Source: a virus
Lineage: Duplodnaviria > Caudoviricetes
Virus record (IMG/VR): IMGVR_UViG_3300043344_000002
Location: 1-64,000 of that record
Direction: 5' to 3' (one strand)
DNA: 64,000 bases
Each line of letters starts with the position of its first letter. The first letter of the stretch is position 1. Shown here piece after piece: positions 1-64,000 of the stretch. Below the pieces are notes generated by a model. That model was not told the DNA's origin. It ran no database searches and was given only the letters and a program-made list of their open reading frames with translations. Position numbers and translations under genes: made by a program.

Positions 1-2
1 CG

Positions 3-1412
3 TGGGCGCGCCAGGTAACCGTCGCAGGTGCCAATAGTGTCACGTTTGATGAAGCACTTGACTCTGGCAACCACGCACATCTCCGTGTCCTATCCGGAGT
101 AGATAGCTTTGACATTGGTGCTGGTACATTTGGGCCATCATCAGTGTCGCACGTATGCCCGTCGCTTGTTGTCACAGCTACCGGTGATTTCTTGCTTAAC
201 GCTAGCATCGGTCTTACGAGCGGCGGTGCAGCGTTCGACTACACCTTTCCGGCTGGGATGGTCGAGACTGACGTAGCGACTTTCTCTACTATGGGATCTC
301 ACACTGAGACTCTTGTTGCATCCGGAGCAACCGGGACACGCACTCATACTGCGTCAGCCGCCTGCGAGTATGCTTCTCTCAGCATTGCGTTTAAAGCGTC
401 CAGTGGTGCAACAGTTGATCTCGAGGGATCAGGTAACGCTGCTGCTAACGCTGGTGGTAGCATCGCAGTTGAGAGGGCACTTACTGGCGGTGCGAATTCT
501 ACCGCAAACGCTAACGGTGACATTACGATAAACAAGGCACTCGCTGGTGCTGCAAACTCTGCTGACCAGGCGTCTGGAACGCTGACGCTTCAAGGAGAGG
601 GAGGGATCGTGACTGCCCCGCTTACAACCGAGTACGGTCCCTGCGCTCCGTGGCCCGTCCGGTGGATGTGTGATGTTTCGGCTGTATCCCCAACGGTAAC
701 CGGACAAGCAGTCCAGATGGCAACTGAGGTTGTCTGGGCGCTGTCCGGACGACAGTTCGGCCTGTGTACGGTTACACTTCGACCGTGTCGTCGTGAATGC
801 TTTGATGGTGCTTGGAGCTCATCCTACAGCCAGTTCGGTAGTGATGGCTTCGTTACGCCCGCGCTCATCGGTGGACGTTGGTTTAACATCATATGCGGCG
901 GTTGCGGTGATGGATGTTCGTGTAGTCGTGTGTCTGAGGTTGTGCTGCCGGCCCCCGTGAATAACATCGTCGAAGTTAAAGTTGATGGCTCACCTCTTGC
1001 CACAGGTGCGTACCGACTGGACAACGCACGATTGCTCGTACGCACCGATGGTGGAGAATGGCCCATCTGTAACAACCTCTCATTGAATGACACTGAGGAG
1101 GGAACGTGGTCGATTACCGCAGAATATGGTACCCACGTACCCGAAGGTGGCGCGTGGGCAGTTGGCGAACTAGCCTGCGAATTCATCAGCGCGATTGGTG
1201 GAAACGACTGTAGACTTCCACGTAACATCACACAGCTGGCGCGACAGGGTGTCACGATTAGTTTCCCAAGCGTTGTGGAGTTGTTCAAGGAACGAGCCAC
1301 TGGACTCTACCTCGTCGATCTTTTCATTGCGACGTGGAATCCTAATCGTCTCACAGCGCGCTCTGGTGTGTACAGTGTTGATGGCGCCATAGCGCGTAGA
1401 GCAGGTACGTGA
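3..1412 (+). CDS. Cys-rich head-to-tail adaptor fused to an N-terminal beta-rich/Ala-Gly-Thr accessory domain (5' partial)
   Basis: The frame is open from the window edge, upstream of the tracked start at 144. The C-terminal half has actinophage adaptor-like motifs (LWALSGRQFG.C...RPC, CRLP..ITQLARQGV). An in-frame GTG at 609 follows GGAGAGGGAGGG. Confidence 0.6.
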   Translation, partial: WARQVTVAGANSVTFDEALDSGNHAHLRVLSGVDSFDIGAGTFGPSSVSHVCPSLVVTATGDFLLNASIGLTSGGAAFDYTFPAGMVETDVATFSTMGSHTETLVASGATGTRTHTASAACEYASLSIAFKASSGATVDLEGSGNAAANAGGSIAVERALTGGANSTANANGDITINKALAGAANSADQASGTLTLQGEGGIVTAPLTTEYGPCAPWPVRWMCDVSAVSPTVTGQAVQMATEVVWALSGRQFGLCTVTLRPCRRECFDGAWSSSYSQFGSDGFVTPALIGGRWFNIICGGCGDGCSCSRVSEVVLPAPVNNIVEVKVDGSPLATGAYRLDNARLLVRTDGGEWPICNNLSLNDTEEGTWSITAEYGTHVPEGGAWAVGELACEFISAIGGNDCRLPRNITQLARQGVTISFPSVVELFKERATGLYLVDLFIATWNPNRLTARSGVYSVDGAIARRAGT

Positions 1413-1936
1413 TGACTCTCCCCTGGGACTACACGCTAACATTCTTTACGATTCCAGAACTCTTGGTGACTGACATCTCGGCAGCGCTCACTGCGTCAAT
1501 CGGTGGTGCAGTTGATCGAGCATGCGTTGTTCCTGCCGCAATTGCATGGGATCACTGTGATTGCGGTGCGCTGTACATTTCAGCGAATAAGTGGTTTCTC
1601 TCTGAAACTTTCCCCACTAATGCGCAGGGCGCTGACACACGCACAACACCATGTGAACTTCCGTGGCTTGTCGGCGAAATCGTCATTCAAATTATGCGAT
1701 GCGCGCCCCAACCACAGGGTCGAGAAATCGCACCAACATGTGCTGCTCTCAGCGCTGCGGCAAAGATTCTAGCAGTTGATGCGTACGTCACTCTTCACAC
1801 AGCGCTCTCAACGCTATGTGGATTGAAGGAAGACGACATCATCATTGATTTTAGCTTTGGCGAGCAGACCGCGTCAGGTCCAGAGGGGGCTTGCGCTGGC
1901 TCGGAACTGCGCGTATTTGTCGCGATTCCGAGGTGA
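1409..1936 (+). CDS. virion structural protein (putative tail terminator/completion)
   Basis: 175 aa, coupled to the adaptor and located before the neck gene. Confidence 0.45.
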   Translation: MMTLPWDYTLTFFTIPELLVTDISAALTASIGGAVDRACVVPAAIAWDHCDCGALYISANKWFLSETFPTNAQGADTRTTPCELPWLVGEIVIQIMRCAPQPQGREIAPTCAALSAAAKILAVDAYVTLHTALSTLCGLKEDDIIIDFSFGEQTASGPEGACAGSELRVFVAIPR

Positions 1937-1939
1937 CGC

Positions 1940-2350
1940 ATGAGCGTCATTATTCGTATTGATATCAAGCAAGCGAATATTCGTAAGACATTTGCCGACC
2001 CCAAGGGCGCGTTGGCTCGAGGTATCTTGCGTGCGTCGAAGAAGGTTGAGCGTAAGGCTAAGCGTCTTGCGCCTGTTGATAAGGGACAGCTCCGCGCATC
2101 GATTACATCACAAATTGTCTTTCGTAGTGGTCTTCCCATTGGTCGCGTTGGCACTAACGTAAAACACGCTAAGTGGGTGCATGAAGGCACGGGCATTTAC
2201 GGCCCTCGAGGTGTTCCCATTCGACCTAAGAATGGAAAAGTCTTGGTGTTTAAGCCTAAGGGAAAGTCAAAGAATGTGTATGTGAAGTCGGTGAAGGGCA
2301 TGAAGGGAAGACCATTCCTCAGGGATGCTCTCAAGGTACTCGCAGCGTAG
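1940..2350 (+). CDS. HK97 gp10-like neck/tail-completion protein
   Basis: Basic protein with AKRLAPVDKGQLRASI, GTNVKHAKWVHEGTG and GMKGRPFL motifs. Confidence 0.8.
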   Translation: MSVIIRIDIKQANIRKTFADPKGALARGILRASKKVERKAKRLAPVDKGQLRASITSQIVFRSGLPIGRVGTNVKHAKWVHEGTGIYGPRGVPIRPKNGKVLVFKPKGKSKNVYVKSVKGMKGRPFLRDALKVLAA

Positions 2351-2553
2351 AGCAGTAGCAATCGCAGAGTAGTTGACTCGCGTGTCGAGAGGACGATAGA
2401 GATGTCTCTGAGTACGCTCTGGGCGCTCTAGAACAGAGCCCCTGGATAGTCTACCTGGCCATAAACTGATCAACTGCAATAAGACACTAATTGAATACGA
2501 CGGCACCGGTGTAATACAGTAACAGAGAAAGGTTTTACTCTCTGGAGGAATGA

Positions 2554-2976
2554 ATGAGTGTACAAGTAACTCCCGATGATGACATTATGGATTTCACTCC
2601 AAAGCGAAAGATTCCTCGCTTTCGCATTGGTGATGATATCTTCACAGGTGTCGCTGAAATTCCGGCTGAACTCTCGCTGGACTTCGCGCAGAAGGCAGCT
2701 CTGATGGGACAGGAGGGGCAGACGACTGCCGAGAAGCTCGCGGTCATTCGTGAACTTATCAGCGTTGTCCTCATGCCCGAATCGGCTGCCATCTTCATTG
2801 CTCGACTCAGTGATTCGGCAAATCCCATCGGCATCAATTCATTTCGTGATGTTCTGCCGTGGCTGCTTAAGCAGTACATGGGAACCCCTACGACGCCGGA
2901 CTCGGACTCCTCTTCTGGGCCCGGCAACCAGGAATCTGGCAAGAACTCGACGGAGAACACCTCGGACGAGGAGTAG
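2554..2976 (+). CDS. tail assembly chaperone (G form)
   Basis: RBS GGAGG; lies just upstream of the tape measure gene; low-complexity C-terminus after the shift site. Confidence 0.75.
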   Translation: MSVQVTPDDDIMDFTPKRKIPRFRIGDDIFTGVAEIPAELSLDFAQKAALMGQEGQTTAEKLAVIRELISVVLMPESAAIFIARLSDSANPIGINSFRDVLPWLLKQYMGTPTTPDSDSSSGPGNQESGKNSTENTSDEE

Positions 2977-3236
2977 ACCTTCTTAAGCTACCACTGGACC
3001 GGCTGCTCAACGTCCTATACCACGCATCGGTTGCACGCCTAAAGCATGATAGCAAGAATCCAAACGGACCACGCGCTCGACTTGATCGCAGGCTCAAGAT
3101 TGAGGAGTGGGAGTTGCCAGGAGGTGGATATGTTGCACCCAAGCGTGAGGGTAACGCGCCTCCCGAATGGTGGGATGATGATGAGGAAGCATCGCAGTCT
3201 TTCCTCAATGCGGTAGGAGCGGTGAACCTTGGCTGA
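2880..3236 (+). CDS. tail assembly chaperone -1 frame extension (G-T form)
   Basis: Start-less -1 frame ORF (GNPYDAGLGLLFWARQPGIWQELDGEHLGRGVDLLKLPLDRLLNVLY...AVNLG*) entered at GGGAACCCCTAC; overlaps the tape measure start. Confidence 0.7.
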   Translation, partial: GNPYDAGLGLLFWARQPGIWQELDGEHLGRGVDLLKLPLDRLLNVLYHASVARLKHDSKNPNGPRARLDRRLKIEEWELPGGGYVAPKREGNAPPEWWDDDEEASQSFLNAVGAVNLG

Positions 3237-6030
3237 CGTATACGGTGAAGCTGTTGTCGAGATCATTCCCGATGTCAAGAACTTTGGGAAAAATCTCAAC
3301 AAGCAGCTTAACGGTGTCACTGATGATATCTCAAAGTCAGTCAAGGACATCGACAAAGAGTTCGACAGCATCGGTGGAAGTCTAGACGATTCGTTCAAGA
3401 CTGCCACAAAGGCAGTTGTCAAAGATTTTGACGATCTCAAAGCACAAATGCTCAAGATTGGTCTGCAAGCTGAGGCAGATCTTAAGAGGTCAGCGAACAA
3501 CTCAGAAACGAATTGGCGCATCGCTGGTGATGGCATTGAGGGCATCTTTGGCGATGTGATGTCAGCAGGAAATAAGTCAGCGAAAGAAGTAGAGAAGGAA
3601 TTCGCACGCGCCGCAAAAGCCACTGAAAAAGCCTTCGCAAACTCGGCAAAGCTTGCTGAGAAGGAAGCGAAGGAGATTGAAAAGTCATTCGTACGTGCTG
3701 CTAAGGCTACTGAGAAGGCACTCGCAAACTCGGCAAAACTCGCTGAGAAGGAAGCAAAAGAAGCCCAGCGTGAATTTAAGAAGATGGCTGACGAGGCAGA
3801 GAAAGCAGCGAAAGCCGCGTCTGATGGCGGTAAAGACGCTGATCACTCGTTTGCGTCACTTGCCGGACGGCTAAGTAGTGTCACTGGATTGCTCACAAAG
3901 GTTGTCACTACAGGCGCATCACTTGGCTCGATCATTCCTCTTGTCGTAGCACTTGCCTCAACACTCGCGCAAGCATCCGGTGCAGCTCTCATCTTGCCTG
4001 GTGCGATCGCCTCCATTGGTCTCGCTGGTGCTACGCTGAAACTTGCGTTCACAGGAATTGGTGACGCACTTTCAGCGGATAACGCTAAAGAACTCGAAGC
4101 AGCGATGGCGAACTTGCCGTCAACTGCACAGGAATTCGTGAAAGCACTTCGTAATGTTAAGGATGAGTTCGAGGGTGTTCGCCGCGGGGTCCAGTCGGCG
4201 TTTTTCGCGGGTCTTGACGCCAAAATTGACCAGCTAGGTTCAGCGCTTTTGCCGATCGTCACGCGTGGACTCGTCGGTATTTCGAAGGAACTCAACACCA
4301 CTGCTAAGAGCTTTGCTGATATGCTCTTGGAGGGTGAAAACGTCAAGGCGATTGACGCAATCTTTGACGCGACGAGAACGACGGTGCATAATCTCGGTGA
4401 GGCACTCGCGCCAATCGGTCAGGTTCTCCTGGACATCGTACAGGTTGGCTCTGAGGCGTTCGCGGACTTGACAGCAGGCGTTGGCTCTGCTACACAGAAA
4501 TTTGCCGACTTCATTCGTGAAATGAAGGAATCTGGCAAGCTACGTGACATCATCGATGGTGGCATTCAAGCGTTTAAGATTCTAGGTGGGCTGCTCGCTG
4601 ATATTGCCGCTATCGTAAAGAATGTGTTTGGCCCACTCATTGATGGTGCCGGTGCACTAGGCACACCACTCAACGCAGTGCTTAACACATTTCGCGAATT
4701 CACGTCGCAGCAGTCATTCATTGACATGATGCATGATCTTGGCGAGATTGTGGGCCAGCTCGCGCACGCTGTTGGTGACGTACTTGGTGCAGCGCTTGAC
4801 GCCGTAATGCCAACGCTTCAGAAACTAATTGAGCTTATCGGCGATCACCTACGTAAGGTATTGCCGACCGTTGTTCCGTTCATCGAAAAGCTCGTTGGGT
4901 TCTTTGGTGATTTGCTATTCGCGCTTACTCCACTGCTTGATCCACTCTTTAAACTCGTCCAGCAGTTGCTGCCACCAATGGCTGAACTCATAGGTCGCAT
5001 CATTGACACCATCGACATCAACAAGGTGTCACTGCTTGCAACGACACTAGGCGAGTCGTTGTCAAAAGCTGTCACAGATCTCATGCCGCACATCATTGAG
5101 TTCGCAGATAAACTTGGCGACTTGTTCGTGAAGATGGGTCCAACAATTGACACATTCCTCGACTTTGCCATTCGTGCATTGCCCATTGTCGTAGCGGGTC
5201 TCGGTTGGCTGGCTGGATTTATCCTTGACTTTATCTCGTTCTGTCTGGACCCTCTCATCCTGGCGTGGCAAGCGGTAAGCTGGGTCGTTCGTGAGACGTG
5301 GGAGGCCGCAAAGAACTGGATCGTCTTGAAAATCGCTGAGATTTTGGGTGGTATCGAGACGCTTAAGGAAATTCCTGGAAAGGTCGGTGAGTTCTTTAGT
5401 CAGATGCGCCAAGCTGCTGTAGACAAGATCGCGGAACTCGCTAACGCAGTACGCGAAATTCCGGGTAAGATTCTTGGCGCACTGGGTAACATCGGTAGCC
5501 TACTATGGGATGCAGGTGCTCGTGTCATCGGTGGTTTCATCGATGGTCTTAAGTCAAGGGTTGGTGAAATCGCTAAGATTCTTGGTGGTATCACGTCTTC
5601 TATCCCCAGTTTGAAGGGTCCTCCTGTCGTCGACTCAAAGCTCTTGACGCCTAACGGGCAGTTGATTATGCAGGGCTTGGTGGCGGGTTTCGAGAAGGGT
5701 GAGAAGGGTGTTGAGGCGCACCTACGTTCACTCACTTCGTCGATTGCCAACCAAATGGACATGAGCCAGAGTGCAAATCGCGCGGCGAACTCTGTCAATA
5801 ATATGACGAGCAAGTTGAGTCCCGGTGGCGCCATCACGCAATCTGCTATTGCGCAGTCCGCTGCGACGCAGGCGGCCATTAACACACAAATGAATGCAGG
5901 CGACGCGAACGTTGATGTCACCGTCGTGCTGGGTGATGAAGTACTCAACAATCTTGTAACGAACATCGTCGTTGATCGTGATAAGCGCACTAAGCGCGCT
6001 GTGACCGCTGGCGGAAGGCGAACGCCGTGA
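3229..6030 (+). CDS. tape measure protein
   Basis: 933 aa helical Ala/Leu-rich protein after the chaperone; MADVYGEAVVEIIPD N-terminus and KGPP..D..LL...G..IM.G motif. Confidence 0.9.
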   Translation: MADVYGEAVVEIIPDVKNFGKNLNKQLNGVTDDISKSVKDIDKEFDSIGGSLDDSFKTATKAVVKDFDDLKAQMLKIGLQAEADLKRSANNSETNWRIAGDGIEGIFGDVMSAGNKSAKEVEKEFARAAKATEKAFANSAKLAEKEAKEIEKSFVRAAKATEKALANSAKLAEKEAKEAQREFKKMADEAEKAAKAASDGGKDADHSFASLAGRLSSVTGLLTKVVTTGASLGSIIPLVVALASTLAQASGAALILPGAIASIGLAGATLKLAFTGIGDALSADNAKELEAAMANLPSTAQEFVKALRNVKDEFEGVRRGVQSAFFAGLDAKIDQLGSALLPIVTRGLVGISKELNTTAKSFADMLLEGENVKAIDAIFDATRTTVHNLGEALAPIGQVLLDIVQVGSEAFADLTAGVGSATQKFADFIREMKESGKLRDIIDGGIQAFKILGGLLADIAAIVKNVFGPLIDGAGALGTPLNAVLNTFREFTSQQSFIDMMHDLGEIVGQLAHAVGDVLGAALDAVMPTLQKLIELIGDHLRKVLPTVVPFIEKLVGFFGDLLFALTPLLDPLFKLVQQLLPPMAELIGRIIDTIDINKVSLLATTLGESLSKAVTDLMPHIIEFADKLGDLFVKMGPTIDTFLDFAIRALPIVVAGLGWLAGFILDFISFCLDPLILAWQAVSWVVRETWEAAKNWIVLKIAEILGGIETLKEIPGKVGEFFSQMRQAAVDKIAELANAVREIPGKILGALGNIGSLLWDAGARVIGGFIDGLKSRVGEIAKILGGITSSIPSLKGPPVVDSKLLTPNGQLIMQGLVAGFEKGEKGVEAHLRSLTSSIANQMDMSQSANRAANSVNNMTSKLSPGGAITQSAIAQSAATQAAINTQMNAGDANVDVTVVLGDEVLNNLVTNIVVDRDKRTKRAVTAGGRRTP
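3583..3756 (+). repeat. 87-bp (29-aa) tandem duplication in the tape measure gene
   Basis: KEVEKEFARAAKATEKAFANSAKLAEKEA / KEIEKSFVRAAKATEKALANSAKLAEKEA. Confidence 0.85.
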
Positions 6031-7454
6031 CTGTAATGTTGTCTTACGATGATGTATTGTCACGAGTACACATCTCCGTTACCGGTCTCAATGTCATCGT
6101 CGACCAGGTCACCGTTGAGCGGTCAACTGACATGGTCAACTGGACTATGACACGAGGTGGCAGTAACCTCGTACCCGTCGGCCAAACTGTCCAGCACGAT
6201 GACTATGAATTTTCTGCAAACGTCCCAAATCACTATCGTGTTCGTTCGTATGACACTGCACCAATCACTTACGTCACTGGTGGTCCTGGCGCGACAGGAA
6301 ACAACGCATCACTCGTACCTGCACTACCGCTTGGCTTGGTGCAAGATGACTTGCTGCTCGTTCTAGCGAGTATTCGCAACTCGCCCACCGGCGCTCCAGT
6401 GCAACCTGCCGGTTACACCACTGTACTTGATGCAGCGAATATGAAGATGTTCGCTAAGAAAATCACTGGCGGTGAAGTTGCGCCAACCGTCACCTTCACA
6501 GGTGGTGTAGCAAACGCGACGACGCTGGCGCAATGTGCTGCGTTCAGAAACTGCTCCATTACGGCTGGCGCCAACGCACAGCAACTTAATCCATCAGGTC
6601 AGGATATTCCACGTCCGTTCATGGCAGTGCCAGCACCCAACATGCTAGTGCTGTACGCGTCGTGGAAGCAAGACGACTGGACCCAGATGACGTCGGGTCC
6701 GGGCACGTTCACTAACATCATGGGGCTTGCGGGAGTTACGTCGACACTTGGCGATGATGCCTCACAGGCGTGGTCATACTGGGTTCAGACCACTAAGACG
6801 GACATCGCGGAGAGTACGGGCGTTGTCACCGGTGGTGCCGCGGCCATTTCACGCGCGACTGTTCTTGCTCTCTACCCCGAGCCTCGCTTGATGAGTGATG
6901 AAATTGCAACGATTACACCGATGATCGATACGACATGGCTTAAAGTCATTGCTCGACCGTATCTTAACCGACCCATTGACTGCATTGCGACGATTTCGTC
7001 GATTACTCGGCGTGCAAGGAATGGCATTTTCCCGATCGTAGGTCGAAGTTACCCCGTTGCAGTTACAGATTTGCGTATGTCACGTGAATTTAGCATACGT
7101 ATTGTATCGCAAACGACAGAAGAACGAGAAGATCTCGATCTTATCATGGCAACGGGAGATGTGTTTTTCTTCCAATCGCCGCCGGGTGATCCTATGCCCA
7201 CGCTTTATGCAGCAGTTGGCGACACTGATGAGATGCGTCCATTGCGCAACCGCACGTGTGGTAATGACTGGCGTGTCTTTACACTTCCTCTCACTGAAAT
7301 CGCAGCACCCACGTCGGATATCGTAGGCAGCATTGGCACCTGGCAGACGGTCGTTAATACGTACGCAACGTGGTCCGATGTTCTCGCTGATAACGCAACG
7401 TGGTCTGACCTACTTAATCTCGTTGGTTCTCCATCCGACGTCATTGTCCCGTAA
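6027..7454 (+). CDS. minor tail protein (distal-tail-like) with an inserted beta-rich domain
   Basis: Follows the tape measure gene; ~200-aa insert at about 6261-6878; C-terminal TW..V...ATW repeats. Confidence 0.7.
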   Translation: MTVMLSYDDVLSRVHISVTGLNVIVDQVTVERSTDMVNWTMTRGGSNLVPVGQTVQHDDYEFSANVPNHYRVRSYDTAPITYVTGGPGATGNNASLVPALPLGLVQDDLLLVLASIRNSPTGAPVQPAGYTTVLDAANMKMFAKKITGGEVAPTVTFTGGVANATTLAQCAAFRNCSITAGANAQQLNPSGQDIPRPFMAVPAPNMLVLYASWKQDDWTQMTSGPGTFTNIMGLAGVTSTLGDDASQAWSYWVQTTKTDIAESTGVVTGGAAAISRATVLALYPEPRLMSDEIATITPMIDTTWLKVIARPYLNRPIDCIATISSITRRARNGIFPIVGRSYPVAVTDLRMSREFSIRIVSQTTEEREDLDLIMATGDVFFFQSPPGDPMPTLYAAVGDTDEMRPLRNRTCGNDWRVFTLPLTEIAAPTSDIVGSIGTWQTVVNTYATWSDVLADNATWSDLLNLVGSPSDVIVP

Positions 7455-7465
7455 GGGGGTGAAGT

Positions 7466-8602
7466 ATGCGTCCTGTTAGCGCTGCGTTTCTCACAGCACT
7501 TCGCGGTTCACATCAGATGGTCGCTGACGCGCGTGTTCTCACCTCCTACCAGGAGGGTGTCAATCCCAGCGGTATCGATATCCCAATCGTTAGCGGTGAT
7601 GTCTCGATGGATGCGTCAGCGTCCATTAGAGCCACGCTAGCTCTTACGACTGATGGTAATCAGCTCTGGTCAACTGAAGCTAGTGGCCTACTCACGCCGT
7701 ATGGTAATGAAATCTTTGTACGACGTGGCATCGACTACGGTGATGGCACGCGTGAGTGGGTAAGTCAGGGTTACTTTCGCATCACGGATGTCCAGCAGGA
7801 TAACAACATCAACAACGCAATCAGTATTACTGCGTTTGATCGTATGTCAAACATCATCGATTCACGTCTTACTGAGCCACGCCAGTTTAGCATTGGCACA
7901 TTGTTGACTACTGTCGTGTCCACTCTTGTGCATGAGGTTTATCCTCTTGCCACCATCAACTGGCAGGGCTCGAGTAGTGGTGACGTGCTTCTACGAACTC
8001 TCGTTACTGAAAACGAAGACCGGTACCAGTTCATTGATGATCTAGTGACATCTTACGGTAAGATCTGGTACTGGGACTATAACGGTGAACTGATCGTTAA
8101 AGATCCACCAGATCCGCTATCACCTGTATACACGGTCAATGCAGGTGCCGGTGGTGTGCTCATCTCGTTTAGTCGATCCATTAGTCGTGAAGGTGCGTAC
8201 AACGCTGTCGTCGTAAATGGTCAGGGTACCGACGATATTCCGCCTGTTCACGTCGTTGTCATCGACAACGAGCCGCTAAGCGCCACCTACTGGTACGGTC
8301 CATTCGGTCAAATTCCTAAGTTTTATGCGTCATCGTTCATTACCACAGAAGGACAAGCCACTAGCGCTGGCACTGCCATGCTGCAGCAATCACGTGGTCT
8401 TCCATACAACATCAATTTTGACACAGTACCTAATCCGGCACTTGAGCCACTAGACCCGGTGCTTGTTTTCACGGGAGACCGTGATGAAGTTCACGTCATG
8501 GAAACCATTTCACTGCCATTGACAGCGGCTGATGCGCAAACTGGCACAACACGTGAGCAGCGTGTCACCTCAGTAATTGAACCTATGCCGGGATCGGGGT
8601 AA
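7466..8602 (+). CDS. minor tail protein (hub/DUF5047-like)
   Basis: MRPVSAAFL.ALRGSH, PYGNEIFVRRG and PNPALEP.D motifs typical of actinophage tail hubs. Confidence 0.75.
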   Translation: MRPVSAAFLTALRGSHQMVADARVLTSYQEGVNPSGIDIPIVSGDVSMDASASIRATLALTTDGNQLWSTEASGLLTPYGNEIFVRRGIDYGDGTREWVSQGYFRITDVQQDNNINNAISITAFDRMSNIIDSRLTEPRQFSIGTLLTTVVSTLVHEVYPLATINWQGSSSGDVLLRTLVTENEDRYQFIDDLVTSYGKIWYWDYNGELIVKDPPDPLSPVYTVNAGAGGVLISFSRSISREGAYNAVVVNGQGTDDIPPVHVVVIDNEPLSATYWYGPFGQIPKFYASSFITTEGQATSAGTAMLQQSRGLPYNINFDTVPNPALEPLDPVLVFTGDRDEVHVMETISLPLTAADAQTGTTREQRVTSVIEPMPGSG

Positions 8603-8604
8603 TC

Positions 8605-9306
8605 ATGGGAGTTGATCGATCAGCCGATCTCACGCCATTTCTCTCACCATTTGATCCACCACCACTGAGTTATAGTCAGGGTGTCATTACGGCTTGGAAT
8701 GTTCAGACGGGCGAAAATACCGTTAGAGTGAATGGCGCAGATATCTATGACGTGCCGATGCTGAACATTACTGAAGCACTGGTGTTGCGTTCTGGCATGG
8801 TTGTTGGGCTGCTGCGCTCAAATAATTCATACTTTATGCTTGGGCGCATTGTCGTACCTAACTCGCCTGATTTTTTCTCGGGTGTAATGCCAAACATCTC
8901 CGAACCATTTTACCCGCAAAATACCGATACTGCGCTTCAGACCAACAGCGTCGGCGGCTATTACTCAAAAATGGTTTCGTCAATGATCATTAATCATCCA
9001 CGCATCGCCATTGGTGGAAAGTTGATCGTTAGCGGTGCTACAGCCTCTGGACACTGCCGTGTTCGGTGGTATAACTCTTATCCTACTAACGGTGTTAATC
9101 CTGCTAACGGCACGCTAATGGCGACATCACTTACACCTGCGGTTGGACCAGCTAACATAGTATGGGGCCCTGTGGATTATTCATGGCCAGCAGGTAAACT
9201 TGGAACACACGTCTATGTTAGCTATGAAGTCGAAATGATCACAGGAACGGGCGGCGTGGACTGGGTTAGCTGCATGCCCACTGACTTCTATGGACACGGA
9301 AACTAA
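8605..9306 (+). CDS. minor tail protein
   Basis: Position in the tail module; N-terminal OB-like segment (QGVITAWN..TGEN.V.V.G). Confidence 0.6.
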   Translation: MGVDRSADLTPFLSPFDPPPLSYSQGVITAWNVQTGENTVRVNGADIYDVPMLNITEALVLRSGMVVGLLRSNNSYFMLGRIVVPNSPDFFSGVMPNISEPFYPQNTDTALQTNSVGGYYSKMVSSMIINHPRIAIGGKLIVSGATASGHCRVRWYNSYPTNGVNPANGTLMATSLTPAVGPANIVWGPVDYSWPAGKLGTHVYVSYEVEMITGTGGVDWVSCMPTDFYGHGN

Positions 9307-9317
9307 GGGGATCTGCA

Positions 9318-9911
9318 GTGCCAACCACAGTTCTTTACAACTTCCCATACCCCGCACTGAGTGATGCGCCTAGCGGCCCGGTACAGATTCAAGCGCTCGC
9401 ACAAGCAGTTGAGAATAAGATTGCGACGGTTGATAGCGCGCTTAGCTTGACAACTCTCGCACCGGCTGTTCAGAATCAACTTCTCTTCAATTACACCGTT
9501 GTGTCGCGCAGCACGAACCAAGCCATCACAACGAGTGCTGAAACTCTCGTTCAGTTTATTGAGCCAGCGGCTGGTGATGACCAGTCGGATATGTTTAGCG
9601 TTGTCAATAACACCCGCGTTACCATGAAACTCGCGGGCACCTACGAGATGAAGTTCAACTGCTCGCTTGCAACTGGTGGTGCATCGACGTATCGCGCATG
9701 TCGTATGCGACTAAATGGTACGACAACTATTCTCGACTCTCGGTTTATGAGTCTCGCGTTGGCAGGTACACCATTTCATCTTTGTGGTGAGCGACGGTTT
9801 GCACTTAATGATTACATTGAAGTACTCGTTTACCACGAGAATGGAACAACACTCGACATTGACGTTGCCATCATTTCAGTTAAGCTCACCGTTCGTCGAG
9901 TGGGTCCTTAA
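9318..9911 (+). CDS. minor tail / receptor-binding protein
   Basis: N-terminal YP...DAP.GP.QIQALAQAV anchor and a C1q/TNF-like beta C-terminus. Confidence 0.55.
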   Translation: MPTTVLYNFPYPALSDAPSGPVQIQALAQAVENKIATVDSALSLTTLAPAVQNQLLFNYTVVSRSTNQAITTSAETLVQFIEPAAGDDQSDMFSVVNNTRVTMKLAGTYEMKFNCSLATGGASTYRACRMRLNGTTTILDSRFMSLALAGTPFHLCGERRFALNDYIEVLVYHENGTTLDIDVAIISVKLTVRRVGP

Positions 9912-9927
9912 TCACGAGGAGATCATC

Positions 9928-18521: not shown

Positions 18522-18935
18522 TCAGCTCTCGGCCGCGACGTCTTCGTCGGCCGGCTCTTCAGCGGTCTTCGCGGCCTTCGGCGCGGGCTCGGGGAGAACG
18601 GTGCCCGGGAGCGCCCAGGTCTTGCCGTTCAGCTTGGCGACCTTGCCGGCGTTCCGCAGACGCCACAGCGAGAGGTACACCAGGTTGCCGGCGATCTCCA
18701 GCTCGGTGGCGATCTGGTCGCGCGTCTTCGGTCCCGCAGCCACTGCAGCGAGCACCTTCTCGTCACGATCGACGGCGCCGGGATCACGCGGACGACCCTT
18801 CGCGGTGGCTTCCTCCGACGCCTCAGCAGTTTCGCCCGTCTCGGCAGCCTCAGCTTCTGGGGCCTCAGGAGCCTCGGGCGCACCAGTGAAGTCCATCGCG
18901 GTCTCTTCAGTCAGTTCTTCAGTGCTCATCTTCAT
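18522..18935 (-). CDS. winged-HTH protein with acidic tails
   Basis: KGRPR plus GPKTRDQIATELEI..NLVYLSLWRLR..GKV. Confidence 0.65.
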   Translation of the reverse strand: MKMSTEELTEETAMDFTGAPEAPEAPEAEAAETGETAEASEEATAKGRPRDPGAVDRDEKVLAAVAAGPKTRDQIATELEIAGNLVYLSLWRLRNAGKVAKLNGKTWALPGTVLPEPAPKAAKTAEEPADEDVAAES

Positions 18936-18956
18936 CCTTCGTTCGGTGGCTGTGGT

Positions 18957-20213
18957 TCAGCCTTGCTTGTGACCTACCCGAACAGTATCAGGTCGGCGTA
19001 CTGGTTGTACACTGGTGGGGCGGTGAACTTCTTTCTTGATCAGCCACTCACGGTCGCCAACGAGCTCACCTCTCACTGGACCTCGTTCACCGTCCAGTGT
19101 GTTCTTTGCTTGCTCACCGATCCACTTTCCACACTGCGAAGATATACCTTTTCCCCAGGTCGCCTTCAGTGTTGCGTTATGACGAAGAGGGTAGATGTTC
19201 CAGTCATCGGGAAAACCCATGATGCGAGCAACTTCACGGTGAGAGACGAACCGAGGTTGCGTGGGGTGGAGCACAAGGTCCAGTGCACCACCCGTGATAA
19301 CACGTGCCGACCGGGAATTGTCCCACCTCGTCACTGAGATGTACCCCATGTGGAAGTTGGTGCGAACCAGCTTCTCCACCATGTAATCCCACGATGGAGG
19401 GAGCTTGTTGTACTTGCTATAGAAGTACTGAGCGAACCTGCCGACGTGCCAACTCTGCGGCCAATCTTCACCGTGCTGTAGTCCCATGTGAAGAAGGTCG
19501 AGAGTCCGTCGATGCGCGACACCCGTCCGCGTTGTATGCCCGTCTACACTGCTGGTTCTCTCGCGAGGCTTCTCTGACCACCAGGAGGCCGGTTGCCGAT
19601 AAGGCTGCGGAAGCCAGGTCTGAGGGAGGTTCTCGATGTCACCGATGATATCAGGCAAGAGTGGCACCCGGATGTTCGACGGGTACTCGACACCGAACGG
19701 AAGCTGTGATGCCACCCAAAAGTACCGTTTACGAACTGCCGCGCCACCTAGCTCCAGTGCGTCGTGCATGACGTGATAGAGACCGTACCTCAACCCACTC
19801 TTCGCCTCAAGATTCGCGCGAAGCTCCTGCATGAGGATACGACCCTTGGAGTACGCCGGACGCACCGACTCCATAATGACGATTTGTGGCTTCATGCGCG
19901 CCGCGTAGTTGGAGAGCGCCCACATGCACTCGCTGACCTTGGCGTCAACACCACGATGATTCTTGTCGGTCATTACCGAGAACGCACTGCAGGGCGGGTT
20001 GGAAGCCAGCACTTCGGCGTCTTTCACGATCCACGTGTTTGGGTCACCGACCTGATACGTCCAGTCTGGACCCAGGACACCACGATTCGCGAGGCAGTTC
20101 GGCATTCCGAATCCTCCGCGTTGCTCCACTTTATGCACAAGTTCGAAGCCCGCCTCCACCATGCCGACGTCGAAGCCGCCAGCGAAGGTTTGTGATGCGA
20201 CGAACTTGTACAC
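18957..20213 (-). CDS. C5-cytosine DNA methyltransferase-like protein
   Basis: FAGGF, NPPCS.FS, ESV, R.RYF and REVARIMGFPD motifs. Confidence 0.8.
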   Translation of the reverse strand: MYKFVASQTFAGGFDVGMVEAGFELVHKVEQRGGFGMPNCLANRGVLGPDWTYQVGDPNTWIVKDAEVLASNPPCSAFSVMTDKNHRGVDAKVSECMWALSNYAARMKPQIVIMESVRPAYSKGRILMQELRANLEAKSGLRYGLYHVMHDALELGGAAVRKRYFWVASQLPFGVEYPSNIRVPLLPDIIGDIENLPQTWLPQPYRQPASWWSEKPRERTSSVDGHTTRTGVAHRRTLDLLHMGLQHGEDWPQSWHVGRFAQYFYSKYNKLPPSWDYMVEKLVRTNFHMGYISVTRWDNSRSARVITGGALDLVLHPTQPRFVSHREVARIMGFPDDWNIYPLRHNATLKATWGKGISSQCGKWIGEQAKNTLDGERGPVRGELVGDREWLIKKEVHRPTSVQPVRRPDTVRVGHKQG

Positions 20214-20215
20214 TC

Positions 20216-20812
20216 TTACTCCCTAGGACGAGGCGTATGACGCCTATTGCAGCGCGGTGTGCCATCAGCATCGGTGTAACATCCCGCGGTGTCGGCATAA
20301 TCGCACGAGCAATATGGACACGTCTCTTCTTTATTAACGATGAACATGTCTGTCTCACCGCAGTAAGCTGCGCCACCATTTACACGTGGCTTAGCAGGTG
20401 TGCAATTGATGTCGTCGTCGTAAGCACGCTTGCAGCCCGGACACTTCGTCGACACACCGTCGTAGGTGCCACTCGACATGCGGTCACGATTGACCTGCTG
20501 CTTGGCCTGGTAGGCAGCGACCCACTCCTCGTCGGTAACACCGATGGCAGCGAGAATGTTGGCCAAAAAGTGGCCAACGTCGACCGCTTCCTTCAACGCG
20601 AGTTCACGGTTGACCCAACCACGGTTCTTCGTCCAGATCTTCCACCCGAACTCACTTAGGAGTTCGCCAGCCTCCAGGACCAGTGCAGAGTGGTTCCACG
20701 TCACATAATCAGCGAGTGCATCGCCTTCAGGAAGCGGGAGTTTAAAGCCGAATGACTTTTCCTGGAGTTTCTTAGTGGACTCAAGCCACTTCCACACGTT
20801 GGGATCAGCCAC
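20216..20812 (-). CDS. dimeric dUTPase/MazG-like NTP pyrophosphatase with Cys-rich tail
   Basis: EAGELL..FGWK.W, KEAVDVGHF and K...N..R motifs; start moved to GTG 20812. Confidence 0.8.
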   Translation of the reverse strand: MADPNVWKWLESTKKLQEKSFGFKLPLPEGDALADYVTWNHSALVLEAGELLSEFGWKIWTKNRGWVNRELALKEAVDVGHFLANILAAIGVTDEEWVAAYQAKQQVNRDRMSSGTYDGVSTKCPGCKRAYDDDINCTPAKPRVNGGAAYCGETDMFIVNKEETCPYCSCDYADTAGCYTDADGTPRCNRRHTPRPRE

Positions 20813-21083
20813 CGTGCACCTCACCTGACGTAGCTGGCTCATCGTGAAACGAGAAGGGATCACGTGGGGAGGCAACGGCACGCACCAGGAGCATGTAGCC
20901 CATCCTGAAGTGCTCGCGTGCTTCACGCGTCAAGTCGTAATCGGTGTCGATGTTGTCATGCTCGACGATGGCTTTCCAGAGCGCAGCAAGGTTTTCCTCG
21001 TGTGCTTTGATGGTGTTGATGGTATCACGCTGCGTGTCATTCATCTCGTTATAACCGTGAAGCTTTCCGTCATCTGTTGACAT
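20805..21083 (-). CDS. Acb2/Vs.4-like cyclic-nucleotide sponge
   Basis: K..GY......D.IN.IK and G.M.LVRAVA.P..F match my recollection of the Acb2 pattern. Confidence 0.65.
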   Translation of the reverse strand: MSTDDGKLHGYNEMNDTQRDTINTIKAHEENLAALWKAIVEHDNIDTDYDLTREAREHFRMGYMLLVRAVASPRDPFSFHDEPATSGEVHGG

Positions 21084-21664
21084 TAGCTCTTCTCCTTGTA
21101 CTTCTCGTAAAGCATGCCACTTGGGTGGTACGACCCAAGCTGCTCTGCCGTCAACACATCTGCAGTGCTACAAACGAGTGCGTTGATAATCGCCAACTGG
21201 ACTGCCACCGATACCGTGGGAATTGTCCCATGCTTGGAGCCATCTTCATCAATTCGGTATGCTAGTGCGATTTTACACCGCTCGGCTAGTTCACTTTGGT
21301 GGTTGCCCGTTACCGTTGCAGTAATCACTTTATCACCGGCGTGCTGCTCGATGATGTTCCGCGCATCAAGAACTTCATACGTCTCGCCTGAGTGACTAAT
21401 GAAAATGACGACATTGTGCTCGATCTTCGAGATCATCCCAAGACCACCATGGAGCAAGTCTGTGGTGTGGATTGCGGACGCGCGGTATCCTACCGACTGC
21501 AAGAGCGACGCGCCCAGCTGCGCTACCCCAAACGACTTACCAACACCGGTTAGTGTCACAACTCCGGTGAGTTCAATGAATTCACGAAGTTGCTTGATGA
21601 CTTGGTGGTCCAGATTGCGCTCGAGTCGCTCGAGTGCGTAGATTGTTTTGCTGATGACGTCCAC
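21083..21664 (-). CDS. SIS-domain sugar-phosphate isomerase (KdsD/GutQ arabinose-5-P isomerase-like)
   Basis: TGVGKS, HG.LG.I, ISHSGET.E, PT.S and HP.G.L motifs. Confidence 0.85.
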   Translation of the reverse strand: MDVISKTIYALERLERNLDHQVIKQLREFIELTGVVTLTGVGKSFGVAQLGASLLQSVGYRASAIHTTDLLHGGLGMISKIEHNVVIFISHSGETYEVLDARNIIEQHAGDKVITATVTGNHQSELAERCKIALAYRIDEDGSKHGTIPTVSVAVQLAIINALVCSTADVLTAEQLGSYHPSGMLYEKYKEKS

Positions 21665-23172
21665 TATCCCACGATCTCCTTAATCAGTTGAACACCGCGG
21701 ATGATCATAGCTTCGCGCTCGAAGTAGCTATGGAGTGGTGCACCAGCAAGAAGTAGGCAACCCTCGGCGACCTGCAATTGGTCGAGTGAGATGTACCCGT
21801 CAAGGAACGAATCCATTGCTGCGGTTTCCTTAGTGCGGTCAGGCAGCAGCGCACCAGTTTCATAATCAAAAAGTCCGTGCGTGATTGCCGAGAACCCGGC
21901 GTGATATGAATATCGCAGTTTTGCCAACTCATAAATGAGTGGCATCGTTGCATTGCCACGCGGGTCGATAAGCTTGAACGTGCCTGTGTTGATCGAGTAG
22001 AGGATGTTGTTGAAGTTCAAGTCCCCGTGCGCGCGCACCATCGACGAGGTCCCAAACACTTCGCTCGCACGCTCGAGGAGATCAAAATGCTGAGCTGCGA
22101 GTCCGTGTTCAAACTTGGTGAGTCGCTCGAGTGCCTTACCAGTAAACCACGTCGCTACACTCGCGCGATCCGCAACCTCTGGTCGTGACTTGCCCGACCA
22201 CCAGAGATCAAGTTCGAGTCGGTCCACAACTGACTGAAGAATCTGTGCCCATGTGTCAGGTCGACCAGGCCAGTAGAGCCACAACTCGGAGAGCGTGGGT
22301 AGATCGATGTACTCCATTTCATAGCCATCATCAATGACGTTGTAGATGCGAGGTACGAGATTCGCTGACTTTGCTGGCTTCGTCGACTGCTCAAGCAGCC
22401 AACTTCGCTGCGCAAAGAATTGCTCGCTGGTGCCCTTCTTCGTAAGAATTCCGGCGTTGTCCAGTGAGAGAGTGTGCTCAGACCGCGCGATGAATCGAGT
22501 TCGGCGTGCAGTTGCGAGAGCGTGCACATCACCGATGTCAAGCCAAGTCGAAAACTCGATCGTCTTGGCGGCAGTGAAACACGAGAGTAGCGGTCCCATG
22601 CCAACTTCGTTCTCGTCGTTGGCAGTGGCTGACGCCACTACAAGACTAGCTTCGCTCATCAACTCAACGGTGTCAACGAAGTGGTACGCACCGATGGTGA
22701 CAAAATCTGCCATGTGTACTTGCTTGTCGACGTACGTGCCATCATTTTTACGCACACAGAATGAACGATGGCCAACTGGAGTTCGAGCCTCGCCAATCCA
22801 CGTTCCCGAGTACTGTGCGAGCTTCTCTTCGATGAATGTGTCACTCATCAAGATGTACGTATCATGCATGTGACGCTCAACGCCAAGTGCGTGTAGGCCT
22901 ACGAGAATCGCGTCCACCGGACCACGTGAAACGTTCTGTGATACGACCTTGATGTTGTAATGCCCGGCACGCTCGAGTGCCATCTGGACCTGGATGTGCG
23001 TGGCCGGATTCGCTACAACGACAATGCGCATGCAACCCGCGGCACGAAGCAACTCGATTTGGTGAAAGACATGAGGTCGCTGACCGATGGACACCAAAGC
23101 CTTGCTAATCTGCGTTGATAGTGGCCCAAGACGTGATGCCTTACCACCCGCGAGAATGATTCCGTTACTCAC
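21664..23172 (-). CDS. sugar nucleotidyltransferase fused to an APH/choline-kinase-like domain
   Basis: ILAGG.ASRLGP.....SKAL and WLDIG, then HGDLNFNNI and LIDPRG. Confidence 0.85.
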   Translation of the reverse strand: MSNGIILAGGKASRLGPLSTQISKALVSIGQRPHVFHQIELLRAAGCMRIVVVANPATHIQVQMALERAGHYNIKVVSQNVSRGPVDAILVGLHALGVERHMHDTYILMSDTFIEEKLAQYSGTWIGEARTPVGHRSFCVRKNDGTYVDKQVHMADFVTIGAYHFVDTVELMSEASLVVASATANDENEVGMGPLLSCFTAAKTIEFSTWLDIGDVHALATARRTRFIARSEHTLSLDNAGILTKKGTSEQFFAQRSWLLEQSTKPAKSANLVPRIYNVIDDGYEMEYIDLPTLSELWLYWPGRPDTWAQILQSVVDRLELDLWWSGKSRPEVADRASVATWFTGKALERLTKFEHGLAAQHFDLLERASEVFGTSSMVRAHGDLNFNNILYSINTGTFKLIDPRGNATMPLIYELAKLRYSYHAGFSAITHGLFDYETGALLPDRTKETAAMDSFLDGYISLDQLQVAEGCLLLAGAPLHSYFEREAMIIRGVQLIKEIVG

Positions 23173-24473
23173 AGTCCGAGCCGCCTCTCGATGATGGTGA
23201 CGCAGCGTTGACGCTCGAGTTCACGCTTGAAGTGTTCGTACTGGACCCTGGCCAACCACTCATACGTAGAGCGTGATGTAGTGACTGCCTTCACCTTACG
23301 AGCAAGATCGGATGGATCTTTAATCCGAAGCCACTTATGTAGTGCTCGCATTTCGTCTGTCGGTACGTCTCCCATGGGAAACAAAATGTGATCTTGCGTG
23401 TCGTATGCCGGGTGCATGAAGCAGATGATACCCGTGGCAAACGATTCCCAGGGCTTAGCCGTTGCCCAACCAGATCCAGAGGAAGGCGTTGTGAAGGTGC
23501 ACTTGGTCGTCTGCATGAGGTTAAAGATTTGGTTGTACGGGATTGGCTTGATATCCGTGTTCAGCTTGGTCAGTGAGTCTTTCGACCAGGTCCCGTGTAC
23601 CCAGGAAGGGCCGAGGGGTCGGACGTAGTGCTCCATGGCATGGAGTCGAGTGAACTCTGGACGCATGCCATAGTTGCGCGCCTCGTTGATGAGGATTCCG
23701 AAATCGTGATCTCGATCTTCCCATCCCGCGGGTTCTTTTTCACCGAAGCTACGAGGAATCCCGACGAGCTCGAGGCCGGATCCCATGTAAGTATCAGTCG
23801 TTCGCCAGCGCTCTCCGGTTGCATCGGGGCGGGCATGAAGCATGTTGAATCCGTGCTCTTGCGGGGTTCGGGTATCCCCATATCGCTCGTTCCACTCATC
23901 ACGTGTCCAGTCGAATTGGCTTAGGATGGGATGACGGCGTGGCCACATGAGATCACGCGATTTTAGATAATTGCGTGCATCTGCGAGAAGCCAGATTTCT
24001 TCACGCTTTAGAGGATCTACAGCGCGCCAGCGATTAATGCCACGAGCGATGAACGACGCGTACCTGACAAATGCCGCCTGTGGATTCGTGACAACGTTGC
24101 GGTTGTCCACCCTGGGAATTGGCGAGTTGCTTGTGCCGTGCTGCCCAAGCCAACACACCATACCGTCAAGTGAATCGAACGCTGGGCCGGTGATGCGATC
24201 GAGTTGATCAACACAATCTTGCATCGATGCCTTCGCATGGGAGCGTGTTTCAGTTCGCCATTCCTGCCACGGATTCGTGATGTTAGGCATATGCGGTGCC
24301 CAACCGGAGTTCTTGCCGACGACGACCCATTCGATGTCGGGGTTGCGCGTGGCTAGCTGCTCAAGTAGATACGGAGCCTCATTGTCACCACCGCACTCTC
24401 CCCACTTCTTCGGGTCGATCTCGATGACCCGGCCTAGCTTTCCATACCCAATGCGCTTACGAAACGTGGGCAT
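23169..24473 (-). CDS. putative DNA glycosyltransferase (GT-B-like)
   Basis: GGDNEA, D.RNY, FGILINE, G.W and GWATAKPWE....G.ICF.HP.YD.Q motifs; heads the sugar operon. Confidence 0.6.
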   Translation of the reverse strand: MPTFRKRIGYGKLGRVIEIDPKKWGECGGDNEAPYLLEQLATRNPDIEWVVVGKNSGWAPHMPNITNPWQEWRTETRSHAKASMQDCVDQLDRITGPAFDSLDGMVCWLGQHGTSNSPIPRVDNRNVVTNPQAAFVRYASFIARGINRWRAVDPLKREEIWLLADARNYLKSRDLMWPRRHPILSQFDWTRDEWNERYGDTRTPQEHGFNMLHARPDATGERWRTTDTYMGSGLELVGIPRSFGEKEPAGWEDRDHDFGILINEARNYGMRPEFTRLHAMEHYVRPLGPSWVHGTWSKDSLTKLNTDIKPIPYNQIFNLMQTTKCTFTTPSSGSGWATAKPWESFATGIICFMHPAYDTQDHILFPMGDVPTDEMRALHKWLRIKDPSDLARKVKAVTTSRSTYEWLARVQYEHFKRELERQRCVTIIERRLGL

Positions 24474-24634
24474 AACGATCGTCCTTTCCGAATGATCTGT
24501 TGATTCCTCAACGATAACTGAGGCTCGGTGTCTTGTGGCTACTCACACCGACTTACGTCCCATCAAGTAGTCTCACCAATGCCTGGGGGCAAACGTTGGG
24601 AATTGACGGAAAGGGAACCTCGTCGTTGATCGTA

Positions 24635-25333
24635 CTAGATGGGCAGCTCGGGCGGAGGCGGCGAGCTATCCGCGGGTGCGGAGACCTCCTCAGCGGGCGG
24701 TGCAACCGGCTCCGGGGTTGCTACCGGTGTAGCTGCCGGAGGTGCCACTGGGGCAGGCTGGGGAACCGGAGCAGGCGGCTGAACGGGAGCAGGCGGCTGA
24801 ACGGGGGCGGGCGCAGGTGCCGGAGCGGGGGCCGGAGTAGGTGCAGCGACGGGAGGCACAACAGGGCCAGTAGGCGGAGCCACGAGCGGTCCCGCGTTCG
24901 GCTGCCCAGCGATGGGCGCACCGGTGTAGGGCTTCACGCCCTTCACTTCATTACGCATTTCACCGGCCCACTCGCGCTGTCCGAGGGTCAAGCGAGCGCG
25001 ACGACCAGCGAGAGCACCGGCGACAGGCTCGAGACTTCCGGCCGGGCCGAGCGCAGCGAAGAACTCGTCGGTGAGACCGAAGCACTTCATCTGGCGGAAG
25101 AAGATCGAGACGGCGACCGCGTTGTCCAAGGAGAGCACGAAGTTGTTGATGATCGGCCGGTTCATGTGCGGACCGGAGATGACCTTCATCTTCGCCTTGA
25201 GCATTGGCTTACCGTTACCCGACGTCACAGCATCACACGAAGTGATCTCGACGTCGTAGTCACCGTTGGGAAGAGGCTCGAAGCTGACTGTCTTCGCATC
25301 AGCAAGAGCCTTGCTGAAGTCAATCGTGGTCAT
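24635..25333 (-). CDS. DUF669-like ssDNA-binding protein with Pro/Ala-rich tail
   Basis: FEPLP.GDY.V.I, SG.GKPM and RNEVK motifs; PVQPPA repeats. Confidence 0.75.
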   Translation of the reverse strand: MTTIDFSKALADAKTVSFEPLPNGDYDVEITSCDAVTSGNGKPMLKAKMKVISGPHMNRPIINNFVLSLDNAVAVSIFFRQMKCFGLTDEFFAALGPAGSLEPVAGALAGRRARLTLGQREWAGEMRNEVKGVKPYTGAPIAGQPNAGPLVAPPTGPVVPPVAAPTPAPAPAPAPAPVQPPAPVQPPAPVPQPAPVAPPAATPVATPEPVAPPAEEVSAPADSSPPPPELPI

Positions 25334-26196
25334 ACGATAAGCTCCTTAGTTGCGACGGGTGCCACTGTATCAACCGCTGGTTGCACGTCGAATACGATGT
25401 TCATCCAGTTTGTGATGTCATTTCCGACCCAGTGGCCATCCGTCTTGATGATGGTTTGACAGTTGCCCAGTCGCCCCTGGACCCGCTCGCCACACGAGTA
25501 CTGTGGGTGAGGCCCGATCCAGAGGCGACGCACTTCTTTAGTTGGCTGCCCGTTTGCGTCGAGTTCCCAGTCTGGGTACAAATAGCCCGCTATATCAACC
25601 CAGTACGGGAGCGACACAGAAATCTGCCCCTGCATGTACGGCTCCCACTTGCCTGAGCCGTTATTCTGCCTCGTCTCAGCGATGAACATCACGCACCGAG
25701 TGTTGAGGGTAGGGATAAGTGCGAGATCACGGAAGCCACGAATGACTGTGTCCATCTGCATCAGCAGTGCACCCCAGTCCTGCATCTTCATTTGCTCGCT
25801 GCCGACCAACTGTGTCTTACAACGACGCTGAATCTCGGTAATGGAGTCGATCACCACCGAGACAAAAGGTGTGATGTACTGGGTGAGCCAGTTATACACA
25901 AGCTGCACCGTGCCCCAATCACGCACGTTGACGATGCACGCTTCCCACGTGCCGTCATAGATGGGCGGACCACCAGGCGTAGTGGGGTCCCAGAAAACTT
26001 TCTTCACTGGAATGAAACGCCAGCTGCCCTCGGCGTCAAGAACGAGCACTGGCTTCGGCGCAGTGGAAGACAGGGTCGACTTACCCATCTTCGAGGGACC
26101 GTGAATCAACAACGAGAGACGTTGATTCGTGTCATACATCATGGGAGGATCGATGGCGACAGGCGTCACCGGAGTGTTGAGAACCGAGTCGGTCAC
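25330..26196 (-). CDS. AAA ATPase (Sak4/AAA_24-like)
   Basis: Walker A GPSKMGKS; LDAEG; VVIDSITE. Confidence 0.85.
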   Translation of the reverse strand: MTDSVLNTPVTPVAIDPPMMYDTNQRLSLLIHGPSKMGKSTLSSTAPKPVLVLDAEGSWRFIPVKKVFWDPTTPGGPPIYDGTWEACIVNVRDWGTVQLVYNWLTQYITPFVSVVIDSITEIQRRCKTQLVGSEQMKMQDWGALLMQMDTVIRGFRDLALIPTLNTRCVMFIAETRQNNGSGKWEPYMQGQISVSLPYWVDIAGYLYPDWELDANGQPTKEVRRLWIGPHPQYSCGERVQGRLGNCQTIIKTDGHWVGNDITNWMNIVFDVQPAVDTVAPVATKELIV

Positions 26197-27587
26197 TGAG
26201 TGTCCCGGCCCTTCTTGTCGTAACGATCACGCGGGTCATTCTTCTTGTAAAGCGCGTCGAGCATGTCGTTTGTTCCACTCGATCCATCATCGAACATGTT
26301 GCAGATGGCCGAAAAATCACAAGACCAAGAACAATCGCCATTGGGCGTCGGGTACACAATATCGAGATGGTGTTGCCCGCGGTCCAGTGCATCAATCGTC
26401 TCGAGAACTTCACGTGTCGTCGCAAGCAAGCGACGTCGATAAGATTCGAGTTCGTATGGGTTATGCCTCACTTCGATGCGATCGTAGAACGGTGGCTTAG
26501 CTTTGGCACTTCGCTTCACGCGACGAAGCATGTTGTAGAGCGCGCCGTCACAACGCTCTTCACCCTCGACTGAGGACAACATTTCCAAGATATGATAGTG
26601 CAACATTTGCTCGTTTTGTGGGAGCGTGAGAACGGGTGCAGTAAGAGATCCCACCGTCTTATGGTCAATGAAGACCCTGATTCCGTCAGTGACACGATAC
26701 GCACGCGTGTCGAGAAGACCGATCAGTTGCACATCGCGCATCTCGTGGTGTTCGCGCATTGGGACGACGATGTCCACAACGAGTGGAGTCTCCGACGCGA
26801 TGATACGAAGATCTGAGTCGGCACCAGTTTCTTCAAGCCACTGGACGTATCCTTCCACCATTGCGCGCTCAAGATTGCAGCTCGCTGAAAACTCGGTGGC
26901 AAGTTCGGTGACACGTTCATCAGGTGCGTTACGCTCAATGGCAAGTCGCTGAATTGACGTCCAGTCCTCAACGATAACACGCTCAAGAGCATCACGCGGA
27001 TCAACGCGTTGTTCGCCTTCGGGTACGTACCACGCAGCTAGCGCACGGTGAATGCGCGTGCCAGTGGAGCGCACTCCGGTGTACGACTCGGTCTTCAACG
27101 TAAGTTCCCGGTACCAGCCGAGCCACCACTTACGCTTACACCGCTTGAACGTCTGCAACTCCGAGTTGGAGATGCGGTAGACACCCTCGGTAGGCGCTGG
27201 ATACGGGTCTACGGAGGGTAGAGCGTAGTGGTAGAGCTGCGCATCAGTCTCAGCCGGCAATACCTGCGCTAGGGTATCCTCGGTGTCATCAGGGAGGTCT
27301 AGGGAGGACAGCATGATAGGCCCGGCAGGTGGTGGCGTCGACTTAGGCAAAATCATTTTTGTCTGTGTCGTCGTCACTACGGGTCCGTTGACGACAATGT
27401 CATTGAGAGCGCGTGCTACTCTGTCACGATCGCCGGGCTTCCATGAGTCCTTTGTCTCAATGTTGTACAGGTGTGCCGTACTCTTGCCCACCAGTCCGGC
27501 GAGCACGCTAAACTTTGCGCGCGAGACCTTGTGCTGCGTGCGCACTTGAAGCACAAGCGCACCAGTGAGTTCATCCGCTGCATACAA
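26193..27587 (-). CDS. Cas4/RecB-like PD-(D/E)xK exonuclease with N-terminal HTH-like extension
   Basis: SNSE...FKRC.RKW, GT.IH, G..D, DHKT, Q...Y and CSWSC.F..IC motifs. Confidence 0.85.
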   Translation of the reverse strand: MYAADELTGALVLQVRTQHKVSRAKFSVLAGLVGKSTAHLYNIETKDSWKPGDRDRVARALNDIVVNGPVVTTTQTKMILPKSTPPPAGPIMLSSLDLPDDTEDTLAQVLPAETDAQLYHYALPSVDPYPAPTEGVYRISNSELQTFKRCKRKWWLGWYRELTLKTESYTGVRSTGTRIHRALAAWYVPEGEQRVDPRDALERVIVEDWTSIQRLAIERNAPDERVTELATEFSASCNLERAMVEGYVQWLEETGADSDLRIIASETPLVVDIVVPMREHHEMRDVQLIGLLDTRAYRVTDGIRVFIDHKTVGSLTAPVLTLPQNEQMLHYHILEMLSSVEGEERCDGALYNMLRRVKRSAKAKPPFYDRIEVRHNPYELESYRRRLLATTREVLETIDALDRGQHHLDIVYPTPNGDCSWSCDFSAICNMFDDGSSGTNDMLDALYKKNDPRDRYDKKGRDTQ

Positions 27588-27599
27588 GAGTGATGTCTC

Positions 27600-29528
27600 C
27601 TACTCGTTGACGCCGACGTACGGAATGGACGCCAACGGGGTGTTCAAGATAAGCGCTTCTTGGGCATCAAGAACAGACGTGTCAGCCTGTGGATTCGCTG
27701 CAACGAGTGCAGCACGATCACGCGTGATTTCATCGAGACGCATGAATTTATCGTGAAGCTTGGTGATCTGGTCTTCCTCGACCGTGTCCTTCATTACGAT
27801 GTCGATGATTGTGATTGAGTCGTGAATCTCAGAGCCAATGCGGTGGTTGCGACTCTCCTTCTGGACCTCCGCAACGAGCGACCACGAGCGCTGCAAGTTG
27901 ATGAGTGTATCAGCAGCGGTCATGTTCAACCCGACACCACCCGCGGCATTGGTGAAGAGCAAGACCTTGATCTGTCTCTTCTGCAGTGCGTCAAGTGCGC
28001 GCTCACGTTCCACTGGTGAGACGTCGCCTGTGATGAGAGCGTATCGCACACCGAGCTTGTCGAGTCGCTTCGTCGCGAGGTTGATGAGCTGCTTAAACTC
28101 AGCAGCGATGATGACGGGCGCACCAGCGTACGACTGTGAGAGGATGCCCTTTTCCTCGAGAACTTCTTCGAGCGCATCAAGTTTAGGTGACGGTTCAGAG
28201 AGAACAACGTCCCACTGCGTGATGTCATCAGGATCGCGTTTGTTCATCTTCACAGATGATGATGCTACTTGCATGAGACGAAGTGATGCCTCAAGATTTG
28301 ATGGTGCAATGAAGAGATCACCGTCAGGTGTACGCGTGATAAGCCGACTCTTCAGTTCACCGTACATTTTCGCTTGTGTGTTGCTCATATCGACGTAACG
28401 TGTCTGTCGCACTTTAGGTGGAAGCTGTGGAAGCACGACGGCTTTGAGCATTCGCCGAAAGCGAGGATCCAGGAGTTTGAAGAGTTCATCGCGTGTGTCG
28501 GGATTGATGCCGATGATGTCAAGCTTCCCGAACGCATTCCACGCAGCTAGGCAGTACCTGTCCACGAATTGGGACTTAGTTGGAAAATCCTCAGGCGCGA
28601 CCGCGTGCATGATGGACCACAGATCACCCGGGTGATTCGCGATGGGTGTTCCCGTCAAGGCCCAGCGGTACTCAACGCCTGGCTGATGCATCATTTGCCA
28701 GATGGCACGAGTCTGCAATGCCGCTGGATTTTTCACGCGGTGTGCTTCATCGAGGGTCACCGTTACGAACTTGAACTCGTTGAGTTCCTTGATGTGCACT
28801 TCACAGCGAGCTGTCGTGAGACCAACATCACCGTGTTTTGGATCGCACACGGTGCATCGCTTCAGGCGTGTTGAGCCGTAAGGCGCTAGGCGCGTGAATC
28901 CCTTCACCGACTCAATGTTCATAAGTACGATGCAGTGCGGATTGTTCTTGGCTTCTTTGAGTAGCTTGCGCTTCTTAGCTGCAGTGCCCTCAATGTTGTA
29001 CACGTGCGCCGTGGGCATCCACCGACTGACTTCGTTTACCCAGTGGCGCTTTACCGAGTTAGGACAGATGATGAGAGCAGGCAGTGCGTTTTTACGTTCG
29101 TGCTCATGCGCAAGATTAAGTGCTAGTGTTTGAAGACTTTTGCCTGTTCCCATATCATCACCAAGTAGCCCTGACTTGGCTCGTCGCATGAACTCAACGC
29201 CAGCACGTTGATATGAATACAGGTGTTCATCGAGGCCTGGAATCGCCGGCCACTCAAGCAAGCTGCGAACCTCGAGAGCCGGATCAATGCGCTCTCTACG
29301 GAGGACCCAGGCCCAGTCGATGAGTGCTGGAGTGAGCGTGAACGTCTCCTTGAACACACCACGAAGTGTTACGAGTGAGGCCCAGGTTGGTGGCACAGCC
29401 CAGATCTTCTTGTTGGGCAGCCACTTGCAACCAGAGACCTTTTTCACAAGTTCTTTTGCGTTCCATTCGGTAACAAGTGTGATTACTTGATTACCTTTTT
29501 CATCAACGCCAATGTCACCAAGAGGCAT
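27600..29528 (-). CDS. SNF2-like DNA helicase
   Basis: DDMGTGKS, DEAH, LTGTP, GGVGLN and Q..SR.HRIG motifs. Confidence 0.9.
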   Translation of the reverse strand: MPLGDIGVDEKGNQVITLVTEWNAKELVKKVSGCKWLPNKKIWAVPPTWASLVTLRGVFKETFTLTPALIDWAWVLRRERIDPALEVRSLLEWPAIPGLDEHLYSYQRAGVEFMRRAKSGLLGDDMGTGKSLQTLALNLAHEHERKNALPALIICPNSVKRHWVNEVSRWMPTAHVYNIEGTAAKKRKLLKEAKNNPHCIVLMNIESVKGFTRLAPYGSTRLKRCTVCDPKHGDVGLTTARCEVHIKELNEFKFVTVTLDEAHRVKNPAALQTRAIWQMMHQPGVEYRWALTGTPIANHPGDLWSIMHAVAPEDFPTKSQFVDRYCLAAWNAFGKLDIIGINPDTRDELFKLLDPRFRRMLKAVVLPQLPPKVRQTRYVDMSNTQAKMYGELKSRLITRTPDGDLFIAPSNLEASLRLMQVASSSVKMNKRDPDDITQWDVVLSEPSPKLDALEEVLEEKGILSQSYAGAPVIIAAEFKQLINLATKRLDKLGVRYALITGDVSPVERERALDALQKRQIKVLLFTNAAGGVGLNMTAADTLINLQRSWSLVAEVQKESRNHRIGSEIHDSITIIDIVMKDTVEEDQITKLHDKFMRLDEITRDRAALVAANPQADTSVLDAQEALILNTPLASIPYVGVNE

Positions 29529-30091
29529 TATGCGCCGTTCTTTCGTCTTGCTGCATTACTTGCGATGCGAGTTGCGGCAATTTTCTTATTACGAGCTTCT
29601 TTTTGTTCTGGAGTCAATCTAGCGTAACGCTCACGTGCCATAGCACTACGTTCTTCTGGAGTTGACTTTGCTTTCCACGCACCTTTTGCTGCGAGACCTG
29701 CTTTACGCGAAATTTCTGATCGTCGTTCTGGTGAAAGAGCAGCCTGTCGTCCTGCGGCTGCACGCTTTCCACGCTCAGTGCCATGCGCTTTTTCGTGACA
29801 ACGAGTACAAAGCCATTGGACACTGAGATGATGCTCTTCGCTATAACCCATATGATGATGCGCCACAATTTTGTTCGGCGAATCACCACAATCTTGACAA
29901 GATGTAGGCCTTATGAGAACACCATCACGTACAGCACGTGATACTGCTCGATGTGCCAAACGTTGTTCTTGTGGAATCACGCACGTTCTCCTAGCGTACG
30001 ACGCGAAGTGCGTGACGTCCGGTTGCCTCTTCGTGAAGACTGGTGGCCCACTCGATGTTGGCACCGGTGTGAATTTGATTAAAGTATGCAT
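29528..30091 (-). mobile_element. HNH homing endonuclease-like gene
   Basis: C..C, AHH..GY, WLC..CH; basic (S/T)PE.R repeats; visibly AT-richer than neighbours. Confidence 0.75.
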
Positions 30092-30235
30092 TCATCGACT
30101 TCTTGTCGATGGCATTCGCTAGGAATGCAGCAATGAGGCCCACTATCCAGGCAGTGACCATTTCTGAGAGAGACATGCCATAATCCTTTCCGATATTCCG
30201 TGTTAAGGAGAATCTATCAAGTAATTACACGACGG

Positions 30236-30745
30236 TTAGACACCCGAGTTGGCAAGCATTGCGTCAAAAATGGACGCCTTAAAGCGAGCAAGAGCGAGTG
30301 TCGCATGACGTGCTGCGTCGTTTACGTCATTCGCGTCGGGCAGGTTAACCTCTTTTGGCGTCGTGTAAAAACCAAGTCGTTTCAGCATTTCGTTAGGCGC
30401 AAATGCCTTTACATCACCCGGCGGCATCATAACGAAGCGAGTCGAGAACCGTTCGATGAGTATCTTAACGATGCCAATCGCCTGCAGAGCGGTTGGCTGC
30501 TGCGTACGCTTTCCAGTCTCCGGAGTTACTGTGTACCGCTCGCAAGCGACTAGCGCACCCTCTGAACTCTTGTTAGCGGCGTAGAGTGTCTCCTCCAACC
30601 AGTTTACTGCCGTCGAAACGTCGGTCTGTAGAAAGTGCATGCGTTCTGCGTGCTTTTCATGAAGTTTGAGCGCGAAAATGCCCATACTGTCACCGGGATC
30701 GACACCGATGATAAGACCAAGAGGTTTGATGATTGTCATCCGCAC
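30236..30745 (-). CDS. RuvC-like Holliday junction resolvase
   Basis: IGVDPG, ACE.Y and D..DAARH motifs. Confidence 0.75.
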   Translation of the reverse strand: MRMTIIKPLGLIIGVDPGDSMGIFALKLHEKHAERMHFLQTDVSTAVNWLEETLYAANKSSEGALVACERYTVTPETGKRTQQPTALQAIGIVKILIERFSTRFVMMPPGDVKAFAPNEMLKRLGFYTTPKEVNLPDANDVNDAARHATLALARFKASIFDAMLANSGV

Positions 30746-32544
30746 TCACCCCAACGTTGTCCTACGTCAATGGAAGAAGTGATTGGCACGCTGAGTAGTT
30801 TATCGTCATTCATGACATCATGCAATGTTACCATGACATCGTCGAACACATCATTGGGAATGTCAAGGTCAATCTCGTCGTGCACGGGAATTGTCATATA
30901 TGGTCCGAGTCCAGCAGCATCAGCCTCCACAATCTTCATCTTGAGAATCTCGCCAGCTGTGCCCTGGATTTTGTAATTAACCAACGCATACAACTTACCC
31001 GCGTCAACTGTAAACTTACGACCAGTGAGTGGTGAACGTACGTACGCTTCACCAGTCAGGTTGAGATTCGCGCGACCTTCGGCTTCCACTTCTTTAATCC
31101 AGGTGGGTACACGCTCGTACGTCTTATCGAAGTCACGCATAAACTGACCGGCTTCATCCTCAGGTACGCCTGCGGTCTTAGCGAACTTCGGGATACCCGC
31201 GCCGTAGATCTTCGCGTAACCACCATTCTTAAGCAGCTGCCTACGAGGATCAGCCTTTGCAAAGTCAGGCTCGTGAAACAGTCGAGTTCCCATGTTAACG
31301 AAAAAGTCACCGGGAGTCATGAACGCTTCAATCATACCCGGGTCTTGTGACATATGCGCCATGACCCGCATTTCGATCTGCCCGAAGTCTGCCTTAGCCC
31401 AACGATGATCGATCGATGCAATGAAGCAATTGCGAATCTTTTTGCCAAACTTAGTCCTGACCGGGACGTTTTGAAGATTGGGATCGCTCATCGACATGCG
31501 ACCCGTGCGAACTCCAGAGCCTCCACCAGGCTCGAATGGGTTCTTATCGGTGCCACCGACCGTATTGATCGATGGATGGATCTTACCGTCCCACTCCGAC
31601 ATCTTAAGATAGTTCGCGAGGTAGGTCGATACCATCTTCTGTGCACGCCGACGGCCGAGGACAGTTGCTGCTAGCGGGTGATCAATGCTCTCGAGAACCT
31701 CTTTGTCCAGTGAGTAAGCGCCACCGTCGGTCATCTTGGTGAACTCGACTCCGAATGACTGAAGCTTCTCGATGACCTTGGCGTTGGCGCCAGGCGAGAT
31801 GCCATGGACGTCATGGCACCACTTCTCAGCCTGATCGACGTATACGCTAAGTTCATCCATCAACTTCTGTGTGTACTCACGGTCGACGACGACACCCTTG
31901 TTCTCCATACGGCGAGCAACCCACGACACTGCAAGTTCAAGTTCGTATGACTTAGGCGCCTCGGCCATCACCCGCGGGTAGAGCTCATCCTTGAGTTGCA
32001 TGGTGAGAATCGTGTCGAGCCCACCATACATCCAATAGGCCTCGAGGTCAATTGGCACTGTGGCCCAGTTCCAGCCACCGGCCTTCATCGCATCGTCCAG
32101 TTGATGCTGGAAGTTGCCTGCACGCCTATCGACGAGACGTCGCGTGAGAGTCTTGAGCGCAGTGGAGCCGGTCGACTCGAGAACGTGCGACATGAGTCGA
32201 GTGTCGTGGCACCTGGACTCAGGCAATGATACACCGAGAGTGCCGCGAATCATATCCGCGTCATATGTCAAGTTATGCGCGACGAACGTTCCCTGGAAGC
32301 GCTTGAGCATATCTGCGCCGAACGCTCCCCACCCGGGAAAGTCGATGGGAATGCAGTACGCGGTTTGTCGGTCACCGAACTGGAGAAGACGTACCTTATC
32401 GATGCGTGTGTTCAAACCTGTGCCCTCGCTATCGATGGCGACTTCATCACACGTCGATAGCCACCTCTGACACTCCCAAGCAGTCTCAATGTTGTCAATG
32501 TAATGAATACCACGAACCTCATCAAGACTCACGCGGAACCTCAC
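30736..32544 (-). CDS. polA: family A DNA polymerase with 3'-5' exonuclease
   Basis: DSEGTG, HN..YD, TGRMS...PNLQN, ADF.QIE.R, K...Y..IYG, IQGTA and VHDE motifs. Confidence 0.95.
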   Translation of the reverse strand: MRFRVSLDEVRGIHYIDNIETAWECQRWLSTCDEVAIDSEGTGLNTRIDKVRLLQFGDRQTAYCIPIDFPGWGAFGADMLKRFQGTFVAHNLTYDADMIRGTLGVSLPESRCHDTRLMSHVLESTGSTALKTLTRRLVDRRAGNFQHQLDDAMKAGGWNWATVPIDLEAYWMYGGLDTILTMQLKDELYPRVMAEAPKSYELELAVSWVARRMENKGVVVDREYTQKLMDELSVYVDQAEKWCHDVHGISPGANAKVIEKLQSFGVEFTKMTDGGAYSLDKEVLESIDHPLAATVLGRRRAQKMVSTYLANYLKMSEWDGKIHPSINTVGGTDKNPFEPGGGSGVRTGRMSMSDPNLQNVPVRTKFGKKIRNCFIASIDHRWAKADFGQIEMRVMAHMSQDPGMIEAFMTPGDFFVNMGTRLFHEPDFAKADPRRQLLKNGGYAKIYGAGIPKFAKTAGVPEDEAGQFMRDFDKTYERVPTWIKEVEAEGRANLNLTGEAYVRSPLTGRKFTVDAGKLYALVNYKIQGTAGEILKMKIVEADAAGLGPYMTIPVHDEIDLDIPNDVFDDVMVTLHDVMNDDKLLSVPITSSIDVGQRWGECG

Positions 32545-33034
32545 AGCCGTGTCGGTACATCCATGATTGCGTTTTAGGGATATTACACACCGGACAAGGC
32601 GTGCGAATAACTTTCTTTCCTAGTTTTTGCGCAGCAAGTTGTGCACGAATTTCAGGTGTATGAGTCTTTCCATAAAAGCCGTTTTCTTCGCCTGATCGTC
32701 CGGTATTGCGCATTAGACCACTGTCGTAAGCCTCTTTTACACCTTCACTGATTTTCTTACGCTGTTCATCAGTGAATTTAATACCATGTCGACGAGCATG
32801 TACTTTTTGATGACATGATTGACAAAGCCACTCGATGTCGGTCAAGTGGTCATCATCATATCCGTTTGAATGATGTGCGTCAATTAGTGCTTTACCATTT
32901 TTCGCAACACCTGGGCATGCATTGCAGCGAGAACACTCTTTTGGGCGAACGAGTACACCATTCTTAAGAGCCCGATTGACTGCGCGACGCGCTTTCTTAC
33001 GTTGCTCTACATCCACATCACGGGTGTCAATCAA
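32522..33034 (-). mobile_element. HNH homing endonuclease with NUMOD3-like tail
   Basis: AHH..GY, WLC..CH; G.EN.FYGK.HT.E; AT-richer than neighbours. Confidence 0.8.
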
Positions 33035-33179
33035 CGAATGCTCCTATTGTAGCCAGTCGAATGATCCGCGTACCTTACGCTGCACGGCCTTACGACCATG
33101 CTTACGACCAAGTCCATAGGCAAAGCAAACTGCGACGAAGATAAGTACGAATTCCATATCAGTTCCTATGTTCCGAGAA

Positions 33180-33869
33180 TCAGAGCAGTTCGGCATGTAC
33201 GTCAACACCGAGTGACAAGAGTAGACGAGTACCACTGTCATCGCGGTACTGTTCAGCGGCGACGACTCGAACAATGCCTGCGTTCATAATCAGCTTGGCG
33301 CACTCCAAGCATGGAGCCATGGTCGTGTACAACGTAGCACCTTCGGTTGCCACGCCATTCTTCGCGGCAAATGCGATGGCGTTAGCCTCAGCATGAACAC
33401 TGAACTTACACGGTTGACGTGATGCGCATTCTACCCAGTGATGCTTGGGATCAGGGTTCGTTGGCAGCTTTGTGCAGTCACACGCGTGATTACAGTGAGG
33501 AAGTCCGGCGGCGGTGCCGTTGTACCCACTGGACACTGGCCTCGTCTCAATGACGATGACAGCACCGACCTGTGCGCGAGAGCATGTGGCACGATCGGCC
33601 ATCAACTTTGCCATTTGCATGAGTGTCTGATCCATCGATGGACGCGTGATGACGACCTTACGAAATGGTACCACAAATTGTGCGTGATACTTACGAAGCG
33701 TTGCGATGGCCTCATCGCGAGTGATGAAGAACATTGTTGACTTACGCTTATCAGTGGCGGTCCAGGAGTATCGCAGACCGTGATTTGTGATACTCGCCCA
33801 CGTAATTCCAATGCGTTCACCATCGTTGGTAAAGATAGCCATGGCTGTGTCAGAACTTTCCTCACTCAT
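33180..33869 (-). CDS. dCMP deaminase
   Basis: C.R.QVGAV, GYNG, HAE.NA and PC..CAK motifs. Confidence 0.9.
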   Translation of the reverse strand: MSEESSDTAMAIFTNDGERIGITWASITNHGLRYSWTATDKRKSTMFFITRDEAIATLRKYHAQFVVPFRKVVITRPSMDQTLMQMAKLMADRATCSRAQVGAVIVIETRPVSSGYNGTAAGLPHCNHACDCTKLPTNPDPKHHWVECASRQPCKFSVHAEANAIAFAAKNGVATEGATLYTTMAPCLECAKLIMNAGIVRVVAAEQYRDDSGTRLLLSLGVDVHAELL

Positions 33870-34735
33870 ACTGGTACCGTATCTTCACTTGGGAGTAGGG
33901 TCTCGATTAGGTCAAGCTGCTTAGTGTACCACGGATTGGCTTCATCTTCAGCCGTTGTCGTGTTGCCATCAAGCAGGTAGGCTGCTATGTCGATTGAGTA
34001 CGTCTCGCGGTTGGGTGAGCAAATGCCAAGTGGCAAGTCAACGAAATCGATGTCAGTCGGCGCGTGCAACTTATTCGCAGCTGCGATGTCACGCTCGTAA
34101 ATGTGTAGACTTGTCGTGTGGTGCACGTACTGACCAACGGGCATACGCAGTTCATTTGCGATGGTGTGTTGAAGCTGCGTGAACATGAAGATGTCGTATG
34201 GTACGCCCAACCACACGTCCTGACTACGCATGTGCGTGTGCATCTCTAGTGCTGCAAAGCCATGACCACTCTCGCGAATGAGAAATTGGAAGAACACGGT
34301 GCACGGCTTATCACCAACGTGTCGAAGATCTGCCTTGTTCCAGATGCTCACAATCGCTTGCCGACTGGACGGATCATCCTTGAGGAGTGCGATGCAGTCT
34401 GCGAGCTGTTCGACCACGCGCGGACCGTACGCTCCGTAATCGGGATCTGTAGCATCCACCAGGACACTTTCGAACGTTGGAGCAGCTACCCTGACCAGGT
34501 CGGCTCGGGCAACACCAGAGATGAGCTGGAGCGCTTCAAGCGCCGCCAACTTCAGGTTCACCCCACGTCCAACACCGATTGGAAGTAGTGGTTCGAGCGT
34601 GTTGGGAATGATCATTGTCACAGCAGTGAGTTCACGCGTCGGCATGTCGCGTACGACTACGTGTTCACCACGATTGATCACATGGTTTACGAGCTTGACG
34701 TAACTACCACGTAGATCATTGAGCTTCAGTTCCAT
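33866..34735 (-). CDS. thymidylate-synthase-fold enzyme, probably dCMP hydroxymethylase/hydroxylase
   Basis: YGPR, SRQA, PC, RSQD..LG.PYD and SLHIYE motifs; Asp at the position that is Asn in ThyA. Confidence 0.75.
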   Translation of the reverse strand: MELKLNDLRGSYVKLVNHVINRGEHVVVRDMPTRELTAVTMIIPNTLEPLLPIGVGRGVNLKLAALEALQLISGVARADLVRVAAPTFESVLVDATDPDYGAYGPRVVEQLADCIALLKDDPSSRQAIVSIWNKADLRHVGDKPCTVFFQFLIRESGHGFAALEMHTHMRSQDVWLGVPYDIFMFTQLQHTIANELRMPVGQYVHHTTSLHIYERDIAAANKLHAPTDIDFVDLPLGICSPNRETYSIDIAAYLLDGNTTTAEDEANPWYTKQLDLIETLLPSEDTVPV

Positions 34736-35700
34736 TAGGACCCTTCAACACGATCGTAGAGTGTTACCTGATTACGATCGATGATATCGCTTACATACTC
34801 TGCCGCTGAACCGTGCTTAAACCTGCGAATGAATTGGGGGTGATGAACTGAACGATCAACCCAGTGCGCTTCCTTGCCCGCTTTACGACCAAGTGCAACC
34901 GACGTTGGCGTACCCAACGTGTGTCGTAGCAAGTGAATGTCATCAACGTCGCACGCGTTGGCGATACCGATGGTGTTAAGCCAACGTGGGTCGGCGTGCC
35001 GAGCAAGTGCGTTTGTGAGGTAGTGCCCAGAGGTGGACGGGTATGGCATAAACGCTGGACGGAAGTCACCTCGATCTCGCGGAAGTTCAAGATCGTGACG
35101 TACATCACCAACGAGAAGCAACCTCGGTGAGGGCGGGCCAATATACGTTATGAACGAATTGAGCTTCGCTGTGGCCGTCGACTCAACGCAAGCTCGATGA
35201 ATGATGGCTTGGATGGTGTCATCAGTCACGTGTCGGCCATCTACGCGAACTACCGGCAGTATGGTCTTTTCTTCGACGAAGCTGTAGAGCGTGTTGAGCT
35301 CGTGACCCTTGCCCGGTTCAATGAGATCATCACCGCGACGAGAGATGCACTGCTCAAGAGTGCGATCATCAGCCATCACATGAACAACAATCGCACCACG
35401 GGAGCGAAGAAACAACTCAATGTGTAGGTTGATGCCGGGGTCCAGTTGGGAGGGACGGTGTAGTACCGTGGGGTAGACCGATTCGCCCCAGTGGAACCGA
35501 TCGCAGATGATGTGGTGCCCGATTTGGGGGCGGTAGCGAAGTAGTGGAGTTTCGTACTCATCGAGTGGATGCAATTCAGGTGGACCCTTATGAATAAGAG
35601 TCACGTCGTTGTTGGGAAATTGCTTCTCGAGTTCACATGCGAGTTTACTCGCAAGAGTTGATTTCCCGCTACAGTCGGGCCCTTCGAGAATTATGAGCAA
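34735..35700 (-). CDS. dNMP kinase fused to a UDG-superfamily-like domain
   Basis: EGPDCSGKST and DR.HWGE; C-terminal LLLVGD...SG.YL...N...VALG..A...HHPQ. Confidence 0.7.
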   Translation of the reverse strand: MLIILEGPDCSGKSTLASKLACELEKQFPNNDVTLIHKGPPELHPLDEYETPLLRYRPQIGHHIICDRFHWGESVYPTVLHRPSQLDPGINLHIELFLRSRGAIVVHVMADDRTLEQCISRRGDDLIEPGKGHELNTLYSFVEEKTILPVVRVDGRHVTDDTIQAIIHRACVESTATAKLNSFITYIGPPSPRLLLVGDVRHDLELPRDRGDFRPAFMPYPSTSGHYLTNALARHADPRWLNTIGIANACDVDDIHLLRHTLGTPTSVALGRKAGKEAHWVDRSVHHPQFIRRFKHGSAAEYVSDIIDRNQVTLYDRVEGS

Positions 35701-35718
35701 CTTACTTTCCTTTGATCG

Positions 35719-35955
35719 TTACTTGGTGATGTACTCTGCGTTACGTGCGACGATGAGTCTATCATCTCCATCACCATCTGAGCTAGTAATAGCTTCGATG
35801 ATGGACACAACGTCGGTCTCGAGTTCATACGCGATGGCTTCATCCACCGTCATATCGGGGTATGCGTCGAGTTGAATGTCAGCCGTGTACACCAACTCGT
35901 ATTTCACTCGAATGAAACCGGACTTGTGCTCATCAGAGAGTGGAGGCATCTTCAT
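35719..35955 (-). CDS. small acidic hypothetical protein
   Basis: ORF in the operon, overlapping the upstream gene. Confidence 0.45.
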   Translation of the reverse strand: MKMPPLSDEHKSGFIRVKYELVYTADIQLDAYPDMTVDEAIAYELETDVVSIIEAITSSDGDGDDRLIVARNAEYITK

Positions 35956-36277
35956 CCCTTGCCTGTGCCTTCATGAACTCGATGTAGTGAATGGCCTTAT
36001 CGAGATCCTCGATGCCACCCTTATCGCGATACCGAGTGACGAGCTTGATCACGTTACCCTGACAGAAGTCCAGTGAGTTCGCCAGAATGTACTCGATTGG
36101 CTGGATCGCAAGCTGCCGATAGTGGTTGCCGCCAACTTGCCGTTCGAGAGGCTGAGGAAGACTGGAGGCCCCAGCGGATTGCTTAAATTCTTCGATTATG
36201 TCTTGCGCATACTGCGGTAGGGGAACTGATGTCATGATGGATCGCTCACCAGCGGGTTCGTTGATCATAGCTCCCAT
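35933..36277 (-). CDS. DUF3310 / T7 gp1.7-like protein
   Basis: QVGG.HY, IQPIE, F..GN.IK..R...KGG.EDL.KA.HY. Confidence 0.85.
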   Translation of the reverse strand: MGAMINEPAGERSIMTSVPLPQYAQDIIEEFKQSAGASSLPQPLERQVGGNHYRQLAIQPIEYILANSLDFCQGNVIKLVTRYRDKGGIEDLDKAIHYIEFMKAQARDEDASTL

Positions 36278-36353
36278 GTGCTCTCCTGTTTAAATCCCAG
36301 GTGGGAATTAAAAGAGGGGACCGGGCCTACCCTGGCCCGGCCCCCAAGAATGT

Positions 36354-36425
36354 TGTCACGTGCCGGATTCGAACCGGCGACATACAGATTATAAGTCTGT
36401 GGCTCTACCACTGAGCTACCGTGTC
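36354..36425 (-). tRNA. tRNA-Ile(TAT)
   Basis: ACAGA-CT TAT AA-TCTGT; canonical D and T arms; two acceptor-stem mismatches. Confidence 0.75.
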
Positions 36426-36479
36426 GGCTGTTACCTGTGATTACGTTTCCGACGACGTTTAAGAGCAAGACTCAGGTTT

Positions 36480-36563
36480 AATTCGCAAGCGTGTTGCCGC
36501 TAACACCATGCGCGCATGATTTGGAGCGCGCACCTGGATTCGAACCAGGGTCTCTCGCTAATT
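36480..36563 (-). ncRNA. circularly permuted tRNA-like module 2 (Gly-like acceptor with internal UCCA)
   Basis: GCGAG-AGAC-CCTGG TTCGAAT CCAGG-TGCGCGC-TCCAAATCAT-GCGCGCA-TG-GTGT TAGCGGCA ACAC-G-CTTGC. Confidence 0.8.
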
Positions 36564-36651
36564 GGGTCAAGCCCGGTTGATCCGGAATCGCACAAGCTGA
36601 GTTTGAGGTCTGTGGTACGACAAGTTGATTTGTGAAGCTGAAGAGACCGCG

Positions 36652-36724
36652 TCCGGTGCCTCTGCCATTGGGCTACCTCAGCATGAGTGCCGAGGGTAGG
36701 GGTCGAACCTACGCTATGTCCGGA
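36652..36724 (-). ncRNA. circularly permuted tRNA-like module 1
   Basis: TCCGG-ACATAGC-GTAGG TTCGACC CCTAC-CCTCGGCA-CTCA-TGCTGAGG-TA-GCCCAATGGCAGAGGC-A-CCGGA. Confidence 0.8.
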
Positions 36725-36758
36725 TTCTTCGCTTATTGAAATTGAGGTTGGTACCGCG

Positions 36759-36853
36759 CTGCGTAGACGGGATTCGAACCCGCAGACTTCCAGGCATCTT
36801 CCACCACAAAGATGTTGTTCCTGGCTGCTCTGAACCGTGTGAGCACCTACGCA
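36759..36853 (-). ncRNA. tRNA-like RNA with a 25-nt structured insert in place of the anticodon loop
   Basis: TGCGTAG/CTACGCA; D arm GCTC..GAGC; CCAGG-AACAACATCTTTGTGGTGGAAGATG-CCTGG; GCGGG TTCGAAT CCCGT. Confidence 0.75.
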
Positions 36854-36931
36854 AACCTTGCAGATCCGAACATTCCCCGGTCGTCGATTCGCGGACGAAT
36901 TTGGTCGACTAGGAAACTCTATCAAACGCGA

Positions 36932-37669
36932 CTAGCGGTCGAGCAGGAAGCCGAAGAGCGCGTCGCCGACGAACACGTCATCCACAACGATGACGTTGGC
37001 TTCCTCACGAGCGAGCTTGACGGCATCGATCAGCTCGTTGATTCGACCGACCAGCGTGTGCTGCTGCGCCGTCGTGAACGCACCCGAGAAGTGCGTGGTC
37101 GCCCACGTACCAACGATCTGGTCACGAGTACGGTCACGCGTCTGCGCCGCGTGCTTCTCAGTCGCCGGCACGACGATGACCGTCTCTTCGAGCTTCTCGG
37201 AACGAGTCGTCTCGGTCGGCCGAGTCCGACTGATGCCCGTCACCTCGTCAGTCGTCCACTCCTTTGCACTGTCCAAAGTGGGGCACGCCGTCACGAAGGT
37301 ACGCACGTCGATGAGCTGCTTCTCGAGGAAGAGGAGCGTGCTGGTCGGCACATCCTCGAGAAGAACCTGTCCACGCACCTTGATATCAGCACGAGCGATC
37401 TGGTTGCCCACGTCGCGCGTCGCCGTGATGTCCCAGTAGGACGTCATGTCCGTAGCGATGGCCTGCAGTAGCGACGTAGCGACCAACTGGACCTGCTGAG
37501 CTTCGGCCGGAAGAGGGGTTCCGTCCTCGGCCTTAGGCGTGTACTCACGGGCAAGACCCGCGAAGAGAGTCGGCTTCTGCACGTTCTTGTACGCGGCACT
37601 GACGATTGCGCCGGTACGAGCCTTGATCGTTCGCTGCAGCATGACGATGGAGATGAGACGCTTTCCCAT
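36932..37669 (-). CDS. conserved hypothetical helical protein (recalled as DUF7873-like; unverified)
   Basis: F.G..R.Y.P..EDG..LP.E, LLFLEKQL, PAT.KH.AQ, VG.W....FSGA and AVK.ARE.AN motifs. Confidence 0.65.
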   Translation of the reverse strand: MGKRLISIVMLQRTIKARTGAIVSAAYKNVQKPTLFAGLAREYTPKAEDGTPLPAEAQQVQLVATSLLQAIATDMTSYWDITATRDVGNQIARADIKVRGQVLLEDVPTSTLLFLEKQLIDVRTFVTACPTLDSAKEWTTDEVTGISRTRPTETTRSEKLEETVIVVPATEKHAAQTRDRTRDQIVGTWATTHFSGAFTTAQQHTLVGRINELIDAVKLAREEANVIVVDDVFVGDALFGFLLDR

Positions 37670-37715
37670 GATTCCTTACCTATGATTGAAGTCGAGATTG
37701 AGGTTGAGTGGTGGA

Positions 37716-38657
37716 CTAGACGCGCTTACGACGGTTGACGTAGAGCAGGATGAACGAGAGCGCGCCCAAGATGAGCATCACCAAACCAACTGCGGCGTAC
37801 TCCTTGATGCCCGCTGCCCCGGTGTACGCGAGATCGTTGGAGTTGTTACCGACCGGCACTACAGCAGGCCTGGTAGTGGACGTAGAACTCTCTGTCGACG
37901 TCTCTGGGGTAGTACTGGTAGTTGTCGATGAGTCGGTTGTCGTGCTGGTGTCCGAGGAGGTGCTAGCGGTCGTCGAGCTGGGGCTGGTACCCGTCGTCGA
38001 TGAGTCGGTCGTAGTCGTAGTCGTGTACGAGGTCGTCGTTGTCGTCTGCGCCGCGCACTTTCCGAACACCCACCTGGTTCCCTGGAAGGTCAAGCTCTTC
38101 AAGAATCCCTTGCCCGTCACTCCCGAACCCAACGAGAACCCAACGTGAGACACCGTTGCACTTGGGTACATCGACGTGTACTCGGCCAATGTATACCCAG
38201 CGCCTTGACCCGTGTTCGGAAGAAGTGGCCACGAAAGCGGCCGTGTTGCCCACCACTTGCCTCCGCCTTCGTAGACGAGATGCCCAGCCCACAGGGACGT
38301 ACCGTCCGGATGAACACGCAGCTGGTAGCCCGGAGCCGGACCCGACTCAGCCGAGTAGCTCATCACGGTGTCGGACTGATTCACTGATGACAACTTTACG
38401 CCCATGATGCCGACGTAACCCGAGGTCTTGCCGCCTGAGCGAGCACCGATGAGGTCGAGAGTGAGACCGGACTCAGCGAAGTCCGTATCTCGCACCGGTG
38501 TCCCAAATGCGTTCGAGTCGGAGTAGTCCCAGGTTGACGCGATCGAGCTCTCGCACACGATCGAGTCGGTGACTTGCGCGTCGGCGGTTCCGGTGAAAAG
38601 AACGATGGGTACTAGTGAGAGCGTGCCGATGATGCCGGCTGCGATGAACTTACGCAT
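37716..38657 (-). CDS. secreted protein with Ser/Thr stalk and LAYTG sortase anchor
   Basis: Signal peptide MRKFIAAG...ADA; T/S-rich linker; LAYTG, TM segment and RRKRV tail. Confidence 0.8.
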   Translation of the reverse strand: MRKFIAAGIIGTLSLVPIVLFTGTADAQVTDSIVCESSIASTWDYSDSNAFGTPVRDTDFAESGLTLDLIGARSGGKTSGYVGIMGVKLSSVNQSDTVMSYSAESGPAPGYQLRVHPDGTSLWAGHLVYEGGGKWWATRPLSWPLLPNTGQGAGYTLAEYTSMYPSATVSHVGFSLGSGVTGKGFLKSLTFQGTRWVFGKCAAQTTTTTSYTTTTTTDSSTTGTSPSSTTASTSSDTSTTTDSSTTTSTTPETSTESSTSTTRPAVVPVGNNSNDLAYTGAAGIKEYAAVGLVMLILGALSFILLYVNRRKRV

Positions 38658-38674
38658 TGCTTGGTGCTGCCCTT

Positions 38675-39046
38675 CTAGTCGGGGAACTTCATGGCGGCGA
38701 TGGTGTCCTGCCACTCACGCTCGAGTTGCGTCAAGTTCGTCATGAGACGTTCTGGCTTGGCTTTGGGTTCGACGATGACTTCGAACCCGTAGTGCGCTTC
38801 GCGCTTAAAGACGTCAGAGGGTAGAGATGTCGTGATGTTCCGGCGCAACTTCTGGAAGACATCGAGAGGCATGATGTCGAGTGTGACGAGAGCTTCAGCG
38901 TACGTCTCCCCCGTTGCCTGCGCGGCGATGCAGCTGACGCAACTCGTCATGTTGATGTGCGCTGGGTTAACTCGAGGGAGCCACGCGTCACGTCCGAGCT
39001 TTTCGTCAAACAGCGTGAGTCCGTTCCGAATCTCTGCCTCGTACAC
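38675..39046 (-). CDS. hypothetical protein
   Basis: RBS GAGGAGAG; G..L.DE, C..C..AQ..G..Y motifs. Confidence 0.55.
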   Translation of the reverse strand: MYEAEIRNGLTLFDEKLGRDAWLPRVNPAHINMTSCVSCIAAQATGETYAEALVTLDIMPLDVFQKLRRNITTSLPSDVFKREAHYGFEVIVEPKAKPERLMTNLTQLEREWQDTIAAMKFPD

Positions 39047-39091
39047 TGTAGCTCTCCTCGAGTTCCGCGGGTTAGAAATCAGGTATCGGGA

Positions 39092-39295
39092 TTAGTTGGG
39101 CGATGTCACCAAGTTTACCAGGATGATACCGCCCAGCGAGAGGAGGAATACGATAAGTGGAATGATCACCGACTTTACGCTCTTCAGTGTACTCAGCGCC
39201 GCCACCGAGAGGAGAGCCGACGCGACCGCGAAGAGTGTGAGAATGACAAAGATCACCCAGAGGGATACTTGATTGAGCGCGGGCATCCTAGTCAC
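39092..39295 (-). CDS. small two-TM membrane protein
   Basis: Two hydrophobic segments. Confidence 0.5.
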   Translation of the reverse strand: MTRMPALNQVSLWVIFVILTLFAVASALLSVAALSTLKSVKSVIIPLIVFLLSLGGIILVNLVTSPN

Positions 39296-40499
39296 CCTTC
39301 ACGTTGAGAATCTGATGAAGCGTGTGCTTGATGGTGACGAGGTCAGTGGAATCGGCCATCACGACATCGATGTCCTTGTACGCGCCGGGGATCTCGTCCA
39401 CGAATGCTGCCGAATCACGGTACTCGATGCCCTTCATCGCTTCACGAAGGTCATCATGCGTGAACGTCTCACGTGCCTTCTTACGCGAAAAGTTACGCCC
39501 GGCACCGTGAGGCGAAGAGTTGAGAGCCACGTGATTGCCCTTGCCCTCAACCACGTATGACGCCGTCCCCATTGAGCCGGGGATGAGACCCATTGTCCCA
39601 CTGGACGCGTCGATCGCGCCCTTGCGAGACAGCCACACCTGCTTACCGAAGTGCTTTTCGGACGTGGTGTAGTTGTGATGGCAGTTCACCGTCTCCTGCT
39701 GCTCGATGGGTTCGCCACTCCACTCTTCGACGCACAGCATGAGACGATCCATCATCTCCTCACGGTTCATCCACGCGAACTCCTGGGCCCACCGCATCTC
39801 GCGGATGTAGCACCAGAACTCAGGATCTCCTTCAACGAGGTATGCCAGGTCTGGGTTCGGGAGGTTGATCCAGCGCTTCTCGCACTGCTGCGCCGCGATC
39901 TTGATGTGTCGCTGCGCAATGCGGTTGCCGACACCACGTGAACCCGAGTGAAGGAAGAGCCAGACACGATCTTCTTCGTCGATGGTGATCTCGATGAAGT
40001 GGTTGCCGCCGCCCAAGGTGCCAAGCTGAAGCGCCCAGTTGGGAGAGTAGTCACTGGGGGAGAATTCAGCGGACTCGAGGGCCTTCTTCGTGAGAATGTC
40101 AACACGAATCTTGGCGGTGTTCGTGAGTTCCGTGTTGTACTTACCAGCCGACGTCGGGATGGCTGCCTCGATCGACTCGCGAAGTGCCGTGAGAGACTTT
40201 TTGGACTGCGTGAAGTCGTGCTTGGTGAACTGCGTGCGGACTGCGATCATTCCGCATCCGATGTCCACGCCCACCGCAGCGGGCATGATGGCACCAAGAG
40301 TTGGGATCACGGAGCCGACGGTGCTGCCCTTGCCGAGATGTGCGTCGGCCATGAGCGCGATGTGCGGATGGATGAAGGGCATCGTTGAGGTCTGCTCGGC
40401 CTGCCGACGCGTCTGCTCCTCGAGAATCGACGCGTAGCTGATAAGACGGTTGTTGATGTGCTCCACTAAACTGCCTTCCGAGAATCTAATGTTGGACAT
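39288..40499 (-). CDS. rtcB: RtcB RNA ligase
   Basis: M.DAH.G.G, VGVDIGCGM, QLGTLGGGNHFIE, HSGSRG, CHHNY, RKGA, PGSMG, HGAGR and DE.P.AYKDI motifs. Confidence 0.96.
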   Translation of the reverse strand: MSNIRFSEGSLVEHINNRLISYASILEEQTRRQAEQTSTMPFIHPHIALMADAHLGKGSTVGSVIPTLGAIMPAAVGVDIGCGMIAVRTQFTKHDFTQSKKSLTALRESIEAAIPTSAGKYNTELTNTAKIRVDILTKKALESAEFSPSDYSPNWALQLGTLGGGNHFIEITIDEEDRVWLFLHSGSRGVGNRIAQRHIKIAAQQCEKRWINLPNPDLAYLVEGDPEFWCYIREMRWAQEFAWMNREEMMDRLMLCVEEWSGEPIEQQETVNCHHNYTTSEKHFGKQVWLSRKGAIDASSGTMGLIPGSMGTASYVVEGKGNHVALNSSPHGAGRNFSRKKARETFTHDDLREAMKGIEYRDSAAFVDEIPGAYKDIDVVMADSTDLVTIKHTLHQILNVKGD

Positions 40500-40506
40500 T
40501 AAGTAA

Positions 40507-41007
40507 TTAGGATACTGGCCACGCGTAGAAGAGACTTTTATCGCACATGGTGCCTACGATGGTCAGTGCACTTCGCCTACACTTACATCGTGGAAACGTG
40601 CAACCGTCTGAGGTATGATGCGACCACGAGTGCGTGCACCAGTCTTGATTCTCACCTATTACAAGACTTGCGATTTGTCGAAGTCTTTGCTCAACCTCAC
40701 TTCGTCGTCCGGGAGTAAACGCAATGGGAAGTGGTTTTGAGTTTACGATCTCACATGCCTTCGTGTACGCGTCTTCCCACGTCTGGAACGCCCAGAGATC
40801 CCACTTGTCGTTATTCTGATCGGACACGACCCAGGGAAACACGATGCCGCTGATCACGGTGGATCCACGAAGCCAGCCTGGGTAGCCTACACCGCTAAGT
40901 GGACGAAGTTTTCGTACGTAAGGGCGAATCGGCATAACGAACCCGTTGAGCTTACGAAGCTGCTCGATGGTGATCAGATGTTCACCCGGTGGAAGCTTCT
41001 CATTCAT
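40507..41007 (-). CDS. hypothetical protein
   Basis: ORF coupled in the operon. Confidence 0.5.
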   Translation of the reverse strand: MNEKLPPGEHLITIEQLRKLNGFVMPIRPYVRKLRPLSGVGYPGWLRGSTVISGIVFPWVVSDQNNDKWDLWAFQTWEDAYTKACEIVNSKPLPIAFTPGRRSEVEQRLRQIASLVIGENQDWCTHSWSHHTSDGCTFPRCKCRRSALTIVGTMCDKSLFYAWPVS

Positions 41008-41255
41008 CGTCTTACCTGCTCATCAACCCACTTGATCGCGTTCGCGTGCGTGCTGAACCGCAGTGCACGACGTGCATCACGTGATGAAAAGACGAACCAA
41101 GGTAGCCTGTTATTGAACGGGTGATCATCGGGAGTGTCACCCGGGCGAATTCGCCGGATGTACGCGTACCCGTTGAACTCACGCATGATTCTCTGAAATG
41201 CGTGTCGTCGAGCGTTCACGCGCTCGATGTAGTCGTCAAGACGCTCTTCGTTCAT
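41004..41255 (-). CDS. hypothetical protein
   Basis: 4-bp overlaps on both sides. Confidence 0.5.
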   Translation of the reverse strand: MNEERLDDYIERVNARRHAFQRIMREFNGYAYIRRIRPGDTPDDHPFNNRLPWFVFSSRDARRALRFSTHANAIKWVDEQVRR

Positions 41256-41764
41256 GCCGTCGCTCGCTGGGTGTAAGCGCGCTCGAGGTCAGTGTCGAAC
41301 CCGGCCGCCTGTGCGAGCGCACGAGCCGCCGGACGAGTGAGAAATGGCGGCTGTGGAGCACCGGCTGGGCTGCTCTTGCGCACAGTGAACGCCTCGATGA
41401 CCTCATGCGCTGAGCGAACGGCCTCGTATCGGTAGTGCACCACTTCATCGGGCACGATCGAGACACCGGAGTGGTGAAGTAGGTAGTTGGACCCGACGAG
41501 TTCGCCCTCCTCCGCAGCGAGTTCCACGAGACGGAAGATGCGAGTCTCGAACCAGCGGCACGCGTTGCAGTGGTGCTTGGGTAGTGCAAACTTAGCACCA
41601 CTGACATGGTTCTGGTGTCGGTCACGCTGCGATGAGCCAACACCGATGAAGCGCGCACTGACGACGATGGGTTCGCTCCGGCTCACTGGCAGTGTCCAGA
41701 TGGACCGGTGACCGACGTTGGACGGTCGTGGAAGTTTACTGTGATTAATGATCACGCTTGACAT
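41252..41764 (-). CDS. hypothetical protein (C..CRW motif)
   Basis: RBS AGGAGAGG before ATG 41764. Confidence 0.6.
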   Translation of the reverse strand: MSSVIINHSKLPRPSNVGHRSIWTLPVSRSEPIVVSARFIGVGSSQRDRHQNHVSGAKFALPKHHCNACRWFETRIFRLVELAAEEGELVGSNYLLHHSGVSIVPDEVVHYRYEAVRSAHEVIEAFTVRKSSPAGAPQPPFLTRPAARALAQAAGFDTDLERAYTQRATA

Positions 41765-41932
41765 CGTGTCGTCCTCTCCTGTAGTTCCTGTAGACCTAAC
41801 GACTGGTCCCACGTCCTTCGGGCGGTGTCGTGGGACCAGTCGTGACCAACCTGGGGGGAGCACGGTCGGGGACGTGCGGGGTTGGTCGATGTCAACTGTA
41901 CTCAGCGGGTGTCTGACCGTGAGATGTTGGGT

Positions 41933-42289
41933 TTACTTGCAGAAATACTTGGCCGCTGAGTTGTACATGACACGTGCCTGCGACTCGGTCCAGCTGTCTT
42001 TGAGTTCGGTAATGATGTCGCTCTCGGAGACACCAGCGTCACGCTTCTGACACGTCATCTTCCCAATCGTGATGACGGTGCTCTCCTTTACCGCGGTGTC
42101 AAGATCAGATTCCATGAGAGGTCCGATGTCCGACAGGAAGGCTTTCTCCTTGACGGTGTAAGAGTCGTGGTCGTTTTGCTGTGGCGAACACGACGTGATC
42201 GACATGACAATGCCGAAGAACGTCAGTAGAAGGATCAAGGTAATCGCGGCCTGGATCGTTTGGCGACGGGTGCTGTCATCCATACTCAT
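41933..42289 (-). CDS. DUF732-like membrane/lipoprotein
   Basis: N-terminal TM segment; E.AFL, G...C...D.G and A..YFC motifs. Confidence 0.6.
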   Translation of the reverse strand: MSMDDSTRRQTIQAAITLILLLTFFGIVMSITSCSPQQNDHDSYTVKEKAFLSDIGPLMESDLDTAVKESTVITIGKMTCQKRDAGVSESDIITELKDSWTESQARVMYNSAAKYFCK

Positions 42290-42547
42290 GTGTTGCTCTC
42301 CTAAGTCCTAAGTGTACTCTCTGATCAAGACGGAGGGCGGCGAGGTTGTAGATTAGAGGTCTACTCTCGAGTAAAACTGCCCGACGTGGGAAGTGCCGAG
42401 AGCGTCATCAATGCACAAGTCCAGTGGCGACTGGATGACACAAAGACACGCTCTCGGCACTCGGTACGAAGGCATGACACCCCCTCTGAAAGGTGAGATA
42501 CCCGTGGCAGATTGTATCGTGCGCACGCTTCACGGCGAGGGTCCAGA

Positions 42548-44917
42548 GTGACGGGGCCGTACGGGCAGGCCGCGCGGCTCTACTGGGATGCTGGCTGGCC
42601 GTCACCATTTCCGATCGTGGGTAAGTTCCCACCACCTTCCGGCTGGACCGGATATGATGGTGCGTGGCCAGATGAGACGCAAATCGATGAGTGGGAGCGC
42701 AGCCAGCACGCGCGCAACATCGCGCTACGTATGCCTGATGGTGTCATCGGTATCGACATCGACGCCTATGACGGACGCAACGGTCTTGAAAAGATCGAGT
42801 GGTATGAACTCAATCTTGACGAACCACTACCTCCCACCTGGACATCGACGTCACGTACCGATGGTAGCGGCTCAGGTATCAAGTTCTATCGTGTACCCGA
42901 AGGTCTTAACTGGAAGTCAAAACTTGAGAAAGACGCCAATGTCGAAATTGTACGTACGGGACATCGGTATGCAATGGTGTGGCCGTCCGTGCATCCTGAT
43001 ACGAATCAGGTGTATCACTGGAAAACACCAGATGGTGAAGTAACCACTGAGATTCCCGTCATTGGTGAATTCACAATGCTGGGGCCTAAGTGGATAGAAG
43101 TACTGCAAACCACCGCGCCTACTCCTGGGACTGAGTCTGGTGCTGATGGCACTAATCACGCAACTGATGACGAAGAAGTAAGTCATAACGGTGATGTCAT
43201 TGATGTCGACTCGATCTACTCAGAAGGCTTGCCGATAGGCGATCAGCAAAACCAGCTCTTTGCTTACTTCTGCTCAATGCGAGCGCGTCGCTGGCGTCGT
43301 GTTGAGATGATTAACGCGGGTATGTTCGTTCTCCAGCGAATGGAAAACGACCCGAATAAAGCACCATGGACACCCGAGGGCATCGTCGACATCGTCGATC
43401 ATGTTCGGCGGTTGTACCCGGCTGGCATGAGCTCGGGAATGCAAGGCCTAGGCCCGGGAGCACTTGCGTACGCTCAGCGACTCGCTGGCGGGCAAGGCGT
43501 CACTGAGATCAATGAGCTACCGCCACGTGAAGCACTCGCAACTGACATGGGCAATTCCATGCGGATGGTGCAACTCCTTGGTGATCGCATCAGGTACGCG
43601 GTGCGCGAGGATCAGTGGTACGTCTGGGATGATGTTCGTTGGTGTCCTGATGATACAAACCGTGTTATGGAGCTTACGAAGAATGTTGTCGATGCAATTC
43701 GTGGAGACGCGATCATTGCCGAAGGAGATGAGCGTACTCGTTGGCTCAACTGGGCACGAGACTCGGAAAGTCTGGCACGTCGTAAAGCAATGATCGCGGG
43801 CGCAGAGTCCGAGCCTAGCTTGGTTATCAACACGACTAATATGGATAGCAACCCAAACATCCTAGTGGTGCGCAACGGCACATTGGACCTGCTCACTGGT
43901 CAATTGCGCGAGTCCAGGAGGGAAGAGTTGTGTAGTCACCTAGCCGAGGTGGACTACGTCGAAGACGCACCATTCGAGCGTTGGCTGTCTCACGTTCACT
44001 TCGTTTGCAATGGTGATCCCATTCTCATGGCGTACCTACAGCGTGCTGCCGGGTATTCGCTCACCGGTAACGTAGGTGCACGAAGCTTCTTCTTCATGGA
44101 GGGCACCGGGTCGAATGGTAAGAACGCATTCGTTGAGCCACTCATGATGGTGATGGGAAGCTACGCCAAGACTGCCACCACCGCGCTGCTGACCGGTGGA
44201 GACGAGCAGCACCCGACGATTCTCGCGGACTTGCAAGGAGCACGTCTGGTCTTCATCGATGAGACACGGCAGGGTAAGGCGCTTAACGTCGAGCGGCTCA
44301 AAGCATTGACGGGAAGTAAGCGCGTCAAGGCCCGGAAGATGAACAAAAACTTCTACGAGTTTGATGCGCAGTTCAAGCTGTGGATCGCGGGGAATGGACA
44401 GCCTACGATTCGGGATCCCAGTGATGGTGTTTGGAACCGAATGCACCGGGTGGTCTGTCACGGAAAGATCGCGCCCGGTAAGGCGATTGCTGGCTATGGA
44501 GACTTGTTGTACAAGGAGGAGGCATCGGGCATCCTACGTTGGGCTTTGGAGGGATTGCAAGGTTATCGAGAACTTGGCGGACTGGGCATTCCGGACAGCA
44601 TCAAGCAGGATGTACAGTCTTATCGTGATGAAGAGGATTACGTCGGGCAGTTCATCGAGGACGTGTTGATCAGGACTGGAAATAGTGGAGATGCGCTCTT
44701 TAATAAAGATCTTTATGCTGCGTACGAACGCTGGGCTGTGGAACACGGTTTGCGTGGTGTCGATAAGCTGAATGCTGCTGTTTTGGGTAAGGCGCTTGTT
44801 GGTCATGGCATTGAGCGTCCGAATGGCCCAATCTCCATCAATAAAGAGAAGGGTCGTGGTTATCGGGGGATTAAGTTCCGTGATGGAACTACGGCATGGC
44901 TGAACAGCTTGGGCTAG
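42548..44917 (+). CDS. bifunctional primase-polymerase fused to a D5/P4-type SF3 helicase
   Basis: GIDID Prim-Pol motif; D.GN..R; G.GSNGK Walker A; G.RL..IDE. Confidence 0.9.
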   Translation: MTGPYGQAARLYWDAGWPSPFPIVGKFPPPSGWTGYDGAWPDETQIDEWERSQHARNIALRMPDGVIGIDIDAYDGRNGLEKIEWYELNLDEPLPPTWTSTSRTDGSGSGIKFYRVPEGLNWKSKLEKDANVEIVRTGHRYAMVWPSVHPDTNQVYHWKTPDGEVTTEIPVIGEFTMLGPKWIEVLQTTAPTPGTESGADGTNHATDDEEVSHNGDVIDVDSIYSEGLPIGDQQNQLFAYFCSMRARRWRRVEMINAGMFVLQRMENDPNKAPWTPEGIVDIVDHVRRLYPAGMSSGMQGLGPGALAYAQRLAGGQGVTEINELPPREALATDMGNSMRMVQLLGDRIRYAVREDQWYVWDDVRWCPDDTNRVMELTKNVVDAIRGDAIIAEGDERTRWLNWARDSESLARRKAMIAGAESEPSLVINTTNMDSNPNILVVRNGTLDLLTGQLRESRREELCSHLAEVDYVEDAPFERWLSHVHFVCNGDPILMAYLQRAAGYSLTGNVGARSFFFMEGTGSNGKNAFVEPLMMVMGSYAKTATTALLTGGDEQHPTILADLQGARLVFIDETRQGKALNVERLKALTGSKRVKARKMNKNFYEFDAQFKLWIAGNGQPTIRDPSDGVWNRMHRVVCHGKIAPGKAIAGYGDLLYKEEASGILRWALEGLQGYRELGGLGIPDSIKQDVQSYRDEEDYVGQFIEDVLIRTGNSGDALFNKDLYAAYERWAVEHGLRGVDKLNAAVLGKALVGHGIERPNGPISINKEKGRGYRGIKFRDGTTAWLNSLG

Positions 44918-44937
44918 TCAATCACTGAGTTTTCGTA

Positions 44938-45321
44938 GGTTACAGCAGCGGTTACAGCAGCGGTTACAGCAGCGGTTACAGCAGGTTTTTGGTTACAGCA
45001 AGATGTCGGGTCGGTAACAGCAGGCCGAATGTAGGTAACAGCAGGATCGACACCTGCTGTTACCTACTAAATAGGTTCTTATGAATCTCTGAAGTCGGGT
45101 TTTAGGATAATTTTTATACTTCGTTACAGCAGTTACAGCAATTACAGCAAAAATGGTAGTTGACCGTATACGCTCGGTTGAGGGGGTAAGACTAACATGA
45201 TTAGTACAAACGGACTACGCGATAGCTGCTCTACCGTCCGTATTGGTAGCTACCGGAAAATTGCTGTAACTGCTGTAACTGCTGTTACCTGGAGATCAAC
45301 TAGGACAGTCGGGTAACAGCA
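44938..45321. repeat. putative replication origin with T(T/A)ACAGCA iterons
   Basis: GGTTACAGCAG(C) x4 in tandem, about 10 more direct and inverted copies, AT-rich core near 45065-45120; directly after the primase-helicase. Confidence 0.8.
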
Positions 45322-45401
45322 AATTGTTGATCTCTAAAGAGCTGTTCAGTGGCAGTTCACGAGATAATGTCGAGATGCGATCGTATGATAAGGTTGAAGA
45401 C

Positions 45402-45650
45402 ATGAGCGAAGATTACTCACCTAAACATCCAGATGATCCACCAAGCGATGGCATCGATCGTTGTCGTTGGCTTGGGTGTTATGTCGCTGCAAATGGTGCT
45501 GGTGCTCCATTGTGTAATTTTCATAAAGATGCACCGGGAGCACAACTTATCATTGAAGCACTAGATGCTGGCGAGAGAATGTACGTCTTCGCTAAGACAG
45601 AAGACGAGATGCGTCAACTCGAGAATAAGACAAGATTGCGCAATGGCTAG
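45402..45650 (+). CDS. hypothetical protein (C...GC...C..H)
   Basis: Short ORF coupled to the next gene. Confidence 0.45.
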   Translation: MSEDYSPKHPDDPPSDGIDRCRWLGCYVAANGAGAPLCNFHKDAPGAQLIIEALDAGERMYVFAKTEDEMRQLENKTRLRNG

Positions 45651-46314
45651 GCGACGTCTTGCACGACGTCTCATGCTTAAATGCGCAAAGACTACGCGCT
45701 CGGGGCGTGAGTGCCGGCTGTCGGCAGGTGAAGACACACAGCATCTGGGGTTTGGGCCGTGTCGCATTCATGGTAAGGCGAAAGAGCATAGGGCGTGGGA
45801 AATGGCGATGGACGTAGCACGGGAACTGCACATCTCACCGTGGGAAGCACTGCTTAAGAGCGTTCGTTTGAGCGCCGGACGAGCGGAGTGGGTTGACGCG
45901 CAGCTACGTGAATCGGTGCAACGCAATGATGGTGAGATGACGAGTGGAGAAGTCGTTCACTGGTTGAAGGAAAGCCGGCTCGAGAGGACGATGCTGGCAA
46001 AGGTCGCGAAGGCAGCGATCGACGCGGGAGTCTCTGAGCGTTTGGTGAGGAACGTCGAGTTGGAGGGGCAGCTGGTGGCGGAAGTCATCGGGCGCGTGCT
46101 TGACAAGCTGGCACTGGACCCTGCGATGAGGGTGCTGGCGTTTGAGGAAGCCCACCGGCAGTTGCTAGTACTAGAGGCCCCGTCTGGTACCCCAGTAGAG
46201 GTGCAGGGCACCTGGAGTCCTCCGGGGGTAGTCGACAATGGGGAGGGTGACGGGTGGTCTCCGGGGAGGTCTGAGGGGGAGGATGACAAGGATGGCGATA
46301 GTGGGACTCATTGA
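45643..46314 (+). CDS. terminase-small-subunit-like protein
   Basis: C.K.TRSG..C...AG..T.H.G.G.C..HG; AK.AIDAGV.ER.V motif. Confidence 0.5.
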   Translation: MARRRLARRLMLKCAKTTRSGRECRLSAGEDTQHLGFGPCRIHGKAKEHRAWEMAMDVARELHISPWEALLKSVRLSAGRAEWVDAQLRESVQRNDGEMTSGEVVHWLKESRLERTMLAKVAKAAIDAGVSERLVRNVELEGQLVAEVIGRVLDKLALDPAMRVLAFEEAHRQLLVLEAPSGTPVEVQGTWSPPGVVDNGEGDGWSPGRSEGEDDKDGDSGTH

Positions 46315-46687
46315 TGAAATCCCTGAGATGATTCGCAGCTACCATGAGAAGAACAGGGCGCGGCTCGCTCTCTCACTGGACATTCCGATGGAGGGGTTCA
46401 AGCGAACGCATGTCGTAAGCTATGAGTCGTTGAACGTCTCGTTGACGGATGAGCTGGTTCGAAGGTGTTATGATGAGGGGATGATTAGCGAGGATAGGGA
46501 ACGGGTCCTCGTTATGGGAGGATGGATTCGAATAGTCGGAGGTGAGAGACGAGTAAGTGACGCACTAGGAGATAGACCAGTGCAGCGAGAGACCAAGGAG
46601 AGGCAAGGTGGAGGTGCGAAGCGCCAAGCGCCACTCACTGGACCTAGGCGAGCCGCTTTTACACGGAGAGGAAAGGACGACACGTGA
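46283..46687 (+). CDS. hypothetical protein
   Basis: RBS GGGGGAGG. Confidence 0.4.
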   Translation: MTRMAIVGLIDEIPEMIRSYHEKNRARLALSLDIPMEGFKRTHVVSYESLNVSLTDELVRRCYDEGMISEDRERVLVMGGWIRIVGGERRVSDALGDRPVQRETKERQGGGAKRQAPLTGPRRAAFTRRGKDDT

Positions 46688-46959
46688 CTGAACCTAGGCT
46701 AGGCGAGTCTAGTTGGCGAGTCGTAGATCGTGTCCTAGTTGAGCACGCACGGCGAGCTGACGCTCTGCAAGAGCAGCTGACGGCACATGCCGAAATGCAC
46801 GAGATTCTGAATCGTCGCATTAACACGCTCCACGAGTACCGTGAAGCACGAGATCGTGAAGATGCTACGCGAGATAAGCGCATTGAGAAGCTCGTCGAGC
46901 GACTGGACCGTGCCTACACGAAGATCCACAACATTGAGCGAAAGCTGAGGGAGACGTAA
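46684..46959 (+). CDS. coiled-coil hypothetical protein
   Basis: RBS AAGGA; heptad pattern. Confidence 0.5.
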   Translation: MTEPRLGESSWRVVDRVLVEHARRADALQEQLTAHAEMHEILNRRINTLHEYREARDREDATRDKRIEKLVERLDRAYTKIHNIERKLRET

Positions 46960-47127
46960 GTGACATGGCATGACACGCGCATCTGCGCACAGGAGAAGAA
47001 GTTTTCAGTGACGATGTGGTTCTGCATCGGACTTAGTATGGGACTCGTAGCACGAAGCATTAGTAGGCGAGTGCGGCGCGCCTGAGTGGCAATTGTCCTG
47101 CTGTTTGTTAAGAGAGTAGGAGAGGCA

Positions 47128-47550
47128 ATGCAGATCCGTAAGATGACTGTTGACGAAATGAACGAGTTCCTGACACAACCGCTGGTCGCAGTGTTCGCAG
47201 TGAACGAGTCCTTTAAGGCTCCGCACCAGACGCCGGTATGGTTTCGGTATGACGCGAAGTCGGGATTGTTTTACGTTATGAGCAAGAGCGACTCCAAGAA
47301 GATGCGACTACTCAGGGAGCTTCGCTCACATGACTCGATCTCACTGTGCATTCAGGTCAGTGAGGGCGCCACTGCGAAATACGTGAACATGAGTGGTGAT
47401 GTTTCTTTGGAGCCACTCATGCCGCACACAGTGGAGGAGTTCGCCATGAAGTACCTATCTCCTATTCACCGTGAGGCATACGTGGCCAGCACTCCCGAGG
47501 ACACGCTTCTGATCATCGAGCCGACTAAGATTATCACTGGAGTGATTTGA
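47128..47550 (+). CDS. pyridoxamine-5'-phosphate-oxidase-like split-barrel protein
   Basis: EFL....A.......PH.TPVWF.YD, S.K.R.L and KY motifs. Confidence 0.75.
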   Translation: MQIRKMTVDEMNEFLTQPLVAVFAVNESFKAPHQTPVWFRYDAKSGLFYVMSKSDSKKMRLLRELRSHDSISLCIQVSEGATAKYVNMSGDVSLEPLMPHTVEEFAMKYLSPIHREAYVASTPEDTLLIIEPTKIITGVI

Positions 47551-47818
47551 GTGGATGACGTAGTTATGTTGGAGACACAAGCTGACTACCCCGTGCCATG
47601 GTGGTGTTGGGTGATTATGGCTGTGGTTGGTGTAGCTCTAGCGAGTTTGATCTCGCTACTGGCTTTCGTCGGACGGCCGCTGGAATGACAGAATTGCACT
47701 GGTCTATCGGAGACCACGATGAAGATGAAGAAGTCGTCACGCCATGTGGCTGGTGTCAGGAACCTGATGGTGACAACTGCCGGTGCTACGTTGAGCTTGA
47801 TGAAGAGGAGTACGAACG

Positions 47819-48505
47819 ATGAAGGTTGATCTGCTCGCGTTCACGGCCATCACGCCTACCGCACTCGAGGTTCTGGAGTATCAGCGAGGAACGGCAGCGG
47901 CCGACCACCTTGCGGAACTCGGGGGGCGCGAATGCTACCAATCTTTTCACCGGCCTAACTCGAAGACGGCCGAGAACAAAGACTACCTACGACACATCCT
48001 CGAGATCGATCACACGTCGATCATGGAACACAGCAGTGCGACGTTCCGTCTCACGGAGGTGAGTCGAAACCTGCTTGTGGAGCTGACTCGGCACAGGCAC
48101 CTCTCGTTCTCGGTCCAGTCGCAACGTTACGTTGATGAGTCATACGGGCAGATGATCATCCCGCCCGACATCATGGGAAATGCGGCGCTCTCTGGACTTG
48201 TGGAGAAGATCGATCACTTCCACCAGGACGCGAAGATTCTTTACGATGAGATCGTCGACACGATGATGAAAGAGGGCTACAAGCGTAAGCAGGCGAGGCA
48301 GGCGGCCAGGGCCGTGCTCCCCGGTGGACACGAGACACGCATCATCGTCACGGGAAACATCAGGGCGTGGCGACACGTGATCCACATGCGCTTTAGCGAG
48401 CACGCTGACGTGGAGATTCGCGAGATGGCCGGAAAGATTCTTGCGCACTTGCGCGTCATCGCGCCGAACCAGATGCAGGACATCAGCAGCGATCCTCGTC
48501 AGTGA
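47819..48505 (+). CDS. thyX: flavin-dependent thymidylate synthase
   Basis: GRECY.S, H.SI.EH, ELTRHRHLSFSVQSQRYV, AR.VLP and HAD.EIR motifs. Confidence 0.95.
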   Translation: MKVDLLAFTAITPTALEVLEYQRGTAAADHLAELGGRECYQSFHRPNSKTAENKDYLRHILEIDHTSIMEHSSATFRLTEVSRNLLVELTRHRHLSFSVQSQRYVDESYGQMIIPPDIMGNAALSGLVEKIDHFHQDAKILYDEIVDTMMKEGYKRKQARQAARAVLPGGHETRIIVTGNIRAWRHVIHMRFSEHADVEIREMAGKILAHLRVIAPNQMQDISSDPRQ

Positions 48506-49115
48506 AAAGACCTGATAGGATCAGGCAATGAACGCTCCGTGGTGGATCTTTCCGTTGATTTTCGTAGTGTCATATCTTGTGTGCTACCTCATCATTCGAT
48601 GGGTAGGCAAGCGACGATGAGGGGACAAGAAGATGCACTGGATCACTGCATTGGTCATCGGCATCGCAGTGGGCGTACTTGCTATGCTCGCGTACATATG
48701 GTGGGAGTTTAAGGACATGTGGCGATGAAGGCCATCACGTTTGACGTGAAATACTGGCTCGGGCTTCAGGGTAATAAGCCGATGCGCGTCGCCACGGTTC
48801 ACGGTGCGAGGTTCATCGAAACGGTGAAGGATTTGCTCTCGGATCCCACGATCCAGGGCGTTCAGATCACCATCGAGAAGGAGCACGGGAGGGAGTACAT
48901 CTGATGACACGGAAAGAGTTCTTGCGGCAGGCCACGATCCTGTACATCGATGGGGTGACGGACATCCTGGGACTGATGGTCCTACGAAGGTTACGATATA
49001 GGCTCGCCTTTGGCACATGGTGTAAGCACCACTCGTGGACGCCGTGGGAGAAGTTTGGCGACCACTGGAAGAAGATTCGGCAGTGTGAAGGTTGCTGCAT
49101 TAGGGAGACGAAGTA

Positions 49116-49475
49116 GTGGGCTGGTGTAGTGGAACACAGGTGTTTGATGCGGCGATGGAGATCATCGAGAAGGTGGTGAAGGAGTTCTCCGGTCCAGCGG
49201 CTGGAGAGCAGAGCATCACCGATTACGTCGACGATCTCATCCGCGATGACGTGAGAAAGTTTGCGCAGTTCTTGCGTGATCAGGATTGGGATTGCACGAG
49301 TGAGTCCGAGTACTACGAGCGCTTCGCCCAAGAGATCGAGGGGTGGACGGACGACGAGTACTACGACTACCTGAAGGAATCGCTTCGCGAGGAGTACAGC
49401 GGTGTGAAGTACGAGAAGTTCCTCGCGTTTAAGGCGAAGATCGGCAGGACTGGTGAGATCACACCTCACGCGTAA
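49116..49475 (+). CDS. hypothetical protein
   Basis: MGW.SG..VFD and DWDC..ES.Y motifs. Confidence 0.55.
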   Translation: MGWCSGTQVFDAAMEIIEKVVKEFSGPAAGEQSITDYVDDLIRDDVRKFAQFLRDQDWDCTSESEYYERFAQEIEGWTDDEYYDYLKESLREEYSGVKYEKFLAFKAKIGRTGEITPHA

Positions 49476-50175
49476 TGGTGCGACGGTCTCACTAGACCCT
49501 GCGGACTACATCCTACAGGGGCACAAGGAACGGACGATCCTGCTCATTGAGCGAGTGGTGGAGTACGCCGAGAACGCGGACGAGCCATTCACACGCACGC
49601 AGTGCTGGCGCGTGTGTTACGGGCACTACAGCGCGGTGAGTCAGACGCTACTCTCGCTGATCAGGGCAGGACTCGTCGTCATCATTGACCCGAAGCGCAG
49701 CCCGCAGTACCTCATTAGCGTGGATAAGTTGAAGGAGTATGATGGAAGAAGTAGACGAAGTAGATGAAGTGGAAGAAGTAGATACGCCTAAGCGCTCGCG
49801 CACGCTGACGTGGATGCTGAGCGTACTGGTAACGTTCCTCGCGGTCGATGTCGTCTTGATGATCGTGTACATCACGAAGGAAGTGGGTGCACGGTGATGT
49901 GGCCCTACTGGCTCGCCGGATACGTGGTTCTCGCTATCATTCTCGACCGTGTTGGCACGTACGCATTCTTCCGGTTGCTTGCTAAGAGGCGCCGAAAGTG
50001 TGGAGATGATGCCACGTTAACGTTGAGTGTACGCGCGGTGCACCTTCACGCGCGCACACGCGATGGACAAACCATCGACATGACGTCGGGTTGGTGGTAG
50101 TGCGTCGGCAAACGCAATGATGAGACTTATGATACAGTTAGTCTTGCACTACCCGTAGGAACCTAGGAGAGCACG

Positions 50176-50415
50176 ATGCAGCAGTTGTGGTCATGGGGTC
50201 TCATGGTTGTCGGAGTCACCGGCTTATTTCTCGCCGGGCGAGGCGGTTGGCTTGGGTGGGCGATCGGCATCTTCGCCCAGCTCCTCTGGTTCGCGTACGC
50301 GCTGGTGACGAAGCAGTACGGCTTCATCGTCTCGGCGATCGCGTACGGCGCGGTGAACGTGGTCAACCTTCGTAAAGCGATCGTGAAGCAACGCGAGGCT
50401 GACACGCGGGAGTAG
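50176..50415 (+). CDS. small PnuC-like membrane protein
   Basis: Three TM segments; GW..G...Q.LW..YA..T.QYGF. Confidence 0.6.
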   Translation: MQQLWSWGLMVVGVTGLFLAGRGGWLGWAIGIFAQLLWFAYALVTKQYGFIVSAIAYGAVNVVNLRKAIVKQREADTRE

Positions 50416-50422
50416 TCGACAG

Positions 50423-50458
50423 GAGAGTGGGAGGGACGAAAGTTCCTCCCACTTTCTC
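50423..50458 (+). terminator. intrinsic terminator
   Basis: GAGAGTGGGAGGGAC-GAAA-GTTCCTCCCACTTTC. Confidence 0.7.
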
Positions 50459-50526
50459 ATTTACATTAATATGAACGCGTGATACTGTAGTCTTACAGGC
50501 AAAACGGCGAGACACAGGAGAGAACG

Positions 50527-50766
50527 ATGACTCACGTTAACTACGTCGCGCAGATCGTCCAGACCGCGCAGGTTCCCGGCACTCAGGTGATTATCACCAT
50601 CAGCGAGATGATCAACGGTCACTGGAACGTCATGACCACTCGCCAAGCTGGCATTTTCGAGAACGCACGCAACATCGACTTTCGCTCGAACGAGGAGGAC
50701 AATGCACGCGCGTGCGCGAATAGCCTGTGGATGACGGCGGTCGCGAAGCGCGACGCACTTGTCTAA
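50527..50766 (+). CDS. small hypothetical protein (paralogue of 51373-51672)
   Basis: Own promoter and RBS; shared VPGT.V.I.I.....G.W.V..T.Q.GI motif. Confidence 0.65.
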   Translation: MTHVNYVAQIVQTAQVPGTQVIITISEMINGHWNVMTTRQAGIFENARNIDFRSNEEDNARACANSLWMTAVAKRDALV

Positions 50767-50773
50767 CTTACAG

Positions 50774-50814
50774 GTGATGCTGGCAGCCACCTGGGTTCGA
50801 GGCCCGGGGTCACA
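50774..50814 (+). ncRNA. mini tRNA-like element (acceptor-like stem plus T arm)
   Basis: GTGAT..GCTGGCAGC..CTGGG-TTCGAGG-CCCGG-GGTCAC-A. Confidence 0.4.
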
Positions 50815-50985
50815 CTTTTTCGCACAGCTTAGGAGAGCATCATGATGAACGTCATTGGCCTGATCATCCTCTTCACGGTTCTCGCACTCTCGCTCTGGCT
50901 CTTCCTCTTCTCACGCGGTGATGGTCTCGCGGGCCGGATTATCGACTGGTTCGGCTCGCTATTCGGCTGCTGACACGCACGCATC

Positions 50986-51016
50986 GTGGGAGATTCCTCT
51001 TGGGATCTCCCACTTT
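50986..51016 (+). terminator. intrinsic terminator
   Basis: GTGGGAGATTCC-TCTT-GGGATCTCCCAC-TTT. Confidence 0.7.
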
Positions 51017-51088
51017 GTCGTTTGCATAAGTCTTGGCACCTAGTAAAATTGTCTTACAAGCACAGCAACGCACAACGCGGGAGACGAA

Positions 51089-51289
51089 ATGATCACGAGC
51101 AGCATCGCCCGTCACGACATCACGCTCATGGGTTCGCTCATCGGCGAGGGCTTCGGCATCGAGAACGCCGAGGACCGAGCGCGTGATCTCTCACTGAGCG
51201 CCTTCACGGGTCGCCTCATCAGGGTGATGGACGAGTCCGGGCTTGACGTGATCGCCGAGTTCCGCAACGGCGAGAAGCTCGCTGCATAA
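51089..51289 (+). CDS. small hypothetical protein
   Basis: Own promoter and RBS. Confidence 0.6.
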   Translation: MITSSIARHDITLMGSLIGEGFGIENAEDRARDLSLSAFTGRLIRVMDESGLDVIAEFRNGEKLAA

Positions 51290-51372
51290 ATCACGCGTGG
51301 CAGTTTACATAGTCACACGCGTGTGATACGATTAGTTTACGCACGACAACTACATAGCCTTAGGAGCCTCAC

Positions 51373-51672
51373 ATGAAGGAGAACACTTCCATCACGGTCC
51401 CCGGAACGACCGTGAAGATTGAGATCATGAAGACGATGGAGGGCGGGTGGAAGGTCACTCGCACCGCGCAGCTTGGCATCGCACGGCGGGTTGATGTCAC
51501 GTTTCCCGCTGACTCACGAGAAGCAGCGAAGGTGTTTGCCGACATCTGCTGGACCAACGCGGTGGACGCTCGTAACGAACAGATCGCACGCGCGGACGCG
51601 GACGCGTACGCTGGCTTTCACCGCGCGCAGGCGCGCAACTCGTTTATCATCGAAGTACGCTTCGATGATTAA
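51373..51672 (+). CDS. small hypothetical protein
   Basis: Own promoter and RBS. Confidence 0.65.
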   Translation: MKENTSITVPGTTVKIEIMKTMEGGWKVTRTAQLGIARRVDVTFPADSREAAKVFADICWTNAVDARNEQIARADADAYAGFHRAQARNSFIIEVRFDD

Positions 51673-51751
51673 TCATGTTGCTTGTTTACATGAGTGTGGT
51701 GATGTGATAGATTTGTCTTAATAGGAAAGCATTACTCTGAAGGAGAGCATC

Positions 51752-52156
51752 ATGAGTATCGTGGACATCCCACTCATGGACGTTAGCTGGAACCGTGGAG
51801 TGTACGTGGACGGCGCTCCCTCCACGTGGGGCACCACGCCGGTTGTTACGATGGCTCACCAGCTGCTCGCTGACCTCCGGGGTGCGATTCGCCACGGTGT
51901 GATTTCGGCGGATGTGGACATCACGATCGCGACGCACGTCGTCGACGGCATGAACATGGTGATCGTGCGGATCAAGTCGGACAACGAGTTGCTCGGAATG
52001 CACCAGTTCCGCAAGATGCTCGGCGACTTTGTGCGTGAGCTGATGACGAGGCGCGCGACGCAGCATCACTTTACGGGAATTCTCAACTACTACGGTCTCG
52101 TCGCCCTCGTGAAGAGTGATGACACCGTCGTTGAGAGCTTTAACCACTTCATGTGA
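51752..52156 (+). CDS. hypothetical protein
   Basis: Own promoter and RBS. Confidence 0.65.
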   Translation: MSIVDIPLMDVSWNRGVYVDGAPSTWGTTPVVTMAHQLLADLRGAIRHGVISADVDITIATHVVDGMNMVIVRIKSDNELLGMHQFRKMLGDFVRELMTRRATQHHFTGILNYYGLVALVKSDDTVVESFNHFM

Positions 52157-52230
52157 TTGCTTGTTTACACGATCACATAAGCGTGATAGATTTATCTTAG
52201 CACGCCGACTACCTCAAAATCTAGGAGAGC

Positions 52231-52464
52231 ATGATGCTGACGATCGCCGAGACCCTCGAACTCGCCGCCGGTGAATCTTACGTCCGCATCACGTTCAAGA
52301 ATGGCCGAGTTGCGATCGGCTCGGTTCGGCTCTGCAACTACCGTTTCGTCGAGGGTAAGGGTTGGGGCTACCAGGGCGGGTGGAGTGACATCGTGCTGAC
52401 GCGTAAGTCGGGTAGCTCCGCGCGGATGCCGCTCACGGTGATGGCCAGCGTTGAGCTCGTTTGA
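52231..52464 (+). CDS. small hypothetical protein
   Basis: Own promoter and RBS. Confidence 0.65.
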   Translation: MMLTIAETLELAAGESYVRITFKNGRVAIGSVRLCNYRFVEGKGWGYQGGWSDIVLTRKSGSSARMPLTVMASVELV

Positions 52465-52505
52465 TTTCGTTCATCATCGAAGTACGCTTTGACTAGGAGA
52501 GCACC

Positions 52506-52715
52506 ATGATTTACATCGTCACGTTCGCCGACGAGCACGGCGAGAGCAAGACGTTGACCGCCAACACCGACATCCCGTTCGACGAGCACGAGGGTCGCAT
52601 CGATGAGATCATCGTCGCGGCACAGTCGACTGACCCGAGCGTCGACTGGAACTCTGCGTCTCTTTCGTGGGAACCGATCATCATCGAACGCGACGGCATC
52701 GTCATCTGGGAGTGA
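52506..52715 (+). CDS. small acidic protein
   Basis: RBS TAGGAGAG. Confidence 0.65.
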   Translation: MIYIVTFADEHGESKTLTANTDIPFDEHEGRIDEIIVAAQSTDPSVDWNSASLSWEPIIIERDGIVIWE

Positions 52716-52809
52716 CGAGAACTTCTCCACATTGCTTGTTTACACGAGCACAGGATCCTGCTAGATTTATCATATCACCACGAACCACCCCGGATCTTAG
52801 GAGAACACG

Positions 52810-53076
52810 ATGACGATCGCCACCACGACCCGCTTCACCCCCAAGAAGACCGGCGCTGGCGACTTCATCTGGGTGGGCATCGACAGCAAGTCCTACGCGC
52901 TGATCGGGATGGGCACCACGAGCCGGGTCCAGGTCGACAGCCGCCGCGAGATGAAGGTCTCGAAGAGCGCGTCCGGTAAGGGCTGGGACTTGATCATCGA
53001 CGGCGAGGTGCTCGACACGTACCGCCTGAAGGTCGACGCCCAGTGGGACGGCATCGAGTACATCACCGCGCCCTGA
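52810..53076 (+). CDS. small hypothetical protein
   Basis: Own promoter and RBS; GC-rich third positions. Confidence 0.7.
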   Translation: MTIATTTRFTPKKTGAGDFIWVGIDSKSYALIGMGTTSRVQVDSRREMKVSKSASGKGWDLIIDGEVLDTYRLKVDAQWDGIEYITAP

Positions 53077-53126
53077 TCTTCACCACATCGTTTCACATCA
53101 CGCGCAATCGATCTTAGGAGAGCACG

Positions 53127-53387
53127 ATGAGCAAGAGCACGTACATCGTTCAGGTCTACGTCAACAAGCGTTACATCACCGTCGCGTCGGGCATGCACAG
53201 CATCTCCACCGCGTTCGACAAGTTCACCGCGTTCAACCGTACGGGTGACCTCATGAGCGTCTCCACCGGACGTTCCATCGACTCGTTCGCGGACCGCCCG
53301 ACGCGCCTCGTCTCCATCCCGTCCGACACCGGTAAGACGATCGTCCTACGCAAGGGCCGCACCGCGGCGGAGAAGATCGCCGCGTAG
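53127..53387 (+). CDS. small hypothetical protein
   Basis: RBS TAGGAGAGCACGATG. Confidence 0.7.
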   Translation: MSKSTYIVQVYVNKRYITVASGMHSISTAFDKFTAFNRTGDLMSVSTGRSIDSFADRPTRLVSIPSDTGKTIVLRKGRTAAEKIAA

Positions 53388-53466
53388 CTCGCTTGGCAGC
53401 CCGTGCGTGCGCTCGCAGATCGGCGCACGGGCACTCATATTGCTTCGACTGTTAGGACGAATCATC

Positions 53467-53601
53467 ATGGGTATCGCAGAAGACAAAGCGGCAGAGGCCA
53501 AGAAGGCCGAAGATGCGGAACGCGCTGAGACGGAGGCTAGGATCAAGAAGTTACGTGATGAAGCAGAGCAGAAGCTTGACCAGGACTGGAACAAAGACTG
53601 A
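53467..53601 (+). CDS. 44-aa charged helical peptide
   Basis: MGIAEDKAAEAKKAEDAERAE...; RBS TAGGA. Confidence 0.5.
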   Translation: MGIAEDKAAEAKKAEDAERAETEARIKKLRDEAEQKLDQDWNKD

Positions 53602-53679
53602 CGAAATATTTACACTTCGTGCGTGATGTGATAGATTTATCTTAACACCACGAAGGCCCCAGGAATCAAGGAGAGCACG

Positions 53680-53925
53680 ATGTACGAGTACAAGGTCACG
53701 TTCAAGCGTGGGGCTGCATCCGACACGTTCATTGTCGACTCGCACATCAACCCGGCGTCCCTCATCCTCGACGTCCACGCCGGCTACTCGTATGGTGACT
53801 ACGAGTACGTGCAGGAGTGCTTGACCGTGCTTCAGAGTCTTGCACGACGTCGCTATGACTTTAGCCCACGGCAGGCGTTCATGCACGTCACGCTGCCCGA
53901 TGGCACGGTCGTCGAGCCGACCTGA
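53680..53925 (+). CDS. small hypothetical protein
   Basis: Own promoter and RBS. Confidence 0.65.
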   Translation: MYEYKVTFKRGAASDTFIVDSHINPASLILDVHAGYSYGDYEYVQECLTVLQSLARRRYDFSPRQAFMHVTLPDGTVVEPT

Positions 53926-53935
53926 TCATCACCCA

Positions 53936-53995
53936 GGACGAAACCCACGGCCGTGAGGTAGCGGGTCCGCCGGTGAAGCCGGTGCTGATGAGTCC
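53936..53995 (+). ncRNA. type II hammerhead ribozyme HH1
   Basis: GGAC-GAA-ACCC...GGGT-C^-CGCCGG TGAAG CCGGTG-CTGATGA-GTCC; predicted cut after 53967. Confidence 0.92.
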
Positions 53996-54012
53996 GATAT
54001 GAGGAGAGTGCG

Positions 54013-54129
54013 ATGCTCCACAAGAACGTGATGAAGATGTCTGGCGGCAAGGAAGACGCGGGCACGGCCGACGCGCGCAAGGAGCTGGAGAAGGAGATCG
54101 AGAAGCTCGAGAAGCAGCAGGGCCAGTAG
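54013..54129 (+). CDS. 38-aa peptide between HH1 and HH2 (not in ORF track)
   Basis: RBS GAGGAGAG; MLHKNVMKMSGGKEDAGTADARKELEKEIEKLEKQQGQ*. Confidence 0.65.
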   Translation: MLHKNVMKMSGGKEDAGTADARKELEKEIEKLEKQQGQ

Positions 54130-54190
54130 GACGAAACGCGCACGCTGGGAAGCGTCCGCGTCCACGGGTAGGGCCCGTGCTGACGAGTCC
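54129..54190 (+). ncRNA. type II hammerhead ribozyme HH2
   Basis: GGAC-GAA-ACGCG..ACGCT GGGA AGCGT..CGCGT-C^-CACGGG TAGGG CCCGTG-CTGACGA-GTCC; cut after 54162. Confidence 0.93.
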
Positions 54191-54202
54191 AGAGGGAGAA
54201 GC

Positions 54203-54388
54203 ATGAAAGAGGCAATTCGTCACCTGCTCGCGGCAGCGATGGAGCTGTCGCCGACGGGAACCGAGCAGGCCGCATTCAGCGCGATCGCCAATCAGGATCG
54301 CCGCCCGGATGACGTCATCGTGATGGATCTCGCAAGCGGGATTCTCACGGGCGTCTCGCACGGCGCCTGGCCGAAGGTGGGCGACTGA
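54203..54388 (+). CDS. ~60-aa helical repeat-domain protein, copy 1
   Basis: LL.AA..L.P...E.A.F......L...I..GVS.G.WP. Confidence 0.65.
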   Translation: MKEAIRHLLAAAMELSPTGTEQAAFSAIANQDRRPDDVIVMDLASGILTGVSHGAWPKVGD

Positions 54389-54810
54389 TGAATGAAGCAG
54401 TACGACTACTACTCGACGCCGCGATGTATGTCGCACCAACGAGTGTCGAGCAGGCGGGGTTCAGCGATCTCGTCAACCGAATGCGGGGTGGCGGCTGCTC
54501 GCAGGACTCCATCGTCATCGAGTTGACGAGTGCCATCTTCGCGGGAGTCTCGCGCGGTGCTTGGCCCACGAGAGACGATAAGTCGATGCCGAAGGAGTCG
54601 GCACTCGAGGTGCTACACATGGCGGCGACGCTGGCCCCCGACGAGACCGCCCGTGCGGGTTTCACCGAGATCATGCGCAAGATGGAGCAGGACAAGAAGT
54701 CCTACGCTGACATCTCGCTCATGCTCATCACGACGGTGAGTGACGGCCTGCGCACAGGCAACTGGCCGAGGGTGGAGGCGAAGGGCAATGGTCGACCAAC
54801 CCGCGCCTAA
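54388..54810 (+). CDS. ~60-aa helical repeat-domain protein, copies 2 and 3
   Basis: Two internal copies ending GVSRGAWP and GLRTGNWP. Confidence 0.7.
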   Translation: MNEAVRLLLDAAMYVAPTSVEQAGFSDLVNRMRGGGCSQDSIVIELTSAIFAGVSRGAWPTRDDKSMPKESALEVLHMAATLAPDETARAGFTEIMRKMEQDKKSYADISLMLITTVSDGLRTGNWPRVEAKGNGRPTRA

Positions 54811-55021
54811 GGAAGCGCCGCGTGTCGCAACGAACCTACTCCTGCGCGCAGCGCTGCTACTCGCACCCGACCAGGCATCGCGCGACTACCTCACGGGTAT
54901 TGTCACGGCCGGTAGGAAGCTCGCCAAGAAGGTGTCTGAGGCCGATGAGGAGAGCATCATTCGGTCTCTCGTCGTTGCACTGGACCAGGGAGTTACGCAT
55001 GGAGCGTGGCAGCGAGACTGA
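54788..55021 (+). CDS. ~60-aa helical repeat-domain protein, copy 4
   Basis: LLLRAALLLAPD...GVTHGAW. Confidence 0.6.
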   Translation: MVDQPAPKEAPRVATNLLLRAALLLAPDQASRDYLTGIVTAGRKLAKKVSEADEESIIRSLVVALDQGVTHGAWQRD

Positions 55022-55175
55022 GCTTAGCTTGACGTTGGCGACTGAACTTAGGGAAGTCGCCGGACACATCAAAGCTAACAGCGTTGCGTGGGGTCGCGTT
55101 ACGTCGCAAGAAGCTGAGCACATCGACTGGGAAGCTGCACTCTTGCGTTCTTGGCACAAGAGAGGCATAGCATAG
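54999..55175 (+). CDS. small hypothetical protein ending on HH3
   Basis: RBS AGGGAG; its TAG overlaps the first G of HH3. Confidence 0.5.
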   Translation: MERGSETELSLTLATELREVAGHIKANSVAWGRVTSQEAEHIDWEAALLRSWHKRGIA

Positions 55176-55231
55176 GACGAAACCCCGTCGGGAGACGGTG
55201 GTCCGTGGTTCTTGACCACGCTGACGAGTCC
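55175..55231 (+). ncRNA. type II hammerhead ribozyme HH3
   Basis: GGAC-GAA-ACC CCGTC GGGA GACGG T GGT-C^-CGTGGT TCTTG ACCACG-CTGACGA-GTCC; cut after 55203. Confidence 0.93.
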
Positions 55232-55287
55232 AGTGAGGGACACACACACATGACTATCATACATTATCACTTATGTCGGGAGATGCG

Positions 55288-55626
55288 ATGAGTGAACGCA
55301 CAGTGATGCAACTTGCCGCGCTGCTCACATCCGCGGCAAACCGAGGAAGTCACAACTTTCTCTTGCCTCAAGAACTCTCCGCACTGCGTGAGGCTGCCGA
55401 CCTGCTCACGCGAATGGCCGAGCTGACGGCGAGCGCTAACCGTGCTCGTCTCACGTCGGCACGGATGTCGAGTCGCGACCAGTTGCTCCTCTGGACCGGC
55501 GACGACAGCATGCGACAGAACGTCGCTGCGTACGCCGAGCAGACCGTCTGTAGTCTTCACTCGGACGTCGAGCGGGGGTCCGAACAGTTCTACTCCTTGG
55601 TGTTGGCGGAGGCACTTAGAAGGTGA
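55288..55626 (+). CDS. hypothetical protein
   Basis: RBS GGGAG. Confidence 0.55.
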   Translation: MSERTVMQLAALLTSAANRGSHNFLLPQELSALREAADLLTRMAELTASANRARLTSARMSSRDQLLLWTGDDSMRQNVAAYAEQTVCSLHSDVERGSEQFYSLVLAEALRR

Positions 55627-55691
55627 CTGGCGTCGTTGTACACGATCACGCTAGCCTGATACTGTAGTCTTACCAACACAGCAGCATGTGA

Positions 55692-55937
55692 ATGAAGGAG
55701 AGCACCATACACGCACTCACCCTGGACGTCTGCTTCGGGTCGGACGAAGAGGTCACCGACGTGGTCGACGCGCTGGTGCACGAGACCGACGTGACGGCCG
55801 ACTTCACCGGCGTTCACGTGGCCGGTGGCTGGCCTGAGATCAAGTTCTCCGGCACGCAGGAGGACCTGATCGTCGTGGCCAACCGCTACGCCGCTGACTC
55901 GGGCGACACGAACGAGATCATCTCTCGCATCGTGTGA
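55692..55937 (+). CDS. small acidic protein (GGWP.I.FSG motif)
   Basis: Own promoter; the RBS precedes an in-frame ATA at 55707. Confidence 0.6.
   Translation: MKESTIHALTLDVCFGSDEEVTDVVDALVHETDVTADFTGVHVAGGWPEIKFSGTQEDLIVVANRYAADSGDTNEIISRIV

Positions 55938-64000: not shown

Follow-up and report, generated by a model that had tools for sequence, protein, structure and literature searches.

Results

The window analysed here is a 64,000-nucleotide stretch from an uncultured 93-kb soil actinophage. At positions 18957-24473 on the minus strand it carries a block of six tightly coupled genes, and about 10 kb upstream of this block lie the genes for a YorR-type nucleotide kinase, a ThyA homologue and a dCMP deaminase. 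The relevant features are as follows.

11176..13413, plus strand: GT2, GT4-like GT-B glycosyltransferase with a LAGLIDADG intein at about 11980-13110 (intein and LAGLIDADG Pfam matches)
18957..20213, minus strand: MTase-like, divergent C5-cytosine-methyltransferase-like protein (PF00145 DNA_methylase, E = 3.6e-18)
20216..20812, minus strand: MazG-like, MazG/dimeric-dUTPase-like all-alpha NTP pyrophosphatase with a Cys-rich C-terminal tail (PF08761, phrog_18650)
20805..21083, minus strand: orf92, orphan 92-aa ORF (sole match phrog_717, unknown function, 4.4e-8)
21083..21664, minus strand: SIS, single-domain protein of the arabinose-5-phosphate isomerase type, no CBS domains (PF01380, TIGR00393, phrog_5670, PDB matches)
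21664..23172, minus strand: fusion, AfhE-like, sugar-1-phosphate nucleotidyltransferase (N-terminal) and APH-like sugar kinase (C-terminal) (PF00483, hhalign)
23169..24473, minus strand: GT1, GT-B glycosyltransferase of an unnamed family, predicted DNA (5-hydroxymethylcytosine, 5hmC) glycosyltransferase (AlphaFold2 fold, structural matches)
33180..33869, minus strand: dCMP deaminase (PF00383, 5.2e-25; phrog_174, 2.9e-51)
33866..34735, minus strand: ThyA homologue with a dCMP-hydroxymethylase (T4 gp42) signature (PF00303, 4e-28; active-site alignment)
34735..35700, minus strand: nucleotide kinase, YorR/thymidylate-kinase-like P-loop domain (residues 1-167) plus an extra C-terminal domain (phrog_761, 1.4e-13)
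47819..48505, plus strand: ThyX, the phage's own dTMP synthase (PF02511, E = 5.4e-48)

The five block genes named in the initial annotation, and the synthase and kinase it had placed further upstream, are all present, the five with overlapping or nearly touching boundaries. GT1 and the fusion gene overlap by 4 nt, and the fusion/SIS and SIS/orf92 pairs by 1 nt each. The MazG-like ORF spans 20216-20926 at its longest; with the alternative GTG start at 20812 it overlaps orf92 by 8 nt, and a gap of 2 nt separates it from the MTase-like gene. The sixth gene, orf92, has no tblastn match among 80 related loci, is missing even in the closest relative (L006) and shows no similarity to RB69 gp51. The phage carries a family-A polymerase (PolA) and WhiB and matches no sheath family, features that mark it as a phage of an actinobacterium and not a T4 relative. 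A 933-aa ORF of tape-measure size, together with the lack of a sheath match, makes the earlier description of the phage as a siphovirus plausible.

Arabinosyl-5-hydroxycytosine systems, with their Afh genes, have been described in Escherichia phage RB69, Acinetobacter phage DLP3 and E. coli phage HY126 (PMC13326640, PMC6024577). In HY126, AfhE, the counterpart of RB69 gp53/gp52, is reported to act both as a kinase of arabinose-5-phosphate and as a UDP-arabinose pyrophosphorylase (PMC13326640). The fusion protein of the window has the same domain order as gp53/gp52. Residues 4-121 match PF00483 NTP_transferase (E = 1.3e-17), and hhalign with the family alignment relates the N-terminal half to gp53 (97.9%, E = 6.3e-13) and the C-terminal half to the kinase part of gp52 (97.6%, E = 2.6e-12), although the relationship is remote, at 22-25% identity. 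The C-terminal half carries HGDLNFNN...IDPRG, of which HGD..F.N and DPRG do not vary within the fusion family, and a split homologue in locus L042 gives a Pfam APH match.

The SIS protein (PF01380, E = 2e-13) has TIGR00393 KpsF/GutQ as its best NCBIfam model (6.3e-22), matches phrog_5670, "arabinose 5-phosphate isomerase" (5e-17), and is 26% identical to RB69 gp55. Its four PDB sequence matches, 5uqi (6.7e-17), 3etn, 2xhz (E. coli KdsD) and 3fxa, are all arabinose-5-phosphate isomerases or single SIS proteins, and the motifs GVGKS, HGxLGM, SxSGET and YHPxG are kept. The initial annotation had proposed an enzyme set different from that of RB69; this holds for the transferase family, whereas SIS and the fusion are homologues of gp55 and gp53/gp52. 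What is missing is an AfhF-type HAD phosphatase, which is absent from the whole 93-kb genome (no HAD_2 match and no RB69 gp51 homologue) and from every actinophage-type locus with isomerase and fusion, so that the arabinose route is incomplete as encoded.

This gap is one argument for a reading in which the DNA carries glycosylated 5hmC but the sugar is not plain arabinose, either because another sugar phosphate is activated or because NDP-arabinose-5-phosphate is formed and a phosphorylated pentose transferred. The SIS scores, far under the equivalog cut-offs of KdsD and GutQ, point the same way, as do marine loci and Enterococcus phage 9183, where a HAD gene stands beside an AfhE-like gene without a nearby SIS, suggesting that AfhE-like enzymes may serve several sugars. 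A host phosphatase could, however, supply the missing step, SIS and an AfhE-like fusion are likewise paired in RB69 and DLP3, and both the PDB and PHROG matches of SIS to arabinose-5-phosphate isomerases and its intact catalytic-site motifs favor arabinose. A sugar other than plain arabinose is unlikely.

The kinase, ThyA homologue, deaminase, GT1, MazG-like and MTase-like genes are conserved together in about 65 related IMG/VR loci. What lies between GT1 and the MazG-like gene varies among related loci: isomerase plus fusion, an epimerase, an RGP-like gene plus epimerase, a kinase plus nucleotidyltransferase, or none of these. Such variety is expected if GT1 takes a donor supplied by its neighbors and transfers it to a constant acceptor.

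GT1 belongs to no Pfam, NCBIfam or PHROG family in HMM searches, but has 581 metagenomic homologues. Its AlphaFold2 model (pLDDT 89) adopts a GT-B fold, to which T4 β-glucosyltransferase (BGT) is the nearest structure in VIA-align (Z = 21.7, RMSD of 3.3 Å over 307 amino acids), followed by BshA (18.2), T4 AGT (17.9) and the HY126 glycosyltransferase (15.7). The margin of BGT over the next unrelated family is +3.5 in Z, and BGT entries occupy Foldseek ranks 1 to 4, 6 and 7. In the profile comparison with phage DNA glycosyltransferases proposed earlier, the hhalign match to BGT is weak and confined to a C-terminal stretch (E = 0.0012, probability 19%), no sequence relation to RB69 gp46:47 is detectable, and none of the characterised DNA glycosyltransferases is linked significantly to GT1 by sequence. 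GT1 belongs to a different family from the RB69 transferase, and its model is structurally nearest to BGT. In T4, bgt adjoins gene 42; likewise, a distance of 1-2 kb separates the GT1 homologue from a gp42-type ThyA homologue in the marine T4-like loci L070-L084 as well as in locus L011.

In at least 17 related loci the GT2 homologue lacks the intein and its exteins are contiguous. The AlphaFold2 model of the homologue from locus L037 (pLDDT 93) finds 7qsg as its best VIA match (Z = 26.3), then PimA, BshA, MshA and sucrose-phosphate synthase. GT2 is a candidate second-sugar or other transferase.

Virion-protein glycosylation has been described for some mycobacteriophages, and the GT-B fold leaves the acceptor of GT1 unfixed. 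The transferases might thus act on virion proteins or a component of the host envelope, with the ThyA-homologue pathway serving an unrelated nucleotide modification. The position of GT2 at the end of the late/lysis genes, its resemblance to generic GT4 enzymes (PimA, MshA, BshA) and the want of a sequence-level family for GT1 fit such a non-DNA target. It is nevertheless quite improbable, given that a DNA glucosyltransferase is the best structural match of GT1 by a clear margin, that recombination/replication genes and nucleotide-pool enzymes flank GT1, whose homologues adjoin gp42-type genes in two other lineages, and that hydroxymethylated cytosine put to no further use beside a conserved transferase would be unusual.

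The base on which GT1 would act is suggested by the active site of the ThyA homologue. Aligned to ThyA structures and T4 gp42, it has KPCT with Asp at Cys-3 (L143D), RSQD, in which D169 is kept, and PYD (N177D), a signature found in 38 of 40 related loci. Within the ThyA family, N177D denotes dCMP specificity and L143D/E a non-methyl product, whereas D169N is diagnostic of 5-hydroxy-dCMP synthases, Asn being present in all 5hodC producers tested (PMC13326640). D169N is absent from the window protein, unlike the enzymes of RB69 (gp48, RSQN in the same alignment) and DLP3, and the predicted acceptor is accordingly 5hmC, not 5-hydroxycytosine. The modified cytosine of the initial annotation would then not be the hydroxylated cytosine of RB69. 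For 5-hydroxycytosine to be the acceptor after all, the D169N rule, derived from a restricted number of assayed enzymes (PMC13326640), would have to be less than universal; the RB69-like sugar enzymes lend this some appeal, but with Asp169 kept as in gp42 throughout those 38 relatives and Asn in every tested producer, it is highly improbable.

The remaining nucleotide enzymes are compatible with such a role. The separate ThyX makes dTMP, which frees the ThyA homologue for another function. The adjacent kinase matches YorR in the PDB (2axp/3kb2, 4.9e-6) and is 31% identical to gp43 of Enterococcus phage 9183 (E = 5e-11), and for its C-terminal part (165-321) a language model points only weakly to viral UDG-like clusters (0.88). 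The MazG-like protein matches PF08761 dUTPase_2 (E = 3.6e-9) and phrog_18650 "dUTPase" (E = 2.5e-30) and has local similarity to T4 gp56 (E = 6e-7); its KCPxCxRA..DD tail is common to most relatives, and no trimeric dUTPase was found in the genome. It is a candidate dCTPase/dUTPase analogous to gp56, the dCTPase activity being assumed from its superfamily.

The MazG-like gene adjoins the MTase-like gene in about 50 loci. The MTase-like protein carries FAGGF, PPCS, ESV, RKRYF, REVARxxGFPD and GKG in place of canonical counterparts (FxGxGG, PCQ, ENV, QxRxR, GNAV), and its catalytic Cys, Glu and Arg are conserved. Its linkage to glycosyltransferase and MazG-like genes recurs across IMG/VR loci and marine T4-like loci, and also in the five actinophage neighborhoods inspected out of 15 GenBank records, making it an invariant partner of the module and one that fits poorly with a complete exchange of cytosine for 5hmC. 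That this constant and seemingly catalytic partner modifies cytosine after replication (to 5mC or another C5 adduct), with later processing and glycosylation and a minor part for the ThyA homologue, is hardly probable at all, because the genome has no TET/JBP oxygenase, and hence no known way to hydroxylate 5mC, and the gp42-type ThyA homologue is, together with its kinase, just as well conserved.

Discussion

The gene set combines elements of two known pathways. With RB69, DLP3 and HY126 the phage shares an arabinose-5-phosphate isomerase, a bifunctional nucleotidyltransferase-kinase, a cytosine-specific ThyA homologue with a YorR-type kinase as its neighbor, GT-B transferases and an all-alpha NTP pyrophosphatase, and here too the product is predicted on DNA cytosines. 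It differs from them in its T4-type Asp169, in lacking AfhF, in the added C5-MTase-like gene and in its actinobacterial host. The T-even pathway to glucosyl-5hmC uses T4 gp42, gp1, gp56, Cd and the alpha- and beta-glucosyltransferases; its counterparts here are the gp42-type signature, the dCMP deaminase, the gp56-superfamily pyrophosphatase, the BGT-like fold and, in related loci, the linkage of transferase and gp42-type genes. In contrast to the T-even phages, the donor is predicted to be phage-made, not UDP-glucose, the sugar cassette is exchangeable, the kinase resembles YorR and not gp1, the sequence of the transferase is remote from GT63, and a C5-MTase-like partner is present.

Related modules occur in the cultured actinophages Micrococcus phage Kurnik, Gordonia phages Sixama, Forza, GodonK and GMA2, and Actinomycetia phage DSL-LC01. 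As in the window, an MTase-like protein (34-40% identity) is preceded by a MazG-like gene, with WhiB downstream. At least one glycosyltransferase is annotated upstream in Kurnik, Sixama, GodonK and DSL-LC01, the last of which also has a UDP-galactopyranose mutase, whereas the upstream genes of GMA2 are all annotated as hypothetical. Sixama and Kurnik have gp42-type ThyA homologues. Unlike in the window, the transferases are not GT1 homologues and none of these phages has the SIS-fusion cassette; the searchable literature yielded nothing on their DNA chemistry. Compared by genes alone, the gp43-gp48 block of Enterococcus phages 9183 and Planchet (Denvervirus) encodes, in order, a kinase, a ThyA homologue (RSND...PYD), a dUTPase, a small HAD, a nucleotidyltransferase-kinase fusion of 544 aa and a 406-aa protein with weak resemblance to GT1 (pairwise E = 5e-10 at 20% identity), but, unlike the window, it has the HAD phosphatase and lacks the SIS isomerase and the C5-MTase-like gene.

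We consider it rather probable that the locus specifies T-even-type DNA hypermodification with an RB69-type sugar supply, in which 5hmC is glycosylated with a phage-made pentose. The earlier proposal of a self-made NDP-pentose and glycosylated cytosine remains the best-supported reading in this form, amended by a route without AfhF and a base enzyme of gp42 type. From the genes observed, their homologies and active-site signatures, the folds predicted for them and the conservation of their neighborhoods we infer every chemical step, as well as acceptor, sugar and nucleotide carrier. The ThyA homologue would convert dCMP to 5-hydroxymethyl-dCMP, which the adjacent YorR-type kinase and host kinases would raise to the triphosphate, while the MazG-like enzyme would lower dCTP and dUTP, and dCMP deaminase and ThyX would supply dTMP. 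The family-A polymerase would then build 5hmC into DNA. For the donor, SIS would convert ribulose-5-phosphate to D-arabinose-5-phosphate, the kinase half of the fusion would phosphorylate C1, a phosphatase not encoded by the phage would have to remove the 5-phosphate, and the nucleotidyltransferase half would form NDP-arabinose, analogous to the UDP-arabinofuranose of RB69, DLP3 and HY126. In newly made DNA, GT1 would attach the sugar to 5hmC at its hydroxymethyl group, and GT2 may add a further sugar.

Most likely, then, this phage builds its DNA with hydroxymethylcytosine instead of cytosine and caps it with an arabinose-type sugar of its own making, a mixture of the DNA camouflage of T4 and of RB69. 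The variable slot, which a large phage clade has in common, appears, by gene content, to hold alternative nucleotide-sugar cassettes that are swappable.

Gene block and predicted sugar supply

Six minus-strand ORFs make up the block at 18957-24473; their neighboring ends overlap or lie 2 nt apart, and the tight coupling described in the initial annotation is thereby confirmed. Read together with base-forming genes elsewhere in the IMG/VR record (93,054 bp, ~98% complete by CheckV; the window is its first 64 kb), it probably equips the phage to cap 5-hydroxymethylcytosine (5hmC) in its DNA with an arabinose-type pentose of its own making. We are more confident of glycosylated 5hmC DNA as such than of this whole chain. 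The genes concerned are as follows:

18957-20213, minus strand: C5-methyltransferase-like gene (MTase-like; PF00145)
20216-20812, minus strand: MazG/dimeric-dUTPase-like gene with a Cys-rich tail (MazG-like)
20805-21083, minus strand: orphan 92-aa ORF (orf92), between the isomerase and MazG-like genes
21083-21664, minus strand: SIS isomerase, 193 aa, putative arabinose-5-phosphate isomerase type
21664-23172, minus strand: nucleotidyltransferase-kinase fusion, 502 aa, NTP_transferase match at residues 4-121
23169-24473, minus strand: GT1, transferase with a predicted GT-B fold (AlphaFold2 model)
11176-13413, plus strand: GT2, conserved GT4-like GT-B gene located where the late/lysis genes end, with a LAGLIDADG intein at ~11980-13110
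15768-16115: WhiB gene, marker of an actinobacterial host
33866-34735, minus strand: ThyA homologue, aligned to ThyA structures and T4 gp42
34735-35700, minus strand: kinase matching YorR, adjoining the ThyA homologue
47819-48505: ThyX, the phage's own dTMP synthase

All models and structures matched by the SIS isomerase in NCBIfam, PHROG and PDB are arabinose-5-phosphate isomerases (KpsF/GutQ, phrog_5670, 5uqi, 3etn, 2xhz), and the segments GVGKS, HGxLGM, SGET and YHPxG are retained. It is 26% identical to RB69 gp55, which suggests that this feature of the arabinosyl-5-hydroxycytosine (Afh) system is present. A heptose pathway (GmhA/HddC), suggested by the pairing of a SIS protein with a nucleotidyltransferase, was rejected on the strength of these matches, the HddC match having an E value of 0.008.

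The fusion protein carries HGDLNFNN and IDPRG in its C-terminal half, and HGD..N and DPRG are invariant in the family alignment. Comparison of this alignment with RB69 proteins by hhalign retrieved gp53 (nucleotidyltransferase half, 97.9%) and gp52 (kinase half, 97.6%) in the same order. RB69 gp52:53 is a single gene split by a sequencing error and corresponds to HY126 AfhE, which is reported to combine a kinase for D-arabinose-5-phosphate with a UDP-arabinose pyrophosphorylase (PMC13326640). The window protein is thus a candidate bifunctional nucleotidyltransferase and sugar kinase of the AfhE type. The initial annotation had proposed that a self-made NDP-pentose is transferred to modified cytosine by an enzyme set different from that of RB69-like phages; the outline stands, but the isomerase and the fusion are homologous to those of RB69.

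The claim of a self-made NDP-pentose is supported by these two genes but incomplete with respect to the phosphatase. Neither a PF13419 (HAD_2) match nor a homologue of RB69 gp51, as expected of an AfhF-type HAD phosphatase, was found in the whole 93-kb record, and three HAD queries that readily detect related marine loci returned nothing from any actinophage-type locus. Neither orf92 nor the MazG-like protein is similar to gp51, and a phosphatase hidden in one of them was therefore rejected. The missing AfhF-type enzyme would imply that a host phosphatase is used, that the sugar is a different one, or that a phosphorylated pentose is activated; a phosphatase nonhomologous to AfhF and the HAD queries may also be encoded in the genome. 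The ORF orf92 is absent even from the closest relative (L006), and its sole match is a PHROG of unknown function. Scans for promoters and terminators across 18000-25500 gave counts at or below shuffled expectation and nothing usable.

Precursor base

In the alignment of the ThyA homologue, GDKPCT ... RSQDVWLGVPYD corresponds to SDFMCT ... RSNDVVFGFRND of T4 gp42. The catalytic Cys is present, and Asp occupies the positions of L143 (Cys-3), D169 and N177. Among these marks, N177D denotes dCMP specificity and L143D/E a non-methyl product, while D169N is diagnostic of 5-hydroxy-dCMP synthases (PMC13326640). The window protein therefore appears to carry the dCMP hydroxymethylase signature of T-even phages (N177D, L143D/E, D169, catalytic Cys) and lacks the mark of the Afh system: in the same alignment run RB69 gp48 reads RSQN, with Asn, whereas the window protein reads RSQD, with Asp. 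Of 40 homologues encoded in related loci, 38 likewise have Asp at position 169. These active-site residues point to 5-hydroxymethyl-dCMP as the predicted precursor, as in T4, rather than to the 5-hydroxy-dCMP of RB69. Because the phage encodes ThyX, the ThyA homologue is not needed for dTMP.

The structure of YorR, matched by the adjoining kinase, is also listed as the top match for the DLP3 nucleotide kinase (PMC13326640). The dCMP-type synthase and dNMP kinase that had been noticed upstream of the block are thus accounted for by a ThyA homologue with the gp42 signature and a YorR-like kinase. A cytosine-type acceptor is still predicted, but the hydroxylated cytosine of RB69 gives way to a hydroxymethyl signature of T4 type. 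Residues 165 to 321 of the kinase form an extra C-terminal domain of ~155 aa without an HMM match, for which a language model gave the sole lead, viral clusters that are annotated in part as UDG (similarity 0.88).

Transferases

GT1 is assigned to no Pfam, NCBIfam or PHROG family and has 581 metagenomic homologues. With its AlphaFold2 model (32 homologues as input; pLDDT 89) as the query, Foldseek placed T4 beta-glucosyltransferase (BGT) entries at ranks 1 to 4, 6 and 7. VIA-align gave a Z score of 21.7 for T4 BGT (rmsd 3.3 Å, 307 of 344 residues), followed by BshA (18.2), T4 alpha-glucosyltransferase (17.9) and the HY126 DNA glycosyltransferase (9iqz; 15.7). The comparison with phage DNA glycosyltransferases suggested in the initial annotation thus identified T4 BGT as the nearest fold of the model, while the link between sequence profiles is weak (hhalign E value of 0.0012, probability 19%, C-terminal stretch only). 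The GT1 family has no sequence relation to RB69 gp46 or gp47, and its profile retrieved chance matches only among PDB sequences. Neither megablast with the 5.5-kb block nor tblastn with GT1 found a match among 50,697 phage records, so that cultured phages hold no recognizable GT1. The donor is predicted to be other than UDP-glucose.

The GT2 intein sits between FNAAK and SWLKPLE, and GT2 occurs without an intein in at least 17 related loci. The model of an inteinless homologue resembles generic GT4 enzymes such as 7qsg, PimA, BshA and MshA. The same structures are also listed for the DNA glycosyltransferases of DLP3, RB69 and RL38J1 (PMC13326640), a resemblance that is not decisive for the acceptor of GT2.

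MazG-like and methyltransferase-like genes

The MazG-like protein belongs to an all-alpha superfamily that includes T4 gp56 (PF08761, phrog_18650), with a local match to gp56 of 41 residues (E value of 6e-7). Its Cys-rich tail (20216-20460) contains KCPGC ... CPYC ..., the first CPxC..RA..DD element is kept in most relatives, and the tail may be a zinc ribbon.

The MTase-like protein scores 66.5 bits against PF00145, for which the curated cutoff is 22. Canonical C5-methyltransferases such as M.HhaI carry the motifs PCQ (IV), ENV (VI), a GNAV-like element (X) and FxGxGG (I). These forms are absent from the MTase-like family, which has PPCS/PPCA, ESV/ENA, GKG and FAGGF throughout and keeps the catalytic Cys, the Glu and RxR. 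In all the loci examined, those of the actinophage type and the marine T4-like ones alike, the module closes with this gene, which is also its most constant partner across two lineages. Full replacement of cytosine would leave a C5-methyltransferase-like enzyme without an obvious substrate. Some phages reportedly follow a TET/JBP route, in which 5mC is converted after replication to 5hmC and then glycosylated, the dioxygenase gene lying beside those for a C5-methyltransferase and a glycosyltransferase. Such a route would join methylation to hydroxylation; it was rejected, since a search of the whole record for PF12851, the TET/JBP dioxygenase family, was empty.

Related loci

The GT1 alignment was used for a pattern scan of IMG/VR, and the 80 loci retrieved were compared by tblastn with 17 window proteins. 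About 65 of the 80 share one gene order: kinase, ThyA homologue, dCMP deaminase, PolA, SNF2, nuclease, AAA_24, DUF669, GT1, a variable stretch of 0 to 2.3 kb, MazG-like and MTase-like. The variable stretch, or slot, holds the following alternatives:

SIS isomerase and fusion: the window, its close relatives L005 to L007, and L009, L017 and L065
NAD-dependent epimerase/dehydratase alone: some relatives
RGP-like protein and epimerase: some relatives
APH-family kinase and separate nucleotidyltransferase: some relatives
Unknown protein and nucleotidyltransferase: some relatives
Empty: L056

A constant transferase beside exchangeable nucleotide-sugar genes argues that the donor comes from the neighbors while the acceptor is constant. 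In many relatives (L013, L018, L024 at 11350-13439, L025, L044 and L046), an RGP-family protein, alone or with an NAD-dependent epimerase, replaces the isomerase and fusion. The Pfam family RGP comprises UDP-arabinopyranose mutases of plants; a furanose or pentose donor may here be made by a second route resembling that of plants, or the slot may encode a GT75-like transferase.

A second, distant group (L070 to L084), in which the GT1 homologue is ~28% identical, belongs to T4-like phages of marine origin that carry PolB, UvsX and a gp41-like helicase. The order here (for example, L075:8124-14315) is gp42-type ThyA homologue, HD protein, small ORF, GT1 homologue, AfhF-like HAD, AfhE-like fusion or others, and C5-MTase-like gene, with uvsX directly after. 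In an independent lineage, the GT1 homologue thus adjoins a gene of dCMP hydroxymethylase type, like bgt and gene 42 in T4. The module order is the same as in the actinophage clade.

Host and cultured relatives

The WhiB gene and the nearest cultured relatives by polymerase and MTase-like protein, which infect Microbacterium, Arthrobacter, Micrococcus and Gordonia, identify a phage of an actinobacterium, as had been proposed. The earlier designation as a siphovirus is also plausible: a family search of the genome found no tail-sheath family and a 933-aa tape-measure-sized ORF lies upstream of the tail genes, so that a long noncontractile tail is likely. Minus-strand genes for replication and nucleotide metabolism occupy ~14.3 to 42.3 kb, with RtcB, DUF7873, the kinase, the ThyA homologue, dCMP deaminase, PolA, SNF2 helicase, a PD-(D/E)XK nuclease, AAA_24 and DUF669, then the block.

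The MTase-like protein occurs in only 15 of the 50,697 phage records, all actinophages. The MazG-like gene precedes it in the five neighborhoods inspected, those of Micrococcus phage Kurnik (L086), Gordonia phages Sixama (L087), GMA2 (L090) and GodonK (L092), and Actinomycetia phage DSL-LC01 (L091). Annotated glycosyltransferases lie upstream in all but GMA2, whose upstream genes are all annotated as hypothetical; the order in the other four is glycosyltransferase(s), MazG-like, small ORF, MTase-like and then WhiB. DSL-LC01 has a UDP-galactopyranose mutase as well, and Sixama and Kurnik encode gp42-type ThyA homologues. Unlike in the window, the transferases of these two phages are not GT1 homologues: GT1 is not similar to the 442-aa protein in the equivalent position in Kurnik or to Sixama gp126.

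Enterococcus phages 9183 (L001, NC_055907 28004-32956) and Planchet (L002) have a similar block, composed of a kinase, a ThyA homologue (RSND...PYD), a dUTPase, a small HAD protein misannotated as "phosphoheptose isomerase," a nucleotidyltransferase-kinase fusion and a weak GT1 relative. Judging by this gene content, Denvervirus phages of Enterococcus faecium may have DNA with glycosylated 5hmC. The literature searched yielded nothing on the DNA chemistry of these phages and nothing relevant on actinophage hmC, Kurnik or a Gordonia phage hydroxymethylase, and the Planchet paper does not mention DNA modification.

Implications

By glycosylating cytosines, phages classically protect their DNA from restriction enzymes and CRISPR. 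The arabinose version was resolved recently, to our knowledge only for T4-like phages of Gram-negative hosts, in which it is borne on 5-hydroxycytosine. A bolder combination, which we consider rather unlikely, is that arabinose is carried on 5hmC instead, an undescribed derivative, and that the MTase-like protein is a catalyst of the pathway acting on the modified cytosine of DNA. The sugar could then even be arabinose-5-phosphate, as no AfhF is encoded, and the MTase-like protein would be something other than an ordinary antirestriction methylase, for example an enzyme that covalently activates 5hmC, or residual cytosine, at C6.

The locus predicts that an actinophage outside the T4 group joins an RB69-type sugar supply to hydroxymethylcytosine of T4 type, and that in a large clade of soil phages the sugar cassette is exchanged on a fixed chassis of base enzymes and transferase, with an unusual C5-methyltransferase-like enzyme as a constant partner. 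The chassis is present in cultured Kurnik, Sixama, GodonK and GMA2, which makes the predictions on hmC, glycosylation and the MTase-like protein directly testable. They bear on sequencing and cloning artifacts and on host-range limits in work with actinophages. If true, the exchange of cassettes on one chassis would amount to a natural glycodiversification system for DNA.
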